Source of the DNA: Vulgatibacter sp.
GTDB taxonomy: Bacteria; Myxococcota; Myxococcia; Myxococcales; Vulgatibacteraceae
DNA: 64,000 nucleotides
Assembly (NCBI RefSeq): GCF_041687135.1
Contig: NZ_JAWLCN010000015.1
Location: forward strand, 12,033 to 76,032
Direction: 5' to 3'
Part shown: piece after piece, positions 1 through 64,000 of the stretch
How the letters are laid out: each line of letters starts with the position of its first letter
Position numbering within the stretch: position 1 is the stretch's first letter
Program-made: the position numbers and the translations under genes
The notes under the pieces: model-generated
Databases searched by the model: none
What the model was told of the DNA's origin: nothing
Seen by the model: the letters and a program-made list of their open reading frames with translations, nothing else

Positions 1-775
1 GGTTCTCGAGGACCCGCTGGGCGATGAAGCAGATGAAGTCCTCGGCGAGATCCATGTCCTCCTCGAGGTCCATGAAGGCGACCTCGGGCTCCACCATCCA
101 GAACTCGGTGAGGTGGCGGCGGGTCTTGGACTTCTCGGCGCGGAAGGTCGGGCCGAAGGTGTAGACCTTGCCGTAGGCCATCGCCGAGGCCTCGGCGTAG
201 AGCTGGCCGGACTGGGTGAGGTAGGCCTTGCCCATGTCGAAGTAGGGGACCTCGAAGAGCGTCGAGGTGCCCTCGCAGGCGTTGGGCGTGAAGATCGGCG
301 AGTCGACGAGCCGGAAGCCCTTGCCGTCGAAGTAGTCGCGGATCGCCTTCACGATGGTGTGGCGCACCGCCATCACCACGCGCTGGCGGTTGGAGCGCAG
401 CCAGAGGTGGCGCTGATCCATGAGGAAGGCGACGCCGTGCTCCTTGTGGCCGAGCGGGTAGTCGGGGGCGGCCTTCTGGACCACCTCGACGTCCTTCACC
501 CCGAGCTCGTAGCCGATGGGCGCGCGGTCGTCCTTCTTCACCGTGCCCCGCACCTTGATCGCCGACTCCTGCGGCAGGTGGTTGGTCTCGGCGAAGACCT
601 CGGGCGAGACGTCGCCCTTGAAGACGACGCACTGGATGACGCCCGTGCCGTCGCGGACCTGCAGGAAGTGCAGCTTGCCGGAGGAGCGGCGGTTGTCGAG
701 CCAGCCCCGGAGCTCGACCTCCTGGCCCTCGTACTTTCCGATCTCGTTGATCCATGCGCGCGGCAGCGTGCTCAT
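1..775 (-). CDS. asnS: asparaginyl-tRNA synthetase, first ~258 codons (3' end lies beyond the window start)
   Basis: Own minus-strand translation from ATG at 775-773: [43 protein letters not shown]...[30 protein letters not shown]. This shows an OB-fold N-domain plus class II motif 2 as in AsnRS. It is absent from the ORF track because there is no stop in the window. Confidence 0.85.
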
Positions 776-1216
776 GCGGAAATTCCTCCGAAATTTGGCG
801 GCGGATGCTAGGGGCGGCAGCCGGCGATGGCAAGGACTGGCTGTGGCCGGTGCCGGATTGCCCCGAGAACGACCGGGGCGTCCGGATTCGTCCTGCGCGC
901 GGGGCCTCGACAGGATCGATCGCAGGCACCTATGATCCATCCATGAACCCGACCCCTGCAGCAGCCGTGACGAACGCCTCCTCCCGCCGCCCCGTGCAGC
1001 AGGAGTGGAGGCGACTTCTCGGCTGCCTGCGTACCGCGTAGGGCAGCAGGGCCCCGGGCGCGGGACCCGCCGGAAGGCCGGAGAAGCGGCCACCGACCCA
1101 CACCGATTTTGCTAGAGTCCGCCCGATTTGCGCGGCCGGTTGCGGCCGTGCGCGGGCATCGCATCGAGAGAGCCCCGAAGCGCCGCGCGCGCGGGGCCGA
1201 CAGGAGCCATACCGTC

Positions 1217-3703
1217 ATGCAGGAGCGCTACGAGCCCAGGGCAATCGAGCCGAAATGGCAGGACCGCTGGGAGCGGGAGAACCTCTTCGCCGCAGGGCAG
1301 CGCGGCGACCTTCCGAAGAAGTTCGTGCTCGAGATGTTCCCCTACCCGTCGGGCGCCATGCACATGGGCCACGTCCGCAACTACCTCATCGGCGACGTGA
1401 TCGCCCGCTTCGCCCGGATGCACGGCTTCGACGTGCTCCACCCGATGGGCTGGGACGCCCTCGGCCTGCCTGCGGAGAACGCGGCGATCAAGGACAAGCG
1501 CCACCCCGCCGACCGCACCAAGGAGAACGTCGCCTCCTTCAAGGCGGAGATGAAGCGGATCGGCTTCAGCTACGACTGGTCCCGCGAGATCAACACCTCG
1601 CACCCCGAGTACTACCGGTGGAACCAGTGGTTCTTCCTCAAGTTCCGGGAGATGGGGCTGGTCTACAAGCGCCACGCCTCGGTCAACTGGTGCCCGGGCT
1701 GCAACACGGTGATCGCCAACGAGCAGGTGAAGGACGGCCTCTGCGAGCGCTCCGGCGATCCGGTGGTGATCCGCAAGATGCCGGAGTGGGCCTTCCGGAT
1801 CACCCACTACTCCGAGCGGCTGCTGCAGAACCTCGACACGCTGAACGAGTGGCCGGACGAGGTGGTGAAGAAGCAGCGCAACTGGATCGGCAAGAGCGAG
1901 GGGACCGAGCTGGTCTTCGGCGTCGCCGGCGCCGACGAGAAGATTACCGTCTTCACCACCCGCTCGGACACCATCTTCGGCTGCACCTACGTCGTGGTCG
2001 CCCCCGATCATCCGCTCCTCGAGCGCATCGTACCCGAGGACCGCAAGGAGGGCGTGCGCGCCTTCGCGACCGAGCAGGCCCGCAAGGCCGCGGCGAAGGG
2101 GCGCGAGGAGGAACTCGAGAAGGAAGGCGTCGACACCGGCGCCAGGGCGATCCATCCCTTCACCGGCGCGGAGCTGCCGATCTGGGCTGCCAACTTCGTG
2201 GTCTCCGACTACGGCACCGGCGCGGTGATGAGCGTGCCCGCCCACGATCAGCGGGACTTCGAGTTCGCCAGGAAATACGGCCTGCCGATCCGCCAGGTGA
2301 TCCAGCCGGTGGGCGCCGACCGGCTCCCCGCCGATCCCACCGAGGCCTTCACCGAGGACGGCCTCCTCGAGGGGAGCGACGGCTTCGACGGGATGACCTC
2401 GGCGCAGGCCCGCAAGGCGATCGGCGCGAAGGCGAAGGAGGGCGGCTTCGGCGGCCCCACCGTCACCTACCGGCAGCGCGACTGGGGCATCTCCCGACAG
2501 CGCTACTGGGGCACGCCGATCCCGATCGTCTACTGCCTGCAGTGCGATCCGAACGAGGAGGGGATCCCCGTCCCCTACGACCAGCTGCCGGTGCGCATGC
2601 CCGACATCGACGTCGCCGAGGTGCTCACCGGCAAGGGCGAGCCGCCGCTGGCGAAGGTGCCTGCGTTCATCAACACCACCTGCCCGACCTGCGGCGGTCC
2701 GGCGCGCCGGGAGGCGGAGACGATGGACACCTTCGTCGACTCCACCTGGTACTACGCCCGCTACGTCGATCCGCAGAACGACCAGCTCCCCTTCTCCCGG
2801 GAGATGGCCGACCGCTGGCTGCCGGTGGACGTCTACGTGGGTGGTCCCGAGCACTCCACGATGCACCTGCTCTACTTCCGCTTCTGGACCATGCTCATGA
2901 ACGAGCTGGGCCTGACGCCGATGGAGGAGCCGGTCCGCCGCCTGATCACCCAGGGCATCGTCAACGGCCCCGACGGCAGGAAGATGTCGAAGCGCTGGGG
3001 CAACGTCGTCACCCCCGCCTCGATCATCGAGCGGCACGGAGCCGACGCGGCGCGGACCTTCGTCTCCTTCGCCGGCCCGCCGGACAAGGACATCGACTGG
3101 TCCGACGAGCAGGTGGAGGGCTGCGCCCGCTTCCTCCACCGCGTCTGGCGGATCGCCGCCGGCAACCACCGGCACGCCGGGGTGCAATACGACGGGCCCT
3201 TCGAGGGGAGGGCGCTCGAGATCCGGCGCGCCGCCCACAAGGCGCTCAAGCGCGTCACCGAGGACATCGAGCGCGTCTCCTTCAACACCGCGATCGCCCG
3301 GGCGATGGAGCTCGCCAACTTCATCGGCCCCATCGACGTGCAGACCGACGCCGAGAAGGCGGCGATGGCGGAGGCGGTGCGCCTGCTCGCGGCGATGCTC
3401 TCGCCGATCGCGCCGCACCTCGCCGACGAGATCGCCGAGGCCTACGGCGCCACCGCCTCGCTGCAGGCGCAGCGCTGGCCCCACTACGATCCGGCGCTCA
3501 CCGTCGACGACACCGTGAAGTACGCCGTGCAGGTGAACGGCAAGCTCCGCGGCGAGGTCGAGGTGGCGATCGACGCGGGCGAGGACGAGGTGAAGGCGGC
3601 GGCGGAGGCCGACGAGAAGGTGCTGCCGCACCTGGCGGGCAAGCAGCTGCGAAAGTTCGTCTTCGTGAAGGGCCGCCTCTGCAACTTCGTGGTGAGCGGG
3701 TGA
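1217..3703 (+). CDS. leuS: leucyl-tRNA synthetase
   Basis: Track ORF 1109..3703. The start is moved to ATG 1217 (MQERYEPRAIEPKWQDRWE). Class I signatures HMGH (GAMHMGHVRNY) and KMSK (GRKMSKRWGN) are present, with LeuRS-type editing and C-terminal domains. Confidence 0.95.
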   Translation: MQERYEPRAIEPKWQDRWERENLFAAGQRGDLPKKFVLEMFPYPSGAMHMGHVRNYLIGDVIARFARMHGFDVLHPMGWDALGLPAENAAIKDKRHPADRTKENVASFKAEMKRIGFSYDWSREINTSHPEYYRWNQWFFLKFREMGLVYKRHASVNWCPGCNTVIANEQVKDGLCERSGDPVVIRKMPEWAFRITHYSERLLQNLDTLNEWPDEVVKKQRNWIGKSEGTELVFGVAGADEKITVFTTRSDTIFGCTYVVVAPDHPLLERIVPEDRKEGVRAFATEQARKAAAKGREEELEKEGVDTGARAIHPFTGAELPIWAANFVVSDYGTGAVMSVPAHDQRDFEFARKYGLPIRQVIQPVGADRLPADPTEAFTEDGLLEGSDGFDGMTSAQARKAIGAKAKEGGFGGPTVTYRQRDWGISRQRYWGTPIPIVYCLQCDPNEEGIPVPYDQLPVRMPDIDVAEVLTGKGEPPLAKVPAFINTTCPTCGGPARREAETMDTFVDSTWYYARYVDPQNDQLPFSREMADRWLPVDVYVGGPEHSTMHLLYFRFWTMLMNELGLTPMEEPVRRLITQGIVNGPDGRKMSKRWGNVVTPASIIERHGADAARTFVSFAGPPDKDIDWSDEQVEGCARFLHRVWRIAAGNHRHAGVQYDGPFEGRALEIRRAAHKALKRVTEDIERVSFNTAIARAMELANFIGPIDVQTDAEKAAMAEAVRLLAAMLSPIAPHLADEIAEAYGATASLQAQRWPHYDPALTVDDTVKYAVQVNGKLRGEVEVAIDAGEDEVKAAAEADEKVLPHLAGKQLRKFVFVKGRLCNFVVSG

Positions 3704-4206
3704 GGCGCGGGCTCCTGGGCGCGGTGGCCCTCGCTGCCGCGCTCGCCGGCTGCGGCTATCGTTTCGCCGTCGGTGGCCCCGGCCTCCCCGACGGCGTCGG
3801 CCAGGTCCACGTGCCGGTCTTCGCGAACCGATCCACCGACGCGGAGGCCGGCGCGATCTTCGCCGAGGCGATGGCGGAGGCGCTGGCCCGGTCGGGCCAC
3901 GCCGGCGGTCCCTCGGCGCCTGCGCGCCTCGAGGGGACCGTCCTCTCCACCGCCTCCCGTCCCGCTGCCACCGGGCCCGACGGGCGCGACACGGGGCTCT
4001 ACCGCCTCGAAGCGAGGCTGCGCGTGGAGCTGCTGCGGCAGGGGCAGCTCCTCTGCGTTCGCGAGATCGCCGGGGGGGAGGACTACCTGCCCGCCGCCGA
4101 TCTGCTCGGCATCGAGGCCTCGCGCAGGCAGGCGCTCCGCCGGCTCGCCGGGCGGCTGATGGAGAGCGCGAGCGTCGAGCTCTGCGCGGTGGTGGCGGCA
4201 GAGTAG
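3700..4206 (+). CDS. lptE: LptE-like LPS-assembly lipoprotein
   Basis: This is the 3' tail of out-of-frame track ORF 1255..4206. GTG 3700 overlaps the leuS TGA (GTGA). The lipobox is ALAGC followed by GYRF as in LptE/RlpB. The leuS-lptE arrangement is conserved synteny. Confidence 0.7.
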   Translation: MRRGLLGAVALAAALAGCGYRFAVGGPGLPDGVGQVHVPVFANRSTDAEAGAIFAEAMAEALARSGHAGGPSAPARLEGTVLSTASRPAATGPDGRDTGLYRLEARLRVELLRQGQLLCVREIAGGEDYLPAADLLGIEASRRQALRRLAGRLMESASVELCAVVAAE

Positions 4207-4239
4207 GGGAGGCGCCTGGCCGGGCCGGGCAGGAACACG

Positions 4240-4299
4240 AATAGCGGGTACAGCCGCAAGGCCGTCCCGCTATTTCGCGTTCGACGCCGGGAGGCGTCG
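4240..4299. terminator. two stem-loops between convergent lptE and rpsT (candidate bidirectional terminator)
   Basis: AATAGCGGG (4240-4248) pairs with CCCGCTATT (4266-4274). CGACGCC (4282-4288) pairs with GGCGTCG (4293-4299). A TATTTCGCGTT tract lies on the plus strand after the first stem. Confidence 0.5.
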
Positions 4300-4303
4300 G
4301 AAA

Positions 4304-4576
4304 TTACGCCTGGGCGCTGGAGGCGTTGACGGCCTTGGCCAGACGGCTGACCTTCCGGCTCGCGCCACGGCCCTTGATGATGCCCTTGGCGGCAGCCTGG
4401 TCGATGGTCTTGGTCGCCTTGGCGAGGAGCGCGGTCGCGGTGGCGGAGTCGCCGCTGGCGGCGGCCTCGCGGACCTTCTTCATCGCCGTCTTCACGGTCG
4501 AGCGGATCGCGTTGTTGCGAACGTTGCGCTCGGCCGACTGGCGCATGCGCTTCACTGCAGACTTGGTATTGGCCAC
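4304..4576 (-). CDS. rpsT: 30S ribosomal protein S20
   Basis: MANTKSAVKRMRQSAERNVRNNAIRSTVKT... is a typical S20 N-terminus. It is 90 aa with a GTG start and an AAGGGGA RBS. Confidence 0.95.
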   Translation of the reverse strand: MANTKSAVKRMRQSAERNVRNNAIRSTVKTAMKKVREAAASGDSATATALLAKATKTIDQAAAKGIIKGRGASRKVSRLAKAVNASSAQA

Positions 4577-4603
4577 GTCTCATTTCCCCTTGGAAAGCGG
4601 CGC

Positions 4604-4633
4604 CTTGTAGCAGGCGCGGGACGTCGGTGTCAA
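4604..4633 (-). promoter_or_regulatory. candidate sigma-70-type promoter of rpsT
   Basis: Minus strand reads TTGACA (4633-4628), N18, TACAAG (4609-4604), about 25 nt before the GTG. The -35 is perfect, the -10 is mediocre, and the spacer is 18 nt. Confidence 0.35.
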
Positions 4634-4770
4634 TGCCCGAACGTCGCCGGTACGGCACACCTTCTCCACCGGGCGCCCGCCTCCTCCCTCGTTTCGGGGA
4701 TTCACTGCGGGGCTGTTGTGGGAAAAGGCGCCAGCGAAAGCAGAAACCCCCGCGATCTTCCGATCTTCCG

Positions 4771-4793
4771 CCCTGCTGCAAGATGCAGCAGGG
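4771..4793 (-). terminator. perfect 10-bp stem-loop downstream of mazG
   Basis: CCCTGCTGCA aga TGCAGCAGGG. There is no U-tract. On the minus strand it is followed by the tandem 8-mer GGAAGATC x2 (4754-4769). Confidence 0.35.
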
Positions 4794-4891
4794 TGGGGGC
4801 CTGCGCGAAAAATGCCCGAAAGACCGGGCGCAAACGTCCCCCTGCCCACCGCCAATCCACAGCTTCTGTGGGCAACCGATGGATCAGTCAA

Positions 4892-5785
4892 TCAGCCGAG
4901 CTCCCCCTGCTTCTCGAGGGCCTTGGCCTCCTCCCAGAGCCGGTCCATCAGCTCCAGCGGCGCCACCTGCCCCGCGCCGAAGCCCTGCTCGTGGAGGCGT
5001 TCCTCGACCCAGAGGAAACGCCGCTCGAAACGGCCGACCGCCAGCCGGAGCGCGTCCTCCGCCGGGGTGCGGGCGTGGCGCGCCAGGTTCGCCAGGGCGA
5101 AGAGCACGTCGCCGAGCTCGTGCTCGATCGCCTTCGGATCGCCGGAGGCGAGGGCCTCGTCCAGCTCCGCCAGCTCCTCGTCCACCTTGGCCCGGACGCC
5201 AGCCAATTCCGGCCAGTCGAAGCCGATCCGCGAGGCCTTCTCGGTGATCCGCTCGGCGCGCAGGAGGCCCGGCGCGTGGCGCGGGACCCCCTCGATCACC
5301 GAGACCCGCTGGCCCTTCTTCCGTGCCTTCTCCGCGGCCTTGAGCTTCACCCAGTTGCGGCTCACCTCGTCGGCGTCGGTGATCGTGACGTCACCGAAGA
5401 CGTGGGGGTGGCGGTATTCGATCTTGTCGGAGATGGCCCTGGTCACGTCGGCGAAGTCCCAGTCGCCGTTCTCCCTGGCGATCTCCGCGTGGAAGATCAC
5501 CTGGAAGAGCAGGTCGCCCAGCTCCTCGCAGTGGTCGCGGCTGGAGTCGCCCTCCATCGCGTCGAGGACCTCGTAGGCCTCCTCCACCAGGTAGGGCTTG
5601 AGCGAATCGAAGGTCTGCTCCCGGTCCCACGGACAGCCGCCGGGGGCCCGGAGCCTGGCCATGATCCCGACGAGGCGCGTGATCTCCTCGGCGCTGCGCC
5701 GCCGGGTCTGCTCGAGTTCCTTCTCCACCACACACCTCCGGTCCGAATCGCCGGCGGCCATAGCAGCTTCCCGGCGCGGCGTCAC
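4892..5785 (-). CDS. mazG: MazG nucleoside triphosphate pyrophosphohydrolase
   Basis: RLRAPGGCPWDREQTFDSLKPYLVEEAYEVLDA is followed by a second MazG repeat (ELGDVLFALANLARH). The start is ambiguous (GTG 5785 or ATG 5761). Confidence 0.9.
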   Translation of the reverse strand: MTPRREAAMAAGDSDRRCVVEKELEQTRRRSAEEITRLVGIMARLRAPGGCPWDREQTFDSLKPYLVEEAYEVLDAMEGDSSRDHCEELGDLLFQVIFHAEIARENGDWDFADVTRAISDKIEYRHPHVFGDVTITDADEVSRNWVKLKAAEKARKKGQRVSVIEGVPRHAPGLLRAERITEKASRIGFDWPELAGVRAKVDEELAELDEALASGDPKAIEHELGDVLFALANLARHARTPAEDALRLAVGRFERRFLWVEERLHEQGFGAGQVAPLELMDRLWEEAKALEKQGELG

Positions 5786-5820
5786 CGCCCGGAACTTGCA
5801 ACCCGCACGGGCGTGCTACG

Positions 5821-7935
5821 ATGCGCCGGATCGCAGCCCTTGCTGCAGTCGGGGGAGAGGTCGTCTTGCGAAGCATGCGCCCCATCGCGCATCTGGCAGC
5901 AGCCTGGTTGGTCCTGTTCGCGGCTGCGGCGGTGGCGGAGACGCCCGCCCTTCCCGTGGCGGCGGAGGCTACCGGTGTCGCGGAGCCGAGCGAGGAGGCC
6001 TGGGGCGACGAGTGGTTCGACTCCGCGGCGAAGGAGCGGGCGAAGGCCTTCGAGCAGCAGCTGGTGGAGGAGGCTGGCGGGGCTGTCGGCGCGCCGGCCC
6101 CCGCTGCCGACGAAGAGCGTCCCGCGGCACAGGCCCCTGCACCGGAGCGTGCGATCGTGCCCCCGCTGCACGGTCCCGCCGATCTGCAGGCGGTCTGGCG
6201 CACGCGCCGTGAGGCGATCCTCCGGCAGGACGCCGCCACCGCGGCGGAGGCGGAGGCGAAGCTGCGCCGGCTCCTCGTCGAGCTCGACGTCCGCGAGGTC
6301 CACGCCTTCGCCGCAGCCACGGTGCGCGAGAGCCGCAAGCTGGAGGCCTCCGCGCCTGCTGCAGCCCTCGATCGCGCGCGCCTCGCGGTGGCCCTCGCCC
6401 CCTCGCTGCCTCTGACCCATCTGCAGCTCCTCCGCACCCAGCTCGCCGCGGACCCGACGGCCTTCGGCACGATCCTCGGGATCGCCGCGGATTGCGTGGC
6501 CGCGGGCCTGGGCGATCCGCGGCACGTGCGCCTCCTCGTGGTTGACCTGCTCGCTGCCCTCGGCGCAGCGCTGCTCCTCGCCGGCGCCATCGCGCTCCTC
6601 TTCCTCGCGGTGGCCCACTGCCGCAGCTTCCTCCACGACTTCCACCACCTCTTCCCGCGGCGGATCTCGCGGCTGCAGACCGGCCTCCTCGCTCTGCTCG
6701 CGCTCGCGCTGCCGATCGCCCTGGGGTTCGGCCCGCTGGTGGTGGCGGCCCTGGTGCTCGCTGCGATCTGGCTCTACCTCGATCGCGCCGAGCGCATCGC
6801 CCTCGGCCTCTGGCTCGCCCTCGCCGCGCTCCTGCCCGCCGGTGCCGGCTTCCTGGCAGCGCGCCTCGCCTGGGACGACACCCGCGCCGCGTCGCTCTAC
6901 GCGGTGGAACGCGCCGGCGACTTCAGCTCGCTCCGCGGCCTGGCCGCCGTCGCCCGCGAGCCCGGAGCCGATCCCGAGACGATCTTCGTGGTGGCCCGGA
7001 GCCTCAAGCGCCTCGGCCAGCTCGAGGAGGCGCAGGCGCTCTACGAGCGGGCGCTGGAGAGCAGGCCCCGCTGGCCTGCGGCGCTGATCAACCTCGGCAA
7101 CATCCGCTTCCTCCGAGGCGACGCGGAAGGAGCGGAGGAGCTCTACACCCGGGCGATCGACCTCGACCCCGGCATCGCCGCCGCCTACTTCAGCCTCTCC
7201 CGGGTCCACTACGACCGCGTCGACTTCACCCTCGGCCAGGCGGCCCGGACCCGGGCGATCGAGCTCGATCGGCGCCTGGTGGAGAAATACGCGGTCTCCG
7301 AGAACGGCAGCGCGCCGGCGAACCAGTACGTGGTCGACGTGCCCCTGCCCGACGAGGACCTGGCGAAGGTGGCGGCGCGCAGCGAGGAGCCACGTCGGCT
7401 CGAGCGGCAGCTCACCGCCGCGATCCTCGGGCCGATCCCCGGCGCTGCGGCGCCCTTCTCCGGCGGGGGCTTCGCGCTCCTGCTCGTCGTCTGGACCGGC
7501 TTCCTCGCCCAGCGGATCCGACCGGCGAGCGGCTGCTCCCGCTGCGGCAGGGCGGTCTGCTCCTCCTGCGATCCGGAGTCCGCAGGCGGAAACCTCTGCG
7601 GCCAGTGCGTCCACGTCTTCGGCAAGCGGGCCGCGGTCGAGGCCGCAGCCCGCGAGGCGAAGGAGCGCGCGGCGAAGGCGCACCAATCCCGCCGCAGCCT
7701 CTGGTTCCGGGCGGGGGCCCTCGTCCTCGCAGGTCCCTTCCTCTCCGGCAGGATCGGCCGCGGCATGGTCTTCCTGCTCCTCGGCTGGTTCCTCGTCTTC
7801 CTCGCTGCCTTCCCCGCCGGCGTGGTGCAGCCGGTCTACGAGGGCTGGCCCGCCGTCTGGAAGGTGGCGCTGCTCCTCCCGCCGATCGGCTCGATCTTCC
7901 TCCTCGCCTGGCGCGACGCGCGCGGAGGCCGCTGA
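5821..7935 (+). CDS. multi-pass membrane protein with TPR repeats and a Cys-rich zinc-ribbon-like segment
   Basis: 704 aa with an N-terminal signal/TM and several hydrophobic helices. TPR-like repeats are present (LGQLEEAQALYERALESRPRWPAALINLGNIRFLRGDAEGAEELYTRAIDLDP). The Cys-rich motif is CSRCGRAVCSSCDPESAGGNLCGQC. GC3 is high. Confidence 0.6.
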   Translation: MRRIAALAAVGGEVVLRSMRPIAHLAAAWLVLFAAAAVAETPALPVAAEATGVAEPSEEAWGDEWFDSAAKERAKAFEQQLVEEAGGAVGAPAPAADEERPAAQAPAPERAIVPPLHGPADLQAVWRTRREAILRQDAATAAEAEAKLRRLLVELDVREVHAFAAATVRESRKLEASAPAAALDRARLAVALAPSLPLTHLQLLRTQLAADPTAFGTILGIAADCVAAGLGDPRHVRLLVVDLLAALGAALLLAGAIALLFLAVAHCRSFLHDFHHLFPRRISRLQTGLLALLALALPIALGFGPLVVAALVLAAIWLYLDRAERIALGLWLALAALLPAGAGFLAARLAWDDTRAASLYAVERAGDFSSLRGLAAVAREPGADPETIFVVARSLKRLGQLEEAQALYERALESRPRWPAALINLGNIRFLRGDAEGAEELYTRAIDLDPGIAAAYFSLSRVHYDRVDFTLGQAARTRAIELDRRLVEKYAVSENGSAPANQYVVDVPLPDEDLAKVAARSEEPRRLERQLTAAILGPIPGAAAPFSGGGFALLLVVWTGFLAQRIRPASGCSRCGRAVCSSCDPESAGGNLCGQCVHVFGKRAAVEAAAREAKERAAKAHQSRRSLWFRAGALVLAGPFLSGRIGRGMVFLLLGWFLVFLAAFPAGVVQPVYEGWPAVWKVALLLPPIGSIFLLAWRDARGGR

Positions 7936-9131
7936 TGGCGCTCAAGGGCACGCTCAAGGATTTCGGCGTCGCGGAGATCCTCCAGCTCATCGCGCAGCAG
8001 ACCAAGACCGGCGTCCTCCGTCTCCAGAACAAGGAGGAGGAGGTCCACGTCTGCTTCGACCAGGGCAACGTGATCCGCGCCGAGCAGGTCGCGGGCAAGG
8101 AGACCCACCTCCTCGGCTTCCGCCTGGTGCGCGCGGGCCTGATCACCGAGCGCGAGCTCGAGGACGCCCTCGAGGAACAGCGCCGGACCCTGAAGCGGCT
8201 GGGCGACGTGCTCGTCGCCAGGGGGACCGTGGGCCGCGACGAACTCCGGGAGATGGCCCAGCTGCAGGCCACCGAGACCCTCTACCGGCTCTTCACCTGG
8301 AAGAGCGGCACCTACGAATTCGAGGCGGGCGAGGTCGCCTGGGAGCGCGGCACGATCCACCCGATCCGCGGGGAGGCCATCCTCATGGAAGGCTTCCGCA
8401 TGGTCGACGAGTGGCCGCTGATCCGGAAGAAGATCGGCTCCCGCCGGATGACCTTCGAGCGCCTCAAGGACTGGTCGCAGGCAGAAGCGGAGCAGCCCGC
8501 GGACGACGAGGGCTTCGACGCTGCCTTCGAGGCGAGCTTCGGCGGCGACGCGCCGGCGGCCCCCGGCGCCGCGGTGGAGCTCGGTCCCAACGAGCGGCGG
8601 GTCTTCGAGCTGGTGCAGACCGGCCGCACGGTCGAGCGCCTGGTCGAGCTCTCGCGGCTCGGCGAATTCGAGACCTGCAAGGCGCTCTTCAACCTGGTGG
8701 GCGCCGGCTACCTGCGCGCGATCGCGCCGCCGCGGGACGAAGGGGACGAGCAGCCCGGCGCCGGCATGGTGCGGGCCCTGGCGGAGCAGGGCGCGAGCTT
8801 CGCGCTCCGCGTGGCGGTCTCGGTGGCGATGCTCGGCCTCCTCACCGGCATCGTGCACCTGGTCCGCGCCGACGAGGCCGCAGGGGGGCCCGGCGGGATC
8901 CGGGTGGAGGAGACGGCGGCCCAGCGCCTCGTCGGCCACGCGCAGCTCGCGCGGATCAGCGGGGCGCTCGAGGTCTACCGCCTCGAGGCGGGCCACTACC
9001 CCGAGGCGCTCGACGAGCTGCTCGAGGCCGAGCTCCTCGCCGAGCGCGACCTCCGCTACCCGTGGCACGAGCGCTACCACTACCGGCGCACGGCGGACGA
9101 TGCCTTCGTCCTGCTGCCGCCTTTCGAGTAG
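7935..9131 (+). CDS. DUF4388-domain protein
   Basis: This is the tail of track ORF 7605..9131. ATG 7935 overlaps the upstream TGA by 1 nt (TGATG). The N-terminus MALKGTLKDFGVAEILQLIAQQTKTGVLRLQNKEEEVHVCFDQGNVIRAEQ is typical of DUF4388. It has a C-terminal TM and a GspG-like tail. Confidence 0.65.
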   Translation: MALKGTLKDFGVAEILQLIAQQTKTGVLRLQNKEEEVHVCFDQGNVIRAEQVAGKETHLLGFRLVRAGLITERELEDALEEQRRTLKRLGDVLVARGTVGRDELREMAQLQATETLYRLFTWKSGTYEFEAGEVAWERGTIHPIRGEAILMEGFRMVDEWPLIRKKIGSRRMTFERLKDWSQAEAEQPADDEGFDAAFEASFGGDAPAAPGAAVELGPNERRVFELVQTGRTVERLVELSRLGEFETCKALFNLVGAGYLRAIAPPRDEGDEQPGAGMVRALAEQGASFALRVAVSVAMLGLLTGIVHLVRADEAAGGPGGIRVEETAAQRLVGHAQLARISGALEVYRLEAGHYPEALDELLEAELLAERDLRYPWHERYHYRRTADDAFVLLPPFE

Positions 9132-9258
9132 CGCGCAGAAAACGGCCTTGCGCCGGCGGTGGGCGAGTCGGAAGCTTGCGGGGTGAAGCGGGCCGCGGTG
9201 GGGAAGGGAACCTGCCGGATCCAGGTTCTCGCTTTTCCTGTTTGCACCGAGGAGTCTC

Positions 9259-10305
9259 TTGGCCGAAGCCACCTATCGCGTCGAACTCGACGACACCGCC
9301 CTGGTCCAGACCCTTGCCGGCGCCCACAACGAGCATCTGAAACTGCTCGAGCGCCGCACCGGCGCCCGCATCAGCAACCGCGGGACCACCTTCACCGTGG
9401 TCGGCGACGAGCCCCAGGCCCAGCTCGCCGAGCGGGTGCTGCGTGAGCTCTACGGGCTCCTGCGCGCGGGCTACCCCCTCTACCCCGAGGACGTGGAGCA
9501 GGCCGCCAAGGTCCTCTCCGCCCGCAAGGACGTCTCCCTCAAGGAGATCTTCCTCGACACGGTCTACATCTCGAGCCGCAACCGCGTGGTCGCACCCAAG
9601 GGGCTCGGCCAGAAGCGCTACATCGATGCGATCCGCAGCCACGACATCACCTTCGGCATCGGTCCCGCCGGCACCGGCAAGACCTACCTGGCGATGGCGA
9701 TGGCGGTGGCGGCCCTCGCCGAGCGCAAGGTGAAGCGCATCGTGCTCTGCCGTCCCGCGGTGGAGGCGGGCGAGCGGCTGGGCTTCCTTCCCGGCGACAT
9801 CGCCGAGAAGGTGAACCCCTACCTGCGTCCGCTCTACGACGCGCTCAACGACATGATGGATCTCGAGAAGGCCGCCGGCCTGATCGAGAAGGGGACCGTC
9901 GAGGTCGCGCCGCTCGCCTTCATGCGCGGCCGCACCCTGAACGACTCCTTCGTCATCCTCGACGAGGCGCAGAACACCACGCCGGAGCAGATGAAGATGT
10001 TCCTCACCCGCCTCGGCTTCGGCTCGAAGGCGGTGATCACCGGCGACATCACCCAGGTCGATCTTCCCTCGGGCCGCACCTCCGGGCTGGCAGACGCCTC
10101 GGAGGTCCTCACCGACGTGGAGGGGATCGCCTTCTGCCGCTTCACCGAGGTGGACGTCGTCCGCCACCCGCTGGTGCAGCAGGTGGTCCTCGCCTACGAG
10201 GCCTCCGACGCCCGCAAGGCGGCACGGAAGGCGGCCGACGCCTGGGCCCGCAAGGAGCGGGAGCGCGCTCGCGACGGCGAGGAGGCGGCGTCAGCCGCCG
10301 AGTGA
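9259..10305 (+). CDS. phoH: PhoH-family ATPase (YbeZ-like)
   Basis: Walker A is GIGPAGTGKTYLAM. The PhoH core ILDEAQNTTPEQMKMFLTRLGFGSKAVITGDITQVDLP is present. The start is TTG. Confidence 0.9.
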   Translation: MAEATYRVELDDTALVQTLAGAHNEHLKLLERRTGARISNRGTTFTVVGDEPQAQLAERVLRELYGLLRAGYPLYPEDVEQAAKVLSARKDVSLKEIFLDTVYISSRNRVVAPKGLGQKRYIDAIRSHDITFGIGPAGTGKTYLAMAMAVAALAERKVKRIVLCRPAVEAGERLGFLPGDIAEKVNPYLRPLYDALNDMMDLEKAAGLIEKGTVEVAPLAFMRGRTLNDSFVILDEAQNTTPEQMKMFLTRLGFGSKAVITGDITQVDLPSGRTSGLADASEVLTDVEGIAFCRFTEVDVVRHPLVQQVVLAYEASDARKAARKAADAWARKERERARDGEEAASAAE

Positions 10306-10387
10306 TTCACATCCCGTGAACGATGCACTGCGTTGACGGGGCCGGTCGTCCCTGCGACGATCCGGCCCCGATGGAACGCCACCCACC

Positions 10388-12676
10388 ATGACCCAGGCTC
10401 CCAAGCCAGCCGGCGCCCTGCGCGACCGCCTCGGGCAGCTCACCGATCGCGTGGTCGGGGTGCTCCTCCTCCTCGCCCTTGCAGCAGCAGCCTCCGTCGC
10501 CCTGGCGCCGGGGCTCTTCGCGCAGCGCGTGCCCTACGAGGACGCCGACCTCGGCAGCGTAGCCAGCGGCACCCTGAAGGCCAACCGCGACTACGACATC
10601 CCCGACGAGGAGACCACCCGGCGCAAGCGCGAGGAGGCGGTCGCCGCGGTGCGGGCGGTCTACGAACACGACGCAGCCGGGCTCGCTGGCGCGCTGGAGC
10701 GGATCGGCGCCGGCTTCTCCCTGGCCCGGCAGCTGGCCGCGGACCCCGCTGCCCTGGCAGGCGCCCGCGGCGAGATCGAGCGGGCCCTGGGGGCCCGGCT
10801 CGAGGACGCCGAATTCGAGGTGCTGGCGAAGGCCGGCTTCTCCGCCGAGACGCAGGAGGCGGTGACCGAGCTGGTCGCCGGCGCGATGCGCGAGATGGTG
10901 GTGGGGGATCGCGAGGAGCTCTCCCAGCACCGCGACCGTGGCATCGCCATCCTCCGCCGCAGCGGCGGGGGCCGGATCGCGGAGGAGGTCCTCTCCGACG
11001 TCTCCGGGATCCGGGATCTCTCCCGGGTCCGCGACGGCATCGACGCCGAGGCGAAGGAGCTCGCCGGCATCTCGCCGGAGGTGCGGCGCGCCGTGGCCAA
11101 CCTCGCCCGGCGCGAGATCCGGGTGAACTTGAAGCACGACCCCGACCTCACCAGGGAGCGGCGCGAGGATGCCGCCGCTGCGGTGAAGCCGGTGGTGATC
11201 CAGCTGAAGAAGGGCGAGAAGGTCATCGGCGACGGCGAGCGGATCGAGGAGCGCCACCTCGTGATCTTCCGGGGGATGCGCGCCCAGGCGCAGAGCGGCG
11301 ACGTCGCCCAGATCCGCATCGGCGGCGCGCTCTTCGCTTCCCTGGTCGTGGTGGTGCTCGCCGCCTTCGGCGCGGGGCTCTCGCGCCTGCGCCTCGGCAG
11401 GAAGGATCTGCTCCTCCTCGCCTCGGTGCTGGTGGCCACGCTCTTCCTCGCCGATCTCTGGATCGCCGTGGCGGACGTGCTCCGCGAGCGCACGCCCGAG
11501 ATCCCGGTGGAGGCGTGGACCTACGTGATGCCCTTCGCCGCAGCGGCGATGCTGGTGCGCTTCGTAGTGGGCGCCGAGGCGACGTTGCTCTTCGCGGTGG
11601 GGCTCTCGGCGCTGGCAGGCGTCCTCGCCGGCAACTCGCTCCCCGCGGCGTCCTTCACGCTCGTGGGCTGCATCGCCGGCGCCGCGCGGATCCCCCGGGC
11701 GCGGGATCGTGCCGGCGTCTTCCGGGCAGGCCTCTTCGCCGGCCTCGCCCAGGCCTGCGCGGTGCTCTGCTTCGCGCTCTTCAGCGGCAGGATCGCCTCC
11801 TGGGACGTGGTGATCGACGCGGTGGCGGCGCTGATCGGCGGCGCCATCTTCGCGCCGGTGCTGGTGATGTCGCTCCTGCCGCTGGTGGAGGGGCTCTTCC
11901 GCTACACCACCGACCTGCGGCTGCTCGAGCTCGCCAACCTCAACCATCCGGCGCTCAAGGAGCTGATCGTCCAGGCGCCCGGGACCTACCACCACTCGAT
12001 CATCGTCGGGACGCTGGTGGAGGGGGCCGCCGAAGCGATCGGCGCCAATCCGCTCCTGGCCAAGGTCTGCGCCTACTACCACGACCTCGGAAAGGGCCGG
12101 AACCCGCTCTATTTCGGCGAGAACCAGAAGGGCAGCAACCGGCACGACGATCTGCCGCCGGAGGAGTCGGCGCGGCTGATCATCGAGCACGTGCAGCGGG
12201 GGCTCGAGATCGCCCGGAAGTACAACCTGCCGAAGCAGGTGGCCGACGGGATCCCCGAGCACCACGGCACCCGCCTCGTCGGCTACTTCTTCCACAAGGC
12301 GCTCAAGGCCCGGGAGGCCGGCGGCCCGCAGGTGGACCCCGACCTTTTCCGCTACGCGGGCCCCAAGCCGCAGTCGCGGGAGACGGCGCTGATCATGATG
12401 GCCGACGCGGTGGAGGCGGCGTCGCGGGCGATGCCGGATCCCTCGCCGGAGAAGCTCGAGGCCCTGGTCCAGAAGCTGATCAACGGGATCTTCTCCGACG
12501 GCCAGCTCGACGAATGCGACCTCACGCTCAAGGATCTCTCGGCCATCGCCCGGAGCTTCTGCAGGACGCTGGGCGGCATCTACCACTCGCGGCCCGACTA
12601 CCCGGCCGCGGCGAAGGGGCCGCAGGCGCAGCTCGAAGCTGGCGCCGGCACCTCGGCGAACAAGGTCGCGCGGTAG
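10388..12676 (+). CDS. 7TM-receptor HD-domain phosphohydrolase (YqfF-like, HDIG)
   Basis: 762 aa with an extracellular N-domain, about 7 TM helices, and then an HD domain (YHHSIIVGTLVEGAAEAIGANPLLAKVCAYYHDLGK). It sits between phoH and ybeY, as in the Bacillus yqfE-yqfF-yqfG arrangement. Confidence 0.85.
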   Translation: MTQAPKPAGALRDRLGQLTDRVVGVLLLLALAAAASVALAPGLFAQRVPYEDADLGSVASGTLKANRDYDIPDEETTRRKREEAVAAVRAVYEHDAAGLAGALERIGAGFSLARQLAADPAALAGARGEIERALGARLEDAEFEVLAKAGFSAETQEAVTELVAGAMREMVVGDREELSQHRDRGIAILRRSGGGRIAEEVLSDVSGIRDLSRVRDGIDAEAKELAGISPEVRRAVANLARREIRVNLKHDPDLTRERREDAAAAVKPVVIQLKKGEKVIGDGERIEERHLVIFRGMRAQAQSGDVAQIRIGGALFASLVVVVLAAFGAGLSRLRLGRKDLLLLASVLVATLFLADLWIAVADVLRERTPEIPVEAWTYVMPFAAAAMLVRFVVGAEATLLFAVGLSALAGVLAGNSLPAASFTLVGCIAGAARIPRARDRAGVFRAGLFAGLAQACAVLCFALFSGRIASWDVVIDAVAALIGGAIFAPVLVMSLLPLVEGLFRYTTDLRLLELANLNHPALKELIVQAPGTYHHSIIVGTLVEGAAEAIGANPLLAKVCAYYHDLGKGRNPLYFGENQKGSNRHDDLPPEESARLIIEHVQRGLEIARKYNLPKQVADGIPEHHGTRLVGYFFHKALKAREAGGPQVDPDLFRYAGPKPQSRETALIMMADAVEAASRAMPDPSPEKLEALVQKLINGIFSDGQLDECDLTLKDLSAIARSFCRTLGGIYHSRPDYPAAAKGPQAQLEAGAGTSANKVAR

Positions 12677-12729
12677 GCGTACTTCCGGTCGGTTGCCCGG
12701 GCGCGTGCGAGAGGGCAGAGTTGCGCCCC

Positions 12730-13668
12730 ATGTCGCAGCGAAACCTCAAGCCCTGGCTCTCCCGCATCGCCTCCAACACCCCCACCGTGCCGATCGCCGA
12801 CGCCGACAGCGGCTGCACGATCTGGCTCAAGCTCGAATACCTGTGTCCCTCGGGCTCGACCAAGGACCGCGTGGCGACCTTCGTCCTCTCCCACGCCGTG
12901 GCGAGCGGCGCGCTGGGGCCGGATTCGGTGGTGGTCGAGGCCTCGAGCGGCTCCACCTCGATCGCCTTCGCTGCGGCCTGCGCCATGGTCGGCGTGAAGT
13001 TCGTGGCCGTGATGCCCCGGGGCGTCAGCGGCGAGCGACTCCTCATCATCCGGCGCTACGGCGGCGAGGTGATCCTCACCGATCCCGAGCGCGGGGTCCT
13101 CGGCTCGATCGAGGAGACCCGGGCGATGGCGGCGAAGGATCCGCACATCTACCTGCCCCGGCAGTTCGAGAACCCCTTGAACGCCATCGCCCACCAGCGC
13201 GCCACCGGCCCCGAGCTCCTCGCGCAGGTGGACGGCACCATCCACGGTTTCGTCGCCGGCGTCGGCACCGGCGGCACGCTGATGGGGATCGCCTCCGCCC
13301 TGCGCGAGGCGGGCCACCCCACGCGGATCGCCGCCGCGAAGCCGGAGAAAGGCGTCTGCTTCGAGGGGCAGCCCGAGATCTGCGGCGGCATCCCCGGGGT
13401 GGTCGACGGCCTCTCGGCGATCCTCGACGCGGAGAAGATCGGCCTCGAGGAGCCGATCCGGGTGAGCGATTGGGAGGCGGTCTCCGCTGCCCGGGAGCTC
13501 TGCAAGCGCGGTTTCCCGGTGGGGCCCTCGAGCGGGTTGAACTACGCCGCGGCCAGGAAGTTGGCGCTCGAGCTCGGACCGGGGCACAACGTAGCCACCG
13601 TGCTCTGCGATCGGATGGAGCGGTATTTCTCCACCGACCTCTTCGCCGATCTGCAGAAGAAGGGATAG
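12730..13668 (+). CDS. cysteine synthase / PLP-dependent beta-replacement enzyme family
   Basis: This is the tail of track ORF 10333..13668, starting at ATG 12730. The PLP-lysine motif is LEYLCPSGSTKDRVA. The glycine loop is GVGTGGTLMG. The length is 312 aa. Confidence 0.8.
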   Translation: MSQRNLKPWLSRIASNTPTVPIADADSGCTIWLKLEYLCPSGSTKDRVATFVLSHAVASGALGPDSVVVEASSGSTSIAFAAACAMVGVKFVAVMPRGVSGERLLIIRRYGGEVILTDPERGVLGSIEETRAMAAKDPHIYLPRQFENPLNAIAHQRATGPELLAQVDGTIHGFVAGVGTGGTLMGIASALREAGHPTRIAAAKPEKGVCFEGQPEICGGIPGVVDGLSAILDAEKIGLEEPIRVSDWEAVSAARELCKRGFPVGPSSGLNYAAARKLALELGPGHNVATVLCDRMERYFSTDLFADLQKKG

Positions 13669-13674
13669 CGCCCC

Positions 13675-14202
13675 TTGGCCACCGTCCACCTCAACCTCGA
13701 GCACCCCGAAGGCGGCTACGCCGCCCGCGTGGTCCGCGCCAGGGCCCACGAGTATCTCGACAAGCTCGGGATGCAGGGCGCCGAGGTCTCGATCCTGCTC
13801 ACCACGGATCCGCGGATCCGCAAGCTCAACAGGCAGTTCCGGGGGAAGGACAAGGCCACCGACGTGCTCTCCTTCCCTGCAGGGGATCTCCCCTCGATCC
13901 CCGGCGTGCCGCTCTTCGTCGGGGATGTCGCCATCTCCCTCGACACCGCCAGGCGCCGCGCCGTCGAGGACGGCAGGAGCCTCGCCTTCGAACTGTCGCG
14001 GTATCTCGCCCACGGTCTGCTGCATCTGCTCGGCTACGACCACGAGAAGTCGGAGCGGGCGGCGCGGGTGATGGCCCGCAGGGAGGCGGAGCTGCTGGGG
14101 GTCCCCGGCATGCTCGACGACGCCAGCGGCGTCGGGCCTTCTCGCGAGAAGAAGAGCCGGGTAGAAGGGGAGGGGCGGCCGCCCCGTCGGAGGAAGCCAT
14201 GA
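13675..14202 (+). CDS. ybeY: rRNA maturation endoribonuclease YbeY
   Basis: The metal-binding motif is HGLLHLLGYDHE. The start is TTG. Confidence 0.9.
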   Translation: MATVHLNLEHPEGGYAARVVRARAHEYLDKLGMQGAEVSILLTTDPRIRKLNRQFRGKDKATDVLSFPAGDLPSIPGVPLFVGDVAISLDTARRRAVEDGRSLAFELSRYLAHGLLHLLGYDHEKSERAARVMARREAELLGVPGMLDDASGVGPSREKKSRVEGEGRPPRRRKP

Positions 14203-14594
14203 GCAGCCAGTTCGAGATCGATTACGACGCAGAGGCCGTTTGGCTCGACGAGAAGTGGTTCACCCGCGACGAGCTCGCCGGCAGGATCAAGTCGATGATC
14301 GAGGGCGGCGACTACCGGCTCGCCCGTCCGTCCGCAGCGTTGGAACGGCTCGAGTCGGCGATGGCGCAGGCGCGGGTGGTGGCGGCCCGGGTGGCCCCGG
14401 AGCTCGCCGAGGCGGTGGAGCAGGCTGCCGACGACGCGGGGCGACCGGTGAGCGCGCTCATCCGCGAGGCCCTCGCCTACTACCTCTCCGCGCAGGCCGC
14501 AGAGGCAAGGCCCGCCGGCGAGGATTTTCCGGTGGTGGAGGAGCACGTGGCCCTCGACGACCCGGAGATGGAGAAGAGCCTGCTCGCGCGTTGA
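14199..14594 (+). CDS. hypothetical protein with C-terminal ribbon-helix-helix (CopG/Arc-like) segment
   Basis: This is the tail of track ORF 12693..14594. ATG 14199 overlaps the ybeY TGA (ATGA). The RHH-like segment is VVAARVAPELAEAVEQAADDAGRPVSALIREALAYYL. Confidence 0.55.
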   Translation: MSSQFEIDYDAEAVWLDEKWFTRDELAGRIKSMIEGGDYRLARPSAALERLESAMAQARVVAARVAPELAEAVEQAADDAGRPVSALIREALAYYLSAQAAEARPAGEDFPVVEEHVALDDPEMEKSLLAR

Positions 14595-14624
14595 GGCGAT
14601 TCTCGGTATGAGGGGCGCTCCGCT

Positions 14625-14649
14625 CCTTTCCTGCAGCGGGCAGGAAGGG
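14625..14649 (+). terminator. weak candidate terminator hairpin after the RHH gene
   Basis: CCTTTCCTGC (14625-14634) pairs with GCAGGAAGGG (14640-14649) with one G-U pair. No immediate U-run follows. Confidence 0.3.
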
Positions 14650-14701
14650 CGGGGCGCTTCGTGTTCCTCTACATCCAACCGACCCCAGGAGAAGTTTCGA
14701 G

Positions 14702-15821
14702 ATGGCTGACGATATCCGCGGGCGAATCGAAGACCTGAAGACGCGGCTCGAATCGCTCCGGAGGGGGCTTTGACGTAGAGCCCCAGCGCCGCCGCGTCGA
14801 CGAGATCGAGCAGTTGTCCGTGCAGCCCGACTTCTGGAACGACCAGAAGCAGGCGCAGGCCCTCACCAAGGAGAAGTCCCGCTGCGAGGACGTGGTGAAG
14901 GCGTGGGACAAGGAGTGGAACGGGCTGGAGGATGCGCAGGCGCTCCTCGAGCTCGCCGAGGAGGCGGACGACGAGGAGACGAGGACCGAGGCGGCAGCCT
15001 CCTTGGACGCCCTCGAAGAAGGGGTCCGCGGCCTCGAGTTCCGCCGCATGCTCTCCGGGCAGAACGATCGCGCGGACGCCATCATCGAGATCAACTCCGG
15101 CGCCGGCGGCACCGAGTCGATGGACTGGGCCTCGATGCTCCTGCGCATGTACACGCGCTATTGCGAGCGCCGGGGCTGGGAGGTGGAGATCGCCGACTAC
15201 ACCGAGGGCGAAGAGGCGGGGCTCAAGTCCTGCTCGATCCTCGTGCGCGGCGAATACGCCTACGGCTTCCTCAAGGCGGAGGCGGGTGTGCATCGCCTCG
15301 TTCGGATCTCGCCCTTCGACGCGGCGGCAAGGCGGCAGACCTCGTTCACCTCGGTCTTCGTCTACCCGGACATCGAGGAGGACATCGAGATCGACATCAA
15401 CCCTGCCGACGTCCGCACCGACTACTACCGGGCCTCCGGCGCCGGCGGGCAGAAGGTGAACAAGACCTCGTCGGCGGTGCGCCTCACCCACGAGCCCACC
15501 GGCATCGTGGTGGCGGTGCAGAACGAGCGCTCCCAGCACAAGAACAAGGACATCGCCTGGAAGATCCTCCGGGCGCGTCTCTACGAGCTCGAGGAGAAGA
15601 AGCGCAACGCCGAGAAGCAGGCGCTCGAGGAGACCAAGAGCGACATCGGCTGGGGCAACCAGATCCGCTCGTACGTGCTCGCTCCCTACCGGCTGGTGAA
15701 GGACATCCGCACCGGCGAGGAGACGGGGCAGGTGGACAAGGTCCTCGACGGCGAGCTGCAGGCCTTCCTCGAGGCCTATCTGCTCGGGAAGAAGAACCCG
15801 AGCAAGGCGCTGCCGGAGTAG
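14702..15821 (+). CDS. prfB: peptide chain release factor 2, requires +1 frameshift: join(14702..14770,14772..15821)
   Basis: Frame 0 reads MADDIRGRIEDLKTRLESLRRGL then TGA (14771-14773). The +1 frame continues DVEPQRRRVDEIEQLSVQPDFWNDQKQAQAL... into track ORF 14814..15821, which carries SPF and GGQ (RASGAGGQKVNKTSSAVRLTH). Confidence 0.93.
14762..14774 (+). promoter_or_regulatory. prfB programmed +1 frameshift site
   Basis: AGGGGG (SD-like) is followed by CTT TGA C, identical in architecture to the canonical RF2 autoregulatory site. Confidence 0.9.
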
Positions 15822-15845
15822 CTCGGCGCCTCGCGCCGGAACGAG

Positions 15846-15890
15846 AAGGCCCGCCACCGGCTGCTGCCGGGGCGGGCCTTTTCTGCTTCT
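15846..15890 (+). terminator. rho-independent terminator of prfB
   Basis: AAGGCCCGCCaCCGGC tgc tGCCGGGGCGGGCCTT is followed by TTCTGCTTCT. It lies between convergent prfB and the collagen-like gene. Confidence 0.7.
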
Positions 15891-15907
15891 GCCGTTCGGC
15901 GGAGCGA

Positions 15908-17590
15908 TCAGGGGAGGAGCAGGAGCTCGGGCTCCGGCGCCACCCGGGTGATGACGTGGCCGGCGCCGCCGGCGGTGGGGGCGACGAGGGGGCCGCCGAA
16001 GGTGACCTGGCCGCCGCCGAGCCCGCCGTTGCCGCCGCAGGCGCCGCCGCCGTTGCCCACGTTGGTGAAGGTGCCCCCGACGGCGTTCGCTCCCGCAGCG
16101 CCGCCGAGGGCCTGCACGGTGCCGGTGACCGTGGGGGAGAGCGACGAGAGGAGCTGGACGATACCGCCGCCACCGCCGCCGCCGGCGCCCTCGCCGTTGC
16201 CGCCGCTGGTGGAGGGGCTGGCGCCGTTGCCGCCGTTGGCGCGGACGGTGCCGCCGATGGTGAGGCCGGTCTTGCCGAGGAGGGTGATCACGCCGCCGGC
16301 GCCGCCGCCGGTGCCGATGACGTCCACGGCGCCGGTGCCATTGGCGCCGTTCGCGTTGACGATGGCGCCGGCCATGATCCGCAGGTCGCCGCCGGCGAGG
16401 AGGGCGACGGTGCCGCCGCCCTCGCCGCCAGCGCCGTTGGTGGGGCGTGCGCCGGCGCCGGCGCCGGGGAGCTGTCCGACGGGGAGGGTCGCTGCCGGGG
16501 GGGCAGCGAGGCCGATGCCGCCGTGGTGGAGGCCGGCGCCGCCCCTGGCGACGCCCTGCGGTGCGGAGCCGCCGGGCGTGGCGACGGCGCCTGGCGCAAC
16601 GGTGATGGTGCCCGTCACGGTGATTTCGCCGGTGGCGCGGATCACGGTGCCGGAGGGGACGATCAGGTTGCCCGCGATGGTGATGGAGGTGAACTGCAGA
16701 TTCGCGCCGGCGGGGAGGGAGGCGTAGGCGGCGGTGGTGGTGAGGTCGAGCGTCTGGCCGAGGGCGAGGGAGAGGGAGCCCGCGGAGCCGTCGCCATAGA
16801 TGCGCTGGGAGCCGGACAGGCCCGGGGAGCCGGCCTCGCCCTGCGGGCCCTGCGGCCCCACCGGGCCGACGTCGCCCTGCGGACCGATGGCGCCCTGCAC
16901 GCCCTGCGGCCCCTGCGGGCCGGTGTCACCCTGGAGGCCCTGCGGTCCGATCGGGCCGGTGAGGCCCTGCTCGCCCTGCGGCCCCTGCGGGCCGATGTCG
17001 CCGCGGGGGCCCTGGGCGCCCTGCGGACCGGCCTCGCCCTGCGGGCCGACCGGGCCCTGGATCCCCTGGGGGCCGACGGCGCCGTTGCAGACGAGGCGGG
17101 TGAGGCTCTCGTCGATCTCCACGTCGTCGAGGAGGCCGCTGGCGTCGAGGTCGAGGCCCGCCTCGATTCGCACGCCGCCGGTGGGGCAGCCCTCGCCCGG
17201 CGCCTCCGGCGTGTTGCGGAAGAGGGCGTGGAGCCCTGCGGCGCCGGTGGCGCCCTGCGGGCCCTCGACGCCGTTGCAGACGTAGCGGCGCGTGGATCCG
17301 TCGATCTCGCCGTCGGCGAGGAAGCCGTCGCCGTCCCCGTCGAGGCCGGAGACGAGCAGCGTCCCACCGGCGGGGCAGTTGGCGCCGGCGGGCTCCTCCG
17401 CCGTGCGGGTGAGGGCGTTGCGGCCGTTCACGCCGGCGGGACCCACGGGGCCGATGGAACCGGCGGGGCCCGCGGGGCCGGCGTCACCGGTGTTGCCGGT
17501 GTCGCCCATTTCGCCTGCGCAGGCGGTGAAGAGCAGAGCGGTGGAGAGGAGCACGCGCGTCGCACGTGCAGGCGGCAGAATCGAGGACAT
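15908..17590 (-). CDS. collagen-like triple-helix-repeat lipoprotein with C-terminal Gly-rich beta-helix-like domain
   Basis: Track ORF 15908..17647. The start is moved to ATG 17590 ([24 protein letters not shown], lipobox). It has 10 GXY triplets, two Cys-bracketed DGDGDG/acidic modules, and 30 uninterrupted GXY triplets. A 300-aa Gly/Ala/Thr-rich region follows. Confidence 0.75.
16814..17083 (-). repeat. 30 uninterrupted Gly-X-Y codon triplets (mostly GPQ) inside the collagen-like gene
   Basis: [90 protein letters not shown]. The 9-nt periodicity is visible in the DNA. Confidence 0.9.
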
Positions 17591-17697
17591 CCGGACTCCC
17601 GTGGAATGGACGCGCGCACCCTCTTGCGAGTCGGCCCCGGAGGTCAAGGGGCGATGGGTGCAAGCGGATGACGCGTGCTGTGGGAGATTCGCCGCGG

Positions 17698-18111
17698 CTA
17701 CTCCTTGGCGGGCTCAGGCGGCGCGGTGGCGCGGGGCGCCAGACCGAAGGCGGAGCGGAGGAGCACGTCGCCCTTCTCGAAGCGGATGGTGGGGCCCTTG
17801 CCGAAGAGCGAATCGACCTCCTGCGGATCGACGGCGTTCGGGGTGACCACCAGCTGCGGCAGCGGGCGCTGCGCGAGCTTCTCCGGCGAGAGCGGCTCGC
17901 CGGCGGCGATCGGCTCGGTGACGATCACCGCCTGGGCGAGGCCGTACTCCGCCGCCAATTCCTTCTGGCGGAGGTTGAGCGCCACCCAGGCGACGAAGCC
18001 GGCGATCATCGAGGCGAGGGCGAGGCCGACGACGAAGCCGACGACCATGCCGCCGGTGATCTCGGGCCATTTGTACTTGCGGGGCTGCTGCTGTTCGGTC
18101 TGGGGAGTCAT
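17698..18111 (-). CDS. small membrane-anchored SAF-domain protein (CpaB N-terminal-like)
   Basis: This is the tail of track ORF 17698..19248, starting at ATG 18111. It has one TM (GGMVVGFVVGLALASMIAGFVAWVAL). A SAF-like region follows (AVIVTEPIAAGEPLSPEKL...GPTIRFEKGDVLLRSAF). The length is 137 aa. Confidence 0.55.
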   Translation of the reverse strand: MTPQTEQQQPRKYKWPEITGGMVVGFVVGLALASMIAGFVAWVALNLRQKELAAEYGLAQAVIVTEPIAAGEPLSPEKLAQRPLPQLVVTPNAVDPQEVDSLFGKGPTIRFEKGDVLLRSAFGLAPRATAPPEPAKE

Positions 18112-18161
18112 GGCGGCGCGCAAGCTAACAGGTTTCGTCTCGCCGGGGGGCCGATCGAGGC

Positions 18162-18187
18162 GGAACCTTCGGCGCCCGCCCGTTGTC
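18162..18187 (+). promoter_or_regulatory. candidate ECF-type (autoregulatory) promoter
   Basis: GGAAC (18162-18166) is followed 14 nt later by CGTTGTC (18181-18187), about 35 nt upstream of the ECF sigma ATG. The spacing is not a perfect match to any ECF consensus I know. Confidence 0.3.
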
Positions 18188-18222
18188 CGATAGGGTGAAG
18201 GCCCTGCAGCCGAGGAGGACCG

Positions 18223-18852
18223 ATGGCGGAATCCGACGGAGCGGTGGTGATGCCGATCGCGGCCCCACCCGGCGCCACCGCAGGGGAGGGGGCGGACGTC
18301 TTGCTCGCCCGGGCGCGGCGCGGCGACGAGCGCGCCTTCGCGGCGCTGCTCCGGCTCCACCAGGACCGGGTCTACGATCTGCTGGTGCGCATGCTCGGCG
18401 ACAAGGCGGAGGCGGAGGACGTGACCCAGGAGGTCTTCCTCGCCTTCCACCGGGCGCTGCCGCGGTTCCGCGGCGAGAGCCGCGTCTCCACCTGGCTCTT
18501 CCGGATCGCGAAGAACCACTGCCTCAACCGGATCAAATACCTCGGCCGCCGGGGGGCGTCCCGGCAGGTGCCCCTCGAGGACGCCGACGATCCTGCGGCG
18601 GCGGAGGGGCCCGAGCGGCCCGACCGCACCCTCGAGCGGCGGCGGACCGACGAGCGGGTCCAGGCCGCGATCGCCGCGCTCCCGGAGGAGCAGCGGCTGG
18701 TGGTGGTGCTCCGGGAGATCGAGGGGCTGAGCTACGAGGAGATCGCCGAGGTCCTCGAGCAGCCCGAGGGAACCGTGAAGTCGCGCTTGCACCGCGCCCG
18801 CCTCGCGCTGGCGCGGAGCCTCGCTGCACCGGCGGAGGAAAAGGCACCGTGA
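18223..18852 (+). CDS. ECF-family RNA polymerase sigma factor
   Basis: Region 2 is DVTQEVFLAFHRALPRFRGESRVSTWLFRIAKNHCLNRI. Region 4 is LPEEQRLVVVLREIEGLSYEEIAEVLEQPEGTVKSRLHRAR. Confidence 0.9.
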   Translation: MAESDGAVVMPIAAPPGATAGEGADVLLARARRGDERAFAALLRLHQDRVYDLLVRMLGDKAEAEDVTQEVFLAFHRALPRFRGESRVSTWLFRIAKNHCLNRIKYLGRRGASRQVPLEDADDPAAAEGPERPDRTLERRRTDERVQAAIAALPEEQRLVVVLREIEGLSYEEIAEVLEQPEGTVKSRLHRARLALARSLAAPAEEKAP

Positions 18853-19196
18853 ACACGCACCAGGAAGTGATCGAGCTCTTCTCGCCCTACGTCGACGCGT
18901 CGCTGCCCGCAGCGCAGGAGGCTGCCTTCGAGGCCCACCTCGCGCAATGCGGCCCCTGCCGCGCCGAGTACGCGGGCTTCGCGGAGGCGGTCGCGCTGGT
19001 CCGGGAGCTGCCGCGCCACCGGCTCCCCGCCGCCTTCGGCCGCAGGGTCCTCGCGCGCACCAGGACGGAGCGGCGCCGCCGCCTCTCCCGGATCCGGGAG
19101 CTGGTCCTGCCGGTCTTCCCCGCAGGCGTCGCGGTGCCGTTGGTGCTCGTGGCGGCCCTCGCCGCCCTGGTCGTGCTCCTCTTCCTCTCGATCTAA
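18849..19196 (+). CDS. anti-sigma factor (zf-HC2 type, single C-terminal TM)
   Basis: This is the tail of track ORF 18183..19196. GTG 18849 overlaps the sigma gene TGA (GTGA). The zinc motif is FEAHLAQCGPCRAEY. The TM segment is AGVAVPLVLVAALAALVVLLFL. Confidence 0.75.
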   Translation: MNTHQEVIELFSPYVDASLPAAQEAAFEAHLAQCGPCRAEYAGFAEAVALVRELPRHRLPAAFGRRVLARTRTERRRRLSRIRELVLPVFPAGVAVPLVLVAALAALVVLLFLSI

Positions 19197-20347
19197 GCCC
19201 CGACGCAGGCGCCCTCGACGCAGATCTCGCCCTGCAGGCAGCAGCCATCGCCGCAGCACGAGGAGCGCGGGGCGCAGAAGCGCCCCTCGCCGCAGCAGGC
19301 GGCGCCTGCAGGGGCGCAGCTGCCGTCCGCGCAGGTCACCGGCCAGGCGCCGCCGCAGTCGGGGTTGGCCCGAGAAGGCCCGACGCAGCGCCCCTCCTCG
19401 CAGACCTCGCCGGAGACGCAGCAGGCGCTCTCGCCACAGCAGGTGCCGCTCTCGCAGATCCTGCCGCCGCCGCAGCAGCTGCCGCCGATCGGCGCGCAGG
19501 CGCCGTCGGGGCAGGGGATCGGCCTGCCGGGATCGCTGCACGCCGCCTGGGCGCCGGGCACGCAGCGCCCGGCGACGCAGGCCTCGAAGGCGGTGCAGCA
19601 ATTTCCGTCGCCGCAGCAGGTGCCGGTCCTGCAGAAGCGCCCCTCGCCGCAGCAGTCGGCGCCCGCCGGCGCGCAGCTCCCGTCGGGACAGGCCTGGGGA
19701 TACGACCCGCCACACGCAGGAGATGCCTCGCAGACGCCGTCCGCGTTGCAGATCTCGCCCTCGCCGCAGCAGCCCGTCCCGCAGCAGACGCCGCCAGCGC
19801 AATGGGTGCCGTCCCCGCAGCAGCTCGCCGCCTCCGGTGCGCAGGTGCCGTCGGGGCAGGCCTGCGGCAGATCCGCGGGACAGGACGGCACCATGCGCTC
19901 CGGCTGCATCCAGGCAGCGCCCAGCACCCTGGCGAGGCGCCGCCGCGCTCCTTCCCGCGCCGGGCCGCCGGCACCGATCGCCTCCACCAGCCCGCGGCGC
20001 TCCGCAGCCTGCGCCTCCAGGTCCGCCAGCGCTGCGCGGAAGGAGGCGTCGTCGAGCTCGCAGCGGTTGCGCCGCTCGCACCGGTCGGCTGCGCCCTGGG
20101 TGATCTCCACCAGCTCGGTCCGTGCCAGCTCGAGGAGCGGGTCGAAGTTCGCCGGCCGATCGCTCCCCGCAGCCGCAGCGGCGGGCGCGGGGAAGCGCCG
20201 GTCCAGCACCGCGGCGCAATCGAGCGGTTCGATCTTCCCCAGCTCCGGCCTGCCGGCGAGGGCGCAATCCACCAGCTCCGGCGCCTGCGGCGTGGGCCTC
20301 GGGCAGGCGGCGAGGGCGAGTAGGAGGAGCGGGGCGAAGCGACGCAC
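19193..20347 (-). CDS. lipoprotein with four ~55-aa repeats of 12 cysteines each
   Basis: Track ORF 19193..20578. The start is GTG 20347 (VRRFAPLLLLALAAC, lipobox). The C-terminal 229 aa contain 48 Cys. The repeat pattern is C-x7-C-x4-C-x6-CC-x5-C-x4-CC-x4-CC-x5-C-x4-C, repeated four times. Confidence 0.7.
   Translation of the reverse strand: MRRFAPLLLLALAACPRPTPQAPELVDCALAGRPELGKIEPLDCAAVLDRRFPAPAAAAAGSDRPANFDPLLELARTELVEITQGAADRCERRNRCELDDASFRAALADLEAQAAERRGLVEAIGAGGPAREGARRRLARVLGAAWMQPERMVPSCPADLPQACPDGTCAPEAASCCGDGTHCAGGVCCGTGCCGEGEICNADGVCEASPACGGSYPQACPDGSCAPAGADCCGEGRFCRTGTCCGDGNCCTAFEACVAGRCVPGAQAACSDPGRPIPCPDGACAPIGGSCCGGGRICESGTCCGESACCVSGEVCEEGRCVGPSRANPDCGGAWPVTCADGSCAPAGAACCGEGRFCAPRSSCCGDGCCLQGEICVEGACVGA
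19196..19882 (-). repeat. 4x tandem Cys-rich coding repeat
   Basis: CPDG(S/T/A)CAP...CCG(E/D/G)G..C...(T/V/S)CCG...CC...E.C..G.CV is seen four times in the translation. Confidence 0.85.
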
Positions 20348-20423
20348 GATGGCCTCCGGGCCTGGTGGAGTCCCACCGCTTAGCAACCGCGTTCCACCCG
20401 GGCAAGCACCACCCTCAGTCGCC

Positions 20424-20452
20424 TTGACGGCACCTGTGCCGCCCACTAGTGT
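20424..20452 (+). promoter_or_regulatory. candidate sigma-70-type promoter of lysS
   Basis: TTGACG (20424-20429), N17, TAGTGT (20447-20452), about 80 nt upstream of ATG 20533. Confidence 0.45.
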
Positions 20453-20532
20453 GCGCCGCTTCTTTCGTTCCAAGTCCGCGAGGTGACGGGGCTTTCGCTG
20501 CTCTGTGCCGCTGCCGCGAAGGAGAAGATCGG

Positions 20533-22065
20533 ATGGCAGAGAACGAGACCCCCGCAGGCTCGTCGTCCCTTGATGCACAGCGCGCCCTCCGCCTCAAGAA
20601 GGCGGACGAGCTGCGCGAGCGCGGGATCAACCCCTGGGGCAACGGCCGCGAGGTGCCCCACACCGCAGGTGGGGTGAAGGCCCATTTCGGCGACCAGCCC
20701 ACCGAGACCATCGAGCAGGACACCACCACCTGGTCGGTGGCCGGCCGGGTGATGATGGTCCGGACCTTCGGCAAGATGGCCTTCGTCGTCCTGCGCGATC
20801 GCACCGGCGACATCCAGGTCCAGCTCCGCAAGGACAAGCTCGGCGACGACGGCTACGGGCTGCTCAAGCTCCTCGACATGGGCGACATCGCCGCCGCTTC
20901 CGGCACCGCGACGAGGACCAGGACCGGTGAGATCACCATCGTCGCCGGCGAGTGGACCATCCTCACCAAGTCGCTCCGCCCGCTTCCCGAGAAGTGGCAC
21001 GGCCTCGAGGACGTGGAGGCCCGCTACCGCCAGCGCTACCTCGATCTCGCCACCGACCCGCAGACCCGCGAGGTCTTCCGCAAGCGCTCGAAGCTGGTGC
21101 AGTACATCCGCCGCTTCCTCGACGGCAGGGACTTCATGGAGGTCGAGACGCCGATGATGCACCCGCTCGTCTCGGGTGCAGCGGCGAAGCCCTTCACCAC
21201 CCACCACAACGCCCTCGACATCGACCTCTACATGCGCATCGCGCCGGAGCTCTATCTCAAGCGGCTGGTGGTCGGCGGCTTCGAGCGGGTCTACGAGATC
21301 AACCGGAACTTCCGGAACGAGGGGCTCTCGACCAGGCACAACCCCGAGTTCACCATGCTCGAGTTCTACATGGCGCACGCCACGTACGACGAGCTGATGG
21401 ACATGACCGAGGAGATGATCGCCGGCGCCGCCGAGGAGATCTGCGGCACCACGAAGATCACCTACCAGGGCCACGAGATCGACTTCGGCAAGGGCTGGCG
21501 GCGGATCTCGATGGCCGACGCGGTGCTCGAGTCCACCGAGGGCAGGCTGCAGGAGGCCGATCTCCACGATCCGGAGAAGCTCAAGCGCGTGCTCCTCGAG
21601 ACCTTCAAGGGCACCGACGCCGAGCGCAAGGAGATCGACCTGATGGACGTGGGCTCGCTCGTCGGCGCGCTCTTCGAGGAGCATGCCGAGCACAAGCTCG
21701 TTCATCCCACCTTCATCACCCAATTCCCCACCGTGATCAGCCCGCTCGCCCGCAAGAACGAGCAGAATCCGGCCTATACCGACCGCTTCGAGCTCTACTG
21801 TGCAGGCAGGGAAATCGCGAACGCCTTCTCGGAGTTGAACGACCCGATCGACCAGCAGGAGCGATTCGAGAAGCAGCTGGAGGCGAAGAGCCGGGGCGCC
21901 CAGGAGACGATGGACTTCGACGCCGACTACATCGCCGCCCTCGAGCACGGCATGCCCCCGACCGCAGGGGAGGGCATCGGCATCGATCGCCTCGCCATGC
22001 TCCTCACCGACGCGGCCTCGATCCGCGACGTGATCCTCTTCCCGCTGCTCAAGCCCCGCACGTAA
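20533..22065 (+). CDS. lysS: lysyl-tRNA synthetase (class II)
   Basis: Track ORF 20449..22065. The start is moved to ATG 20533 (MAENETPAG...). Matching segments are RVMMVRTFGKMAFVVLRDRTGDIQV, YEINRNFRNEGLSTRHNPEFTMLEFY and GMPPTAGEGIGIDRL. Confidence 0.95.
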   Translation: MAENETPAGSSSLDAQRALRLKKADELRERGINPWGNGREVPHTAGGVKAHFGDQPTETIEQDTTTWSVAGRVMMVRTFGKMAFVVLRDRTGDIQVQLRKDKLGDDGYGLLKLLDMGDIAAASGTATRTRTGEITIVAGEWTILTKSLRPLPEKWHGLEDVEARYRQRYLDLATDPQTREVFRKRSKLVQYIRRFLDGRDFMEVETPMMHPLVSGAAAKPFTTHHNALDIDLYMRIAPELYLKRLVVGGFERVYEINRNFRNEGLSTRHNPEFTMLEFYMAHATYDELMDMTEEMIAGAAEEICGTTKITYQGHEIDFGKGWRRISMADAVLESTEGRLQEADLHDPEKLKRVLLETFKGTDAERKEIDLMDVGSLVGALFEEHAEHKLVHPTFITQFPTVISPLARKNEQNPAYTDRFELYCAGREIANAFSELNDPIDQQERFEKQLEAKSRGAQETMDFDADYIAALEHGMPPTAGEGIGIDRLAMLLTDAASIRDVILFPLLKPRT

Positions 22066-22093
22066 ACGGGGCATCGCCCAGGGAGTACGCAGC

Positions 22094-24061
22094 TTGCAGC
22101 CCACCACAGGTTCCAGCGAGACACCCGGCGCAGCGCCGGGCAAGCCGTCGCTAAGCGTTGCCCTCGCAGCGGCAGGCCGTGCGCCCCGCAACGCTCAGGC
22201 GTTCTCCTGGAAGGCGCTCGCTGCAGCGATCGTCCTCGATCTCGTCGCCCTCTTCGCCCTGGGCGTCGTCCGCGCCCTGCTCGGCAACCGCCTCGGCATG
22301 CGCATGGAGACCGCGGAGATCCTCGCGGTGGTCTCCGGCGTGCTCGCCGCCGGTGCAGCAGGCTGGGCCGCTGCGGCCCTCTCGAAGCGGGTCGGCTTCT
22401 GGGAGCTCTTCGCCGGCGCCCTGGTGGCGCTGGGCGTGGGCTACGGCCTCCTCGCCTCGCCTGCTGCAGGCGCCACGGTCTTCGCCGTCATCCCCGAGGG
22501 GGCGATCTGGTTCGCGCCCCTCTTCGTCGCCGGCGGGATCCTCCTCGTCTCCGGCATCGCCGCCACCGTCGGCTACATGCTGGGGGCGGGCACCGCCCTC
22601 GACCTCTCCTTCGGGTACGAGGCCTTCGTGGCGAAGAGCCACCTGCGCCTCTCCCGCTCCCTCCTCGTCGGCCTCTCGCTCCTCACCCTGGGGATCTTCC
22701 CGGGCGTCGTCGCGATCTACCTGCTCCTCCGCAGGCAGAAGCGCTCGCCCACGCTGATCATGACCGTGCTCTCCATCGGCGGCGTGGCGGTGGGTGTGAT
22801 GGCGCTCTGTGTGGTGATGAGCGTGATGAGCGGCTTCGAGCAGGACTTGAAGGCCAAGATCCTCGGCACCAACGCCCACGCCATCGTCCTCAAATACGGC
22901 GCCTTCGACGAGTGGCAGCGCACCGCGAAGACCGTCCGGGAGACCGAGGGCGTCAAGGGCGTCACCCCCTTCGTGCTCAACGAGGTGATGGTCTCCACCG
23001 AGTCCAACCTCGCCGGCGCGCTGATCAAGGGGATCGACCCCGCCACCGTGGGCGAGGTCACCGAGCTGCCCAACGAGATTCGCGAGGGCGAGCTCCAGTG
23101 GCTCGCCACCCCGGAGAAGATCCCGACCACGCCGCAGTTCAAGGCCCCCGCAGCAGCCGGGGAGGCAGGGGCGACCGCCGACGATCTCCAGCAGGAACTC
23201 GAGCGGCTCGCAGCCTCCGGCAAGCAGCAGGAGCTGGCGCAGGAGCAGGGCCGGGAGGCCAACCAGCTCCCCGGCATCGTGATCGGGCGGGAGCTGGCGC
23301 GGCAGCTGCGCGTCTTCGTCGGCGACACCGTCACCGTGGTCTCGCCCATCGCCGGCGAGCTCGGGCCGATGGGGCCGCAGCCCAAGAGCATGCAGTTCCG
23401 GGTGGCGGGCGTCTTCTACTCGGGGATGTACGAGTACGACTCGAAGTTCGTCTACATCGCCCTCGACCGGGCGCAGTCCTTCTTCAAGATGGGGAAGGGG
23501 ATCACGGGCCTCGAGATGAAGGTCGCCGACATCGACGACGCCCGCCGGATCTCCCGCACCGTGCTCTCGAAGCTCGAGGGCTATCCCTTCCGCGTGAAGG
23601 ATTGGGGCGAGATGAACAAGAACCTCTTCTCCGCCCTCAAGCTGGAGAAGATCGTGATGGCGGTGATCCTCGCCTTCATCATCCTCGTCGCCTGCTTCAA
23701 CATCCTCTCCACCCTGGTGATGCTGGTGCTGGAGAAGGGCAAGGAGATCTCGATCCTCAAGTCGATGGGCGCCCGCGACTCGTCGGTGATGAAGATCTTC
23801 GTGCTCGAGGGGCTGGCCATCGGCTCGATCGGGACGGTGCTGGGGCTGGCGCTGGGGCTGCTCCTCTGCGGCGCCATCGCCATCTTCCCGATCCCGCTCG
23901 ACCCCGAGGTCTACTACATCCCCAACCTGCCGGTGCGCCTCGACGCGACGCAGTTCGCGCTCGTCGCCGTGGCGGCGGTGGTGCTCGCCTACCTGGCCAC
24001 CATCTTCCCGGCGCTCTTCGCGTCCCGGCTCCCGCCGGTGGAGGGTCTGCGCAATGACTGA
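22094..24061 (+). CDS. LolC/LolE-family lipoprotein-release permease with ~170-aa N-terminal multi-TM extension
   Basis: The FtsX/MacB-type core runs from about aa 175 ([14 protein letters not shown] ... [21 protein letters not shown] ... C-terminal FtsX helices). The upstream 170 aa are in frame, have high GC3, and consist of hydrophobic helices. The exact start is uncertain. Confidence 0.8.
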
Positions 24062-24746
24062 AGGCAGGCCCCTCCTCGAGGCGAAGGGGATCGCCAAGGA
24101 CTACTGGCTCGAGGGCAAGGGAACGATCCACGTCCTCCGCGGCGTCGACTTCACCCTCCACGAGGGCGAGGTGGTGGGGCTCGTGGGCAAGTCGGGCGCC
24201 GGCAAGAGCACGCTGCTCCACGTCCTCGGCACCCTCGACGTCCCCTCCGAAGGAACGGTGCTCTACCGGGGCGAGGATCTCTTCGCCCGCAGCGAGCTCC
24301 ACCTCGCGGACTTCCGCAACAGCACCCTGGGCTTCGTCTTCCAGTCGCATTACCTGCTGCCGGAGTTCTCCGCCCTGGAGAACGTGATGATGCCGCTGCT
24401 GGTGCGGCGGGTGCCGAGGTCCGAGGCCCGCGACGCGGCGCTCTGGGTGCTGGAGCGGGTGGGGCTCTCCCACCGGCTCGACCACAAGCCGAGCGAGCTC
24501 TCCGGCGGCGAGCAGCAGCGCGTCGCCCTCGCCCGGGCGCTCTCCACCATGCCGCGGGTGCTGCTGGCGGACGAGCCCACCGGCAACCTCGATCCCAAGA
24601 CCGGCCACGCGATCCACGAGCTCCTCCTCGAGCTCAATCGCGAGCTGGGGATCAGCGCCCTGGTGGTGACCCACAACGAGGTCCTCGCCCGCGAGCTCCC
24701 GCGCTGCGTCCACATGGCGGACGGCAGGGTGGTCGAGGGGCTCTGA
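24054..24746 (+). CDS. lolD: lipoprotein-release ABC transporter ATP-binding protein
   Basis: Walker A is GKSGAGKST. The signature is [15 protein letters not shown]. Walker B is [12 protein letters not shown]. It overlaps the permease gene by 8 nt. Confidence 0.9.
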
Positions 24747-24765
24747 CCTCACCTCGTCACGGCTG

Positions 24766-25029
24766 TCAGCGCGCGTAGGCGCCGAGCGCACGTCGGGTGC
24801 TCGCCACCTCGGCGAGCGCGGGGCCGATCGCGTCGCGCTGCGCCAGCGCTGCTGCCGCGCAGCGCCCCAGGGCGGCACGGGCTGCGGCGCGGGTGGCGTC
24901 GTCGAGGCGGGCCCCCTCGGCCGCCAGGGCGGCGCAGCGGTCCGCCAGGGCGGCGGCCAGCACCTCGGCCTCTTCGATGGCCCCTTCCGCCAGGGACCTC
25001 TCGATCGCTGCGAGCGCACGATCGATCAA
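24766..25029 (-). CDS. hypothetical 87-aa helical protein, last gene of the fliC-fliD-fliS unit (FliT-like by position only)
   Basis: The start overlaps the fliS stop (4 nt). It is Ala/Leu/Arg-rich and helical. I recognise no motif. Confidence 0.5.
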   Translation of the reverse strand: MIDRALAAIERSLAEGAIEEAEVLAAALADRCAALAAEGARLDDATRAAARAALGRCAAAALAQRDAIGPALAEVASTRRALGAYAR

Positions 25030-25403
25030 GGGGCGGCCTGCTGCGCCGCCACCGCGGTTCGGAAGGCTTCGACGATGGGCGTGAGGGTCCGCTCCGCATC
25101 CCGGGCTGCGAGGAGGTCGGCTGCGGCGCTGGCGCGGACCAGCCTGGTCGCGACGAATACGTAGAGGCCGGCGAGCTGGCCGCAGAGCTCCGGTGCCTGC
25201 GGGTGATCGAGAGCCCCGTGGAGGGCCATCACGATCTCGGAGGCCTTTCCGAAGAGGGCGGCGGCCTCGCTCCGCTTGCCCGCTTCGAGCGATACACTTC
25301 CGAGCCGGATGTCGCGGAGGGCCGCCTCGAAGAGCAGAACCATGGTGCGCTCGGGCGAGGCGGTCTCGGCCTGGGTCTGGGTGTAGCGGCGGACGGCGTT
25401 CAT
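25026..25403 (-). CDS. fliS: flagellin-specific export chaperone FliS
   Basis: MNAVRRYTQTQAETASPERTMVLLFEAALRDIR...GQLAGLYVFVATRLVRA. Typical FliS length and four-helix pattern. Confidence 0.85.
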   Translation of the reverse strand: MNAVRRYTQTQAETASPERTMVLLFEAALRDIRLGSVSLEAGKRSEAAALFGKASEIVMALHGALDHPQAPELCGQLAGLYVFVATRLVRASAAADLLAARDAERTLTPIVEAFRTAVAAQQAAP

Positions 25404-25404
25404 T

Positions 25405-26787
25405 CTACTTCTGCTCCCGCGCCGCTTCCTGCTGGTCGAGGAAGGCGCCGATGGCGTTGAACCTGGAGACGGTCCGCTCCAGGGCGGTGAACTGGCGGAT
25501 GAGGGTCTGGCGGAAGATCTCGAGGGAATCGTTCTGGCGCTCGATGTCCTCGGCCAGGCGCTTCACCGTCTCGTCCAGACCATCCTGGCGCGTGGTGAGG
25601 ATGCCGACCTCGGGGTCGGTGTAACGATCGACGAGGGCTTCGACGGCCCCGCCGATCCCGGGTCCCGAGGAGGAGAAGAGGGTGTCGGCACCATGCGAAT
25701 GGGATGCGAGCGCCTGCTCGAAGGTGGCGGCGTCGAGCTGCAGGGTGCCGTCCCGCTGCAGCTCGATCCCGAGGTCGGCCAGGGTCCGGAGGGCGCCGCT
25801 GCCCGCCACCTGGGAGAGCATCGCTTCCAGCTCGGACTGCAGGCCGCGGGCGGTGCCGTCCCCGGTGAGCAGTCCCACCGAGCCGTCCGCCGGCGCATTG
25901 AGCTTCCGCAGGCTCTGCACCAGGGCGTTGTAGGCGTCGACGAAGGTGTCGATCCGGCTGCGGGACCCCTCCAGATCCGCGACGAGCACGAGATCCTCCG
26001 ACAGGGCGACGCCCGCTTCCTGCGCGCTCGGGCGAAGCAGCGCGAGGGTGGCGCCGGGGATCACGTCGTCGATGGTGTTGCTGGTGCGCTCGATGGCCAG
26101 ACCGTCGATCTGCAGGCGCGCATTCGCTGCGCTGGCCCGGAAGACGGCAGGAGCCGAGGGATTGGCGGGATCGATGGCGAAGAGCGGCGACCCGGTGCTG
26201 CCGGTGAGCGTCTGGGTGATCACCAGCGCGTCGTCCGGCGCGGTGCCGATCGGATGGCCGGTCTCGCGGTTGGTCAGGGAGAGATGGGAGCGCGTGCCGT
26301 CGTTCAGGATGACGGCGCCGACCGGCGCGCCGCTGGCCGTGATGGCGCGGGCGACGTCGGCGAGGGTGGCGCCCTCCACGATCTCGACGTCGAAGGATTC
26401 GCCGCGCACCTGCAGCTGCAGCGTGCCCGCCGTGATGGGAGCCGCCGCTGAGCCGTGGGCGGCGGAGCGGAGGCGGGCTGCGGTGGCGAGTTGCTCGACC
26501 ACAACGGCGTAGCGGCCTGCTTCGGCCCCGGCCGAGGCCTCCACGGAGAATGCCGCATGGGTGCCCGCTGTCTTCACGGCGCCGACGCCCTCGTTCGCCA
26601 GGGCCGCGGCGGCGTCGCCCAGTCCGGAGAGCTTCGATGCGAGGGTGCCGAAAGCGGAGACACGGGCCGAGAACGCAGCCTGGCGCTGCTTGATCTGCGT
26701 GATCGACTTCGAGCGGAGGGCGACGAGCTGGTCGATGATCAGCCCGGAGTCGATGCCGGAGGCGAGCCCGCCGGTGAAGATGGCCAT
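25405..26787 (-). CDS. fliD: flagellar filament cap protein FliD (HAP2)
   Basis: The N-terminus is MAIFTGGLASGIDSGLIIDQLVALRSKSITQIKQRQAAF. The C-terminus is RFNAIGAFLDQQ. Confidence 0.9.
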   Translation of the reverse strand: MAIFTGGLASGIDSGLIIDQLVALRSKSITQIKQRQAAFSARVSAFGTLASKLSGLGDAAAALANEGVGAVKTAGTHAAFSVEASAGAEAGRYAVVVEQLATAARLRSAAHGSAAAPITAGTLQLQVRGESFDVEIVEGATLADVARAITASGAPVGAVILNDGTRSHLSLTNRETGHPIGTAPDDALVITQTLTGSTGSPLFAIDPANPSAPAVFRASAANARLQIDGLAIERTSNTIDDVIPGATLALLRPSAQEAGVALSEDLVLVADLEGSRSRIDTFVDAYNALVQSLRKLNAPADGSVGLLTGDGTARGLQSELEAMLSQVAGSGALRTLADLGIELQRDGTLQLDAATFEQALASHSHGADTLFSSSGPGIGGAVEALVDRYTDPEVGILTTRQDGLDETVKRLAEDIERQNDSLEIFRQTLIRQFTALERTVSRFNAIGAFLDQQEAAREQK

Positions 26788-26808
26788 GCGTGCGTTCTTT
26801 CGTAGGGG

Positions 26809-26839
26809 GCGCGGCGCCGTCCGGAGGAGGGCGCCGCGC
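26809..26839 (-). terminator. GC-rich stem-loop between fliC and fliD (candidate attenuator/terminator)
   Basis: GCGCGGCGCC (26809-26818) pairs with GGCGCCGCGC (30-39 of the same kb), with an 11-nt loop. There is no clear U-tract. Confidence 0.4.
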
Positions 26840-26855
26840 GGGCGATCGGGAGGGA

Positions 26856-27716
26856 TCAGCCGAGGAGCTTCAGGGCGACCTGCGGCATCTGGTTGGCCTG
26901 GGCGAGCACGGAGACGCCGGCCTGCATGAGGATCTGCGCGCGGCTCATGGCGGCGGTCTCCTCGGCGACGTCGGCGTCACGGATCCGCGACTCGGAGGCC
27001 GAGAGGTTCTCGGCGGTGACGTTGAGGTTGGCGATGGTGTGCTCGAGGCGGTTCTGGCTCGCGCCGAGCTTGGCGCGGTGGGCGCTGATGAGGTCGATCG
27101 CGTTGTTGACCTCGTCGAGCAGCGTACCGGCTGCCGTGATCGCCGCCGCCTCGTCCGTCGCCGCGGCGGCGGTAGTGAATCCCGTGAGGGCCGTGTTCAA
27201 ATCGGCGAACTCGGCCGCTGCGCCGATGTCGAGCTCGGCGAACTCCACGGTGAGCGTGTCGGTCGACGTCGCGCCGATCTGGAAAGTGCGATCCTCGCCG
27301 TTCAGCAGCTCGATGCCGTTGAAGGTCGAGCGCTGGGCGATCGCGTTGATCTCGGCGGTCAGCTCCGTCAGCTCGGTGTCGATGTTCTGGCGGTTGGAGT
27401 TGGAGAGCGTGCCGTTCGCCGCCTGCACGGAGAGCTGGCTCATCCGCTGCAACATCGTGTGGACCTCCTGCATCGCTCCTTCCGCGGTCTGGATCATCGA
27501 AATGGCATCGTTGGCGTTGCGGGCGGCCTGGTTGAGACCGCTGATCTGCGAGCGCAGCGTCTCGGAGATGGCGAGGCCCGCGGCGTCGTCGCCGGCCTTG
27601 GTGATGCGGTAACCGGAGGAGAGCTTGGAGAGGGTGCTACTCAGCTCGTTCTGCGTGCCGAAGAGGTTCCGCTGCGCATTGAGCGAACCGACGTTGGTGC
27701 GGATGGACATCGTCAT
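26856..27716 (-). CDS. fliC: flagellin (short, 286 aa)
   Basis: This is the 3' tail of track ORF 26856..29993, starting at ATG 27716 with an AGGAGA RBS. The N-terminus is MTMSIRTNVGSLNAQRNLFGTQNELSSTLSKLSSGYRITKAGDDAAGLAISE. The C-terminus is RIRDADVAEETAAMSRAQILMQAGVSVLAQANQMPQVALKLLG. Confidence 0.95.
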   Translation of the reverse strand: MTMSIRTNVGSLNAQRNLFGTQNELSSTLSKLSSGYRITKAGDDAAGLAISETLRSQISGLNQAARNANDAISMIQTAEGAMQEVHTMLQRMSQLSVQAANGTLSNSNRQNIDTELTELTAEINAIAQRSTFNGIELLNGEDRTFQIGATSTDTLTVEFAELDIGAAAEFADLNTALTGFTTAAAATDEAAAITAAGTLLDEVNNAIDLISAHRAKLGASQNRLEHTIANLNVTAENLSASESRIRDADVAEETAAMSRAQILMQAGVSVLAQANQMPQVALKLLG

Positions 27717-27757
27717 GGTGGTCTCCTGAAGCGGTGGAAGCGTTGCCGCTCCTCCGT

Positions 27758-27786
27758 TCTTCGGCACGTCGGCCGCTGGCGTTAAG
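27758..27786 (-). promoter_or_regulatory. sigma-28 (FliA) promoter of fliC
   Basis: Minus strand reads CTTAAC gccagcggccga CGTGCCGAAGA, i.e. TAAC-N15-GCCGAAGA versus the consensus TAAA-N15-GCCGATAA. The TAA is also the stop codon of the upstream 666-aa gene. Confidence 0.7.
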
Positions 27787-29782
27787 GCCCGAGGATCCGG
27801 TGCAGGTGGATCCAGAGGCGCCTCGAGGCGACCGAGCGCGCGTAGAGGCGCTCGAGGGGAGCCGCCTGCCTTCCGCCGACCCGCACGGCCACCCGCAGGA
27901 AGCGGAGCGGCGCCGTCGTGCCCACCGGCCAGGCGGCGGCGATGGCGCTCGCCGCCGCCTCCCAGCGCCAGCGGGCACCTGCGCCGAAGCGCTCGCCGAG
28001 GATCTCGAGCCAGAGTCCGTCCCGCAAATCGCCGCCGAGCGCCAGCGGTACCGTGGCCGTTGCGGCGTCCGCCGGCAGCAGGGGCAGCCTTGCGCCGGCG
28101 TGGCGCACCAGCAGCGCCGCAGCGCCCTCGAGGAGCGCTCGGCTCTCCTGCAGGTGCGCTTCGAGGCGGGCGACGCGTACCTTCTCGCCGAAGCGCCTGC
28201 CCTCGCTCCCGTAGATGACCCAGGCCGTTTCCCCACCCTGTGCCGCGACGACGGTGCATTCGACGGCATGGTGTGCGCTCGCGGCGGAAACCGCGGCGAG
28301 GAGCGGCGCCTCGTCGTCCACGGCGCACGCCCTGGGACGCGACAAGAAGCGCTCCCGGGAGAAGCGTCGCAGCGCGCCCTCCCGCAGGAGGAGCACCGCG
28401 CCACCCGCCTCCAGCGCGAGGGGATGGCGCGCCTCCCGGCAGCGCCTGAGGAGGCGATCGAGCCGGCCCACCAGTGGGGCAGCGGCAGGGCCGTCGCCGA
28501 GCAGATCGCAGGGCGTTCCGGCAGCTGCGGCGCGGAGCAGCGCCGCGAGGAGCTCCGGCGCCGGGAGATGCCGCGGGGTGCCCGAGCGCCCGCGCTCCAT
28601 CCGCACCACTCGCCCTGGCGCGAGGCAGAGCTTCGCGCCAGGGCCGCGGTTGAGGGGATCGAAGGGCGGCCCCGCCTCTTCGATACTGCCGATCGTGGCG
28701 ATCGCCGCGTCGCTCCCTGCGTGCCCCAGCCTGCGCGCCACCTGCAACCAGAATGGATCCTGCTCTGGAATCAGGCCCACGCGCGCACAGAGCGCCAGGT
28801 GGCGAAGCATCGCGCGGCCGCCGCCCGGGCGCCGGGCACCGAGCACACCTGCGCCCGCGGCGGCGATCTCCCGCTGCAGGGCCGGCAGCAGCGCCGCCGG
28901 CATGCCGGTTACGAGCATGTCGTTTCGCAGCTCGCCGACGAGCGCCGGGATGAGCCGGTGGCGTTGCCGGGCGACGGCGAAACAAAGCGCGCGGCCCACC
29001 TCGACCGCCCCCCGCGGCTTCGCGGGGAGGAGCCTGGTGGCGAAGCGGCGGGTCGAAGAAGAGCTTCCTCCGACGGCAGCGGCCTCGAGTGGCAACTCCG
29101 CCGCGACGTCGTCGAAGCGAGCCCAGAGCGCCGCGAAGAGCTCGGCATCCGCGAGCCAGAATGCCGGGAGCGCCGCGGTCCAGGCGAGGAACACGCGCAA
29201 GGGGTCGGCCCTGCGCACCAGCGAGAGGAGGAACGCTGCGAGGGAGGTCGGTGCCCGCTCGGCCAGCATCGCCGGGGCGATCGCCGGCCCGTCCGGCTGG
29301 ACCGCCTCGCCGGCGAGGAGGCCACCGAAGAGCAGCACCGCTCCGTCGATGCCGTCGCAGAGCCGCAACCGGAGCCGCTGGTGCGCGAGCAGACCTGCCG
29401 CCACGGCGAGCCGGCGCTCGAGATGGCGGCGCTCGCTGGCGATCGCGTTGGGAGAGTGGACGACCCGCACTTCGAGTCCGTCCGAGGCGGGAACCAGCCA
29501 TACCGCCTGCACCAGCCGCTTGCCGAGCTGGGCGGTGTGGGGCGAGGGCAGGCCGAAACGCCGTGCGGCTTCGCCCCAGCGCCTGCCCGAGCGGAGGCCG
29601 GCGATGCCCGGAGCGGGATCGGAGAGGCCCGGGTGGCGGAAGCTGCAGTGAAGCAGCGGCGGCAGGAGCCGCAGGGCGTGCCGGTCGCGCGACCCCAGTG
29701 CGTGAAGCACCCGGCGGGTCCGGGCACGCAGGAGCGCGATCCATCGGCGGTCGGACCGCGCAGTGGGGCTCGACGCCAGCAT
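27782..29782 (-). CDS. 666-aa protein, terminal cistron of the flgK-flgL unit; N-terminus resembles class I (CyaA-type) adenylate cyclase with a degenerate catalytic motif
   Basis: GC3 is high, unlike the two overlapping track ORFs. The ATG overlaps the flgL TGA (ATGA). [33 protein letters not shown] aligns without gaps to my recollection of the E. coli CyaA N-terminus. See findings. Confidence 0.6.
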   Translation of the reverse strand: [666 protein letters not shown]

Positions 29783-30663
29783 CAGAGCCTGTCGAGGAGG
29801 GTGAGCCGGAAGCTCTCGGACGCAGCGGCGAGGGCTGCCTCCAGGGCGCGCTGGGAGAGGGCGAGCTCGCTGGCGGCGGCGACGACGTCCGCCTCCGTGA
29901 GCCGCGCCACCTCGGCCTGCGCAGCGTCCCGGGCCTCCAGCGACGCGGCTGCAGCGGCCTCCAGGACGCCGGCCGAGCCGCCGATCCGGGCACGCTCCGC
30001 CGCGATCTGATCCTGCGCGGCGCCGAGAACGTCGATCTGCTGCGCCACCGCTGCCGGATCGTCGGCTGCGAGCGCGGCCGCCAGCGCCCGGAGGGAGGCG
30101 AAGAGATCGGACCCGCCGCCGGCGCCGCCGATCGCCACGTCCGGCCGCAGGGTCACGTCCTCGAAGACGCCGGGGGCCACCTCCACCTGGCGGCTGCCGG
30201 CGGTGCCGTGCCAGGTGCCGTCAGCGGCCCAGGGGGGCTGCGTGTCGGCGGTGCCGCCGAAGAGGAAGCGCCCGGCGTGCTCCGCGTTGAGCGCTGCGGT
30301 GATGCCGCGCGCGAGGGAGTCCACCTCCGCAGCCGCGGCGGCGCGCTCCGTGGCGCCCCAGGTTCCGTTGGCGAGCTGCACCGCGAGCTGCTCGGCTCGG
30401 CGCACCATCGTGGCGACGCTGCCCAGCGCAGCGTCCGCCTGCTCGAGCTGCGCCCGGGTCGACTCGACCGAGCCCCGGATCGACTCGAAGCGCGCCTGCG
30501 CCGCACGGCCGGCGACCACCGCCCCCATCGCAGTCGGCGCGTCGCCGGGATGCACCACCTGCAGGCCCGTGCCCGCAACCAGCGCCGCCCGGTCGGCGCG
30601 CGCGCGCGCCTGGAGGGTCGAGCGCTGCGCGCCGTCATAGATCATGCGATCGGTGATCCGCAC
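29782..30663 (-). CDS. flgL: flagellar hook-filament junction protein FlgL (HAP3)
   Basis: This is the tail of track ORF 29782..32118. The start is GTG 30663 (VRITDRMIYDGAQRSTLQ). The C-terminus is flagellin-like (ADVVAAASELALSQRALEAALAAASESFRLTLLDRL). Confidence 0.85.
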   Translation of the reverse strand: MRITDRMIYDGAQRSTLQARARADRAALVAGTGLQVVHPGDAPTAMGAVVAGRAAQARFESIRGSVESTRAQLEQADAALGSVATMVRRAEQLAVQLANGTWGATERAAAAAEVDSLARGITAALNAEHAGRFLFGGTADTQPPWAADGTWHGTAGSRQVEVAPGVFEDVTLRPDVAIGGAGGGSDLFASLRALAAALAADDPAAVAQQIDVLGAAQDQIAAERARIGGSAGVLEAAAAASLEARDAAQAEVARLTEADVVAAASELALSQRALEAALAAASESFRLTLLDRL

Positions 30664-30671
30664 GCCATCTC

Positions 30672-32054
30672 CTACTTGAGCTGCATCAGGGTATCGAGCA
30701 TCTCGTCCGTGGTCTGGATGACCTTGCCGACAGCCTCGTAGGCTCGCTGCGCCCGCGAGAGCTCGATCAGCTCCTCGTCCACCGAGACCCCCGACACCGA
30801 TTCGCGCATCGTCCCGAGGTGGTCGAGCAGCGCCGCCTCGTGGGCCGCAGCGGACGCCGCCCGCGCGGTGGCGGCGCCGAAGGCCGCGGTGATCGAGCCC
30901 AGTGTTCCCACCGGATCGGCGCTGCGCTCGGTGGCGATCAGGGCGAGCAGGTTGGCGCCGTCGCCGGCAGCGCCCCCGACGGCTGCGGTGGCGAGAAGCG
31001 CCGGGTTCGTGGCGATCGCCGGGTCGAGGGTGAGCCGGGCCGCGGCCCCGTCCACGTCGGTCCCCACCACGAAGAGCTCCCTGCCGGTGGAGCCGTCGGT
31101 GCCGCTGCCGCCCGCATGGACCGCGTTGAGGGCACCGGCCAGGTCGAAGGCGAGGCGATCGATCGCCGCGCCTGCCTGGGCCAGGGCGCCGTCCCGCGCT
31201 GCCAGGCTCCCGCCGAGGGTGCCACCGAGCGCACCTGCAACGACCGGTGTGCCGCCGCCGTGCGGATGGACCAGTACCCGAAGCAGGCCACCGTTGGCCG
31301 GATCCGGCTCCACGGAGAGCCGTGCCGCGGTGGCGCCGCTCACCAGCGCCTTGCCGCCGGGAAGGACGAGGTGGACGTCGCCGCCGGCGTCGAGGATGGG
31401 GGTGGCCCCGGTGGCGGCGACGAGCTCGTCCTGCAGCCGCTGTCGCGCGTCCAGGAGGTCGTTGGGCGTGCCACCGGCAGCGTTCGCCTGGCGGATCTGC
31501 CGGTTCAGATCGGCGAGCTGCGCTGCTGCGGCCTCGATGGGGGCGAGCCCGGCGGCGAGCCTCGCGTCGAGGCCGGCGCGCGCCGCCTCGAGCGACGCGG
31601 CTGCGGTGCGGAAGCTCGCAGCGAGGGAGTCGGCAGCGTCGACCGCCACGCGCCGGAGGATCGGATCGGAGGGGCGATCGGCGAGGCCGCGAAGGGCGCC
31701 GTAGAAGCCGGACAGGGCGTCCGAGAGGCCGCCGGGCAGGGCGGGGTCGAGGGCACGGACCGCCTGCAGCGCCTCCGTCTCGGCCCTGGCGTGGGCCTCG
31801 CCGGCGAGGGCCTGCGGGATCTGCGATTCGAGGAACGAGTCGCGCACCCTGCCGATGGCCTGCACGAGCACGCCCCTGCCGACCCAGTGGTTTCCGAGGA
31901 GCTGCGCCGGTACCACCGCGGCGAGCGTCGCGCGCTGCCTCGTGTAGCCGGCGACGCCGGCGTTCTGGAGGTTGTGGCCGGCGGTGGCCACGGCGGTCTG
32001 GTGGGCGCCGAGGCTGCTGCTCGCCTGGGAGAGGAGCGCCAGGAGATTGGACAT
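30672..32054 (-). CDS. flgK: flagellar hook-associated protein FlgK (HAP1)
   Basis: The start is ATG 32054. The N-terminus is MSNLLALLSQASSSLGAHQTAVATAGHNLQNAGVAGYTRQ. The C-terminus is VSVDEELIELSRAQRAYEAVGKVIQTTDEMLDTLMQL. Confidence 0.9.
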   Translation of the reverse strand: MSNLLALLSQASSSLGAHQTAVATAGHNLQNAGVAGYTRQRATLAAVVPAQLLGNHWVGRGVLVQAIGRVRDSFLESQIPQALAGEAHARAETEALQAVRALDPALPGGLSDALSGFYGALRGLADRPSDPILRRVAVDAADSLAASFRTAAASLEAARAGLDARLAAGLAPIEAAAAQLADLNRQIRQANAAGGTPNDLLDARQRLQDELVAATGATPILDAGGDVHLVLPGGKALVSGATAARLSVEPDPANGGLLRVLVHPHGGGTPVVAGALGGTLGGSLAARDGALAQAGAAIDRLAFDLAGALNAVHAGGSGTDGSTGRELFVVGTDVDGAAARLTLDPAIATNPALLATAAVGGAAGDGANLLALIATERSADPVGTLGSITAAFGAATARAASAAAHEAALLDHLGTMRESVSGVSVDEELIELSRAQRAYEAVGKVIQTTDEMLDTLMQLK

Positions 32055-32056
32055 GG

Positions 32057-32437
32057 TCAGGGGGCTCCGCGGGCGAGGCCGCGCCGGTCGTAGGCTTCCG
32101 GTGTGGGCGCGAGGGCATGCGCGTAGCCGCGCACGCACCGCAAGGTGCGGGCTGCGAGGGCGGCGTTCTCCGCGTCGACGAAGCGGAGCCGCGCCGCCTC
32201 CCTGCGAATGGCGGCGAGCTGCGCCGCGATCGCCTCCGGACGCGGGCCGTCGTCGAGCGTGGCCCGGAGCTGCCGCTCCAGAACGCGGGCGCGTTCGCGG
32301 ACCGCTTCCCGCTCGGCTACCCAGTCGAGGAGCGCCGGCGCCTCGAGGCGCCGCAGGGCGGGCGTGAGACGCGCCGCATCCTCCGCCGCCCGCTGCAGGA
32401 GCCCGAGGAGCTCGCCTGCAATCGCCGGGGCGTTCAT
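32057..32437 (-). CDS. flgN: FlgN-family export chaperone (for FlgK/FlgL)
   Basis: This is the tail of track ORF 32057..33046. ATG 32437 overlaps the flgM TGA. It is a 126-aa helical protein in the canonical flgM-flgN-flgK position. Confidence 0.6.
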   Translation of the reverse strand: MNAPAIAGELLGLLQRAAEDAARLTPALRRLEAPALLDWVAEREAVRERARVLERQLRATLDDGPRPEAIAAQLAAIRREAARLRFVDAENAALAARTLRCVRGYAHALAPTPEAYDRRGLARGAP

Positions 32438-32763
32438 CTGTCGAGCATCGCGTGGAGCCTGGCGATCAGCTCGGCATCCTCGAGGATTCGCTCGGCGATG
32501 CGGGCCGGGTCGGGACGGTAGGTTCCCTTGCGCACCGCCGCTTCGATCTCGGCCAGCTGCGCCGCCCGCGCCCCTGCGGCCTCGTCGCGGGCCCGCGCCA
32601 CCGCCGCCTCGAGCTCGGCGCTCGCCTCGGTGGTGACACGGTCCGTCTCGGCAGCCCGCTCGGCTCGGCGGGTACCCTGCGCGGCCGCCCGATCGGTCGC
32701 GCGGCGGATCGACCCGGTGGAGGCCACCGCGGCGGGGCCGCCGATTTCCCTGGTATCGCTCAT
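32434..32763 (-). CDS. flgM: anti-sigma-28 factor FlgM
   Basis: 109 aa with a disordered N-half. The C-terminus AQLAEIEAAVRKGTYRPDPARIAERILEDAELIARL is typical of FlgM. Confidence 0.8.
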   Translation of the reverse strand: MSDTREIGGPAAVASTGSIRRATDRAAAQGTRRAERAAETDRVTTEASAELEAAVARARDEAAGARAAQLAEIEAAVRKGTYRPDPARIAERILEDAELIARLHAMLDR

Positions 32764-33425
32764 TCTTCCCCTCTCGCGTCGCTATCGGCACGGATCCCGT
32801 AAGCCTTAAGGGCTCGCGCCGGATCGACCGGGCGATCCCCTTCGCGGACCTCGAAGTGGAGGTGGGCGCCGGTGGCCCGGCCCGTCTCGCCCACCCGGGC
32901 GATGGCCTGCCCGCGCTCCACCACCGCCCCCTCCACCACGAGGAGCTCGGAGGCATGGGCGTAGAGGGTTGTGAGACCGGCTCCATGATCGATCTCCACT
33001 GCGAGCCCGTAGCCGCCGCGCTCCCCCGCCCGGCGCACCACGCCACCAGCCGCAGCGAGGACCGGCGTGCCCGGCGCAGCGGCGAGGTCGATCCCGCGGT
33101 GGTCGCCGGCGCCGCCGTGGATCGGATCGCGGCGGGCGCCGAAGCCGCTGGTCAGTACGCCTGCGCCATCGAGGAGCACGACCGGTTCCGGCGCCGGTGG
33201 CCTTGCCGGCTTTTCGTTCAGGTCGGGCGCGAGGCCCATCCCGCCGGCTTCCGCCAGCGCCTGCGCCAGGGCGTCGACGAAGAGATCGGTGTGGAGCGAG
33301 GCTCCGGCACCGGCACCAGCGGGCCGGAAGGCGCCGCTGGACTGGAGCATCTGCCGCAGGAGCAGCGCCTCGAAGGCCCGGGCCGCGTCGTCGCCGTCGC
33401 GGATGGTGGGTGCGCCGAGCAGCAT
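32760..33425 (-). CDS. flgJ: FlgJ-like rod-binding domain fused to an M23 (LytM) metallopeptidase
   Basis: The N-terminus DDAARAFEALLLRQMLQSS is a rod-binding motif. The C-terminus has HRGIDLAAAPGTPVLAAAGGVV ... IDHGAGLTTLYAHAS ... ATGAHLHFEV (HxxxD and HxH M23 motifs). No muramidase domain is present. Confidence 0.8.
   Translation of the reverse strand: MLLGAPTIRDGDDAARAFEALLLRQMLQSSGAFRPAGAGAGASLHTDLFVDALAQALAEAGGMGLAPDLNEKPARPPAPEPVVLLDGAGVLTSGFGARRDPIHGGAGDHRGIDLAAAPGTPVLAAAGGVVRRAGERGGYGLAVEIDHGAGLTTLYAHASELLVVEGAVVERGQAIARVGETGRATGAHLHFEVREGDRPVDPARALKAYGIRADSDARGEE
32782..32810 (-). promoter_or_regulatory. sigma-28 (FliA) promoter of flgM-flgN, embedded in the 3' end of the flgJ-like gene
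   Basis: Minus strand reads CTTAAG gcttacgggatc CGTGCCGATAG, i.e. TAAG-N15-GCCGATAG (7/8 match in the -10). It ends 18 nt before the flgM ATG. Confidence 0.75.
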
Positions 33426-34528
33426 CAGAGCACCTCGATCTCGGCGTCGAGGGCGCCAGCCGCCTTCATCGCCTGGAGGATGGCGATGAGGTCCCGAGGC
33501 CCGACGCCGAGGAGGCCGAGCGCCTGCACCAGCTCGTCCACGTTGCTCGCTGCCGGGAGCGCCTGCACGCCGATCCCCAATTCCTCCGCCTCGATGGCGG
33601 CCATCCGGTCGCGCACCGTGCGGCCGCCGTCGGAGAAGGGCGCGGGCTGGGAGATGACGGGGGTCGACCCGATGGAGACCCGCAGCCCGCCGTGGGAGAT
33701 CACCACCGGCCGGATCCGCACGTTCCGCCCGGCAACCACGGTGCCGGTTCGCTCGCTGATCGCCACGCGCGCGCGCTCGTCCGCCACCACCTCGAGTGCT
33801 TCGAGCTCGGCGACGAGGGCCACCAGATCCCCTCGCCTGGCATCGGGAACCACGACCTCGACCGCAGCCGGGTCGAGCGCCCGTGCCGCCTCGGGACCGA
33901 CCACGCCGCCGATGGCGCCCGCGATGCGGCTCGCGGTGGCGAAATCCGGATCGGCGAGCTGGAAGACGAGGGGACCGTCCGCGAGGTCGTGGACCACCGC
34001 CCGCTCCACCGTGCCACCGGATGGGACGCGGCCCGCGGTCGGGTGGTTCTTGCGCAGGCTCGACCCCGCCGCCGACGCCTCGTAGCCGCCCACCTGCACG
34101 GGCCCCTGTGCCAGGCCGTAGGTCTGGCCGTCGGGGCCGGTGAGCGGCGTCACCAGCAACACCCCGCCAGCGAGGGAGCGCGCGTTTCCGATGGAGCTCA
34201 CGGTCACGTCGATCCGGGTGCCGGGCCTCGCGAAGGGAGGAAGGCGCGCGGTGACCATCACCGCCGCCACGTTGCGGGATCGCACGTCGGCGGGATCGAT
34301 GCGGATGCCGAGGCGCCCGAGCATGCTGCTCACCGATTGCGACGTGAAGAAGACCCGCTCGGTGTCGCCGGATCCGGCGAGGCCGACCACGAGGCCGTAC
34401 CCGAAGAGCTCGTTCCCGCGGACGCCCTGCAGCGAGGTGAGGTCCTTGATCCGGGCGGTCGCCGCGCCGGCGTCGAAGGCGCCGAGCAGCATCGCGAGCA
34501 AGGCGAGGAGGGGAAGGACGTGTTTCAT
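33425..34528 (-). CDS. flgI: flagellar P-ring protein FlgI
   Basis: This is the tail of track ORF 33425..35752, starting at ATG 34528. The signal peptide is followed by RIKDLTSLQGVRGNELFGYGLVVGLAGSGD. Confidence 0.92.
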   Translation of the reverse strand: MKHVLPLLALLAMLLGAFDAGAATARIKDLTSLQGVRGNELFGYGLVVGLAGSGDTERVFFTSQSVSSMLGRLGIRIDPADVRSRNVAAVMVTARLPPFARPGTRIDVTVSSIGNARSLAGGVLLVTPLTGPDGQTYGLAQGPVQVGGYEASAAGSSLRKNHPTAGRVPSGGTVERAVVHDLADGPLVFQLADPDFATASRIAGAIGGVVGPEAARALDPAAVEVVVPDARRGDLVALVAELEALEVVADERARVAISERTGTVVAGRNVRIRPVVISHGGLRVSIGSTPVISQPAPFSDGGRTVRDRMAAIEAEELGIGVQALPAASNVDELVQALGLLGVGPRDLIAILQAMKAAGALDAEIEVL

Positions 34529-35208
34529 CAGAAGGGCCAGATCCAGCCGAGCCAGCGGGAGAACCACCCCTGGCGCTGGTTGTCGGTGAGGACGCCCCTG
34601 CCGGTGAACTCGATCTCGGCGTCGGCGACCATGGTGCTCTTGATGCCGTTCTCCTGATCGATGTCGATGGGGCGGATCACGCCGGAGATGTAGAAGTGCT
34701 GTTCCTCGTTGTTGACGAGGACGACGCGGTGCCCCTCGACGAACAGGTTTCCGTTGGGCAGAACGGTCCGCACGATCGCCGGGACGGTGGCGGTGAGCCG
34801 CTCGCTCCTCCCGGTGGATCCGTTGCCGCGGAAGGTGGCGGCGGAGCTGCCCGCCAGTGCCGCCCGGAAGTCGGAGCCCTGCTGCAACTTCTCGAGGGCT
34901 CCGAGGAAGGAGGCGATGTTCGCCTGCGCCTCGGACGAGCGGACGAGGTCGGTTTCGGCGCTGCGCTGGGCGTCGGCGATCTCCTCGATCCGGATCACCA
35001 CCAGGTCGTTGACGCGCAGCGCCCGGGGATCGGCGAAGAGGTTCGACACCGGCCGGTTCTCGCGCCAGAGGCTGCCCGGCGTGGCATCCCGTTCCGCGCG
35101 CACCTCCGCCACGGGGAGCGCGTAGGTGCGCTGCTTCGGTTCGTAGGGTGCGATGTGGCCGGCGCCGCATCCGGCGAGGAGCCACGGGAGCACGAGCAGC
35201 CGCCTCAT
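34528..35208 (-). CDS. flgH: flagellar L-ring lipoprotein FlgH
   Basis: The lipobox is LLAGC. Matching segments are GSLWRENRPVSNLFADPRALRVNDLVVIRI and NLFVEGHRVVLVNNEEQHFYISGVIRPIDI. Confidence 0.92.
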   Translation of the reverse strand: MRRLLVLPWLLAGCGAGHIAPYEPKQRTYALPVAEVRAERDATPGSLWRENRPVSNLFADPRALRVNDLVVIRIEEIADAQRSAETDLVRSSEAQANIASFLGALEKLQQGSDFRAALAGSSAATFRGNGSTGRSERLTATVPAIVRTVLPNGNLFVEGHRVVLVNNEEQHFYISGVIRPIDIDQENGIKSTMVADAEIEFTGRGVLTDNQRQGWFSRWLGWIWPF

Positions 35209-35819
35209 CGATCCTCCACGACGAGCCGATCGCCGTCGATGCGCCCCGTGACCCGCTTCCCGCCGGGCAGGAGCGCGCAGGGGGCGGTGCCGGGGCAGGG
35301 GACGATCCGCGCCGGGCTCTCGACCTCGATCGCGCCGGTGCGCAGCACCACCCGCACGCTGGTCCCGGGGAGGCTACCGCGGGAGCGGACGTGGCGCGCT
35401 TCGAGGACGCGGCCCGTCGGGAGCGACCGTGCCGCGACCGCATTCGCGGGGAACGAGGCGAGAGGCTCGTTTCCCGCGCGGACCTCCCGCTCCTCCCGGC
35501 GCACCTTCCCCGCGAGCCGCTCGCCGGCGGAGAGGGGCTCGTCCACCACCCACGCGGCGGCGAAGACGCGGACGTTCGCCCACGCCCAGCCGCTGCATCC
35601 GGCACCGAAGAGCCGTACCGCGACACGGCCCGAACCGCGGATCGCCGCGCCAGCCTCCGCCCGCGTGGCGGTGCATCCGCCAGGCGAACCGGGGGCGTAG
35701 CGCTCCACCACCACGCGTGCCCGCGGCACGGCGAGCGCCGCCTCGAGGGCACGCGCGACCGGCGCCGGAACGGCCGCTGCCGCGGCGAGGAGGAGTGGGG
35801 CGAGGAAGGGCATGATCAT
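35205..35819 (-). CDS. flgA: flagellar P-ring assembly chaperone FlgA
   Basis: It has a signal peptide and a SAF-like C-terminal region (AARSLPTGRVLEARHVRSRGSLPGTSVRVVL). It sits in the flgG-flgA-flgH position. Confidence 0.7.
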   Translation of the reverse strand: MIMPFLAPLLLAAAAAVPAPVARALEAALAVPRARVVVERYAPGSPGGCTATRAEAGAAIRGSGRVAVRLFGAGCSGWAWANVRVFAAAWVVDEPLSAGERLAGKVRREEREVRAGNEPLASFPANAVAARSLPTGRVLEARHVRSRGSLPGTSVRVVLRTGAIEVESPARIVPCPGTAPCALLPGGKRVTGRIDGDRLVVEDR

Positions 35820-36601
35820 CGCAGCGAGGTAAGCCGCTGCAGCATCTGATCCGCGGTCTGGATCACCTTGGAGTTGAGCTCGTAGGCGCGCTGCGTGGCG
35901 ATGAGGTCGATCATCTCCTCCACCGCCTTCACGTTCGCGCCCTCCAGGTGGCCCTGTGCCAGCATCCCCGCGCCCTGCTCCCCGGGACGCAGGTGGATCG
36001 CCTCGCCGCTCGCCTCGCTCGCTGCGAAGAGGTTGCCCCCCAGGGCGAGGAGGCCACCGGGGTTGACGAAGGTGGAGAGCTCCAGCGTCCCGACCTCTGC
36101 GGCAGCTGTTGCGGAAGCCGAGCGGGCGAGGATCGCGCCGTCGGCCTGGATGGTGATCTCCACCACGTCGGGCGGGAAATCGATCCCCGGCTCCACCAAC
36201 TCGCCGCGCTGGGTGACGAGGCGGCCCGCCGCATCGACGCGAAAGTTGCCAGCGCGGGAATAGGCCAGCTCACCGTCGGGGCGGACCACGCGGAAGAAAC
36301 CGGCGCCCTCGATGGCCACATCGAGGGAGTTGCCGGTGGCGATGAGGTCACCCTGTCCGAAGTCGCGGGTGGTGGCGCCGGTCCGCACGCCGAGGCCGAC
36401 CTGCAGCGGCGCCGGCGCGCTTCCGCCCTCGGGGGCTGGTGCCTGTGGCGCCCGGAGCGTCTCCGACAGGAGATCTTCGAACTCGGCGCGGACGCGCTTG
36501 AAGCCCGTGGTGCTCGCGTTGGCCAGGTTGTTGGACACCACGTCCATCTTGAGCTCCTGCGCCTCCATGCCGGTTGCGGCGGTGTAGAGCGAGCGCAGCA
36601 T
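35816..36601 (-). CDS. flgG: flagellar distal rod protein FlgG
   Basis: The N-terminus is MLRSLYTAATGMEAQELKMDVVSNNLANASTTGFK. The C-terminus is GHLEGANVKAVEEMIDLIATQRAYELNSKVIQTADQM. Confidence 0.93.
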   Translation of the reverse strand: MLRSLYTAATGMEAQELKMDVVSNNLANASTTGFKRVRAEFEDLLSETLRAPQAPAPEGGSAPAPLQVGLGVRTGATTRDFGQGDLIATGNSLDVAIEGAGFFRVVRPDGELAYSRAGNFRVDAAGRLVTQRGELVEPGIDFPPDVVEITIQADGAILARSASATAAAEVGTLELSTFVNPGGLLALGGNLFAASEASGEAIHLRPGEQGAGMLAQGHLEGANVKAVEEMIDLIATQRAYELNSKVIQTADQMLQRLTSLR

Positions 36602-36612
36602 TTCGTCCTCCT

Positions 36613-37320
36613 TCAGCGGACCCGGCCGATCTCGACGGCACGTTCGTCGAGCTTCCGGTAGGTCTGGATCGCCTGCATCGCGTGATCGAACGAGCGGTGG
36701 GCCTCGATGAGGGCCACCGCGCTCTCCATGGCACTGGCGTTGCCGAGCTCCAGCTCGCCGACTCGGACCCCCGCCTCGCTGGCCCGCGTGGTCGCCCCGG
36801 GGCCCGCGGTGAAGAGCGCCGGCCCGCGCCGACCCGCCGGCCCGTCGAGGTGGAAGAGGCCGAGCCGGGCCACCTCGACGGCGCCGGCGAGGACCCTGCC
36901 GCTCTCCTCGACGCGCGGCACCTCGCCTGCCGGAACCGTGATCGGCTCCCCCTCGCTCGAGAGCAGCGGATGTCCCGCAGCCTGGAGCCGTCCCAGCGCA
37001 TCGACGGAGACCCTGCCATCCCGGGTGTAGCCGGTGGCGCCGTCGGGCAGGCGCACCGCCAGAAATGCGTCGCTCTCCGGGAGGAGATCGAGCGGAGCGC
37101 CCGTTCGTGTCACGGCGCCGGGGGCGCGGTCGACGCCGGCGGCGACTGCAGCAGCGGAAACCCGGGTGCCGTCGCCGCCAGCGGGCAGGAAGGAGGCAAA
37201 CGCCGGGCGTGTCGCCTTGAATCCGGGCGTCTCCACGTTGGCGAGATTGTCGGCGATGGCGTCGAGGGCGCGGGCCTGCGCCGCCGCGCCGCTCATACCT
37301 ACGTAGATCCCGTCACCCAT
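36613..37320 (-). CDS. flgF: flagellar proximal rod protein FlgF
   Basis: Matching segments are GIYVGMSGAAAQARALDAIADNLANVETPGFK and LELGNASAMESAVALIEAHRSFDHAMQAIQTY. Confidence 0.88.
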   Translation of the reverse strand: MGDGIYVGMSGAAAQARALDAIADNLANVETPGFKATRPAFASFLPAGGDGTRVSAAAVAAGVDRAPGAVTRTGAPLDLLPESDAFLAVRLPDGATGYTRDGRVSVDALGRLQAAGHPLLSSEGEPITVPAGEVPRVEESGRVLAGAVEVARLGLFHLDGPAGRRGPALFTAGPGATTRASEAGVRVGELELGNASAMESAVALIEAHRSFDHAMQAIQTYRKLDERAVEIGRVR

Positions 37321-37345
37321 CCGTCATCCTCCTCGTGATTCGGAC

Positions 37346-37361
37346 AGCAAGCGGCTTGCCA
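37346..37361 (-). promoter_or_regulatory. sigma-54 promoter upstream of flgF
   Basis: Minus strand reads TGGCAA gccgc TTGCT (GG-N10-GC with full TGGCA/TTGC arms). It lies 25 nt upstream of the flgF ATG, with a GAGGAGGA RBS in between. Confidence 0.7.
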
Positions 37362-37432
37362 GCGCGAAAGCGCCAGATTCGTGGCGCCCGCGCAGGCCCG
37401 TCCCATGCATCGTCTGGCGGGAGGAGGCGACG

Positions 37433-37846
37433 ATGCGAACGCGATTCGATCCGCTGCTGCGGCTGCGGGAGCGGACGGAGGAGGAGGCGAAGCTGGCCGT
37501 GGCGTCGGAACTGCGTGGCGCGGAGGCGGTACGAGCCCGGATCGCTGCGTTCCTGGAGGCGGAGGCGCGACCTCCCGGCGACGCGGCAGCAGCGTTCTGG
37601 GAGCTGCACGGCGCCGAGCGGCTGCGCCACCGCGCCACCCTGGAGCGGCTCGAGGTGGAGCTCGCAGCTGCCGAAGCACGGGTCGAGGGGGCGCGGGCAA
37701 CCCTCGCCGCCGCCCATCGCGCAGCGGAAAGTCTGCGGCGTGCGGTGGAGAGCCGGCACGCGGCTGCGCTCATGGAGGCCGCGCGCCGGGAGCGCAAGGC
37801 GCAGGACGAGCTCGCCGCGCTCCGCTTCTCCTTCCTGCGCCGCTGA
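37433..37846 (+). CDS. fliJ: FliJ-like coiled-coil export protein (only plus-strand gene in the cluster)
   Basis: 137 aa. MRTRFDPLLRLRERTEEEAKLAVASELRGAEA... is a FliJ-type N-terminus with a two-helix coiled-coil composition. It is divergent from flgF and convergent with fliA. Confidence 0.55.
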   Translation: MRTRFDPLLRLRERTEEEAKLAVASELRGAEAVRARIAAFLEAEARPPGDAAAAFWELHGAERLRHRATLERLEVELAAAEARVEGARATLAAAHRAAESLRRAVESRHAAALMEAARRERKAQDELAALRFSFLRR

Positions 37847-37895
37847 GATGCTGCGGCGCTCGAATGCAGTGGGCTCACGCGCGCGCCGGATCGCG

Positions 37896-38612
37896 TCACC
37901 GATCCTCCGCGAGCGCCGCCCGGAGGCGCTTCGTCGCTTCGCCGTGGATCTGGCAGACCCGTGGCTCGCTCACCCCGAGGACCTGCGCGACCTCCTTGTT
38001 GGAGAGACCCTCTACGTAGCGGAGCGAGACGACGAGCTGCTGCCGCTCCGGTAGCGCGGCGATCGCCTGGGCGAGGCGGCCCTGCAGCCGCGCCCGATCG
38101 AGGAGCTCCTCCTGCAGCGGCGCAGGGCTCGGCGGCACCGTCGCCTCGTCGATCGGCACCACCGGCTGGAGCAGCGCGGCGAGCTCGCCGACCTCCTCCA
38201 CCGGCAGGTCGAGCGCCGCTGCGAGCTCCGCCTCGTCGGGCTCTCTGCCCAGCTTTTCCGCCAACTCCCTGCGCGCCGCCTGCAGCCGGTCGAGATCGGC
38301 CCGCAGCCTGCGGGGCAGGTGGTCGAGCCGGCGCAGTTCGTCGAGCATCGCGCCCCGGACTCGGTGCTCGGCGAAGGTTTCGAAGCGGACGTCCCGTGCA
38401 GCGTCGAAGCGGCGCGCTGCATCGAGGAGGCCCAGCGCGCCAGCCGACCAGAGATCGTCGAAGGCATGGTGCATCGCGGCGCGGAAGCAGAGGCGCCGCG
38501 CCATCCGGTCGAGGAGCGCAGCATGGCGCTCGACGAGCTGCGCCTCATCGAGACGGCTCGCCTGCGCGTAGAGCGCGTGGCCCCTGCGCGCGAATCCCCC
38601 GAGCGGCGTCAT
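37896..38612 (-). CDS. fliA: flagellar sigma factor FliA (sigma-28)
   Basis: Region 2 is FDDLWSAGALGLLDAARRFDAARDVRFETFAEHRVRGAMLDELR. Region 4 is LPERQQLVVSLRYVEGLSNKEVAQVLGVSEPRVCQIHGEA. It overlaps flhG by 4 nt. Confidence 0.9.
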   Translation of the reverse strand: MTPLGGFARRGHALYAQASRLDEAQLVERHAALLDRMARRLCFRAAMHHAFDDLWSAGALGLLDAARRFDAARDVRFETFAEHRVRGAMLDELRRLDHLPRRLRADLDRLQAARRELAEKLGREPDEAELAAALDLPVEEVGELAALLQPVVPIDEATVPPSPAPLQEELLDRARLQGRLAQAIAALPERQQLVVSLRYVEGLSNKEVAQVLGVSEPRVCQIHGEATKRLRAALAEDR

Positions 38613-39469
38613 GCCCGCGCCCGTGCCGCCGACTCGAGCATCAGCCTGTGCCAGAGGAACTTCAGCCCGCCGTCCAGCCGCGTCGGAGGCGGCCTGCGCA
38701 GGAGGTTCGCGACGACCCCTTCCAGCGCGCGGCTCACCGGGGAGAGCGGGTAGGCGTCGACCACGGGCCGCTGGCTCATCACCGCGCGGTGGACGTTCTC
38801 GTCCCGGGGGAGATGGCCGGCGTAGGAGAGCTGCGCCTCGAGGAAGCGCCGGGTGATTCCTTCGAGCTTGCCGAAGACCTCCCGGGCCTGCGCCTCGCTC
38901 GCCGCCGGATTGACCAGCACGTCGAAGTGGCGGACGCCCGCCGATTGCGAGAGCGCCTTCACCGCGGCGTAGGCGTCGGTGAGCGAAGTGGGCTCGGGGC
39001 TCACCACCAGCAGTGCCTCCTGCGCGGCACCCACGAAGAAGAGCACATTGTCGCCGATGCCTGCCGGGGAGTCGACGATCACGAAATCGAACTCCTCCTC
39101 GAGCTCGTCGAGGGCCCCGAGGAGACGGAGCTTCTCCAATTCGGCGAGCTGGGTGAGGTGCTGCAGGCCGGATCCTGCGGAGAGCACGCGGATCCCGTGC
39201 GGGCCCTCGGCGAGGACGTCGCGAACCGGCACCTCGAGGCGCAGTACGTCCCCCAGGTGGTGGCGCGGCCGGATCCCGAGGAGGATGTCGGCGTTGGCGA
39301 GGCCGAGGTCCGCGTCGACGAGGAGCACCCGCGAGCCGGCCCTGGCCACCAGCACCGCGAGGTTGGTCGAGATGGTGCTCTTGCCCACGCCCCCCTTGCC
39401 GGAGGTGACGGCGATGACCCGCAGCGGCTCGCCGCCCAGCAGGCTCTGTATCTCTTCTCTCGGATCCAT
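38609..39469 (-). CDS. flhG: MinD-like ATPase FlhG (FleN/YlxH)
   Basis: This is the tail of track ORF 38609..40693, starting at ATG 39469. The deviant Walker A is TSGKGGVGKST. A C-terminal amphipathic helix GLKFLWHRLM is present. Confidence 0.88.
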   Translation of the reverse strand: MDPREEIQSLLGGEPLRVIAVTSGKGGVGKSTISTNLAVLVARAGSRVLLVDADLGLANADILLGIRPRHHLGDVLRLEVPVRDVLAEGPHGIRVLSAGSGLQHLTQLAELEKLRLLGALDELEEEFDFVIVDSPAGIGDNVLFFVGAAQEALLVVSPEPTSLTDAYAAVKALSQSAGVRHFDVLVNPAASEAQAREVFGKLEGITRRFLEAQLSYAGHLPRDENVHRAVMSQRPVVDAYPLSPVSRALEGVVANLLRRPPPTRLDGGLKFLWHRLMLESAARARA

Positions 39470-39474
39470 TTCAC

Positions 39475-40626
39475 TCACCTCGCACCTGCCCGAACGCGTT
39501 CGCGCTCCGCGCTTCCCATCACCAGGTCGACCAGATCGAGCTCGTCCACCGCGCGCAGATCCTCCGGCACGCGCTGGCCGTTGGCGACGCAAGAGACCGG
39601 GCGATCGATCCGCACCAGCGCCGAGAGCACGCCGCCGGGCGCCGCGGCCTCGTCCACCTTCGAGACGATGATCCGCTCGGGCTCCAGCCTGCGGTACCGC
39701 TCGGCAACCGCAGCCAGCTCCCGCGCCCCCGCAGCGGCGCTGACCACCAGATGCATCTGCACGCCGGGGACGCTGCGAATCGACTCCGCCTGCTGCGCCA
39801 CCGCCTCGTGGGTCGAACGACCCGCGGTGTCGACGAGGACGAGATCGGCGCCGGCCGCTCGGGCCACCGCGTGGACGAGCTCCTCGCGGTCGCGGGCGAT
39901 CCAGGTCGGCGCCCCGAGGATCTCCCCGTAACGCGCGAGCTGGTCGCTGGCGCCGACGCGGTAGGTGTCGACGGTGATCAGCGCCACCCGCAGCCGGGAC
40001 TCGAGGACCGCCCTTGCCGCGATCTTGGCCAGGCTGGTGGTCTTGCCGACGCCGGTCGGGCCGACGAAGGCCAGGACCTTCGCGCCGTGACGCAGCCAGG
40101 GGGCCCTGGTGGCGGAGATGCGGCGCCGGAGCAGCTCGCGGACCGCCGTCCGCAACTCCTCTGCACCAGCATGCCCGGCGGCGAGCGACTGGCGGACGAG
40201 CTCCTCCGCCAGCGCCTCCTCGACACCTGCATCGAGCAGCGACTCGTGCACGGCGGCTGCGGCGGCGTCGAAGCGCAGCGCCTGCTGGATGCGGCTCTCC
40301 CGGCTCACCCGTCGCAGCTCCCGCCGCGCCTCGGCGAGGGCCTCGCGCATCGCTGCCATCTCGCCGGCGAAGGACGGGGCGAGGAGCGCCGCCCGCGGCT
40401 CCGGTTCGCGCGCAGTGCCCGTCGCCGCTGGCGGCGGCGCCGGCGGGGCCTCGAGGGCGGCGGTCACCTCGATCTCGGGACCGCGGAGCAGCGTGCGCGG
40501 AATCGAGCGGGTGGAGACGATGACGGCATCCGGCCCGAGGGCCGCCTTCACCGCTGCGAGAGCGGCGCGGGTATCCGCCGCACGGAAGGTGCGAAGGGTT
40601 GGAGAGGGAGCCATGTCGGTCCTCAA
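39475..40626 (-). CDS. flhF: SRP-type GTPase FlhF
   Basis: G1 is GPTGVGKTT, followed by TVDTYRVGASDQL and LVDTAGRS. It has an N-terminal B-domain. Confidence 0.9.
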   Translation of the reverse strand: MRTDMAPSPTLRTFRAADTRAALAAVKAALGPDAVIVSTRSIPRTLLRGPEIEVTAALEAPPAPPPAATGTAREPEPRAALLAPSFAGEMAAMREALAEARRELRRVSRESRIQQALRFDAAAAAVHESLLDAGVEEALAEELVRQSLAAGHAGAEELRTAVRELLRRRISATRAPWLRHGAKVLAFVGPTGVGKTTSLAKIAARAVLESRLRVALITVDTYRVGASDQLARYGEILGAPTWIARDREELVHAVARAAGADLVLVDTAGRSTHEAVAQQAESIRSVPGVQMHLVVSAAAGARELAAVAERYRRLEPERIIVSKVDEAAAPGGVLSALVRIDRPVSCVANGQRVPEDLRAVDELDLVDLVMGSAERERVRAGAR

Positions 40627-42692
40627 GCGGCGCTCCTGCCGGGTAGCTGGATCTGCCCTGCAGGCTCGACCGCGGTGCCCGCGAGCAGCTCACGGGCGCT
40701 GATCACCTGCATGTCGGGGACGAAGCGGGAAACGAAGTCGAAGAGGGGCCGGCGGAGATCGGGTGGCGCGAGGAGCACCGGCGTCCTGCCTGCGGCGGCG
40801 AGAGTCGCCGCGTTGGATTCCAGGGCCTCGATGAGCTTGCGCGCGGTGGCGACGTCGGGTGCGAGGGCCGCCTCGCCGTCGGCGTTGCCGAGGGATGCCC
40901 GGAGGAGATCCTCGGTGGTGCGGTCGAGGGTGAGGGCGCGCACCTTCCCTGCCTCGTCGCGGAGCCTGCTGGTGATCTGGCGCGCGAGCCTGCGCCGCAC
41001 CTGTTCGACCATCCAGGCGTTGTCCTTGCTGCGGGGTGCAGCGTCGGCGATCGCCTCGAGGATCGTGCGCATGTCCCGGACCGACAGACCCTCGCGCACC
41101 AGCGAGCGGATCACCCGCACCACCTCTCCGAGGGTGACGGTGCCGGGCACGACGTCCTCCACCAGCTTCGGTGCCTCCCTGGCGCAGGCGCCGAGCATCT
41201 CCTGCACCTCCTGCCTTCCCACGAGCTCGTGGGCATGGCGGCGGAGGAGCTCGCCGAGGTGGGTCGTCACCACCGAGGGGACGTCGACGAGGGTCAGGCC
41301 CATCGTCTCCGCCCGGGGGCGATCGCCGGCGCGGATCCAGATCGCGGGCAGGCCGAAGGCAGGTTCCCGACCGGCGATCCCCTCGATCGATGGGGTGCCG
41401 CCCCGCGGGTCGAGGGCCATGAGCCGGTCGGGCCACGCCTTGCCCGCGCCGATCTCCAGGCCCCGGAGCAGCACGCGGTACTCGTTGGCGTCGAGGCGCA
41501 GATCGTCCCGGAGGTGGATCGAAGGGAAGACCACCCCGAGCTCCTCGGCGAGCTTGCGCCGCAGGGCGGTGATCCTGCCCGGAAGCTCGCCGCCCTTCTC
41601 CACGTCGATCGACGCGAGGAGGCCGTAGCCCACCTGCAGCTCGAGGGCGTCGACCGCCAGGAGGTCCTGGATCCGATCGCCCGGCGGCGGCCCCTCCTGC
41701 TTCGAGGGGCGCGCCTGCCCCGCATCGGCTCGCGCCCTGGCGCGGCGGGCGAGGACGAGGGCGCCGGCAGCCAGCGAGCCGAAGGCGAGGAAGGGCAGGC
41801 CCGGCAGCAGCGCCAGCGCGCCGAGCACCGCGGCGGTGGAGTGGAGGACGCGCGGGTTGCCGAGGACCTGGCTGCCGACCTGGGTGCCGAGGTCGTCGCC
41901 GTCGGCTCTGGTGACCACGATGCCGGCAGCGGTGGAGACGAGGAGCGCCGGCATCTGGGAGACGAGCCCGTCGCCCACCGTGAGCAGGGTGTAGGTCTCT
42001 ACCGCGCTGGCCAGGGAGAGGCCGTCGCGGAAGAGACCGGTGAGCAGGCCGCCGATCACGTTGATCACCGTGATGAAGAGGCCGGCGATGGCGTCGCCGC
42101 GGACGAATTTGCTGGCACCATCCATGGCGCCGAAGAACTCGGACTCCTGTTCGAGCCTGGTGCGGCGGGTCCGTGCCTCGCGGTCGTCGATGATCCCGGC
42201 TGCCAGATCGGCGTCGATCGCCATCTGCTTGCCGGGCATGGCGTCGAGGGTGAAGCGGGCCGCCACTTCCGAGACGCGTCCCGACCCCTTGGTGATCACC
42301 ACGAAGTTGACCACGAGGAGGATCAGGAAGATCACCAGCCCCACCACCAGGCTGCCGCCCACGACGAACCTGCCGAAGGCCTCGATCACCCCGCCGGCGG
42401 CCCCTGCGCCCTTGCCTCCATCGAGCAGGATCAGCCGGGTCGTGGCGACGTTGAGCCCGAGGCGGAAGAGGGTGCTGATCAGCAGCAGCGACGGGAAGAC
42501 GGAGAAGTCCAGGGGCTGCCGGATCCCCAGGGCCACGAGCAGCATCATCACCGAGATGCCCACGTTGAAGGCGAGCAGGCCGTCGAGGGCCGCCGCCGGT
42601 ACCGGCAGGATCAGGATGGCCAGCACCGCCAGCACGGCCATGGCCGCGAGCGTCTCGCCCGTCCCCCTGGCGCCCTGCGCCGTGGCGGCCAT
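40623..42692 (-). CDS. flhA: flagellar export gate protein FlhA
   Basis: This is the tail of track ORF 40623..44657, starting at ATG 42692. Matching segments are FPSLLLISTLFRLGLNVATTRLIL, VVNFVVITKGSGRVSEVAARFTLDAMPGKQMAIDADL and the FHIPEP core. The length is 689 aa. Confidence 0.95.
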   Translation of the reverse strand: MAATAQGARGTGETLAAMAVLAVLAILILPVPAAALDGLLAFNVGISVMMLLVALGIRQPLDFSVFPSLLLISTLFRLGLNVATTRLILLDGGKGAGAAGGVIEAFGRFVVGGSLVVGLVIFLILLVVNFVVITKGSGRVSEVAARFTLDAMPGKQMAIDADLAAGIIDDREARTRRTRLEQESEFFGAMDGASKFVRGDAIAGLFITVINVIGGLLTGLFRDGLSLASAVETYTLLTVGDGLVSQMPALLVSTAAGIVVTRADGDDLGTQVGSQVLGNPRVLHSTAAVLGALALLPGLPFLAFGSLAAGALVLARRARARADAGQARPSKQEGPPPGDRIQDLLAVDALELQVGYGLLASIDVEKGGELPGRITALRRKLAEELGVVFPSIHLRDDLRLDANEYRVLLRGLEIGAGKAWPDRLMALDPRGGTPSIEGIAGREPAFGLPAIWIRAGDRPRAETMGLTLVDVPSVVTTHLGELLRRHAHELVGRQEVQEMLGACAREAPKLVEDVVPGTVTLGEVVRVIRSLVREGLSVRDMRTILEAIADAAPRSKDNAWMVEQVRRRLARQITSRLRDEAGKVRALTLDRTTEDLLRASLGNADGEAALAPDVATARKLIEALESNAATLAAAGRTPVLLAPPDLRRPLFDFVSRFVPDMQVISARELLAGTAVEPAGQIQLPGRSAA

Positions 42693-43741
42693 CAGGCTGC
42701 TCCCCTGCGCAGTCGGTAGACGAAGGCGAGAATCGCGGCGACGGCCTTGTAGGTCTCCTCGGGGATCTCCTTGCCGACCTTGACCCGGCGGTAGAGGAGC
42801 CGGGCGAGCGGCACGTCCTCCACGATCGCCACCCCGTTGGCGCGGGCGATGTCTCGCATGATCTCCGCCAGTTGCCCCTTGCCCTTTGCCACCACCCGCG
42901 GCGCGCGATCGCTGCCACGCCGGTAGCGGATCGCCACCGCCACGTGGGTCGGATTGACGAGCAGCGCGTCCGCCTGCGGTACCTCCACCACGACGCGCGC
43001 CTTCGCCATCTCGCGGTGGCGGCGCCGGCGCTGCGAGCGGAGGAGCGGATCGCCCTCGTCTTCCTTGTGCTCTCGCTTGAGCTCGTCCCGGGTCATACGC
43101 ATCCTGGCTGCGAAGCGTTGCCGTGCCACTGCAAGGTCCAGGCCCGCTGCTGCGACCAACGCCACCGCCAGCCAGGGAAGCGCGCGCACCAGCGGCGCGA
43201 AGGTCGCGCCGAGCAGCTCCCGTGGCGCCAGATGCAGCAGCCGTGGCAGCGTCAGGAAATCGTCGCGCAGCGCGAACCAGGCAGCTCCTCCTACCGCCAG
43301 CACCTTGACGCCGGCGAGGCCGAGGTCGGCGAGCACCTCGCGCGAGACGAGGCGGGTGAGCCTGGAGCCCTGCCAGAGCCGTTCCGGATCGGGGAGGGCG
43401 AGGTGGAGCCAGAACCTGCCGCGGGTCTGCAGCGCGCCGGCACCGACGGCAGCGAGCGCCACCGTGGCGCAGATCGAGGCGGCGGTGGTGACGGGCGCCA
43501 CGACGAGAGGCAACAGCGCCGACGGGGATGTCCCGGCGAGCCCGGTGGCACCGGCGGCCACCAGCGCACCCAACTCGTCGAGCAGCGCCGGGGCGAAGAG
43601 GAGCAGGGCGCCGCATCCAGCCGCCAGAGCGGCGACGGCGGAGGCATCCCTGCCGATCGGGATCTGCCCCTTCTCTGCCGCTTGCTCGAGCCTGCGTTGC
43701 GAGGCCTGCTCGGTCTTGTCGTCCTTCTCTTCGTCGGCCAT
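42692..43741 (-). CDS. flhB: flagellar export switch protein FlhB
   Basis: The N-terminus is MADEEKDDKTEQASQRRLEQAAEKGQIPIGRD. The autocleavage site is NPTH (LLVNPTHVAVAIRY). Confidence 0.95.
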   Translation of the reverse strand: MADEEKDDKTEQASQRRLEQAAEKGQIPIGRDASAVAALAAGCGALLLFAPALLDELGALVAAGATGLAGTSPSALLPLVVAPVTTAASICATVALAAVGAGALQTRGRFWLHLALPDPERLWQGSRLTRLVSREVLADLGLAGVKVLAVGGAAWFALRDDFLTLPRLLHLAPRELLGATFAPLVRALPWLAVALVAAAGLDLAVARQRFAARMRMTRDELKREHKEDEGDPLLRSQRRRRHREMAKARVVVEVPQADALLVNPTHVAVAIRYRRGSDRAPRVVAKGKGQLAEIMRDIARANGVAIVEDVPLARLLYRRVKVGKEIPEETYKAVAAILAFVYRLRRGAA

Positions 43742-43744
43742 CGT

Positions 43745-44497
43745 TCAGCCGCTCCGGATCGCCACGAGCGCGGCCCGCGCCGCCGCATCGGCAGCTGCGG
43801 GCAGGACGAGGTAGAGCGCGGCGCCGCCGGCGAAGATGGCGATGGAGAAGCCGATGCTCGCCAGGTTGAGCTGCGGCGCGATCCTGCCGAGGAGCCCCAG
43901 GGCCAGGTGGCCACAGGTCACCGCGGCGAGTATGGGGAAGGCGAGGCGCACGGCCAGTGCGGTGCCGGCGAGACCGTGCACCACCACCGCGCCAGCGAGG
44001 GATCGGACGTCGATGCTGCTGCCCGGCGGAAAGGCGATTGCAGAGCGGGTGAGCCAGGCGAAGGCCTCGCGGTGGAGACCCAGCGCGACGGCGAAGGCGA
44101 GCGCGCCCATGGCGAAGAGCTGGCCGAGGGCGGTGGTGGAGGCGCCGCCCACCGGGTCGACGAGGGCGCCGTAGCCCAGACCCACCGAGAGCCCCGCCAC
44201 CTGTCCCGCAGCCTGCGCGGCCTCGAGCACCAGCCGCGCGGCGAGGCCCGCAGCGAGGCCAACCACGGTCTCGGCGATCGCGGCGCCGGCGATGGCAACC
44301 AGATGATCCGGGAGTGCGACCGCCGGCATCCCCGCGCCGGCGAAAGCCGCAGCTGCAGCGACTAGCGCGAGGGCCATCCGGACGGTGACGGGGATGGTCC
44401 CCGCACCGAGGACCGGCACCGCGGCGATCAGCCCCGCGCTCCGGAAGAGCACGAGGCCGAAGCCGTAGAGAAGGGGCGCTCCCAGCACGTCCTGCAT
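43745..44497 (-). CDS. fliR: flagellar export apparatus protein FliR
   Basis: 250-aa polytopic membrane protein in the fliQ-fliR-flhB position. It contains FGLVLFRSAGLIAAVPVLG. Confidence 0.88.
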   Translation of the reverse strand: MQDVLGAPLLYGFGLVLFRSAGLIAAVPVLGAGTIPVTVRMALALVAAAAAFAGAGMPAVALPDHLVAIAGAAIAETVVGLAAGLAARLVLEAAQAAGQVAGLSVGLGYGALVDPVGGASTTALGQLFAMGALAFAVALGLHREAFAWLTRSAIAFPPGSSIDVRSLAGAVVVHGLAGTALAVRLAFPILAAVTCGHLALGLLGRIAPQLNLASIGFSIAIFAGGAALYLVLPAAADAAARAALVAIRSG

Positions 44498-44763
44498 CAG
44501 AAGGGCCCCGCCATCCGCGCGACCGCCTCGGCGAAGTGGGCGGCGAGCCGCTCCGCCATCCAGCTCCCCAGGAACCAGCAGATCCCTGCTCCAGCAGCGA
44601 GGCGCGGGAGAAAGCCGACGGCGGGATCGTTGATCTGCGTCGCTGCCTGGAAGACACCGACGAGGAGGCCAGCCACCAGGAGCGCGGCGAAGATCGGGCC
44701 GCCGACCAGAAGTGCGATCTGCAGCCCCTCGCGGAGCAGCCCGCCGGCGAGCTCGGGCGTCAC
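44497..44763 (-). CDS. fliQ: flagellar export apparatus protein FliQ
   Basis: This is the tail of track ORF 44497..45852. GTG 44763 overlaps the fliP TGA. It is 88 aa with two TM segments, and contains GLLVGVFQAATQINDPAVGFLPRL. Confidence 0.88.
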   Translation of the reverse strand: MTPELAGGLLREGLQIALLVGGPIFAALLVAGLLVGVFQAATQINDPAVGFLPRLAAGAGICWFLGSWMAERLAAHFAEAVARMAGPF

Positions 44764-45446
44764 GTGAAACTCCGGACGAGCGACGAGACGACGAGGTGCC
44801 AGCCGTCCGCGAGGAGGAAGATGCCGAGCTTCACCGGAAGGGAGATCAGGTTGGGCGGCACCATCATCATCCCGAGCGACATGAGGATGGCCGCGACGAT
44901 CAGGTCGACGAGGAGCAGGGGCACGTAGACGAGGAGGCCCATGCGAAAGGCCGTCGTGAGCTCCGAGACCATGAAGGCGGGAACCGCCACCGTGAGGGGG
45001 ATCTCCTCCCCGCGGGCCGGACGCTCGGCTCCCGCAATCTCGTAGAAGAGCCGCAGGTCGTTCTCGCGGGTGTGGCGCAGGAGGAATTCGCGCAGCGGAA
45101 CCGAGGCGCGTTCGAAGGCGGTGCCGGCGTCCATCGCGTCGGCGAGGTAGGGCCCGAGCCCGGCCTCGTAGACACGGGTGGCGGTGGGCGCCATCACGAA
45201 CGCGGACAGGGCGAGGGCGAGTCCGATCAGGACCTGGTTCGGCGGGAGCTGCGGCGTGCCGAGTGCCTGCCGGAGGAAGGAGAGGACGATTACGATCCGG
45301 GTGAAGGAGGTGAGAGAGACGAGGATCGCCGCGGCGAAGGAGAGAAGCGTGAGGAGGAGGAAGAGCTTGACGGCGGTGGAGCCGCCGCCGTCCACCGTGA
45401 GCTGCAGCGCCGGTTCCGCGGCTGCAGCGAGGAGCGCCGCGCTCAT
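44760..45446 (-). CDS. fliP: flagellar export apparatus protein FliP
   Basis: Matching segments are TSFTRIVIVLSFLRQALGTPQLPPNQVLIGLALALSAFVMAP and FMVSELTTAFRMGLLVYVPLLLVDLIVAAILMSLGMMMVPP. Confidence 0.95.
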   Translation of the reverse strand: MSAALLAAAAEPALQLTVDGGGSTAVKLFLLLTLLSFAAAILVSLTSFTRIVIVLSFLRQALGTPQLPPNQVLIGLALALSAFVMAPTATRVYEAGLGPYLADAMDAGTAFERASVPLREFLLRHTRENDLRLFYEIAGAERPARGEEIPLTVAVPAFMVSELTTAFRMGLLVYVPLLLVDLIVAAILMSLGMMMVPPNLISLPVKLGIFLLADGWHLVVSSLVRSFT

Positions 45447-45919
45447 CGCGGGCTCCTGGCCCTGCCGGCGGCGACCTTGCGGCGCAGCTCCTCGTCCTCC
45501 GCGCTCGTTGCGAGGAGCTCGTCGAACCCGGGCTTGCGGGCGAGTCCCAGCCTGGCGAGGGCCCCCGCCTGGCTCTGCTCCAGTTCCGGCGCCGCCTCCT
45601 GCCGTGGCGGCGCCGGCCTCGTGGCGAGGAGCTGGATCCCCGCTTCGCTGCTCCCGAGCACGAGGAGCTCCTCGCCGATCCTGCAGACCACGACGCTGCG
45701 CTTCGGACCGAGGGAAGCCGTTTCGACCACCTGGACGAGACGGCCCGGCGCGCCGCGGCGCCTCGCGAGGAGCAGTGCCACGCCGGCGAGCACGAGAAGG
45801 ACGATCGCCGGCAGCGCGACGGCGCCGAATTCGGGGAAGGCCGCGGTGGCAAGCGCCGCCTCTTCTCCGATGGGCGGGGGTGCGCCGGCGACGAGCACGT
45901 TGGTGAGGAGGGTTCCCAT
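45443..45919 (-). CDS. fliO: FliO/FliZ-like flagellar export protein
   Basis: It has a single TM (AVALPAIVLLVLAGVALLLARRR). This is followed by LVQVVETASLGPKRSVVVCRIGEELLVLGSSEAGIQLL. It sits in the fliN-fliO-fliP position. Confidence 0.7.
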   Translation of the reverse strand: MGTLLTNVLVAGAPPPIGEEAALATAAFPEFGAVALPAIVLLVLAGVALLLARRRGAPGRLVQVVETASLGPKRSVVVCRIGEELLVLGSSEAGIQLLATRPAPPRQEAAPELEQSQAGALARLGLARKPGFDELLATSAEDEELRRKVAAGRARSPR

Positions 45920-45921
45920 CT

Positions 45922-46218
45922 TCAGCGCAGCCGGGCCAGCCGCTCGGCGGGGCTGGCGATGTCCGTGATCCGCACGCCGAACTTCTCGCCGACGACCACC
46001 GCTTCGCCTCTGGCGACGAGCCGATCGTTGACGAGGATGTCGAGGGGCTCCCCGGCGACCTTGTCGAGCTCGATCACGGCGCCGGGGCCCAGGCCGAGCA
46101 GATCCTGGATCGTCATCCGCGAGCGGCCGAGCTCCACTGCGATCTGCAGCGGCACATCGAGGAGGAGATCGAGCTTCTGGCTCATCGGTGGGAGATCTCG
46201 CCGCTCGTTCTCGTTCAT
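45922..46218 (-). CDS. fliN: flagellar C-ring protein FliN
   Basis: This is the tail of track ORF 45922..47124, starting at ATG 46218. The SpoA domain is LLLDVPLQIAVELGRSRMTIQDLLGLGPGAVIELDKVAGEPLDILVNDRLVARGEAVVVGEKFGVRI. Confidence 0.92.
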   Translation of the reverse strand: MNENERRDLPPMSQKLDLLLDVPLQIAVELGRSRMTIQDLLGLGPGAVIELDKVAGEPLDILVNDRLVARGEAVVVGEKFGVRITDIASPAERLARLR

Positions 46219-47228
46219 GCTCTCTCCGTCGCAGCTTCGCTCGGCGCGATGCGATCGCCGGGCATCGCCTGCACGCCTTGCGCCAGCCGAACCGCCAGAT
46301 TTCCGCCGCTCACGAGCGGCATGCCCACCAGCTTTTCCCGGCCCTCCACCAGCACCGGCAAGGGGCGGTTCTCCTCGCCGGAGAGTACGAGGACATCGCC
46401 GACCTGGAGCTCGAGGAGCCGCGCCAACGTCACCTCCGTGGCGCCGAGGCGGGCGCTGAGCTGGACCCGCACCGCCTGCAGTTCCTCGGCGAGGGCGCCG
46501 GCGAAACGCAGGTTCGTTCCCGGACCGAGGCCCGGCGGGGCGGCGAGGAGCTTCTTCGCCGGCTCCACCGCTGCCCAGGGGATCACCAACTGGATTCTGC
46601 CGGAGATCGGGCCGGCGATCTCGAAGGGGGCGAGGATCGCCACCTCGTTGGCGGGGCCGGGGAGGGAGAGGCGCGGATCGCTGTCCACCCGGACCACCTC
46701 CACCTGCAGGGGCAGGACCGCAGCCCACGCCTGGTTCATCGCTTCTGCGAGGAGGCCGAGGAGCCGCTGCAGGACCACGCGATCCACCGGCGTCAGCTCG
46801 CGACTCGCTGCCTGCGGCTGCTGCCGCGGCTTGCGATCGCCCAGCGCCGCAGCGAGCAGGGCGTCGGCGAGCCCCGCCTCGAGGACGGCGAGGGCCTTGC
46901 CCTGGCCACCCTGCAGCGAGAAGACGGCGGTGATCGCCGGTGGGGCGAGGAGGATCTGTACGTCGCCGAGCTTGAGCATCGAGGCCGGGGCGCTCGTCAC
47001 CGTGAGGTCGAGGCGGGTCCGCCCCGAGAGCCCGGCGCCGAAGAGGGAGGCGACGCGCTCGTCGATCGAGTCGAGGGTGGGCATCTGCCCACGGATGATC
47101 CGGTCGCGGCTGGTGAGATCCCACGGAGAGACCCGCGCCTGCTGGGGAACCGGGGGCTGCGGCGCGACCCTTCCGTCGCTGATCGCGCTCATCAGCGCAT
47201 CGAGCTCCTCGGCCTCGAGCACCGCCAT
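46215..47228 (-). CDS. fliM: flagellar C-ring protein FliM
   Basis: This is the tail of track ORF 46215..49733, starting at ATG 47228. The N-terminus is EELDALMSAI (CheY-P-binding LSQxEIDALL-like). A FliM middle domain and a C-terminal SpoA-like domain are present. Confidence 0.88.
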   Translation of the reverse strand: MAVLEAEELDALMSAISDGRVAPQPPVPQQARVSPWDLTSRDRIIRGQMPTLDSIDERVASLFGAGLSGRTRLDLTVTSAPASMLKLGDVQILLAPPAITAVFSLQGGQGKALAVLEAGLADALLAAALGDRKPRQQPQAASRELTPVDRVVLQRLLGLLAEAMNQAWAAVLPLQVEVVRVDSDPRLSLPGPANEVAILAPFEIAGPISGRIQLVIPWAAVEPAKKLLAAPPGLGPGTNLRFAGALAEELQAVRVQLSARLGATEVTLARLLELQVGDVLVLSGEENRPLPVLVEGREKLVGMPLVSGGNLAVRLAQGVQAMPGDRIAPSEAATERA

Positions 47229-47230
47229 GG

Positions 47231-47695
47231 CTACTGCACCACGAAGTCGGCGATGTAGACGGCGCGGACGGGCCTGCCGGGGAGCACCGTCTCCAACTCG
47301 CGAAGCATCGCTTCCTTCATCCGCTCCATGCCCTCGCTGCCGCGCATCTCCTCGAGCGTGCGATCGGCGAGCCAGGCGAGGAGCGCGTCCCGCAGCTTCG
47401 GCATGTAGGTGGTGACGGTCTCGCGCTCCTTCTCGCCGGCGAGCTCCAGCTCGAGGGTGAGGCGGGCGTAGCGATCCACCTCGGGGTTGCGCAGGTGCAC
47501 CACGAAATCCGGCAGACGGACGATGGGACCCAGCGCCGGAGCGACAGGGGCCTGCGCCGCCGCGTCGGCGGACTCCTGCGGCGCCTTCTCCGCCACGTCG
47601 CTGCCGACTCCGCCCTGGCGGAGGAACAACGTCGCGAGCACGCCGGCGAGGAGCAGGGTGTTGAGGCCGAGAAGAAGGGGGACGAGCTTGTTCAC
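47231..47695 (-). CDS. fliL: flagellar basal-body-associated protein FliL
   Basis: It has a single N-terminal TM. Matching segments are IVRLPDFVVHLRNPEVDRYARLTLELEL and AVYIADFVVQ. The start is GTG. Confidence 0.85.
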   Translation of the reverse strand: MNKLVPLLLGLNTLLLAGVLATLFLRQGGVGSDVAEKAPQESADAAAQAPVAPALGPIVRLPDFVVHLRNPEVDRYARLTLELELAGEKERETVTTYMPKLRDALLAWLADRTLEEMRGSEGMERMKEAMLRELETVLPGRPVRAVYIADFVVQ

Positions 47696-47724
47696 GTGAC
47701 GCTCCCGTGTTGGTCGCGTCCGTG

Positions 47725-47739
47725 AGCAAGGGACGTGCC
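47725..47739 (-). promoter_or_regulatory. sigma-54 promoter upstream of fliL
   Basis: Minus strand reads aGGCACG tccc TTGCT, matching TGGCACG-N4-TTGCW. It lies 30 nt upstream of the fliL GTG, with a GGGAG RBS. Confidence 0.75.
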
Positions 47740-47791
47740 TGCCCGCTGCCCCGGCAGAAGCAGACCGGGATCGTCAGGCCGCTGGCAGGTT

Positions 47792-47807
47792 CGTCAGGGG
47801 TCTGACG
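47792..47807. promoter_or_regulatory. CGTCA-N6-TGACG palindrome (candidate enhancer/UAS for the fliL sigma-54 promoter)
   Basis: The sequence is CGTCAggggtcTGACG. Its centre is about 60 nt upstream of the -24 element. The same core GTCA-N6-TGAC occurs at 60303-60318 and twice at 61505-61537. Confidence 0.55.
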
Positions 47808-47904
47808 ACGGCTCAGAGCCTGTGAAGAAATCGGTCCGGCAAGCGCCGGCCCGCTTTCTTCCCTCGCGCTTCGCGCGAGAAACGCTCCTTCTTGCGATCG
47901 CTTC

Positions 47905-47953
47905 GCCCTCGCCCCCTGAGAGTTTGTTTCACAAACTCTCAGGGGGCGAGGGC
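47905..47953 (-). terminator. perfect 23-bp inverted repeat (3-nt loop) overlapping the last 5 codons and stop of motB
   Basis: The sequence is GCCCTCGCCCCCTGAGAGTTTGT ttc ACAAACTCTCAGGGGGCGAGGGC. Every position was paired by hand. Two smaller hairpins follow at 47863-47879 and 47836-47849, the latter with a U-rich tail on the minus strand. Confidence 0.5.
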
Positions 47954-48715
47954 CTCGAGGGCGCTTCCGGGTGTGAGCTCGAGCACGAGGTCGACGCGAC
48001 GGTTGGCATCCCGGCCGCCCTCGCTCTCGTTGGTGGCGACCGGCCGGCTCGCCCCATGGCCCACGGCGGCGAGGCGCGCCCCCGGGACCCCGTGGGCCGC
48101 CTCGAGATAGGTCACCACCGTCGATGCCCGCGCTGCGGAGAGATCCCAGTTGTTGCGGAACCTGCCGCCGCCGGTGGGGCGATCGTCGGTATGGCCCTCC
48201 ACCCGGATCGGCAGGCCGGTGGGCGCCAGCTCCGCGGCGAGCGCGTCGAGGACCGCCATCGCTGCGGGATGGAGCAGGGCCTCGCCCGACTCGAAGAAGC
48301 GCGCGGCGGAGAGGCGCACCGTCAGGCGCCGGCCCTCGGCGTCGAGGAGGACGGCGGCGCCGTCCTGGTCCCGGAGCACGGGTCGCAGCTCCTTCTCGAG
48401 CTTCGCCCGGAGCTTCTGGGCCCGGGCCTTCTCGACACCGGTGAGACCGCCGCTGCCGGTGCCGGTGACGCCCATCGAGCCGCCGGTGGGTGGTCCCTGG
48501 AAGATGGGCAGCTTGTCGATGCCGCCGGTGCCTTCGAAATGCATGGCGAAGCGGATTGCGTTCGAGACCTGCACCAGGCGCTGGTTGTCGACGCTGCTCA
48601 CCGCGTACATGACGACGAAGAAGGCGAAGAGCAGGGTGATGAAGTCGGCGTAGGAGACGAGCCAGCGCTCGTGGTTCTCGTGCTCCTCGTGGTGGTGCTT
48701 CTTCCTGCGGCCCAA
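47939..48715 (-). CDS. motB: flagellar stator protein MotB
   Basis: The N-terminus WLVSYADFITLLFAFFVVMYAVSS carries the conserved Asp. The OmpA-like C-terminus is VEGHTDDRP...NWDLSAARASTV...NRRVDLVL. Confidence 0.93.
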   Translation of the reverse strand: MGRRKKHHHEEHENHERWLVSYADFITLLFAFFVVMYAVSSVDNQRLVQVSNAIRFAMHFEGTGGIDKLPIFQGPPTGGSMGVTGTGSGGLTGVEKARAQKLRAKLEKELRPVLRDQDGAAVLLDAEGRRLTVRLSAARFFESGEALLHPAAMAVLDALAAELAPTGLPIRVEGHTDDRPTGGGRFRNNWDLSAARASTVVTYLEAAHGVPGARLAAVGHGASRPVATNESEGGRDANRRVDLVLELTPGSALEALAP

Positions 48716-48733
48716 GGGATCTCCGATCGCCCG

Positions 48734-49510
48734 CTACGCTGCGGCTGCTGGGGAAGGCGCTGGCGCGTGGGAGCCCGCCTGTGCCCGGAGCCGCTCCTCG
48801 AGGACGCGGGGGTTGAGGCCGTCCTGGATCGCGAGCACGCCCTCGGTGACGAGCAGCTTCCGGTCCCGCTCCAGCGCGAGCTTGCGCTTGAGCTTGTTGG
48901 CCATGGGCAGGAAGAGAAGGTTCGAGGCGCCCACGCCATAGACCGTCGCCACGAAGGCCACCGCGATGCCGCCTCCGAGCTTGGAGGGATCGGAGAGGTT
49001 CTCCATGACGTGGATGAGGCCGAGCACCGCGCCGAGGATGCCCACCGTGGGCGCGTAACCGCCCGCCGATTCGTAGACCTTGGCGCCGGCGACGCCCTCC
49101 TCGTAGCCCGCGTCGATCTCCGATTCGAGCGCGTCGCGCGCCACCTCGGGGTCGACGCCGTCCACGAGGAATTGGACCGCCTTGCGCAGGAACGAGTCGG
49201 AGATCCCGCCGAGCTTCGCCTCCAGGGCGAGGACGCCGTCCCGGCGGGCGACGCCTGCGAGCTCCACCAGCTCCTGGAGGAGCCTGCCGACGTCCTGCTT
49301 CGGTTCGGTGAAGGCGAGCTTCGCCATCTTCATGCCGCGGACGAAGTCGGCCTTCGGGGTGGCGACCATCACGGCGCCCAGCGTGCCGCCGAAGACGATG
49401 ATCGCCGCGGTGATCTGGAGGATCGAACCGACGTGGCCGCCTTCGAGCGCCTGACCCGCGAGGATCGCCACGACCGCGATCACGAGGCCTGCCACCGTGG
49501 TGATGTCCAT
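48734..49510 (-). CDS. motA: flagellar stator protein MotA
   Basis: MDITTVAGLVIAVVAILAGQALEGG... with four TM segments. The C-terminal segment is GGIAVAFVATVYGVGASNLLFLPMANKLK. Confidence 0.93.
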   Translation of the reverse strand: MDITTVAGLVIAVVAILAGQALEGGHVGSILQITAAIIVFGGTLGAVMVATPKADFVRGMKMAKLAFTEPKQDVGRLLQELVELAGVARRDGVLALEAKLGGISDSFLRKAVQFLVDGVDPEVARDALESEIDAGYEEGVAGAKVYESAGGYAPTVGILGAVLGLIHVMENLSDPSKLGGGIAVAFVATVYGVGASNLLFLPMANKLKRKLALERDRKLLVTEGVLAIQDGLNPRVLEERLRAQAGSHAPAPSPAAAA

Positions 49511-49516
49511 CGTCGC

Positions 49517-49723
49517 CTACCCTTCCCGCTGCGCTGCAGCGATCCGCCGCCGAAACGCCACCACCCGCTCGACCACTTCTTCGAGGGCCTCGCGCACCAG
49601 GATGCGCCCGCCGTTCGAGAGCGTCAGCATCGTGTCGGGGGTCCGCTCGACCGTGGCGACGAGATCGCTGTTCACGGCGATCTCGCGGCCGTCCAGCCTG
49701 GTGACGAGGATCATCTCCGCCAC
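49517..49723 (-). CDS. flbD: flagellar protein FlbD
   Basis: MILVTRLDGREIAVNSDLVATVERTPDTMLTLSNGGRILVREALEEVVERV matches the FlbD family. The true start is more likely ATG 49714 than GTG 49723. Confidence 0.8.
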   Translation of the reverse strand: MAEMILVTRLDGREIAVNSDLVATVERTPDTMLTLSNGGRILVREALEEVVERVVAFRRRIAAAQREG

Positions 49724-49752
49724 TCCTCGGCACGGAGCGTCGAAGTCTTAAG
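49724..49752 (-). promoter_or_regulatory. sigma-28-type promoter abutting the flbD start (would serve flbD-motA-motB)
   Basis: Minus strand reads CTTAAG acttcgacgctc CGTGCCGAGGA, i.e. TAAG-N15-GCCGAGGA. The -10 ends 1 nt before GTG 49723 and 10 nt before ATG 49714. Confidence 0.55.
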
Positions 49753-49760
49753 GGGCCGCC

Positions 49761-51020
49761 TCACCGCTTGAGCTGGATCAGGTCCGAGAGGAGCTGATCG
49801 GCCGTGGTGATCGTCTTCGAATTGGCCTGGAAGCCGCGCTGGGCGGTGATCATCCGCACGAACTCGGTGGCGAGGTCGACGTTCGACTGCTCCAGCGCGC
49901 CGGCGGCGATGGTTGCCCTGCCGCCGGAGCCGGGCGCGCCGATGGTGGGCTGGCCCGCCAGCGGTAGGAGGCCGAGGAGGTTGCCCCCGAGGCGCTCGAG
50001 CTGGTCGGGCGCTTCGAAGTTGGCCACCGCCACCTGGCCGAGAACGCGGCTCTGGCCGTTGGTGAAGGCGCCGACCACCCGGCCCTCGCGGTCGATGCTC
50101 ACGCCGGTGAGCTCGCCGGCAGCGTAACCGTCCTGGCTGAGGAAGCTCACCGCGGAGGCGCCAGCGAACTGGGTGACGCCCTCGGTGGAGCCGGGGCTGC
50201 CGAAGTCGAATTGGAGCGCCTGCGGGCCGCTCGCACCCAACGGCGAGAAGCTGGACTGCTGGGTGGAGGCGGTGAGGGCGCCGTCGCTGTCGAAGGTGAG
50301 GGTGCCCGAGGCGACCTCGGTGGGCGTGCCGGCGGTGCCGCCATCCAGCCCGCCGCCGTCGGTCACCGCATGCCACTCCCAGTCGCCGGCGCCGTTCTTG
50401 CGGAAGTAGACTTCGAGCTGGTGGGCGCGGCCGAGAGAGTCGTAGGCGGTCACGCTGGTGCTGAAGTTGGAGGTGGCGCCTGCCTGTGCCACGTCCCAGG
50501 GACCGACCAGCTCCGCGTCCGCGTGCAGGTTGGCCCGCAGGGTGATCGATTCGGTGGCGCGCGGCGGGGAGGAGACGTCGCCGACCGCCAGGTCGCCGAG
50601 GCCGCCGCCCACCGTGCCGGCGCCGTCGGCGGCGTAGCCCTGCACCCGCAGCCCTTCGAGGTTCACGAGGTAGCCGTCGGCGTCGATGGTGAACTGGCCG
50701 GCGCGGGTGAAGAACGAGCCCTCGCGGCCCGCGTGGCTGCCGCTCACCACGAAGAAGCCCGGGCCCTGGAGGGCGAGGTCGGTGGCCAGGCCGGTGGTGA
50801 GAAGCGCGCCCTGGCTGAGGATGCGCTGTACCGCCTGGAGCTTGACGCCGAGGCCGGTGCCGACGCCCCCGATCATGCTCTGGGCGAGGGCCTCCTCGAA
50901 TGCGACGCGGCCTCCCTTGAAACCGATGGTGTTGGCGTTGGCGATGTTGTCGCCGATCACGCCGAGCTCGAGACTGTTCGCGGCCAGGCCGGTGACGCCG
51001 GTGTAGAGCGAGGAGATCAT
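49761..51020 (-). CDS. flgE: flagellar hook protein FlgE
   Basis: The N-terminus is MISSLYTGVTGLAANSLELGVIGDNIANANTIGFK. The C-terminus is ALEQSNVDLATEFVRMITAQRGFQANSKTITTADQLL. Confidence 0.95.
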   Translation of the reverse strand: MISSLYTGVTGLAANSLELGVIGDNIANANTIGFKGGRVAFEEALAQSMIGGVGTGLGVKLQAVQRILSQGALLTTGLATDLALQGPGFFVVSGSHAGREGSFFTRAGQFTIDADGYLVNLEGLRVQGYAADGAGTVGGGLGDLAVGDVSSPPRATESITLRANLHADAELVGPWDVAQAGATSNFSTSVTAYDSLGRAHQLEVYFRKNGAGDWEWHAVTDGGGLDGGTAGTPTEVASGTLTFDSDGALTASTQQSSFSPLGASGPQALQFDFGSPGSTEGVTQFAGASAVSFLSQDGYAAGELTGVSIDREGRVVGAFTNGQSRVLGQVAVANFEAPDQLERLGGNLLGLLPLAGQPTIGAPGSGGRATIAAGALEQSNVDLATEFVRMITAQRGFQANSKTITTADQLLSDLIQLKR

Positions 51021-51037
51021 CTGCGAATCCTTCCAGA

Positions 51038-51688
51038 TCAGGCGGTGTGCAATTCGACGATTTCGGAGAGCTTGATGCGGGTCGTTCCGATCAGCAGTTC
51101 GGGGAAGCCGTTCTCGAAGGAGACGCCGTGGGCGACACCCCTGGCGTGCTGCTCCACGGGGACGCTGGCGCCATCCGTGTCGGCGGCGACGATCTTCACC
51201 CCGTAGGACCCGGGCGGCAGAAGCGTGCCGCCGTCGTCCCTGCCGTCCCAGGCGACGTCGAGCGGACCTTCGGCTGCTGCGCCGAGGCGCAGGGTACGCA
51301 CGGTGTTTCCTGCTTCGTCCTGGATCGTTACGGTGACGCTGGCAGCTGGTGCGTCGAGGTTCGCCACCACGGTGGCGCCGCTCTCGCCGAGCTGGATCTC
51401 GTCTGTGCGGTAGAGCACCTCCCTGCCGACGAGGCCTGCCGCCGCGGTCTGGTTGTTGGCGGCCTGCGCGACGAGGAGTGCGTCGAGGCGTCCCTCTACC
51501 CCCTGGAGGAGCTCGACGTTGGCGAACTGCGCCAGCTGGGCCACGAAATCCTTGCTGTCCATCGGGGCGGTCGGATCCTGGTTGCTCAGCTGCGTCACCA
51601 GCAGCTTCACGAACTCGTCCTTGCCCAGGCTGTTCTTCGACTCGGCGGCGCCGCCGGTGGAGCTGGCGCCGATCGCGCTGGCGTTCAT
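51038..51688 (-). CDS. flgD: flagellar hook capping protein FlgD
   Basis: The sequence contains LGKDEFVKLLVTQLSNQDPTAPMDSKDFVAQLAQFANVE. Confidence 0.92.
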   Translation of the reverse strand: MNASAIGASSTGGAAESKNSLGKDEFVKLLVTQLSNQDPTAPMDSKDFVAQLAQFANVELLQGVEGRLDALLVAQAANNQTAAAGLVGREVLYRTDEIQLGESGATVVANLDAPAASVTVTIQDEAGNTVRTLRLGAAAEGPLDVAWDGRDDGGTLLPPGSYGVKIVAADTDGASVPVEQHARGVAHGVSFENGFPELLIGTTRIKLSEIVELHTA

Positions 51689-51692
51689 CGTT

Positions 51693-52628
51693 TCAGGCCT
51701 TCACGTGGAGGCGGCCGTGCCGCGCTGGGGAGGAGGATGGTGGCGGAGGAGCGGGTGGCTCGCGGTGGAGGGGACCCTCGCCGCTCGACGGCGGGTCGCG
51801 CTCGTGCTGCGGGGCGGCGCCACCGCCGGAGCCCGATCCGGATCGGGGATCGCTCCCCGTCTCGAGGGTACCGAGCCGGAGGCCTTCGGCGGCGAGGGCC
51901 ACGCGGAGGTCGCCGCTGTGGGTGGCGAGGAGGTGCGCCGCGGGACCGGCTGCGCGGAGATCGGCGGCGCCGTCGCGCACCTCGATCCGCACCGAGAGCG
52001 CGCCGCTCTCACCGGTATCGAGGTGGAGACGGGTGCCGGCTTCGCCCAGGACGAGGAGGCCGGATCCTTCGGGCTGCTGCGGCGGCGGGAGAGGTGCGGT
52101 GAAGCGCACCTGCTGCGGGGCTGCGGGCTCGGAAGCGGTGGGGGCGGCGGCGAGACGGAGATCGAGCGCCGGCGCCCGCTCCTCCACGGCCGGGGGGGCC
52201 GGTTCCTCTGGTGGTGGCGGGGCGACGACGGACTCGTGGGACTGTCGTGGGGGCGGCACGTCGAGCGCCCGGGCCATCCTCTCGAGTCGCGCGCCGACGT
52301 GGCGCTGGACGGTTGCGGGAAGCGGCGCTGCTGGAGGCTGCGGGGCGCGCACCTGCGCCGGCTGGGGCGAGCCTGCAACGATGGCCTCGATGGCCGCGGG
52401 CACGACCTGCACCACGGCGCCTGCCGCCATGGCGAACGGGGGGAAGGCGGGCGCCTCGGGCGCCTCGCATTCCCGAGCGCCGCTGCGGGGACGCGACGCG
52501 GCGGGCGCTACGCCGGCGGTCTCGAGGCGTGCCGGCGTGGCGGCCTCCTCGACGGCGAAGGGCGCGCATCCCGGGCGATCGGCCACCAACGCGGCGAGGC
52601 ACGGCAACCTGGCCTGCACGATCTTCAC
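51693..52628 (-). CDS. fliK: flagellar hook-length control protein FliK-like
   Basis: It is Pro/Ala-rich with a disordered body. The C-terminal Flg_hook-like domain is LHLDTGESGALSVRIEVRDGAADLRAAGPAAHLLATHSGDLRVALAAEGLRLGTLE. The start is uncertain. Confidence 0.65.
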   Translation of the reverse strand: MKIVQARLPCLAALVADRPGCAPFAVEEAATPARLETAGVAPAASRPRSGARECEAPEAPAFPPFAMAAGAVVQVVPAAIEAIVAGSPQPAQVRAPQPPAAPLPATVQRHVGARLERMARALDVPPPRQSHESVVAPPPPEEPAPPAVEERAPALDLRLAAAPTASEPAAPQQVRFTAPLPPPQQPEGSGLLVLGEAGTRLHLDTGESGALSVRIEVRDGAADLRAAGPAAHLLATHSGDLRVALAAEGLRLGTLETGSDPRSGSGSGGGAAPQHERDPPSSGEGPLHREPPAPPPPSSSPARHGRLHVKA

Positions 52629-53293
52629 TTCGAAACCTCCGCCGCCGGCACCGGCACCGGCAGCTGCGCCAGCGCGGCGAGCAGTTGTGCCGCCTGCGCA
52701 GGTTCCATCCGTCCGAGCACGCCACCGGCGTCCGCCGGTCGCATCCTGGCGAGGACCCGCACCGCAAGCGCGCTCTCCAGGCGTGCCAGCACCAGCGCCG
52801 CCTGCTCGGCGCGCATGCCCCGGACCGCTCGGGCCAGAAGCTCGATCCGCTCCTCCGGGGGCGGCTCGCCGCTGCTGGCTGGCGCGGTTGCCGGGCGCGT
52901 TTCCTGCTGGCCCGCCTGCAGGCGCGCCTCGAGACGGGCGGTCTCCTCGCGAAGTGCCTTGCGAGCGGTTTCGATCTCCGTTGCGAGCTTCTGGAGGCGC
53001 ACCCGCTCCGAGGCAAGGGCGGCCCGCTCCCGCTGCAGCGCCTTCCGCGCCTCATCTTGCCGGCGCGTCGCGGCGCGCAGCTCGTCGCGCAGGCTCGGCT
53101 CGCCTGCTGGCGTCGCCGGCGGTGCCTGCACCTCGGACCTCGGCGACGCAGCCCCGGGCCCTGGCGGCGCAACCGCTGGCTCGGGCGTCACGGGGGCGGT
53201 GGGCGGGCTGGGTGCCACCGGCGAAGCGGGGGGGGCCGCCAGGCCAACGACAGGCTGCAGCAGAACCGACGCCAGGAGGATCGCCTCAAGCAC
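52625..53293 (-). CDS. MotE/YlxF-like flagellar protein (N-terminal TM, coiled coil, MgtE-N-like C-terminus)
   Basis: This is the tail of track ORF 52625..53419, starting at GTG 53293. The C-terminus is MRAEQAALVLARLESALAVRVLARMRPADAGGVLGRMEPAQAAQLL. It sits in the position of B. subtilis ylxF, between fliI/J and fliK. Confidence 0.6.
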   Translation of the reverse strand: MLEAILLASVLLQPVVGLAAPPASPVAPSPPTAPVTPEPAVAPPGPGAASPRSEVQAPPATPAGEPSLRDELRAATRRQDEARKALQRERAALASERVRLQKLATEIETARKALREETARLEARLQAGQQETRPATAPASSGEPPPEERIELLARAVRGMRAEQAALVLARLESALAVRVLARMRPADAGGVLGRMEPAQAAQLLAALAQLPVPVPAAEVSK

Positions 53294-54608
53294 GATCGCC
53301 CTCCACCACGCGAGCGAGTTGCGCCAGCGCCTGCGCAGGCGGTGTCGCCTCGTCGGGCGCCTGGCGCAGAAAGGCCCGCAACGGCCCGATCCGCTCGATC
53401 GCCCGGTCCACCGCTGCATTGGAGCCCGCCACGTATGCCCCCACGTCGATCAGGTCGGCGGCTTCCGCATGGTTTGCGAGGATCCGCCGGGCCGCAGCCG
53501 CCGCAGCGAGGTGGGGCGCGGGGACCACGTCGCTCATCACCCGGCTCACGCTGGCCAGCGGATCGATCGCGGGGAAATGGCCTGCGCCCGCGAGCTTGCG
53601 GGAGAGCGCCAGGTGCCCGTCGAGGATGGAACGCGCAGCATCGACCACGGGGTCGGCGAGATCGTCACCCTCCGCGAGGACGGTGTAGAGACCGGTGATG
53701 CTACCCGTGCCGCGGTCGTTCCCGGCGCGCTCGAGGATTGCCGGCAGCAGCGCGAAGACCGAGGGCGGATAGCCCTTCGTGGTGGGTGGCTCACCTGCCG
53801 CAAGGCCGATCTCCCGCTGCGCCATCGCCACGCGGGTGAGGGAGTCCAGGAGGAGCAGCACCTTCCTGCCCCTGCTGCGGAAATGCTCCGCCACCGCAGT
53901 GGCGGACATGGCGGCGCGGACGCGGACGAGGGGCGCCTCGTCGCTGGTGGCCACCACGACCACCGCCCGGGCGAGGCCCTCGGCGCCGAGATCGCGCTCC
54001 ACGAACTCGCGCACCTCGCGCCCGCGCTCGCCGACCAGACCCACCACGATCACGTCGGCGGCGCTGCTGCGGGCGAGCATGCCGAGGAGCACGCTCTTGC
54101 CTACGCCGGCTCCGGCGAGGATCCCCATCCGCTGTCCCTCGCCGAGGGTGAGGAGCCCGTCGATGGCGCGGACGCCGGTGGGCAGCGGGGCTGCGATGCG
54201 CCGGCGCTCCATCGCCGCTGGAGGCGCCGCGTGGATCGGGACGCGCGCGCGGAGAAGCGGCACCGGGCCCCCGTCCAGCGGCCGCATCGCCGCATCGACG
54301 ACCCGCCCCAGCAGCCCATCGCCCACCGGGAGGTCGGCGGCCCTGCTGCGCGGCACCACGGCGCAGCCCTCGCAGATCCCCTGCATGGCCCCCAGGGGCA
54401 TGAGCAGCGCCGTGCCGCCGGCGAAGCCGACCACCTCTGCAGCCACCGTTCTCCCCTCCGTCCGGATCTCGCAGGCGGTTCCCACCGCGACCCGGGGCAG
54501 CGAGGCCTCGATGAGGAGCCCCGTGGCGCGGCGTACCTTGCCCTCGACGGGAAGGGGCTCCGTCTCCGCGAGGGCCTGCGCGAGCCGTCCGAGATCCAGG
54601 AGGCTCAT
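53286..54608 (-). CDS. fliI: flagellum-specific ATPase FliI
   Basis: The start is moved to ATG 54608, which overlaps the fliH TGA. Walker A is GAGVGKSVLLGM. Walker B is VLLLLDSLTR. It has an F1-beta-like fold pattern. Confidence 0.95.
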   Translation of the reverse strand: MSLLDLGRLAQALAETEPLPVEGKVRRATGLLIEASLPRVAVGTACEIRTEGRTVAAEVVGFAGGTALLMPLGAMQGICEGCAVVPRSRAADLPVGDGLLGRVVDAAMRPLDGGPVPLLRARVPIHAAPPAAMERRRIAAPLPTGVRAIDGLLTLGEGQRMGILAGAGVGKSVLLGMLARSSAADVIVVGLVGERGREVREFVERDLGAEGLARAVVVVATSDEAPLVRVRAAMSATAVAEHFRSRGRKVLLLLDSLTRVAMAQREIGLAAGEPPTTKGYPPSVFALLPAILERAGNDRGTGSITGLYTVLAEGDDLADPVVDAARSILDGHLALSRKLAGAGHFPAIDPLASVSRVMSDVVPAPHLAAAAAARRILANHAEAADLIDVGAYVAGSNAAVDRAIERIGPLRAFLRQAPDEATPPAQALAQLARVVEGDRA

Positions 54609-55237
54609 CCCTCCTCCTCGAGGAGGGCCTGCTCCGCGCTGCGCCGCAACTCCGCGAGGCGGGTGGAGAGCCTGCCGTCGACCTGGGCGACGCCGGTGTC
54701 GACGACGCAATCGCCTCGCTGCAGCGACGAGTCTGGCTCGAGGCGCAGCTGCGCCACCGACAGGCCCGCCTGCGTGCCGGCTGCTTCGACCGCCGCGAGA
54801 TCCGTGGGGTGGAGGCGCAGGGTCAGGGAGCGGCTCTCACCAGCGCGCCGGATGGCGGAACGGATCAGGGCGAAGAGAGGCTCGGGACTGGTGGCGAGCT
54901 CGCGCTCGAGCACGCGGCGCGCTACCTGGAAGCCGATCTCCAGGGCGTCGGACCGTGCCTGCGCCGCAAGCCAATCGCCCTGCTGGCGAAGCGCGGCGAT
55001 CGCCGCCTCGTAGCGGGCGATCAGCTCTGCCGGCGGATCCGGGGGCGCCGGGGGCGCAGGAGGCGGAGCCACGGGCTCCGCTGGCGGCGCAGGAGCTGGT
55101 GCGGGCACCGAGAGCGCTGCCTCCGCCTCCGCCTCCTCCTCCTCGGCGAGGAAGGGCGGGGTCTGCGCGGAACGAGGCGAGACGCCGCGGAGGAAGCCGG
55201 GAGGGCGGAGCTGGTTTCGAACGGCGGCATGCGACAC
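54605..55237 (-). CDS. fliH: flagellar export regulator FliH
   Basis: 210 aa in the fliG-fliH-fliI position. It has an acidic/Pro-rich N-terminus. The C-terminal domain is LRLHPTDLAAVE...GDCVVDTGVAQVDGRLSTRLAEL. Confidence 0.75.
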   Translation of the reverse strand: MSHAAVRNQLRPPGFLRGVSPRSAQTPPFLAEEEEAEAEAALSVPAPAPAPPAEPVAPPPAPPAPPDPPAELIARYEAAIAALRQQGDWLAAQARSDALEIGFQVARRVLERELATSPEPLFALIRSAIRRAGESRSLTLRLHPTDLAAVEAAGTQAGLSVAQLRLEPDSSLQRGDCVVDTGVAQVDGRLSTRLAELRRSAEQALLEEEG

Positions 55238-55247
55238 GACGCGGCTC

Positions 55248-56258
55248 CTAGATCAGCTTGTCCGCTGGGGAAACGAGGGTGATGCGGCCGGTGCCGGCGA
55301 GCTCGAGGGCCGCTGCGACCAGCTCGGCCTGGGCCGCCTCGACCAGCGCGACGCGAACCGGCCCCATCGCCTCGAGGTCCTCCCGGACCGCCTCCGCGGC
55401 CCGACTCGACATATTCCGCAGCACCTTCTCCCGAAGCTCCGTGGTGGCCCCCTTGAGCGCGACGGCGAGCCTGCCCGCGTCGATCTCCTTGAGCAGCTGC
55501 TGGATGTCGCGATCGCCCAGGCTGGAGAGATCCTCGAAGGTAAAGAGGCGGGTTCGAAGATCCGCTGCAAGCGCCGGATCGCTCTCCTCGATTGCCGCGA
55601 CCACCTCGGCCTGCCGATCGGCGGAGGTGCGGCGCAGGATCTCGAGCGCTGCGGCCTTGCCATCCACCTTGCGCATCCCGCCGGCGACGATCGCCTGCAG
55701 CTCGGAGGCGAGAGCGCGTCCCACCTCGCGCAGCAGTTCGGGCGCCACCGATTCCACCACCGCCATGCGCCGCACGATCTCGCCGCGGCGCTCCTGCGGC
55801 ACGTGCTCCATCACGGCCACGGCGCGCTCCGCATCGATCGCGGATAGCACGAGCGCGACGGTCTGCGGCTGCTCACGGGCGAGGACCATGGCCAGCGCCT
55901 CGGGGTCGGCGTGGACGATGGGGCCCAGCACCTCCTCCGGCTCCCGGGGCACGGCCCCCGGCTCGAAGGCACGGCGGGCGCGCTCCGGCCCAAGCGCCCG
56001 GGCGGCGAAGTCCCGAAGCAGCTCGTCGCCTGCCAGCGCCTCGCCGCTCGGGCCCTCCATCAACTCGACGAAGGTGCGCAGCGCGCCGCTCTGCTCGCCG
56101 TTCGGCGCACGCCGGAGATCGCGCGCCCCCCGGGCCAGCTCGCGGACGTCGGCTTCGCCGAGGAGCTGGAAGACCTCGCTCGCCACCTCGGGGCCGAGAC
56201 CGAGGAGGACCGAAGCGGCGCGGCGCGCGCCGGCGCCTGCTGCAAGGGGATCAGCCAT
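55248..56258 (-). CDS. fliG: flagellar rotor protein FliG
   Basis: The start is moved to ATG 56258. Matching segments are AASVLLGLGPEVASEVFQLLGEADVRELA, EDLSSLGDRDIQQLLKEIDAGRLAVALKGATTELREKVLRNMSSRAAEAVREDLE and MGPVR. Confidence 0.93.
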   Translation of the reverse strand: MADPLAAGAGARRAASVLLGLGPEVASEVFQLLGEADVRELARGARDLRRAPNGEQSGALRTFVELMEGPSGEALAGDELLRDFAARALGPERARRAFEPGAVPREPEEVLGPIVHADPEALAMVLAREQPQTVALVLSAIDAERAVAVMEHVPQERRGEIVRRMAVVESVAPELLREVGRALASELQAIVAGGMRKVDGKAAALEILRRTSADRQAEVVAAIEESDPALAADLRTRLFTFEDLSSLGDRDIQQLLKEIDAGRLAVALKGATTELREKVLRNMSSRAAEAVREDLEAMGPVRVALVEAAQAELVAAALELAGTGRITLVSPADKLI

Positions 56259-57828
56259 TCTTCTCTCCCTCTGGCGCTGCATCGGCGGCGAGCCAGGCCC
56301 GGATCAGATACGCGGCGCGCGCCGGGTCGCGGCTGGCGAGTTCGCGGGCCCGCTCCCGCACCGCAGCCTCGGGGTCGGCGAGGGCGGGGCGTCGCGGGGC
56401 TTCGAGGCCCTGCGCCTGCTCCCCTTCGATCTCCGCGACGGTCGCGCCCGTGCGGAGCACCGGCTGCGCCGGCTGGGCCTGGCGGCGTCCGCGCAGGGCG
56501 AGAACGGTGAGCATGGGCAGGGCGAGCAGCGCCGCAGCTCCAGCCCCCCAGGCCCAGGGCGGAAGCGGCGAGGCCGCCGCCACTGCAGGCGCCGCCTCGT
56601 CGACCGCATCCGCCGACCTGCCGAAGACCACGCTGCTGATCTCGAAGTCGTCGCCCCGGGCCGCGTCGAAACCCACCGCCCGCTTCGCCAGCTCGCCCAG
56701 GCGCGCCAGCTCGGCGTCGGAGCGGGGGGCGCCGTCGGCGCCGTCGACGAGGATCGCCAGGGAGAGCCGCTCGAGCCGCGGGCCCTTCGCGACGGTCTGG
56801 GTGGTCGTCTGGCTGATCTCGAAGTTCCGGATTTCGTCTTCCGAGTCGGAGCTGCTCCGCTGGCCGCTCGCGACCGTCGCCGCCGCTGCCAGGGGATCGT
56901 TCGCCGCGGCGCCGGCTACGCCGCCCCCGTCCCTGCTCCCTGCGTCACGGCGCTGCACCGTCCGGCGCTCGCTGCGCAGGGTCGCGGTGTCGGGGTCGTA
57001 GACGACGCGGCGGGTGTTCACCTCGCTGCTGTCCATCGTCACGTTGACCCGGGCGACCACTGCGCCGGCGCCGACGGCAGGCTCGAGGAGCCCGACCACG
57101 CGGCTCTCGAGCTCCTGCTCGAGGCGGCGCTGGCCGCTCGAGACCACCGCTGCGGCGTCGTCCGCCGCGGAGAGCACCAGTCCCGTCCCGTCGACGACCG
57201 TGACGTTGGCGGCGAGTAGTCCGGGGACCGCGGCGGCGACCAGATGCTGCACGCCGGCGATCTCCCGCTCCCCGAGGATGCGCCCGGCGCGGAGGTTGAG
57301 GACCACCGACGCCGTCGCGGCCCGATCCTCGTCGCGGTAGAGGCCGCGCTCGGCGAGGGTCAGGTGCACGCGGGCCGAACGCACGGCGGCGAGGCTTCCG
57401 ATGGTGCGCGCCAGCTCCCCCTCGATCGCCCGGCGCAAGTTCACCCGCTGGGTGAACTCGGAGATCCCGAGGTCGCCCCGGTCGAAGAGCTCGAAGCCGA
57501 CGCCGCCGCCCCGGGGAAGCCCCGCTGCGGCGAGGAGCAGCCGGACGTCGTAGACCTTTGCCGCGGGAACCGAGAGGGCGGTGCCGTCTGCCTCCAGTCG
57601 AAACGGGATCCCCGCTGCCTGGAGCTGCGCCGTCACCTCGGCGCCGTCCTCCGGCGCGAGGTTGGTGAAGGCATAGCGGAAGTCGTCGCCGCCGCTCTGC
57701 GCGACGGCAACGCCGATCGCCACTGCTGCGGCGAGGCCGAGGGCGCCGAGGAGCAGGAGACGGGTGGGACCGGGGAGCGTCCGGAGGCGGGCGGGCAGCG
57801 CCCGCAGCTGGCGAAGGAGGGCTTCCAT
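56251..57828 (-). CDS. fliF: flagellar MS-ring protein FliF
   Basis: 525 aa. Matching segments are YAFTNLAPEDGAEVTAQLQAAGIPFRL, GFELFDRGDLGISEFTQRVNLRRAIEGELARTI and SVVLNL. A second TM lies near the C-terminus. Confidence 0.93.
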   Translation of the reverse strand: MEALLRQLRALPARLRTLPGPTRLLLLGALGLAAAVAIGVAVAQSGGDDFRYAFTNLAPEDGAEVTAQLQAAGIPFRLEADGTALSVPAAKVYDVRLLLAAAGLPRGGGVGFELFDRGDLGISEFTQRVNLRRAIEGELARTIGSLAAVRSARVHLTLAERGLYRDEDRAATASVVLNLRAGRILGEREIAGVQHLVAAAVPGLLAANVTVVDGTGLVLSAADDAAAVVSSGQRRLEQELESRVVGLLEPAVGAGAVVARVNVTMDSSEVNTRRVVYDPDTATLRSERRTVQRRDAGSRDGGGVAGAAANDPLAAAATVASGQRSSSDSEDEIRNFEISQTTTQTVAKGPRLERLSLAILVDGADGAPRSDAELARLGELAKRAVGFDAARGDDFEISSVVFGRSADAVDEAAPAVAAASPLPPWAWGAGAAALLALPMLTVLALRGRRQAQPAQPVLRTGATVAEIEGEQAQGLEAPRRPALADPEAAVRERARELASRDPARAAYLIRAWLAADAAPEGEKNG

Positions 57829-57835
57829 GCTTTCG

Positions 57836-58117
57836 TTACAGGCTCATCCGCATGACTTCCTGGTACGCCTCGACCACCTTGTTGCGCGCCTTGACGGCGA
57901 CGCGCATGGCGATGTCCGCCTTCTCGAGGGCGAGTGCGGTCTCGTGGAGGTTGCCACCCCCGGCGGCGAGGGCCGCGGCTGCGGTGTCCGCCTGCCGCTG
58001 CGATGCATCGAGCGACGAGAGGGCCTGCGCCAGCTCGTTGCCGAAACCGGCGCCCCCCTCCGTGGGCCGGGCGACCGCGACGGCGCTTCCCGGTTCGATT
58101 GGTCCGATCGGTCCCAT
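57836..58117 (-). CDS. fliE: flagellar hook-basal body protein FliE
   Basis: This is the tail of track ORF 57836..58639, starting at ATG 58117. The sequence contains FGNELAQALSSLDASQRQADTAAAALAAGGGNLHETALALEKADIAMRVAVKARNKVVEAYQEVMRM. Confidence 0.9.
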   Translation of the reverse strand: MGPIGPIEPGSAVAVARPTEGGAGFGNELAQALSSLDASQRQADTAAAALAAGGGNLHETALALEKADIAMRVAVKARNKVVEAYQEVMRMSL

Positions 58118-58119
58118 GG

Positions 58120-58542
58120 CTACCTCACGATCTCCAGCGCGCGCTGCGCCATCGTCTTGAGCGTCTCGACCGCCGTGGCGTTCGCTTCGTAGGAACGCGA
58201 TGCCGACATGAGATTGACGACCTCGTGAATGGGGTCGACGTCGGGAAGCGTCACGAAACCGTCGGCATTCGCGTCGGGGTGGCCCGGCTGGAAGACCTTC
58301 CTGCCGGGACCGGGATCCGCCACCACCGACGCCACCTGCACGCCGGCTGCGCCGGCGCCTGCCGCATCGAGCTGGCTCTCGAAGGGGACCGCCTCGAGGA
58401 CGGGATCCAGCCTGCGGTAGGGCGTGCCGTCGGGGCCGCGGGTGGACTGGGCGTTCGCCAGGTTGGAGGTGGCGAGGTCGACGCGGGTGCGCTGCGCCGA
58501 AAGGCCGGAAGCGCTGATCTGCAGGGCAGTGAAGAAGTTCAT
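58120..58542 (-). CDS. flgC: flagellar proximal rod protein FlgC
   Basis: MNFFTALQISASGLSAQRTRVDLATSNLANAQSTR ... NLMSASRSYEANATAVETLKTM. Confidence 0.95.
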   Translation of the reverse strand: MNFFTALQISASGLSAQRTRVDLATSNLANAQSTRGPDGTPYRRLDPVLEAVPFESQLDAAGAGAAGVQVASVVADPGPGRKVFQPGHPDANADGFVTLPDVDPIHEVVNLMSASRSYEANATAVETLKTMAQRALEIVR

Positions 58543-58553
58543 CGTTCGTCCGA

Positions 58554-58958
58554 TCAGGCTGCGCCGTCCGAGGCGACGTAGCGGAGGATGGCCAGCTTGC
58601 GGGCTGCGGTCTTGGCTGCTGCCCCGTACTGCAGGCCATTCTCCGCGAGGGCGGCGAGGGTGCGGTCGGTGTCGACGGAATTGCCGTCGTGGCCAGGAGA
58701 TCCGCCGGCCGCCAGCACGGCAGCGCTCTCGACCGTACCGCCTCCCGCGGTTGCCAGCGGGATGTGGCCCTCCGATGGCAGCGGTGCGGACGCGGGAGAC
58801 GCCACTGCCGCTGCCATCGCCCGGGCGAAGTCGAGGTCCTGCGCCACGTAGCCGGGCGTGTCGGCGTTGGCGAGGTTTCCCGCCAGCACGTTGTGCCGGA
58901 TCATGCGTACGTCGAGGGCGCTCTCGAGCTGTGCGAGCGTCGGGTCGAAGAGTTTCAC
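58554..58958 (-). CDS. flgB: flagellar proximal rod protein FlgB
   Basis: This is the tail of track ORF 58554..59543. The start is GTG 58958 with an AGGAGGGA RBS. The sequence contains LDVRMIRHNVLAGNLANADTPGY. Confidence 0.9.
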   Translation of the reverse strand: MKLFDPTLAQLESALDVRMIRHNVLAGNLANADTPGYVAQDLDFARAMAAAVASPASAPLPSEGHIPLATAGGGTVESAAVLAAGGSPGHDGNSVDTDRTLAALAENGLQYGAAAKTAARKLAILRYVASDGAA

Positions 58959-60235
58959 GGTGCTCCCTCCTGCTGTCGCCCTGCGGCGGTCTCCCGCGAC
59001 GTCATCGTTTCCGGGGAGCCTTCGCCTTGCGAAGCGCGTGCCTCGCCGCGTGCTCGTGACGCCGCCGTCCGCGCCGCGTCGAGATCGTCGGCGATCGCCG
59101 AGGATCGTTCCGTCGGCGCAGAGGGAGCCGGCGGCAGCGGCGGCGCTGCTGCCGCCGGCTCCAGGCCCCGTTCGACGGCGCGCCAGGACGCGGACGCGAG
59201 CAGGGCAGGTGGCAGCCGCCGCCTGGCGAAGGCGAGGATGACTTCGGCGCGCACCAGGTCGTCCGCCTCGAGGAATAGCTCGGCGGCACGGAGGAGGTGC
59301 GCTGGCAGTTCGTCGGCCTCCGCCTCTTCCACCGTGGCCGACAGGGACCTGGCGCCGAAGGCGGGCGCGCCCGTCTCCGCTGCCACCTCCGCGGCAGCGC
59401 GCGCGAGGGCTGCTGCGAGCGGCTTTCCGGCCTCGTCGTCGAGGTCGGCGAAGGCGGCGAGGGCGTCGGCTCGAACCACCGGATCGTCGCTGCGCAGCCC
59501 CTCGAGCACGATGCGCCTGCAGAGAAGAGGTGCATGGGCGCACGCGGCGCCGCTGCCCGGCCCGAGACGCTGGAGTGCACCACCGAGGTCACCGTGGAAG
59601 GCCCGCGCCCTTGCGGCGCGGAGGTCCAGGTCGATCCGCAGCAGCCGGGGGAGGCCGACGCCGTCGAAGATCGCCCTTTCCTGCGTCGTCCCGAAGCAGC
59701 TCCCGGTGACCTCGCAGATCCGGGCGGTAGCCAGCCGTCCCCAGTTTCCGGTGCCGGCAGCCTCCTTCCAGGCCGCGAGGGCGGTGGCCCAGTCCCCGTC
59801 GGCGAGCGCGAGGTCGCCGCGCCGCACTGCCGCCGCCCGTGCTTCGGCCGCGCCTGCCTCCGGCGCGAGGAGCGGCGGGCCGTCCGGGCCCGCGCGCCAG
59901 GGGAGGCCGCGCAGCCTGTGGATCTCGAGGGCGCCGGGGCGCAGGTTCGCCGCGATGCGGCGGCTCACGCAGTGGAGGACGATCGCATCCGCCCGCTCCT
60001 CGAGCCTCGGGCAGGTGGGACCGAGCGCGTCGGCGCGCAGGCCGCGGGCGCCCCGGAGGACGAGGCGGGCGCCGAGCGCGTCGACCTCGAGGGTTGGGGC
60101 ACGGCCGGCGGGCAACGCCACGTACTCCACGCCTGCGGCAGCGAGCAGCCCGGGGGGCGCGGGCGCGGCAACCGCGACGTTCGCGGGAAGAGCGAGCGCG
60201 ATGAGGAGGTGGAGGAGGAGCGGGCGGGTGGACAC
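58955..60235 (-). CDS. hypothetical secreted 426-aa protein, first cistron of the flgB unit
   Basis: The signal peptide is MSTRPLLLHLLIALALPANVAVA-AP. The TGA overlaps the flgB GTG (GTGA). It is Ala/Leu/Arg-rich and helical, with a possibly TPR-like segment (GDWATALAAWKEAAGTGNWGRLATARI). I recognise no flagellar family. Confidence 0.6.
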   Translation of the reverse strand: MSTRPLLLHLLIALALPANVAVAAPAPPGLLAAAGVEYVALPAGRAPTLEVDALGARLVLRGARGLRADALGPTCPRLEERADAIVLHCVSRRIAANLRPGALEIHRLRGLPWRAGPDGPPLLAPEAGAAEARAAAVRRGDLALADGDWATALAAWKEAAGTGNWGRLATARICEVTGSCFGTTQERAIFDGVGLPRLLRIDLDLRAARARAFHGDLGGALQRLGPGSGAACAHAPLLCRRIVLEGLRSDDPVVRADALAAFADLDDEAGKPLAAALARAAAEVAAETGAPAFGARSLSATVEEAEADELPAHLLRAAELFLEADDLVRAEVILAFARRRLPPALLASASWRAVERGLEPAAAAPPLPPAPSAPTERSSAIADDLDAARTAASRARGEARASQGEGSPETMTSRETAAGRQQEGAP

Positions 60236-60246
60236 GCCCCTCTGTC

Positions 60247-60261
60247 CTGCAGCCGACGTGC
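60247..60261 (-). promoter_or_regulatory. candidate sigma-54 promoter upstream of orf426-flgB
   Basis: Minus strand reads cGGCACG tcgg cTGCA (GG-N10-GC). Caveat: the -12 GC lies only about 12 nt from GTG 60235, so the transcript would be essentially leaderless. Confidence 0.45.
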
Positions 60262-60302
60262 CGTCCAGACCGGGTCGAGAAGGCGGCAGCGGCCCTCTGG
60301 GG

Positions 60303-60318
60303 CGTCAAGGTGCTGACG
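60303..60318. promoter_or_regulatory. CGTCA-N6-TGACG palindrome overlapping the activator gene stop codon (candidate enhancer for the flgB-unit promoter)
   Basis: The sequence is CGTCAaggtgcTGACG. Its centre is about 50 nt upstream of the -24 element at 60260-60261. Confidence 0.5.
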
Positions 60319-61450
60319 GTGAAACCTGCCTGCGGCGGAGCTTCTCCACCAGCGTGGTCCGCTGCAATCCGAGTAGATCCGCCGCGGCTCGTTTGTTTCC
60401 GCCGGACTGCGCCAGGGCCGCCACGATGAGGCGGTCCTCCATCTCCCGGAGGAGCTGGGGCAGGTTCACGGGAAGGGTGGGAAGGGAGAGCGCCGGCGTG
60501 CGCTCTTCGAGCGCCTCGCGGTCCTGGTTCGCGCAGGGAGCGTTCGCCTCGGCCTCTGGCGCGAAGGGCACATCGTCGACCGGCGGCGCCAGCGGCATGA
60601 CGGACTCGGCAGCAGGCGGGGGAATCGGATCGGCGTGCAGGACGGGGGGCTCGCGCGGCGTCACTTCGATGGCGCCGCCGCGGAGGGACGCGGGCAGATC
60701 GTGCAGGCACACGGTCTCGCCCTCGGCGCAGACCGAGAGACGTTCCACGAGGTTCTCCAACTCGCGGATGTTGCCGGGCCACCGGTGGCCCTCGAGGGCG
60801 GTGAAGACCGAAGCCTCGACCTGCCGTGTCTCGCCGCGCTTTCCCCAGAAGTGGCAAAAGAGGGGAACGACGTCGCCCGGGCGCTCACGGAGTGGCGGCA
60901 GCTCGATCGGGCAGACGAGGAGGCGGAAGTAGAGGTCCTGCCGGAAGCGACCTGCTTCCACCTCGGCGGCGAGGTCGCGGTTGGTGGCGGCAACCAGGCG
61001 AAAGTCGGCTGCCACCGGCTCGGTGCTTCCCACCGGCTCGTAGCTTCGCTCCTGGAGGACCCGGAGCAACTTCACCTGAAGCGAGAGCGGCAGCTCGCCA
61101 ATCTCGTCGAGAAAGAGCGTGCCCCCTTCGGCCGCTGCGATCCTGCCCCGCCGGGGGGAGGAGGCACCGGTGAAGGCGCCCCGCACGTAGCCGAAGAGCT
61201 CGCTCTCCAGCAACGCCTCCGGAATTGCACCGCAATTGACCGGCACGAGCAGCCTTTCGGCCCGCGGGCTCGCCGCGTGGAGCAGCCGGGCGAAGACCTC
61301 CTTGCCGGTTCCCGTCTCGCCGGTCAGGAGGACGGTCGCGTCGCTGCGTGCGATCCGCCGCGAGACGCGGGCCAGCTCGGCGATCGGCGAATCGGCGCCG
61401 TGGACGAGGAGCGGCTTGGCGGCGGGGGTGGGGGCTGCAGGCAGGGCCAT
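60305..61450 (-). CDS. sigma-54-dependent transcriptional activator consisting only of AAA+ and Fis-type HTH domains (no receiver/FleQ N-domain)
   Basis: Walker A is GETGTGKE. The sigma-54 contact loop is GAFTGA (GYVRGAFTGA). Walker B is LFLDEIGE, followed by WPGNIRELEN. The C-terminal HTH is GGNKRAAADLLGLQRTTLVEKL. The start is set at ATG 61450 (GGAGAA RBS), and the AAA+ core begins about aa 15. Confidence 0.88.
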   Translation of the reverse strand: MALPAAPTPAAKPLLVHGADSPIAELARVSRRIARSDATVLLTGETGTGKEVFARLLHAASPRAERLLVPVNCGAIPEALLESELFGYVRGAFTGASSPRRGRIAAAEGGTLFLDEIGELPLSLQVKLLRVLQERSYEPVGSTEPVAADFRLVAATNRDLAAEVEAGRFRQDLYFRLLVCPIELPPLRERPGDVVPLFCHFWGKRGETRQVEASVFTALEGHRWPGNIRELENLVERLSVCAEGETVCLHDLPASLRGGAIEVTPREPPVLHADPIPPPAAESVMPLAPPVDDVPFAPEAEANAPCANQDREALEERTPALSLPTLPVNLPQLLREMEDRLIVAALAQSGGNKRAAADLLGLQRTTLVEKLRRRQVSPSAP

Positions 61451-61485
61451 CGCTTCTCCGGTGGGACAATTCCCCCGGTGTGGGT

Positions 61486-61501
61486 AGCAAGCCGTGGGCC
61501 A
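61486..61501 (-). promoter_or_regulatory. sigma-54 promoter upstream of the activator gene
   Basis: Minus strand reads TGGCCC acggc TTGCT, 35 nt upstream of ATG 61450. Confidence 0.7.
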
Positions 61502-61504
61502 CAC

Positions 61505-61537
61505 TGTCAGTCCCATGACAATGTCATTTCGGTGACA
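61505..61537. promoter_or_regulatory. two adjacent TGTCA-N6-TGACA palindromes
   Basis: TGTCAgtcccaTGACA (61505-61520), a, TGTCAtttcggTGACA (61522-61537). The junction TGACAaTGTCA is itself palindromic. The pair lies immediately upstream of the -24 element. Confidence 0.6.
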
Positions 61538-61546
61538 GGCCGGCGT

Positions 61547-62560
61547 TCAGGCCGAAGCGTCGAGCAACGTCTGGGCGGCCTTGCGCACCGGCCCCGCCGG
61601 CATCGGATGGGCAGCGAGGACGGCCCGGGCGCAGCGCCTGCGGACCTCCTCGGGCAGGTCGCCGGCGAGGATCAGCTCCGCCGCCTTCGTCGCCCCCGGC
61701 AGCCTTCCCAGGCCGGGGCCCGGACCGCCGTTCCAGCCGCCGCGGGCCGCGGCCTCGAGGCAGGCGGCGATGGGATCGGCGAGCGCCGGGTCGTCGGCGA
61801 GCAGCGCCGCAGCGTCCGCCAGCTCGAGGAGCGGCACCGCGGCGTAGGCCCGCGCCGCCGGATCCTCGATGGTGCCGGCGAGCCGGAGCGCTTCCGCTGC
61901 GAGGGGCGCCAACGCCTGCGGATCGTCCGCGGTGGCGAGGCCGAGCCGCTCGAGGGCCATCGCCCGCCCGATCCCCTCGGCGCGGCGGGCGAGCCGGAGC
62001 AGGACCTCCGGGCCGAGGGGCTCGGCGCTCATCGCGCAGACGCCGGCGAGGGCGGTGGAGCGGGCCGCCGTCTCGAAGAGCGGCAGATCCTCCGGCGCCG
62101 GCGCCAGGCCGACGAGCCCGATGGCAGCGGCGAGCACCTCCCAGCTGCCGGTGCGTTCCGCCAGGAGCCGGGCGGTGGCAACGAGGGCGGAGCGGGGGAG
62201 ATCCCCCCGGGCCTCGAGGCTCTCGAGGAGCGCGGGCAGCTCCCAGGGCTGCAGACCACCCAGCGCTTCCTCCAGCTCGTCGGGCCGCTTGCGGGCAGCT
62301 GCCGCCAGCAGCGCCGCGATCCGGCGACCGAGGCCTGCAGGTTCCCTGGCGCCGTAGGCGTGGAGCTCGGCGGCGAAGCGATCGCCCAGGCGCCGCTCCG
62401 CCTCGGCGGCAGCCTCCGACGGGGGCGGAAGGAGACCCGCAGCGCTGCCGCCGGGCACGCGGGCACGGAGCCCGGCGAGGAGCCCGGCAGCGCGCGGGCG
62501 GCGCTGCGCGACGCGTGAGCGGAGGAAGTCGAGAAGGCCCATCGGCGCGGGAAACTCCAT
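61547..62560 (-). CDS. hypothetical 337-aa all-helical protein
   Basis: This is the 3' part of track ORF 61547..63826; the upstream part of that ORF is antisense to bamA. The start is ATG 62560 (or 62542). It is Ala/Leu-rich and repeat-like (HEAT/ARM-like impression only). Confidence 0.5.
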   Translation of the reverse strand: MEFPAPMGLLDFLRSRVAQRRPRAAGLLAGLRARVPGGSAAGLLPPPSEAAAEAERRLGDRFAAELHAYGAREPAGLGRRIAALLAAAARKRPDELEEALGGLQPWELPALLESLEARGDLPRSALVATARLLAERTGSWEVLAAAIGLVGLAPAPEDLPLFETAARSTALAGVCAMSAEPLGPEVLLRLARRAEGIGRAMALERLGLATADDPQALAPLAAEALRLAGTIEDPAARAYAAVPLLELADAAALLADDPALADPIAACLEAAARGGWNGGPGPGLGRLPGATKAAELILAGDLPEEVRRRCARAVLAAHPMPAGPVRKAAQTLLDASA

Positions 62561-62623
62561 CAATTCCGCTTGTACGGCAAGCCCCGAACGCCTATGGTCC
62601 GGGCCCGTTTTACCCGGATTCGC

Positions 62624-64000
62624 ATGCGGTTGAGCGCCTTTGCCATCGCCCTCTGGGCCTTGTTGCTGCTTCCCCTCGCCGCCGCGGCGCAGGCCACGGG
62701 TGCGCCCACGGCGCAGCTCCCCGGCACCGCCGACGTGGAAGGCGGCAGGGTCGCCGAGATCCGGGTCGAGGGCACCCGCCGCGTGGAGCCCGACGCCGTC
62801 CGCAACGCGATGCGGACCAAGGTCGGAGCGACCATCGACCGGGCGCAGATCCGCGAGGACCTCCGCACCATCTTCGGCCTCGGCTTCTTCGAGGACGTGC
62901 AGATCAACGCCGACGAGACCGCGGCAGGTACGGTCCTCACCGTCGTGGTCGAGGAGCGGCCCGCGATCCGCCAGGTGCGGATCGAGGGGAACGACGAGAT
63001 CTCCACCGACGACCTCCGGGAGGCGCTCGACGTCCGGCCCTTCCAGATCCTCGACATCGCTTCCGTCCGGCGGAACGTCGGCAAGCTCCTCGAGCAATAC
63101 GTCGAGAAGGGCTTCTACCTCGCCACCGTCGACTACCGGATCGTCGAGCTGCCGGAGAACGAGGTCGACGTCGTCTTCGTCGTCGACGAGAACGCCAAGG
63201 TCGTCGTCAAGCGGATCCAGTTTCTCGGCAACGAGAAGATCACCGCCGACGAGCTCAAGGCGGTGATGATCACCAAGGAAGGCGACTTCCTCTCCTTCCT
63301 CACCGGCACGGGGATCTACCGCGAGGAGATCTTCCAGCGCGACATGCAGGCGGCGCAGGCCGTCTACTACGACAACGGCTACATCAACGTCCGCTTCGGC
63401 AAGCCGGTCGTCGCGCTCACCCCGGACAAGCAGTTCATCTACATCACGATCCCGGTGGAGGAGGGCGAGCAATTCTCCATCGGCACCCTCGACTTCGCCG
63501 GCGACCTGATCGCGGACCGCGAAGCCCTCGACCTGCTGATGCGGACCGAGCCCGGGGAGATCTTCTCCCGCACCAAGCTCCAGCAGGACATCCAGGCCCT
63601 CACCAACCTCTACCAGGACGAGGCCTACGCCTACGTCAACATCACGCCCCTCACCTCGGTCAACGCCGAGGACCGCACCGTCGACCTCACCTTCGAGATC
63701 GAGCAGGGCAAGAAGGTGCGCTGGGAGCGGATCGAGATCGTCGGCAACGAGAAGACCCGCGACAAGGTGATCCGCCGGGAGCTGCGGATCTACGAGGGCG
63801 ATCTCTTCAGCGGGACCGCCCTGCAACGCTCCAAGCAGCGGGTCACGGCCCTCGGCTTCTTCGAGGCGGATCCGCGCACCGGCCTCGTGCAGATCAGCAC
63901 CCGCCGCGGCAGCGCCGACGACCTCATCGTCGGTGTGGTCGAGGTGAAGGAACGGCCCACCGGGACCTTCCAGGTCGGCGCCGGCTTCTCCTCGGTGGAG
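62624..64000 (+). CDS. bamA: outer membrane protein assembly factor BamA, N-terminal POTRA region (3' end beyond the window)
   Basis: Own translation from ATG 62624. The signal peptide is MRLSAFAIALWALLLLPLAAAAQA. It is followed by RVAEIRVEGTRRVEPDAVRNAMRTKVGATIDRAQIREDLRTIFGLGFFEDVQI and further POTRA repeats, up to VKERPTGTFQVGAGFSSVE. It is not in the ORF track because there is no stop in the window. Confidence 0.9.
   Translation, partial: MRLSAFAIALWALLLLPLAAAAQATGAPTAQLPGTADVEGGRVAEIRVEGTRRVEPDAVRNAMRTKVGATIDRAQIREDLRTIFGLGFFEDVQINADETAAGTVLTVVVEERPAIRQVRIEGNDEISTDDLREALDVRPFQILDIASVRRNVGKLLEQYVEKGFYLATVDYRIVELPENEVDVVFVVDENAKVVVKRIQFLGNEKITADELKAVMITKEGDFLSFLTGTGIYREEIFQRDMQAAQAVYYDNGYINVRFGKPVVALTPDKQFIYITIPVEEGEQFSIGTLDFAGDLIADREALDLLMRTEPGEIFSRTKLQQDIQALTNLYQDEAYAYVNITPLTSVNAEDRTVDLTFEIEQGKKVRWERIEIVGNEKTRDKVIRRELRIYEGDLFSGTALQRSKQRVTALGFFEADPRTGLVQISTRRGSADDLIVGVVEVKERPTGTFQVGAGFSSVE

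Follow-up and report, generated by a model that had tools for sequence, protein, structure and literature searches.

The window analyzed here is the whole 64,000-nt stretch C15:12033-76032 of a 5.42-Mb genome (71% GC, 19 contigs). Pfam and NCBIfam searches of GC3-based gene calls identified a complete flagellar cluster on its minus strand. In the direction of transcription, the cluster opens with the gene of a sigma-54 activator (61450-60305) and the secreted orf426. These are followed by an upstream unit consisting of flgB, flgC, fliE, fliF, fliG, fliH, fliI, a fliJ-like gene, fliK, flgD, flgE, flbD, motA and motB (48715-47939), and by a second unit of fliL (47695-47231), fliM, fliN, fliO, fliP, fliQ, fliR, flhB, flhA, flhF, flhG and fliA (38612-37896). 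A convergent fliJ-like ORF on the plus strand lies between fliA and the distal genes, which are flgF, flgG, flgA, flgH, flgI, flgJ, flgM, an unassigned ORF at 32437-32057, flgK, flgL, orf642, fliC, fliD and fliS. The Pfam/NCBIfam annotation of this collinear flgB...fliA order bears out the description of the locus, in an earlier note on this DNA, as having a Bacillus-like gene order. Genome-wide gene calls from a codon-bias model comprise 4,537 genes and cover 89.7% of the genome, the remaining 10.3% being intergenic. The genome contains one rpoN gene (Sigma54_DBD 1.3e-65) and about 27 sigma-54 activator genes.

The stretch between motB and fliL measures 243 nt (47938-47696), as had been read previously, and is the largest same-strand gap in the cluster. 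The features at this junction, with the genes that follow it, are:

47905..47953, strandless: perfect 23-bp hairpin across the motB stop codon, without a U-tract

47791..47808, strandless: Box I, the perfect palindrome TCGTCAG-N4-CTGACGA with the core GTCA-N6-TGAC, a proposed enhancer for the FleQ-like activator

47771..47788, strandless: Box II, a degenerate copy reading TGCCAgcggccTGACGa on the minus strand, with one mismatch in 8 core bases

47740-47725, minus strand: PfliL, a sigma-54 -24/-12 element aGGCACGtcccTTGCt, 11/12 match with GG-N10-GC, intergenic and conserved before fliL in relatives

47706-47702, minus strand: ribosome-binding site GGGAG of fliL, from direct reading of the sequence

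47231..47695, minus strand: fliL, the first gene of its unit (Pfam FliL 4.7e-20)

37896..47695, minus strand: predicted 12-gene operon fliL-fliM-fliN-fliO-fliP-fliQ-fliR-flhB-flhA-flhF-flhG-fliA, with gaps of at most 8 nt

The PfliL element reads AGGCACGTCCCTTGCT on the minus strand and matches TGGCACG-N4-TTGCW at 11 of 12 positions, with GG at 47739-38 and GC at 47727-26 separated by exactly 10 nt. It lies 29 nt from the GTG start codon of fliL (47695), which confirms the near-consensus -24/-12 element that the earlier note had placed about 30 nt before this codon together with its GGGAG sequence. Transcription from PfliL would be expected to start near 47714. A consensus scan of the motB-fliL gap, of a kind that GC-rich myxobacterial sigma-70 promoters may escape, found no sigma-70-type promoter, and an Rfam search of the same gap returned only sub-threshold hairpin look-alikes. 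By itself, the bare promoter motif does not stand out from chance. The genome contains 15 copies of GGCACG-N4-TTGC versus about 23 expected from base composition, and the sigma-54 motif with up to two mismatches occurs 9 times in the window versus 6.5 times in shuffled sequence, a value inside the shuffle range. Since the frequency of the motif is thus uninformative, the evidence was taken from placement and conservation instead. The 35 genomic matches scoring at least 11/12 are mostly intergenic (31/35, in a genome that is only 10.3% intergenic), and 27 of the 35 occupy a promoter position, at most 300 nt upstream of a same-strand start, where about 2 would be expected by chance. PfliL is one of these 27 promoter-positioned top matches.

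Orthologous clusters are present in 12 relatives from four families of one order, and the region upstream of fliL could be read in nine of them. A GG-N10-GC element matching at 10-11 of 12 positions is found before fliL in G000, G006, G008, G004, G038, G021, G039 and G015, and before fliM in G003, where no match to fliL was found. A ribosome-binding site and a start codon follow 25-45 nt downstream of the element in 9/9 relatives, with the sequence around it being otherwise unalignable. A perfect GTCA-N6-TGAC box lies upstream in seven of the nine, often flanked as CGTCA...TGACG. We extended the comparison to a phylum sample of 151 genomes, 31 of which have fliL, and scored 28 loci for elements up to 450 nt upstream of this gene. 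A sigma-54 element precedes fliL at 17 of the 28 loci (chance about 0.01 per locus), some of them in genomes with a GC content of 47-52%, and 14 of the 28 also have a perfect box upstream of the element (chance about 0.005 per locus). In G038, motB and fliL are separated by about 10 kb of chemotaxis genes, and the promoter with two perfect boxes adjoins fliL, not motB. Chemotaxis genes are also inserted between motB and fliL in G025, and the promoter and boxes again stay with fliL.

PfliL is accompanied in the cluster by other elements of the same type, which are listed here with the activator gene and the boxes near them:

61505-61520 and 61522-61537: two TGTCA-N6-TGACA boxes at the activator promoter, with a 3-nt gap to its -24 element

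61501-61486, minus strand: the activator's own sigma-54 element TGGCCCacggcTTGCT, the region with the boxes directly upstream being 61486..61537

60305..61450, minus strand: gene of the FleQ-like sigma-54 activator, with the Pfam domains Sigma54_activat, AAA_lid_14 and HTH_8 only and with a GAFTGA loop

60318-60303, minus strand: box CGTCAgcaccTTGACG before orf426, overlapping the activator's stop codon

60263-60248, minus strand: weaker sigma-54-like element cGGCACGtcggCTGCa before orf426, with the box upstream

59043-59028, minus strand: flgB sigma-54 element aGGCACGcgctTCGCa, within the 3' end of orf426 and 69 nt ahead of flgB

37361-37346, minus strand: flgF sigma-54 element TGGCAAGccgcTTGCt, 25 nt before flgF, conserved in relatives

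The sequence GGCACG-N4-(T/C/G)CGCA precedes flgB in all nine genomes examined, and the flgF element reads TGGCAAGccgcTTGCT. Judged by these elements, the cluster is divided into at least four predicted sigma-54 units (activator, flgB, fliL and flgF), to which the weaker element before orf426 may be added. The earlier proposal that a Bacillus-like operon is split into two sigma-54 units therefore holds for the split, which the conserved sigma-54 elements support, but not for the number. No match to the canonical sigma-28 pattern TAAA-N14-16-GCCGA was found. The looser pattern TTAAG/TTAAC-N14-GTGCCGA(T/A/G) occurs before flbD-motAB, flgM and fliC but recurs poorly in the relatives, only one of which has the strict pattern before flbD.

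The genes from fliL to fliA are tightly packed, with gaps of no more than 8 nt or overlaps throughout if flhF starts at the in-frame ATG 40614. The identity of the last gene as fliA is given by TIGR02479, which scores above its cut-off. No other sigma-54 match of at least 11/12 was found inside this 9.8-kb stretch, and none lies near the starts of flhA, flhF or fliA. The distal position of fliA in the unit is shared by G006, G008, G021, G039, G015 and G003. This close packing, with no second strong sigma-54 element in the stretch, speaks for a sigma-54-driven transcript that fliA would share with flhF and flhG. Internal sigma-70 promoters may precede flhA, flhF or fliA, since a consensus scan may miss the GC-rich myxobacterial ones. 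The core claim, an internal sigma-54 promoter with an activator box that would bring fliL...flhA-flhF-flhG-fliA, and with it sigma-28, under sigma-54 and activator control, is strongly supported by conservation and genome statistics, and gene packing is in its favor.

How far this unit depends on PfliL is bound up with the hairpin across the motB stop codon. A scan found no U-tract terminator in the motB-fliL gap. The hairpin is a copy of a dispersed, lineage-specific element of roughly 55 nt that occurs about 18-20 times at gene 3' ends, and the hairpin is not conserved after motB in relatives. It probably forms a transcript boundary that ends, dampens or stabilizes the upstream transcript. 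If that transcript is ended or dampened there, fliL would need a promoter of its own, as is proposed here. The missing U-tract and the absence of the hairpin from relatives leave read-through from motB some probability, and this is the starting point of the best-surviving alternative. It holds that PfliL is minor or conditional and that fliL-fliA is transcribed mostly by read-through from the sigma-54 promoter of flgB or the sigma-28-like promoter of flbD-motAB, in which case fliA would not be strictly PfliL-dependent. Such an arrangement is compatible with the sigma-28-like motif before flbD and with G008, where a box touches the motB stop codon and no terminator is visible; moreover, the flagellar cluster of P. 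putida commonly shows overlapping transcription and read-through (bioRxiv 10.1101/2021.08.29.457346). However, a perfect 23-bp hairpin would be a strong barrier or processing site, and it precedes the largest same-strand gap of the cluster. PfliL is also strictly conserved even where fliL lies 10 kb from motB, which argues that the promoter is needed. On balance, we regard read-through as the main source of fliL-fliA transcripts as rather unlikely, and favor PfliL as a working promoter of the unit.

Upstream of PfliL, the perfect palindrome CGTCA-N6-TGACG that had been reported about 60 nt from the -24 element is located at 47807-47792 and extends to the TCGTCAG-N4-CTGACGA of Box I. The center of Box I is 60 nt upstream of the -24 GG, or at about -85 from the inferred start. 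The direct repeat described in the earlier note, GG(a/t)TCGTCAGG, is present on the plus strand at 47768 and 47788, 20 nt apart, but it is more aptly taken as a degenerate copy of the box at a distance of 20 bp from the first one. The minus strand of the second copy, TGCCAgcggccTGACG, is the same box with one core mismatch. The center of this Box II lies 20 bp to the promoter side of Box I and about 65 nt upstream of the inferred start.

The boxes are concentrated in the flagellar cluster. There are 32 GTCA-N6-TGAC boxes in the genome, and only four are fully intergenic, three of them in the cluster; the fourth cluster box overlaps the stop codon of the activator gene. Each of the four cluster boxes is followed downstream by a GG-N10-GC element, at a distance of 3 to 51 nt. 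The longer form CGTCA-N6-TGACG occurs only four times in the genome, twice in the cluster, and there is a roughly four-fold deficit of its half-site CTGACG in the genome. In the relatives, perfect CGTCA-N6-TGACG boxes number from 1 to 18 per genome, a frequency that does not exceed that of a reversed control pattern. Of the 44 tallied in eight genomes, at least 13 fall inside flagellar clusters, each of which makes up less than 1% of its genome. The one fully intergenic box outside the cluster in the genome studied here (C5:226749) precedes the gene of a secreted protein, with no sigma-54 element in evidence.

These boxes are of the FleQ type, being GTCA-N6-TGAC inverted repeats near the sigma-54 promoter of a flagellar gene. 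The consensus of P. aeruginosa FleQ is GTCaNTAAAtTGAC (PMC6120874). Its arms and its 6-nt spacer length are identical to those of the box found here, and only the composition of the spacer differs. The A/T-rich central spacer of the FleQ box (NTAAAT) is absent from the boxes of the cluster, whose spacers are GC-rich (GACCCC, GCGGCC, GCACCT, CCGAAA and TGGGAC). No perfect box was found near the flgF and flgB sigma-54 promoters of this genome; thus, either some flagellar sigma-54 promoters do not need the box or other activators are involved.

The activator encoded at the head of the cluster most probably begins at a sensible ATG at 61450, so that its AAA+ domain is preceded by about 18 residues. 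An N-terminal FleQ/REC-like input domain is absent from this protein and from eight orthologues, whose N-termini ahead of the AAA+ domain comprise no more than about 18-25 residues. Among solved structures, the cluster activator is matched best by P. aeruginosa FleQ, whether the whole protein or the last 64 residues containing the HTH alone are compared. The recognition helix reads LQRTTLVEKLRR in the cluster activator versus IRRTTLVEKMRK in FleQ, with RTTLVEK common to both. The segment AAA(D/A/E)LLGL(Q/G)RTTLVEKLRR is essentially invariant in nine orthologues, RTTLVEKLRR itself being invariant, and RTTLVEK is found in no other activator of this genome. A pattern search with the activator alignment, which includes generic AAA+ motifs, retrieved unrelated activators from many phyla; matches that extend over the full length into the HTH include proteins from Shewanella, Photobacterium and Pseudomonas. 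These full-length gammaproteobacterial matches are probably of the FleQ/FlrA type.

As the boxes have the same arms and spacing as the FleQ box, and the activator has the same, genome-unique helix, binding of the boxes by the cluster's own FleQ-like activator is the most economical reading and, we infer, the most likely one. The comparison indicates that both the FleQ box and the recognition helix are conserved across phyla. We also weighed a different assignment, in which the promoter is real but the boxes are bound by another protein, either another of the approximately 27 activators or an unrelated dimeric regulator, possibly a repressor or modulator, with the cluster activator acting elsewhere or without specific DNA binding. 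The lack of perfect boxes at the flgF and flgB promoters is in favor of this assignment. Only 3 nt separate the boxes from the -24 element at the promoter of the activator gene itself, a placement that fits repression equally with activation, and Pseudomonas FleQ both represses and activates at some promoters (PMC3424551). Against this assignment, the only FleQ-type recognition helix in the genome is that of the cluster activator, it is identical to the helix of a protein whose consensus equals the box in arms and spacing, and box and activator gene are found together in flagellar clusters across families. We therefore consider a different binder improbable. The weakest reading, that the PfliL match is a chance sequence without promoter function, could appeal to the unremarkable motif counts in the genome and the window, but it is effectively refuted by the retention of the orthologous position in 9/9 order-level relatives and 17/28 phylum loci amid unalignable flanks, by the strong bias of top-scoring matches to promoter positions and by the co-occurrence of a rare palindrome with the element, and we give it hardly any weight.

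In its gene order, the cluster resembles the Bacillus subtilis fla/che operon, which is collinear with it (flgB-flgC-fliE-fliF...fliL-fliM...flhA-flhF-flhG...sigD(fliA)) and likewise carries the late sigma factor at its distal end. In Bacillus, one sigma-A promoter, plus a sigma-D promoter, serves the whole operon, and there is no sigma-54 input. In contrast, the same order is split here into at least four predicted sigma-54 units, and the conserved sigma-54 elements before flgB, fliL and flgF speak against a single fla/che operon of the Bacillus type. In Vibrio cholerae, a master activator of the FleQ/FlrA family and sigma-54 drive the Class II genes flhA-flhF-flhG-fliA, placing sigma-28 below sigma-54, and a second sigma-54 tier is under the FlrBC two-component system; FlrA has an N-terminal domain. 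The present cluster resembles this system in its FleQ/FlrA-family activator, which has the AAA+ domain of FlrA among its top solved-structure matches, and in a unit that includes flhF, flhG and fliA. It differs in that no FlrBC-like two-component pair was seen in the cluster.

The closest parallel is P. putida, where experiments have established a three-tier cascade: PfliL, PflhA, PflhF, PflgB and PflgF require FleQ together with sigma-54 and are antagonized by FleN, fliA belongs to Class II, and fliC, flgM and motA are FliA-dependent (bioRxiv 10.1101/2021.08.29.457346; PMC6424431). Shared with Pseudomonas are the sigma-54 -24/-12 promoters before fliL, flgB and flgF, the arms of the GTCA-N6-TGAC box, a FleQ-family activator with the same recognition helix and, possibly, the sigma-28-like motifs before flagellin, flgM and stator genes. 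As in P. putida, a sigma-54 promoter stands upstream of flhF, fleN/flhG and fliA, so that sigma-28 would be Class II. Several differences are nevertheless evident. In place of the separate PfliL, PflhA and PflhF promoters of P. putida, there appears to be a single continuous fliL-to-fliA unit. The activator has no N-terminal FleQ/REC-like domain and is encoded by a gene that itself carries a sigma-54 promoter and boxes. Further differences are the GC-rich spacers of the boxes, the myxobacterial host, and a gene order that resembles the Bacillus/Desulfuromonas type. The Pseudomonas/Vibrio/Campylobacter-style cascade that the earlier note envisaged can be narrowed to a FleQ-type one, closest to that of P. 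putida; the comparison with the FlgSR type of Campylobacter falls away.

Within the myxobacteria, the flagellar cluster of Anaeromyxobacter dehalogenans 2CP-C is interrupted by chemotaxis genes, which lie between motAB and the fli genes (Thomas et al. 2008, PMC2330069). The terms sigma-54, RpoN and enhancers each occur 0 times in the text of PMC2330069. The cluster described here is of the same myxobacterial kind, and the chemotaxis insertion of Anaeromyxobacter resembles that of G038.

Myxococcota are known for gliding, and the flagella of the phylum have barely been studied. We found no published account of flagellar gene regulation in Myxococcota. Taking the evidence together, we consider it probable that PfliL is a working sigma-54 promoter that drives fliL to fliA, with a FleQ-like activator acting from the boxes. 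In the mechanism that we propose, the activator would bind one perfect and one degenerate box, centered about 85 and 65 nt before the start, engage the sigma-54 holoenzyme by means of its GAFTGA loop and open PfliL with the use of ATP. The resulting transcript would span the 12 packed genes fliL-fliMNOPQR-flhB-flhA-flhF-flhG-fliA, such that the export gate, the regulators of flagellar number and placement (FlhF and FlhG) and sigma-28 would all depend on sigma-54 and the activator. In the cluster as a whole, the activator and sigma-54 would switch on the units for the basal body, for export and for fliA, after which sigma-28 would act on the late genes. This is not a new principle, and its logic is experimentally established in Pseudomonas putida and Vibrio: it is a myxobacterial example of FleQ/sigma-54 Class II control that includes fliA, well supported and unsurprising. 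Its value is that the locus offers a concrete, testable wiring diagram for flagellar regulation in Myxococcota.

A broader proposal, which we put forward tentatively and hold to be somewhat less probable than its converse, is that the FleQ recognition code, with RTTLVEK reading GTCA-N6-TGAC, is ancient and common to Gammaproteobacteria and Myxococcota. In flagellated myxobacteria, the code might serve a minimal activator that has no input domain and is controlled only by its own sigma-54/box promoter and by FlhG (FleN) induced from PfliL. If so, a circuit of auto-activation and delayed antagonism would time and limit flagellar assembly without a sensory domain, and would also gate sigma-28. 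A FleQ box and helix conserved across phyla would also be useful for predicting FleQ regulons elsewhere.

A minor observation concerns the spacing of box and promoter. Helical phasing between the two is only suggestive, with p about 0.03-0.06 at 10.5 bp and 0.003 at 11 bp for 17 lineages, these values coming from several periods tried on lineages that are related to one another. The distance from box to promoter among the relatives ranges from about 17 to 205 nt.

The FleQ-like activator was compared with its orthologues at the relatives' flagellar loci L062, L064, L066, L068, L071, L072, L076 and L078. An N-terminal input domain is absent from the activator in 9/9 genomes, which span four families. 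Its HTH segment, AAA(D/A/E)LLGL(Q/G)RTTLVEKLRR, is nearly invariant across the nine genomes, and the linker between the AAA+ domain and the HTH varies greatly in length. The activator gene and the promoter regions upstream of it and of flgB are as follows.

60305–61450, minus strand: FleQ-like activator
61486–61537, minus strand: two TGTCA-N6-TGACA boxes and the sigma-54 promoter of the activator gene
59028–59043, minus strand: sigma-54 element aGGCACGcgctTCGCa before flgB

The two boxes at the activator promoter are spaced 17 bp apart, with a gap of 3 nt to the -24 element. This position is unusually near for an enhancer, and is compatible with autoregulation that could be either positive or negative. 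The element aGGCACGcgctTCGCa lies within the 3′ end of orf426, 69 nt upstream of flgB, and each of the nine genomes examined has GGCACG-N4-(T/C/G)CGCA before flgB, so that flgB is probably transcribed from a promoter separate from that of orf426. Between orf426 and flgB, the flagellar region of the relative G038 (L066/L067; G038:C1:1184000-1218999) carries a second, shorter paralogue of the activator. The motB and fliL genes of G038 are separated by ∼10 kb of inserted genes, and the L066/L067 region of ∼50 kb contains 5 of the 13 CGTCA-N6-TGACG boxes in that genome.

Outside the flagellar cluster, the genome of the window has a single fully intergenic GTCA-N6-TGAC box, GGTCATGCGATTGACT (contig C5:226749). 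The gene that starts ∼100 nt downstream of it encodes a 627-residue secreted protein whose N-terminus resembles that of a lipoprotein, and no sigma-54 element is evident nearby.

Sigma-28-like motifs of the form TTAAG/TTAAC-N14-GTGCCGA(T/A/G) are found at three places in the cluster, each immediately 5′ of flagellar genes.

49751–49725, minus strand: motif before flbD-motAB
32809–32783, minus strand: motif before flgM
27785–27759, minus strand: motif before fliC

Their placement directly before these genes suggests that flbD-motAB, flgM and fliC have late promoters that would depend on FliA. One of the three falls within the sigma-54 flgB unit; among relatives, the strict pattern before flbD is matched only in G025.

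Two further features adjoin the cluster's genes.

37433–37846, plus strand: fliJ-like coiled-coil ORF of 137 aa (Pfam FliJ 4e-6, below cut-off)
47893–47953: hairpin element copy at the motB stop

The fliJ-like ORF is convergent with fliA and divergent from flgF, with which it shares a 112-nt gap containing the flgF sigma-54 promoter. The hairpin is one copy of a dispersed element of ∼55 nt (consensus TGAGAGTTTGTGAAACAAACTCTCCAGCGAAGCCGAAGGCGGAGCGATCGCAAG, with a palindromic, AT-rich core) that occurs at ∼18–20 other genomic sites, for example C1:285581, C3:361119 and C17:51953. Almost all copies adjoin the 3′ end of a gene, and a TGA at the edge of the element frequently doubles as that gene's stop codon. 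In the motB copy, pairing with the final MotB codons lengthens the stem to 23 bp.

Follow-up and report, generated by a model that had tools for sequence, protein, structure and literature searches.

Enhancer-binding proteins are the textbook example of bacterial action at a distance. [quoted passage not shown] The sites of NtrC at glnAp2 and the upstream activating sequence (UAS) of NifA, TGT-N10-ACA, are dyads for a dimer with a Fis-type helix-turn-helix (HTH), often paired, and lie upstream of the -24/-12 element. PspF, a bEBP without a sensory domain, damps its own expression from beside its own promoter, and pspF is transcribed from a sigma-70 promoter.

The described site that most resembles the palindromes considered here is the FleQ box of Pseudomonas, which is given as GTCaNTAAAtTGAC for P. 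aeruginosa and GTCAaAAAAtTGAC for P. putida (Baraquet & Harwood 2016, as quoted in PMC6120874 and PMC10723142). Its 14-bp inverted-repeat core is described as the target of an HTH dimer; flagellar operons typically have a single box, and repressed biofilm genes typically have tandem boxes that overlap regulatory regions (PMC10723142). The consensus was not recovered by ChIP-seq in P. fluorescens and P. putida (PMC6120874). Putative FleQ sites have been reported for P. putida on either side of the sigma-54 motif, upstream or downstream. In Pseudomonas fleQ is itself a class I gene and is not regulated by FleQ.

Two further precedents come from Myxococcus. Nla28 directly and positively autoregulates its sigma-54-dependent bEBP operon, and other M. 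xanthus bEBPs also bind their own sigma-54 promoters (PMC9765219). MrpC binds at site BS1 beside the sigma-54 promoter of mrpC and damps its own expression (PMC10701913). The Vulgatibacter locus described here shares with Nla28 the phylum and the arrangement of a bEBP gene that has a sigma-54 promoter and, upstream of it, its own putative sites. It differs in that Nla28 belongs to the response regulators and has a partner kinase, and in that the 8-bp half-sites of Nla28, CT(C/G)CG(C/G)AG, are variably spaced, with no fixed register against the -24 element reported (PMC9765219). With MrpC and PspF it shares the placing of a regulator beside its own promoter. However, MrpC is a CRP/Fnr protein and is not the activator of the mrpC promoter (PMC10701913), whereas here no candidate activator other than the presumed binder is visible for the promoter that the sites abut. 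Autoregulated sigma-54-dependent activator genes were known before in Myxococcus; what is new is a fixed register against the -24 element that is conserved across a broad, little-studied family.

The activator gene and the boxes of the flagellar cluster

The locus was analysed within a 64,000-nucleotide (64-kb) stretch of Vulgatibacter sp. DNA, the whole of which is called the window below; its G+C content is 70-75%. The features at the promoter of the activator gene are as follows.

61537-61522, minus strand: distal FleQ-type box TGTCACCGAAATGACA, with the core GTCA-N6-TGAC at 61523-61536 (read directly)
61520-61505, minus strand: proximal FleQ-type box TGTCATGGGACTGACA, with the core at 61506-61519; GTG comes next, then the promoter
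61501-61486, minus strand: sigma-54 promoter TGGCCCACGGCTTGCT, that is TGGCCC-ACGGC-TTGCT, with GG at 61500-61499 and GC at 61488-61487
60305-61450, minus strand: gene of the sigma-54 activator (bEBP), 381 aa, assigned by Pfam and identical to an NCBI Vulgatibacter sp. protein

A single T (61521, minus strand) separates the two boxes. Relative to the transcription start that TGGCCCACGGCTTGCT predicts near 61475, which would leave a 5′ UTR of about 25 nt, the distal box is centred at about -54.5 and the proximal box at about -37.5. The proximal box ends 4 nt short of the TGG of the -24 element, and its right half-site occupies -34 to -31. The promoter has the GG-N10-GC spacing of sigma-54 promoters in a sequence resembling TGGCAC-N5-TTGCW and stands 35 nt ahead of the ATG (61450-61448, minus strand), a gap that includes the Shine-Dalgarno sequence GGAG (61459-61456). 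Upstream, a co-directional gene for an unknown helical protein of about 335 aa ends with a stop codon at 61549-61547, and the distal box begins about 9-10 nt later. The sequence and coordinates given for the boxes, the promoter and the ATG in a preliminary description of this DNA proved exact to the base on re-reading. The third palindrome that it noted at the box junction, TGACA-T-TGTCA, is present, but it is a mere by-product of the adjacent boxes and carries no independent information.

The gene downstream of the boxes had been taken for a sigma-54 activator, and its Pfam domains agree (PF00158, 5.4e-67; PF02954, 1.3e-11). The protein has an AAA+ sigma-54 interaction domain from residue 18, with GAFTGA in the translation, followed by an AAA lid, by a linker of about 70 aa rich in Pro and Ala and, at the C-terminus (about residues 320-381), by an HTH_8 domain of the Fis type, the combination of AAA+ and HTH_8 domains that also marks FleQ and FlrA. 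Its best solved relatives are FleQ: the best PDB matches over the AAA+ domain are P. aeruginosa FleQ (5exx and 8p53), and for the DNA-binding domain the best match is again FleQ (...AAADLLGLQRTTLVEKLRRR in the activator, ...AAERLRIRRTTLVEKMRKYG in FleQ). The presumed recognition helix is QRTTLVEKLRRR, compared with RRTTLVEKMRKY in P. aeruginosa FleQ; RTTLVEK is identical in the two, whereas the helices of ZraR and of the Fis/NtrC type differ. Sixteen diverse orthologs show no variation in this helix, and the 60 distinct orthologous C-terminal segments that were listed agree. The presumed cognate protein is thus like FleQ in its RTTLVEK helix and its AAA+ domain. Unlike FleQ, it has no receiver domain and no FleQ N-terminal domain as judged by Pfam, and its orthologs, mostly of about 360-420 aa, likewise give no Pfam match to a receiver domain. 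Because the core architecture of the boxes matches that of the FleQ box and a FleQ-like HTH is encoded adjacent to them, the activator, which is the only bEBP in the window, is the likeliest reader of the boxes.

The activator gene belongs to a complete flagellar cluster on the minus strand, between about 24.7 kb and 62.6 kb. The order is the gene of the unknown protein of about 335 aa, the sigma-54 activator, a 426-aa gene, flgB, flgC, fliE, fliF, fliG, fliH and fliI; then flgD, flgE, a small flbD-like ORF, motA, motB, fliL, fliO, fliP, fliR and flhB; and finally flhA, flhF, a MinD/FlhG-type ATPase gene, fliA, flgF, flgG, flgH, flgM, flgK and fliD. As would be expected of a cluster headed by a FleQ/FlrA-type gene, it contains sigma-54 promoters, fliA and flhF/flhG, and the synteny is kept in relatives. 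The other boxes and promoters of the cluster, and two genes referred to below, are the following.

60304-60317, minus strand: perfect box GTCAGCACCTTGAC, overlapping the stop codon of the activator gene, centred at about -73.5 from the next promoter
60263-60248, minus strand: sigma-54 promoter CGGCACGTCGGCTGCA of the 426-aa gene, a motif match, with the same promoter in the two closest relatives, L081 (5450) and L082 (5312)
58955-60235, minus strand: conserved 426-aa gene with a signal peptide
59043-59028, coding strand: sigma-54 promoter match of flgB
47806-47793, minus strand: distal box of fliL, GTCAGACCCCTGAC, perfect, centred at about -85.5
47786-47773, minus strand: second box of fliL, GCCAGCGGCCTGAC, centred at about -65.5
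47740-47725, minus strand: sigma-54 promoter AGGCACGTCCCTTGCT of fliL, a motif match; FliL identified by Pfam
38609-39472, minus strand: gene of the FlhG/FleN-like ATPase
37385-37372, minus strand: degenerate box GCCACGAATCTGGC at flgF, a GCCA...TGGC variant, centred at about -43.5
37361-37346, minus strand: sigma-54 promoter TGGCAAGCCGCTTGCT of flgF, a motif match

An exhaustive scan of the 64 kb found GTCA-N6-TGAC exactly four times (at 47793, 60304, 61506 and 61523), the same four copies that had been named as unlikely to arise by chance; dinucleotide shuffles give an expectation of 0.34, and four copies were reached in 0 of 100. All four perfect boxes adjoin sigma-54 promoters of the flagellar cluster, and boxes are found upstream of four of the five coding-strand sigma-54 promoter matches, namely those of the activator gene, the 426-aa gene, fliL and flgF. 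The earlier statement that the core recurs before two more sigma-54 promoters is borne out, both AGGCACGTCCCTTGCT at fliL and CGGCACGTCGGCTGCA at the 426-aa gene being real matches. The one-mismatch box is not enriched in the window (20 found, 14 expected), and since this count sits at background, only near-perfect boxes are informative within a single window. One such one-mismatch box, at 49623 in the apparent flgE-motA gap, lies inside the small flbD-like ORF and was rejected as a chance occurrence. The promoter motif TGGC-N7-TTGC by itself is not significantly enriched in the window either (three found, 1.72 expected), so that the promoter call at the activator gene rests on its conservation at orthologous loci. 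Helical phasing was looked for among the box-to-promoter distances across the promoters, and none was seen.

The likeness to the FleQ box, which the preliminary description had pointed out, is supported by the published consensus (PMC6120874) and by the 14-bp core (PMC10723142). The four perfect copies are GTCA/TGAC inverted repeats 6 nt apart, as in the FleQ core, and here too the boxes accompany sigma-54 flagellar promoters at atypically short distances and may occur in tandem. They differ in their spacers (CCGAAA, TGGGAC, GCACCT and GACCCC in the window), which are G+C-rich and unconstrained and lack the A/T-rich NTAAAt of the FleQ box. A second difference is that the boxes here lie on the activator's own sigma-54-dependent promoter. 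As dyad sites suited to a Fis-type HTH dimer, paired and upstream of a -24/-12 element, they also resemble the sites of NtrC and NifA, and TGTCA-N6-TGACA formally fits the NifA sequence TGT-N10-ACA. In contrast to the classical enhancers, the conserved site is no distal UAS at some 80-150 bp: its register is fixed, with the centre at about -37.5.

Conservation of the box at orthologous promoters

Orthologs were gathered by exact protein look-up and by a metagenome scan with alignment of the HTH region alone, and 26 non-redundant upstream regions were each anchored on the -24 element of the best sigma-54 promoter. The promoter represented here by TGGCCCACGGCTTGCT is conserved in nearly all of these loci, almost always as TGGCCC-N5-TTGCT and 40-94 nt ahead of the start codon. 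In 17 of the 26, GYCA-N6-TGRC begins 16-19 nt upstream of the T of TGG, where a background of 0.27-0.45 boxes per kb would give about 0.05, and every other offset is occupied in at most two of the 26. The register of the proximal box is constant to 1-2 bp across the orthologs that have it. About half of the orthologs have a second box, at offsets of -34 to -60.

The 17 spacers are all distinct and mostly G+C-rich. Mean pairwise identity among the 17 falls to 0.37 within the spacer and to 0.33 over the adjoining 20 upstream nt, both near random, compared with 0.76 across the promoter, which argues that the box is not merely inherited sequence. A dyad search that was blind to the motif, made in the 75 nt upstream of the ortholog promoters, returned GTCA-N6-TGAC as the top dyad (38-fold) and extended it to CGT-N10-ACG. 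The extended ortholog consensus is CGTCA-N6-TGACG, often GCCA-N6-TGGC, and the outer T/A of the Vulgatibacter boxes is not conserved; in contrast to the FleQ box, the wider family accepts GCCA/TGGC half-sites and favours flanks of the C...G type. As a negative control we used 610 kb of unrelated bEBP loci (generic bEBPs of at most 54% identity, among the matches listed in the full-length-protein genome scan), in which 0 of 41 strong sigma-54-like promoters had a box at that offset. As far as comparison of sequences reaches, the excess over expectation, the differing spacers and the empty control promoters establish the boxes and their register as a cis-element that is under selection and locked in position at the sigma-54 promoter of the activator gene itself.

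The two closest relatives, L081 and L082, have 81% and 76% identity, respectively, over the aligned AAA+ region and keep the synteny. Both boxes are in place in each (distal box at 3910 in L081 and 3907 in L082), the spacer of the proximal box is nearly unchanged (GTCATGGGAGTGAC), and boxes are also present in the next intergenic region (5407 and 5426 in L081, 5185 in L082). In L081 the latter have offsets of -43 and -24 before the 440-aa gene. L081 is also an exception to the general pattern, in that it keeps both boxes at the activator promoter but has no GG where the -24 spacing calls for one. Of the 26 orthologs, nine do not have GYCA-N6-TGRC at the fixed offset. A. dehalogenans, which is one of them, retains the right half-site alone, correctly placed, and four or five others show no box; in strain 2CP-C of this species the ortholog locus is CP000251 1595437-1616705.

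Many relatives encode a second bEBP, between the gene of about 440 aa and flgB, whose helix is NtrC-like (RTLRNKL). In these two-bEBP relatives most of the other flagellar sigma-54 promoters have no box, which, together with the NtrC-like helix of the second protein, argues that the box is tied to the FleQ-like protein, and most of all to the promoter of that protein's gene. In loci of the Anaeromyxobacter type the activator gene is the first of the cluster and is divergent from a housekeeping gene, and the sigma-54 promoter is the only promoter that was identified there in a scan for the sigma-54 motif. A conserved promoter and box before orthologous genes is what an autoregulatory site predicts.

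A candidate autoregulatory site and its rivals

Our preferred reading is that the palindromes are sites for HTH dimers of the adjacent FleQ-like activator and that, with the -24/-12 promoter, they would form a direct autoregulatory unit; we put its probability at roughly 0.6. Judged from the sequence, the cis-element is most likely the activator's own candidate binding site, and the gene would therefore be autoregulated; the data show directly the sequence, the enrichment of the boxes, their conserved position and the likeness of the HTH to that of FleQ, and from these we infer the identity of the binder, the sign of the regulation, the transcription start and the geometry. Autoregulation, and activation as its sign, are further favoured by the sigma-54 promoter being the sole one identified in Anaeromyxobacter-type loci, by the positions of the P. 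putida sites and by the precedent of Nla28. As for the sign, we favour close-range positive feedback, possibly self-limiting, with pure repression as the main rival. Activation is supported because a bEBP is needed and no other is visible in the window, and because the structural genes with short-range boxes must be switched on. The preliminary description had preferred repression or architectural control. We found no specific evidence for that preference, and since the boxes at about -43 to -86 adjoin three structural-gene sigma-54 promoters that need activation, close-range activation is at least as likely as repression. Other parts of the earlier reading are supported: the likeness to the FleQ box, the activator gene and, through the conservation of promoter and box, the candidate autoregulatory switch.

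The proposed mechanism has four steps. Basal transcription, here perhaps by read-through from the co-directional upstream gene, would give a little activator, which would then occupy the boxes centred at about -37.5 and -54.5. From there the AAA+ ring, on its flexible linker of about 70 residues, could contact sigma-54 nearby without long-range looping and bring about opening and thereby positive feedback; that the linker lets the ring reach sigma-54 from -37 in this way is speculation on our part. Finally, full occupancy may limit expression. Self-limitation is suggested because the right half-site of the proximal box, at -34 to -31, touches the upstream edge of the region normally covered by the sigma-54 holoenzyme. 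The same boxes, at -43 to -86, would serve the promoters of fliL, flgF and the 426-aa gene. Since the activator has no sensory domain, its amount is probably a main control point, and a combination of feed-forward at low occupancy with self-limitation at high occupancy would suit such a protein.

Several observations weigh against this autoregulatory reading. The Pseudomonas FleQ consensus is contested, the nine orthologs without a box at the offset and the missing GG of L081 are exceptions to it, and, by analogy, Pseudomonas fleQ is not autoregulated. A centre at -37.5 is closer than in almost all characterised enhancers, and a protein bound there could equally block the holoenzyme. In the two-bEBP relatives the role of the box seems to lie mainly at the activator promoter, which an operator would fit too.

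More tentatively, and with the balance of probability against it, we suggest that a sensor-less FleQ-like family, present among flagellated Myxococcota in Vulgatibacter, in Anaeromyxobacter and in many metagenome lineages from soil and sediment, locks its own site 4-5 nt from its own -24 element as a contact enhancer that makes a bistable or pulse switch. If the activator does act from this site, such a contact enhancer would need no looping, the linker letting the AAA+ ring reach sigma-54 from -37, and positive feedback and self-occlusion on one operator could then give a motility switch that is bistable or generates pulses. A site conserved in register across diverged genomes, with its edge 4-5 nt from the -24 element, offers a natural system in which to ask how close an AAA+ activator can still remodel sigma-54, and whether one site can both activate and limit a promoter. 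The locus also provides a testable regulatory model for the flagellar genes of the Myxococcota, a group known for gliding, not swimming, in which this regulation appears to be largely unstudied. The contested FleQ consensus of Pseudomonas is extended to a distant phylum by an independent phylogenetic footprint, and this independent evidence speaks for GTCA/TGAC as the portion of the site that is base-specific.

The strongest rival, which we nevertheless consider unlikely, is a purely negative operator, at which the FleQ-like protein would hinder binding or isomerisation of the sigma-54 holoenzyme and so cap its own level, and activation would come from activator in solution, from another bEBP encoded elsewhere in the genome or from read-through. 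The proximal box, 4 nt from TGG and with its right half-site at -34 to -31, is well placed for this, its fixed position hugging the promoter is the most conserved feature, and in the two-bEBP relatives the box is largely confined to the activator promoter. Tandem FleQ boxes that overlap regulatory regions in Pseudomonas go with repression and FleN (PMC10723142), and the cluster encodes an FlhG/FleN-like ATPase; in Myxococcus, MrpC beside a sigma-54 promoter has been proposed to hinder sigma-54 sterically (PMC10701913). However, the promoter needs a bEBP for firing, and no other bEBP or enhancer motif was seen here. The short-range boxes (-43 to -86) before structural flagellar genes that must be activated, and the offsets of -43 and -24 before the 440-aa gene of L081, also speak against a purely negative role.

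A different binder, for example a protein of the CRP/Fnr family that would tie expression of the master regulator to a metabolic or developmental signal, is improbable. Proteins of this family read 5-6-5 palindromes of the TGTGA-N6-TCACA type, and the sites of CooA and MrpC contain TGTC...GACA. The local 16-mer, TGTCA-N6-TGACA, has the same 5-6-5 architecture, MrpC binds beside a Myxococcus sigma-54 promoter through a consensus in which TGT is essential (PMC10701913), and the CRP ortholog Vfr is reported as a repressor of fleQ in Pseudomonas. In most orthologs, however, the outer T/A is replaced by C/G, so that the TGT that is important for CRP- and MrpC-type sites is missing and the conserved box does not fit a CRP-type site; among the genes of the flagellar cluster, none of the CRP family was seen. 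The box goes with the gene that encodes the FleQ-matching HTH, and GTCA-N6-TGAC is precisely the core of the FleQ box.

The least probable accounts, to which we attach hardly any weight, are that the palindromes are a functionless chance or inherited sequence, or that they form a hairpin or terminator in the RNA of the upstream transcript. Chance is excluded by the enrichment in the window, the 17 of 26 fixed-offset boxes and the 0 of 41 control promoters. The RNA reading is suggested by the boxes lying about 9-10 nt past the upstream stop codon and by possible nested hairpins of -26.3 kcal/mol, but it is largely refuted: the fold is no better than that of shuffled sequences (z = -1.29; 22 of 200 shuffles fold as well), there is no T-run, the searches gave 0 terminator-like sites and no relevant Rfam match at the boxes, and the box is in place in Anaeromyxobacter-type loci that have no co-directional upstream gene. 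The half-sites are conserved while the spacers are free to vary, which is the signature of a protein-binding site and not of a stem.

Activators and the flgB promoter

Many relatives encode, between the gene for a signal-peptide protein of about 440 residues and flgB, a second sensor-less sigma-54 activator, which is exemplified by two of the ortholog loci.

L083 12594-13739 and L085 12488-13381: second sigma-54 activator, with the NtrC-like helix RTLRNKL
Window 59028-59043, minus strand: sigma-54 promoter of flgB, GGCAC-N5-TCGCA, very well conserved

This second activator gene is absent from the window, where the boxes (FleQ-type palindromes, core GTCA-N6-TGAC) have spread to more promoters. 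The flgB promoter is also found at L081 6761, L082 6608, L083 13709 and L084 12666 and in about 15 more loci, usually within, or just past, the preceding gene's 3′ end and with the flgB start codon approximately 25-30 nt downstream. In the window and in the relatives' loci there is usually no full box near it.

The activator and its promoter in relatives

The promoter of the FleQ-like activator gene itself carries an additional palindrome in the Anaeromyxobacter-type orthologs, positioned directly 3′ of the -12 element and around the predicted start.

L083 9949-9960 and L084 9947-9956, also L088, L090, L093 and L114: TGGCGCCA palindrome, just past TTGCT
Window 60460-60680, minus strand: Pro/Ala-rich linker of about 70 residues, activator residues ~258-330

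The TGGCGCCA palindrome may be a further operator, and is absent from the window. The closest relative, L081, retains both boxes together with TTGCTACC, however no -24 GG is present at the right spacing in its activator promoter (3940-3965), where the sequence reads CCCTGCTGGCGGTTGCT; this promoter has either decayed or been misassembled.

The Pro/Ala-rich linker lies between the AAA+ domain and the HTH of the activator and varies in length among the orthologs, and it may be relevant to how far the activator reaches when bound close to the promoter. The proximal box contains an in-frame ATG (61514-61516, minus strand) that would lengthen the activator ORF to 403 aa, but ATG 61450 is the start favoured by the N-termini of the orthologs, by the Shine-Dalgarno sequence and by the gene model at NCBI.

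Genes flanking the activator

Neither of the genes flanking the activator has any Pfam or NCBIfam match. The one at 61547-62560 (minus strand) encodes a helical protein of about 335 aa that is confined to the Vulgatibacter-type loci. The one at 58955-60235 (minus strand) encodes a secreted protein of 426 aa, and every locus whose gene calls were examined has a counterpart, with a length of about 435-441 aa.

Window 60233-60263, minus strand: sigma-54 promoter to start codon of the conserved signal-peptide gene, 426 aa in the window and 426-440 aa overall (equivalents L081 5450-5480, L082 5312-5342)

The called start codon lies exactly 13 nt past the promoter end in all three of these loci, which indicates either a leaderless mRNA or a miscalled start codon.

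Other genes in the window

Window 49527-49715, minus strand: small unlisted ORF, MILVTRLDGREIAVNSDL..., filling the flgE-motA gap

The product presumably resembles the flagellar protein FlbD. A one-mismatch box at 49623, inside this ORF, is probably a chance match. Outside the flagellar cluster, the gene at 15908-17647 (minus strand) encodes a protein that combines collagen-triple-helix repeats and a DUF7151 domain.
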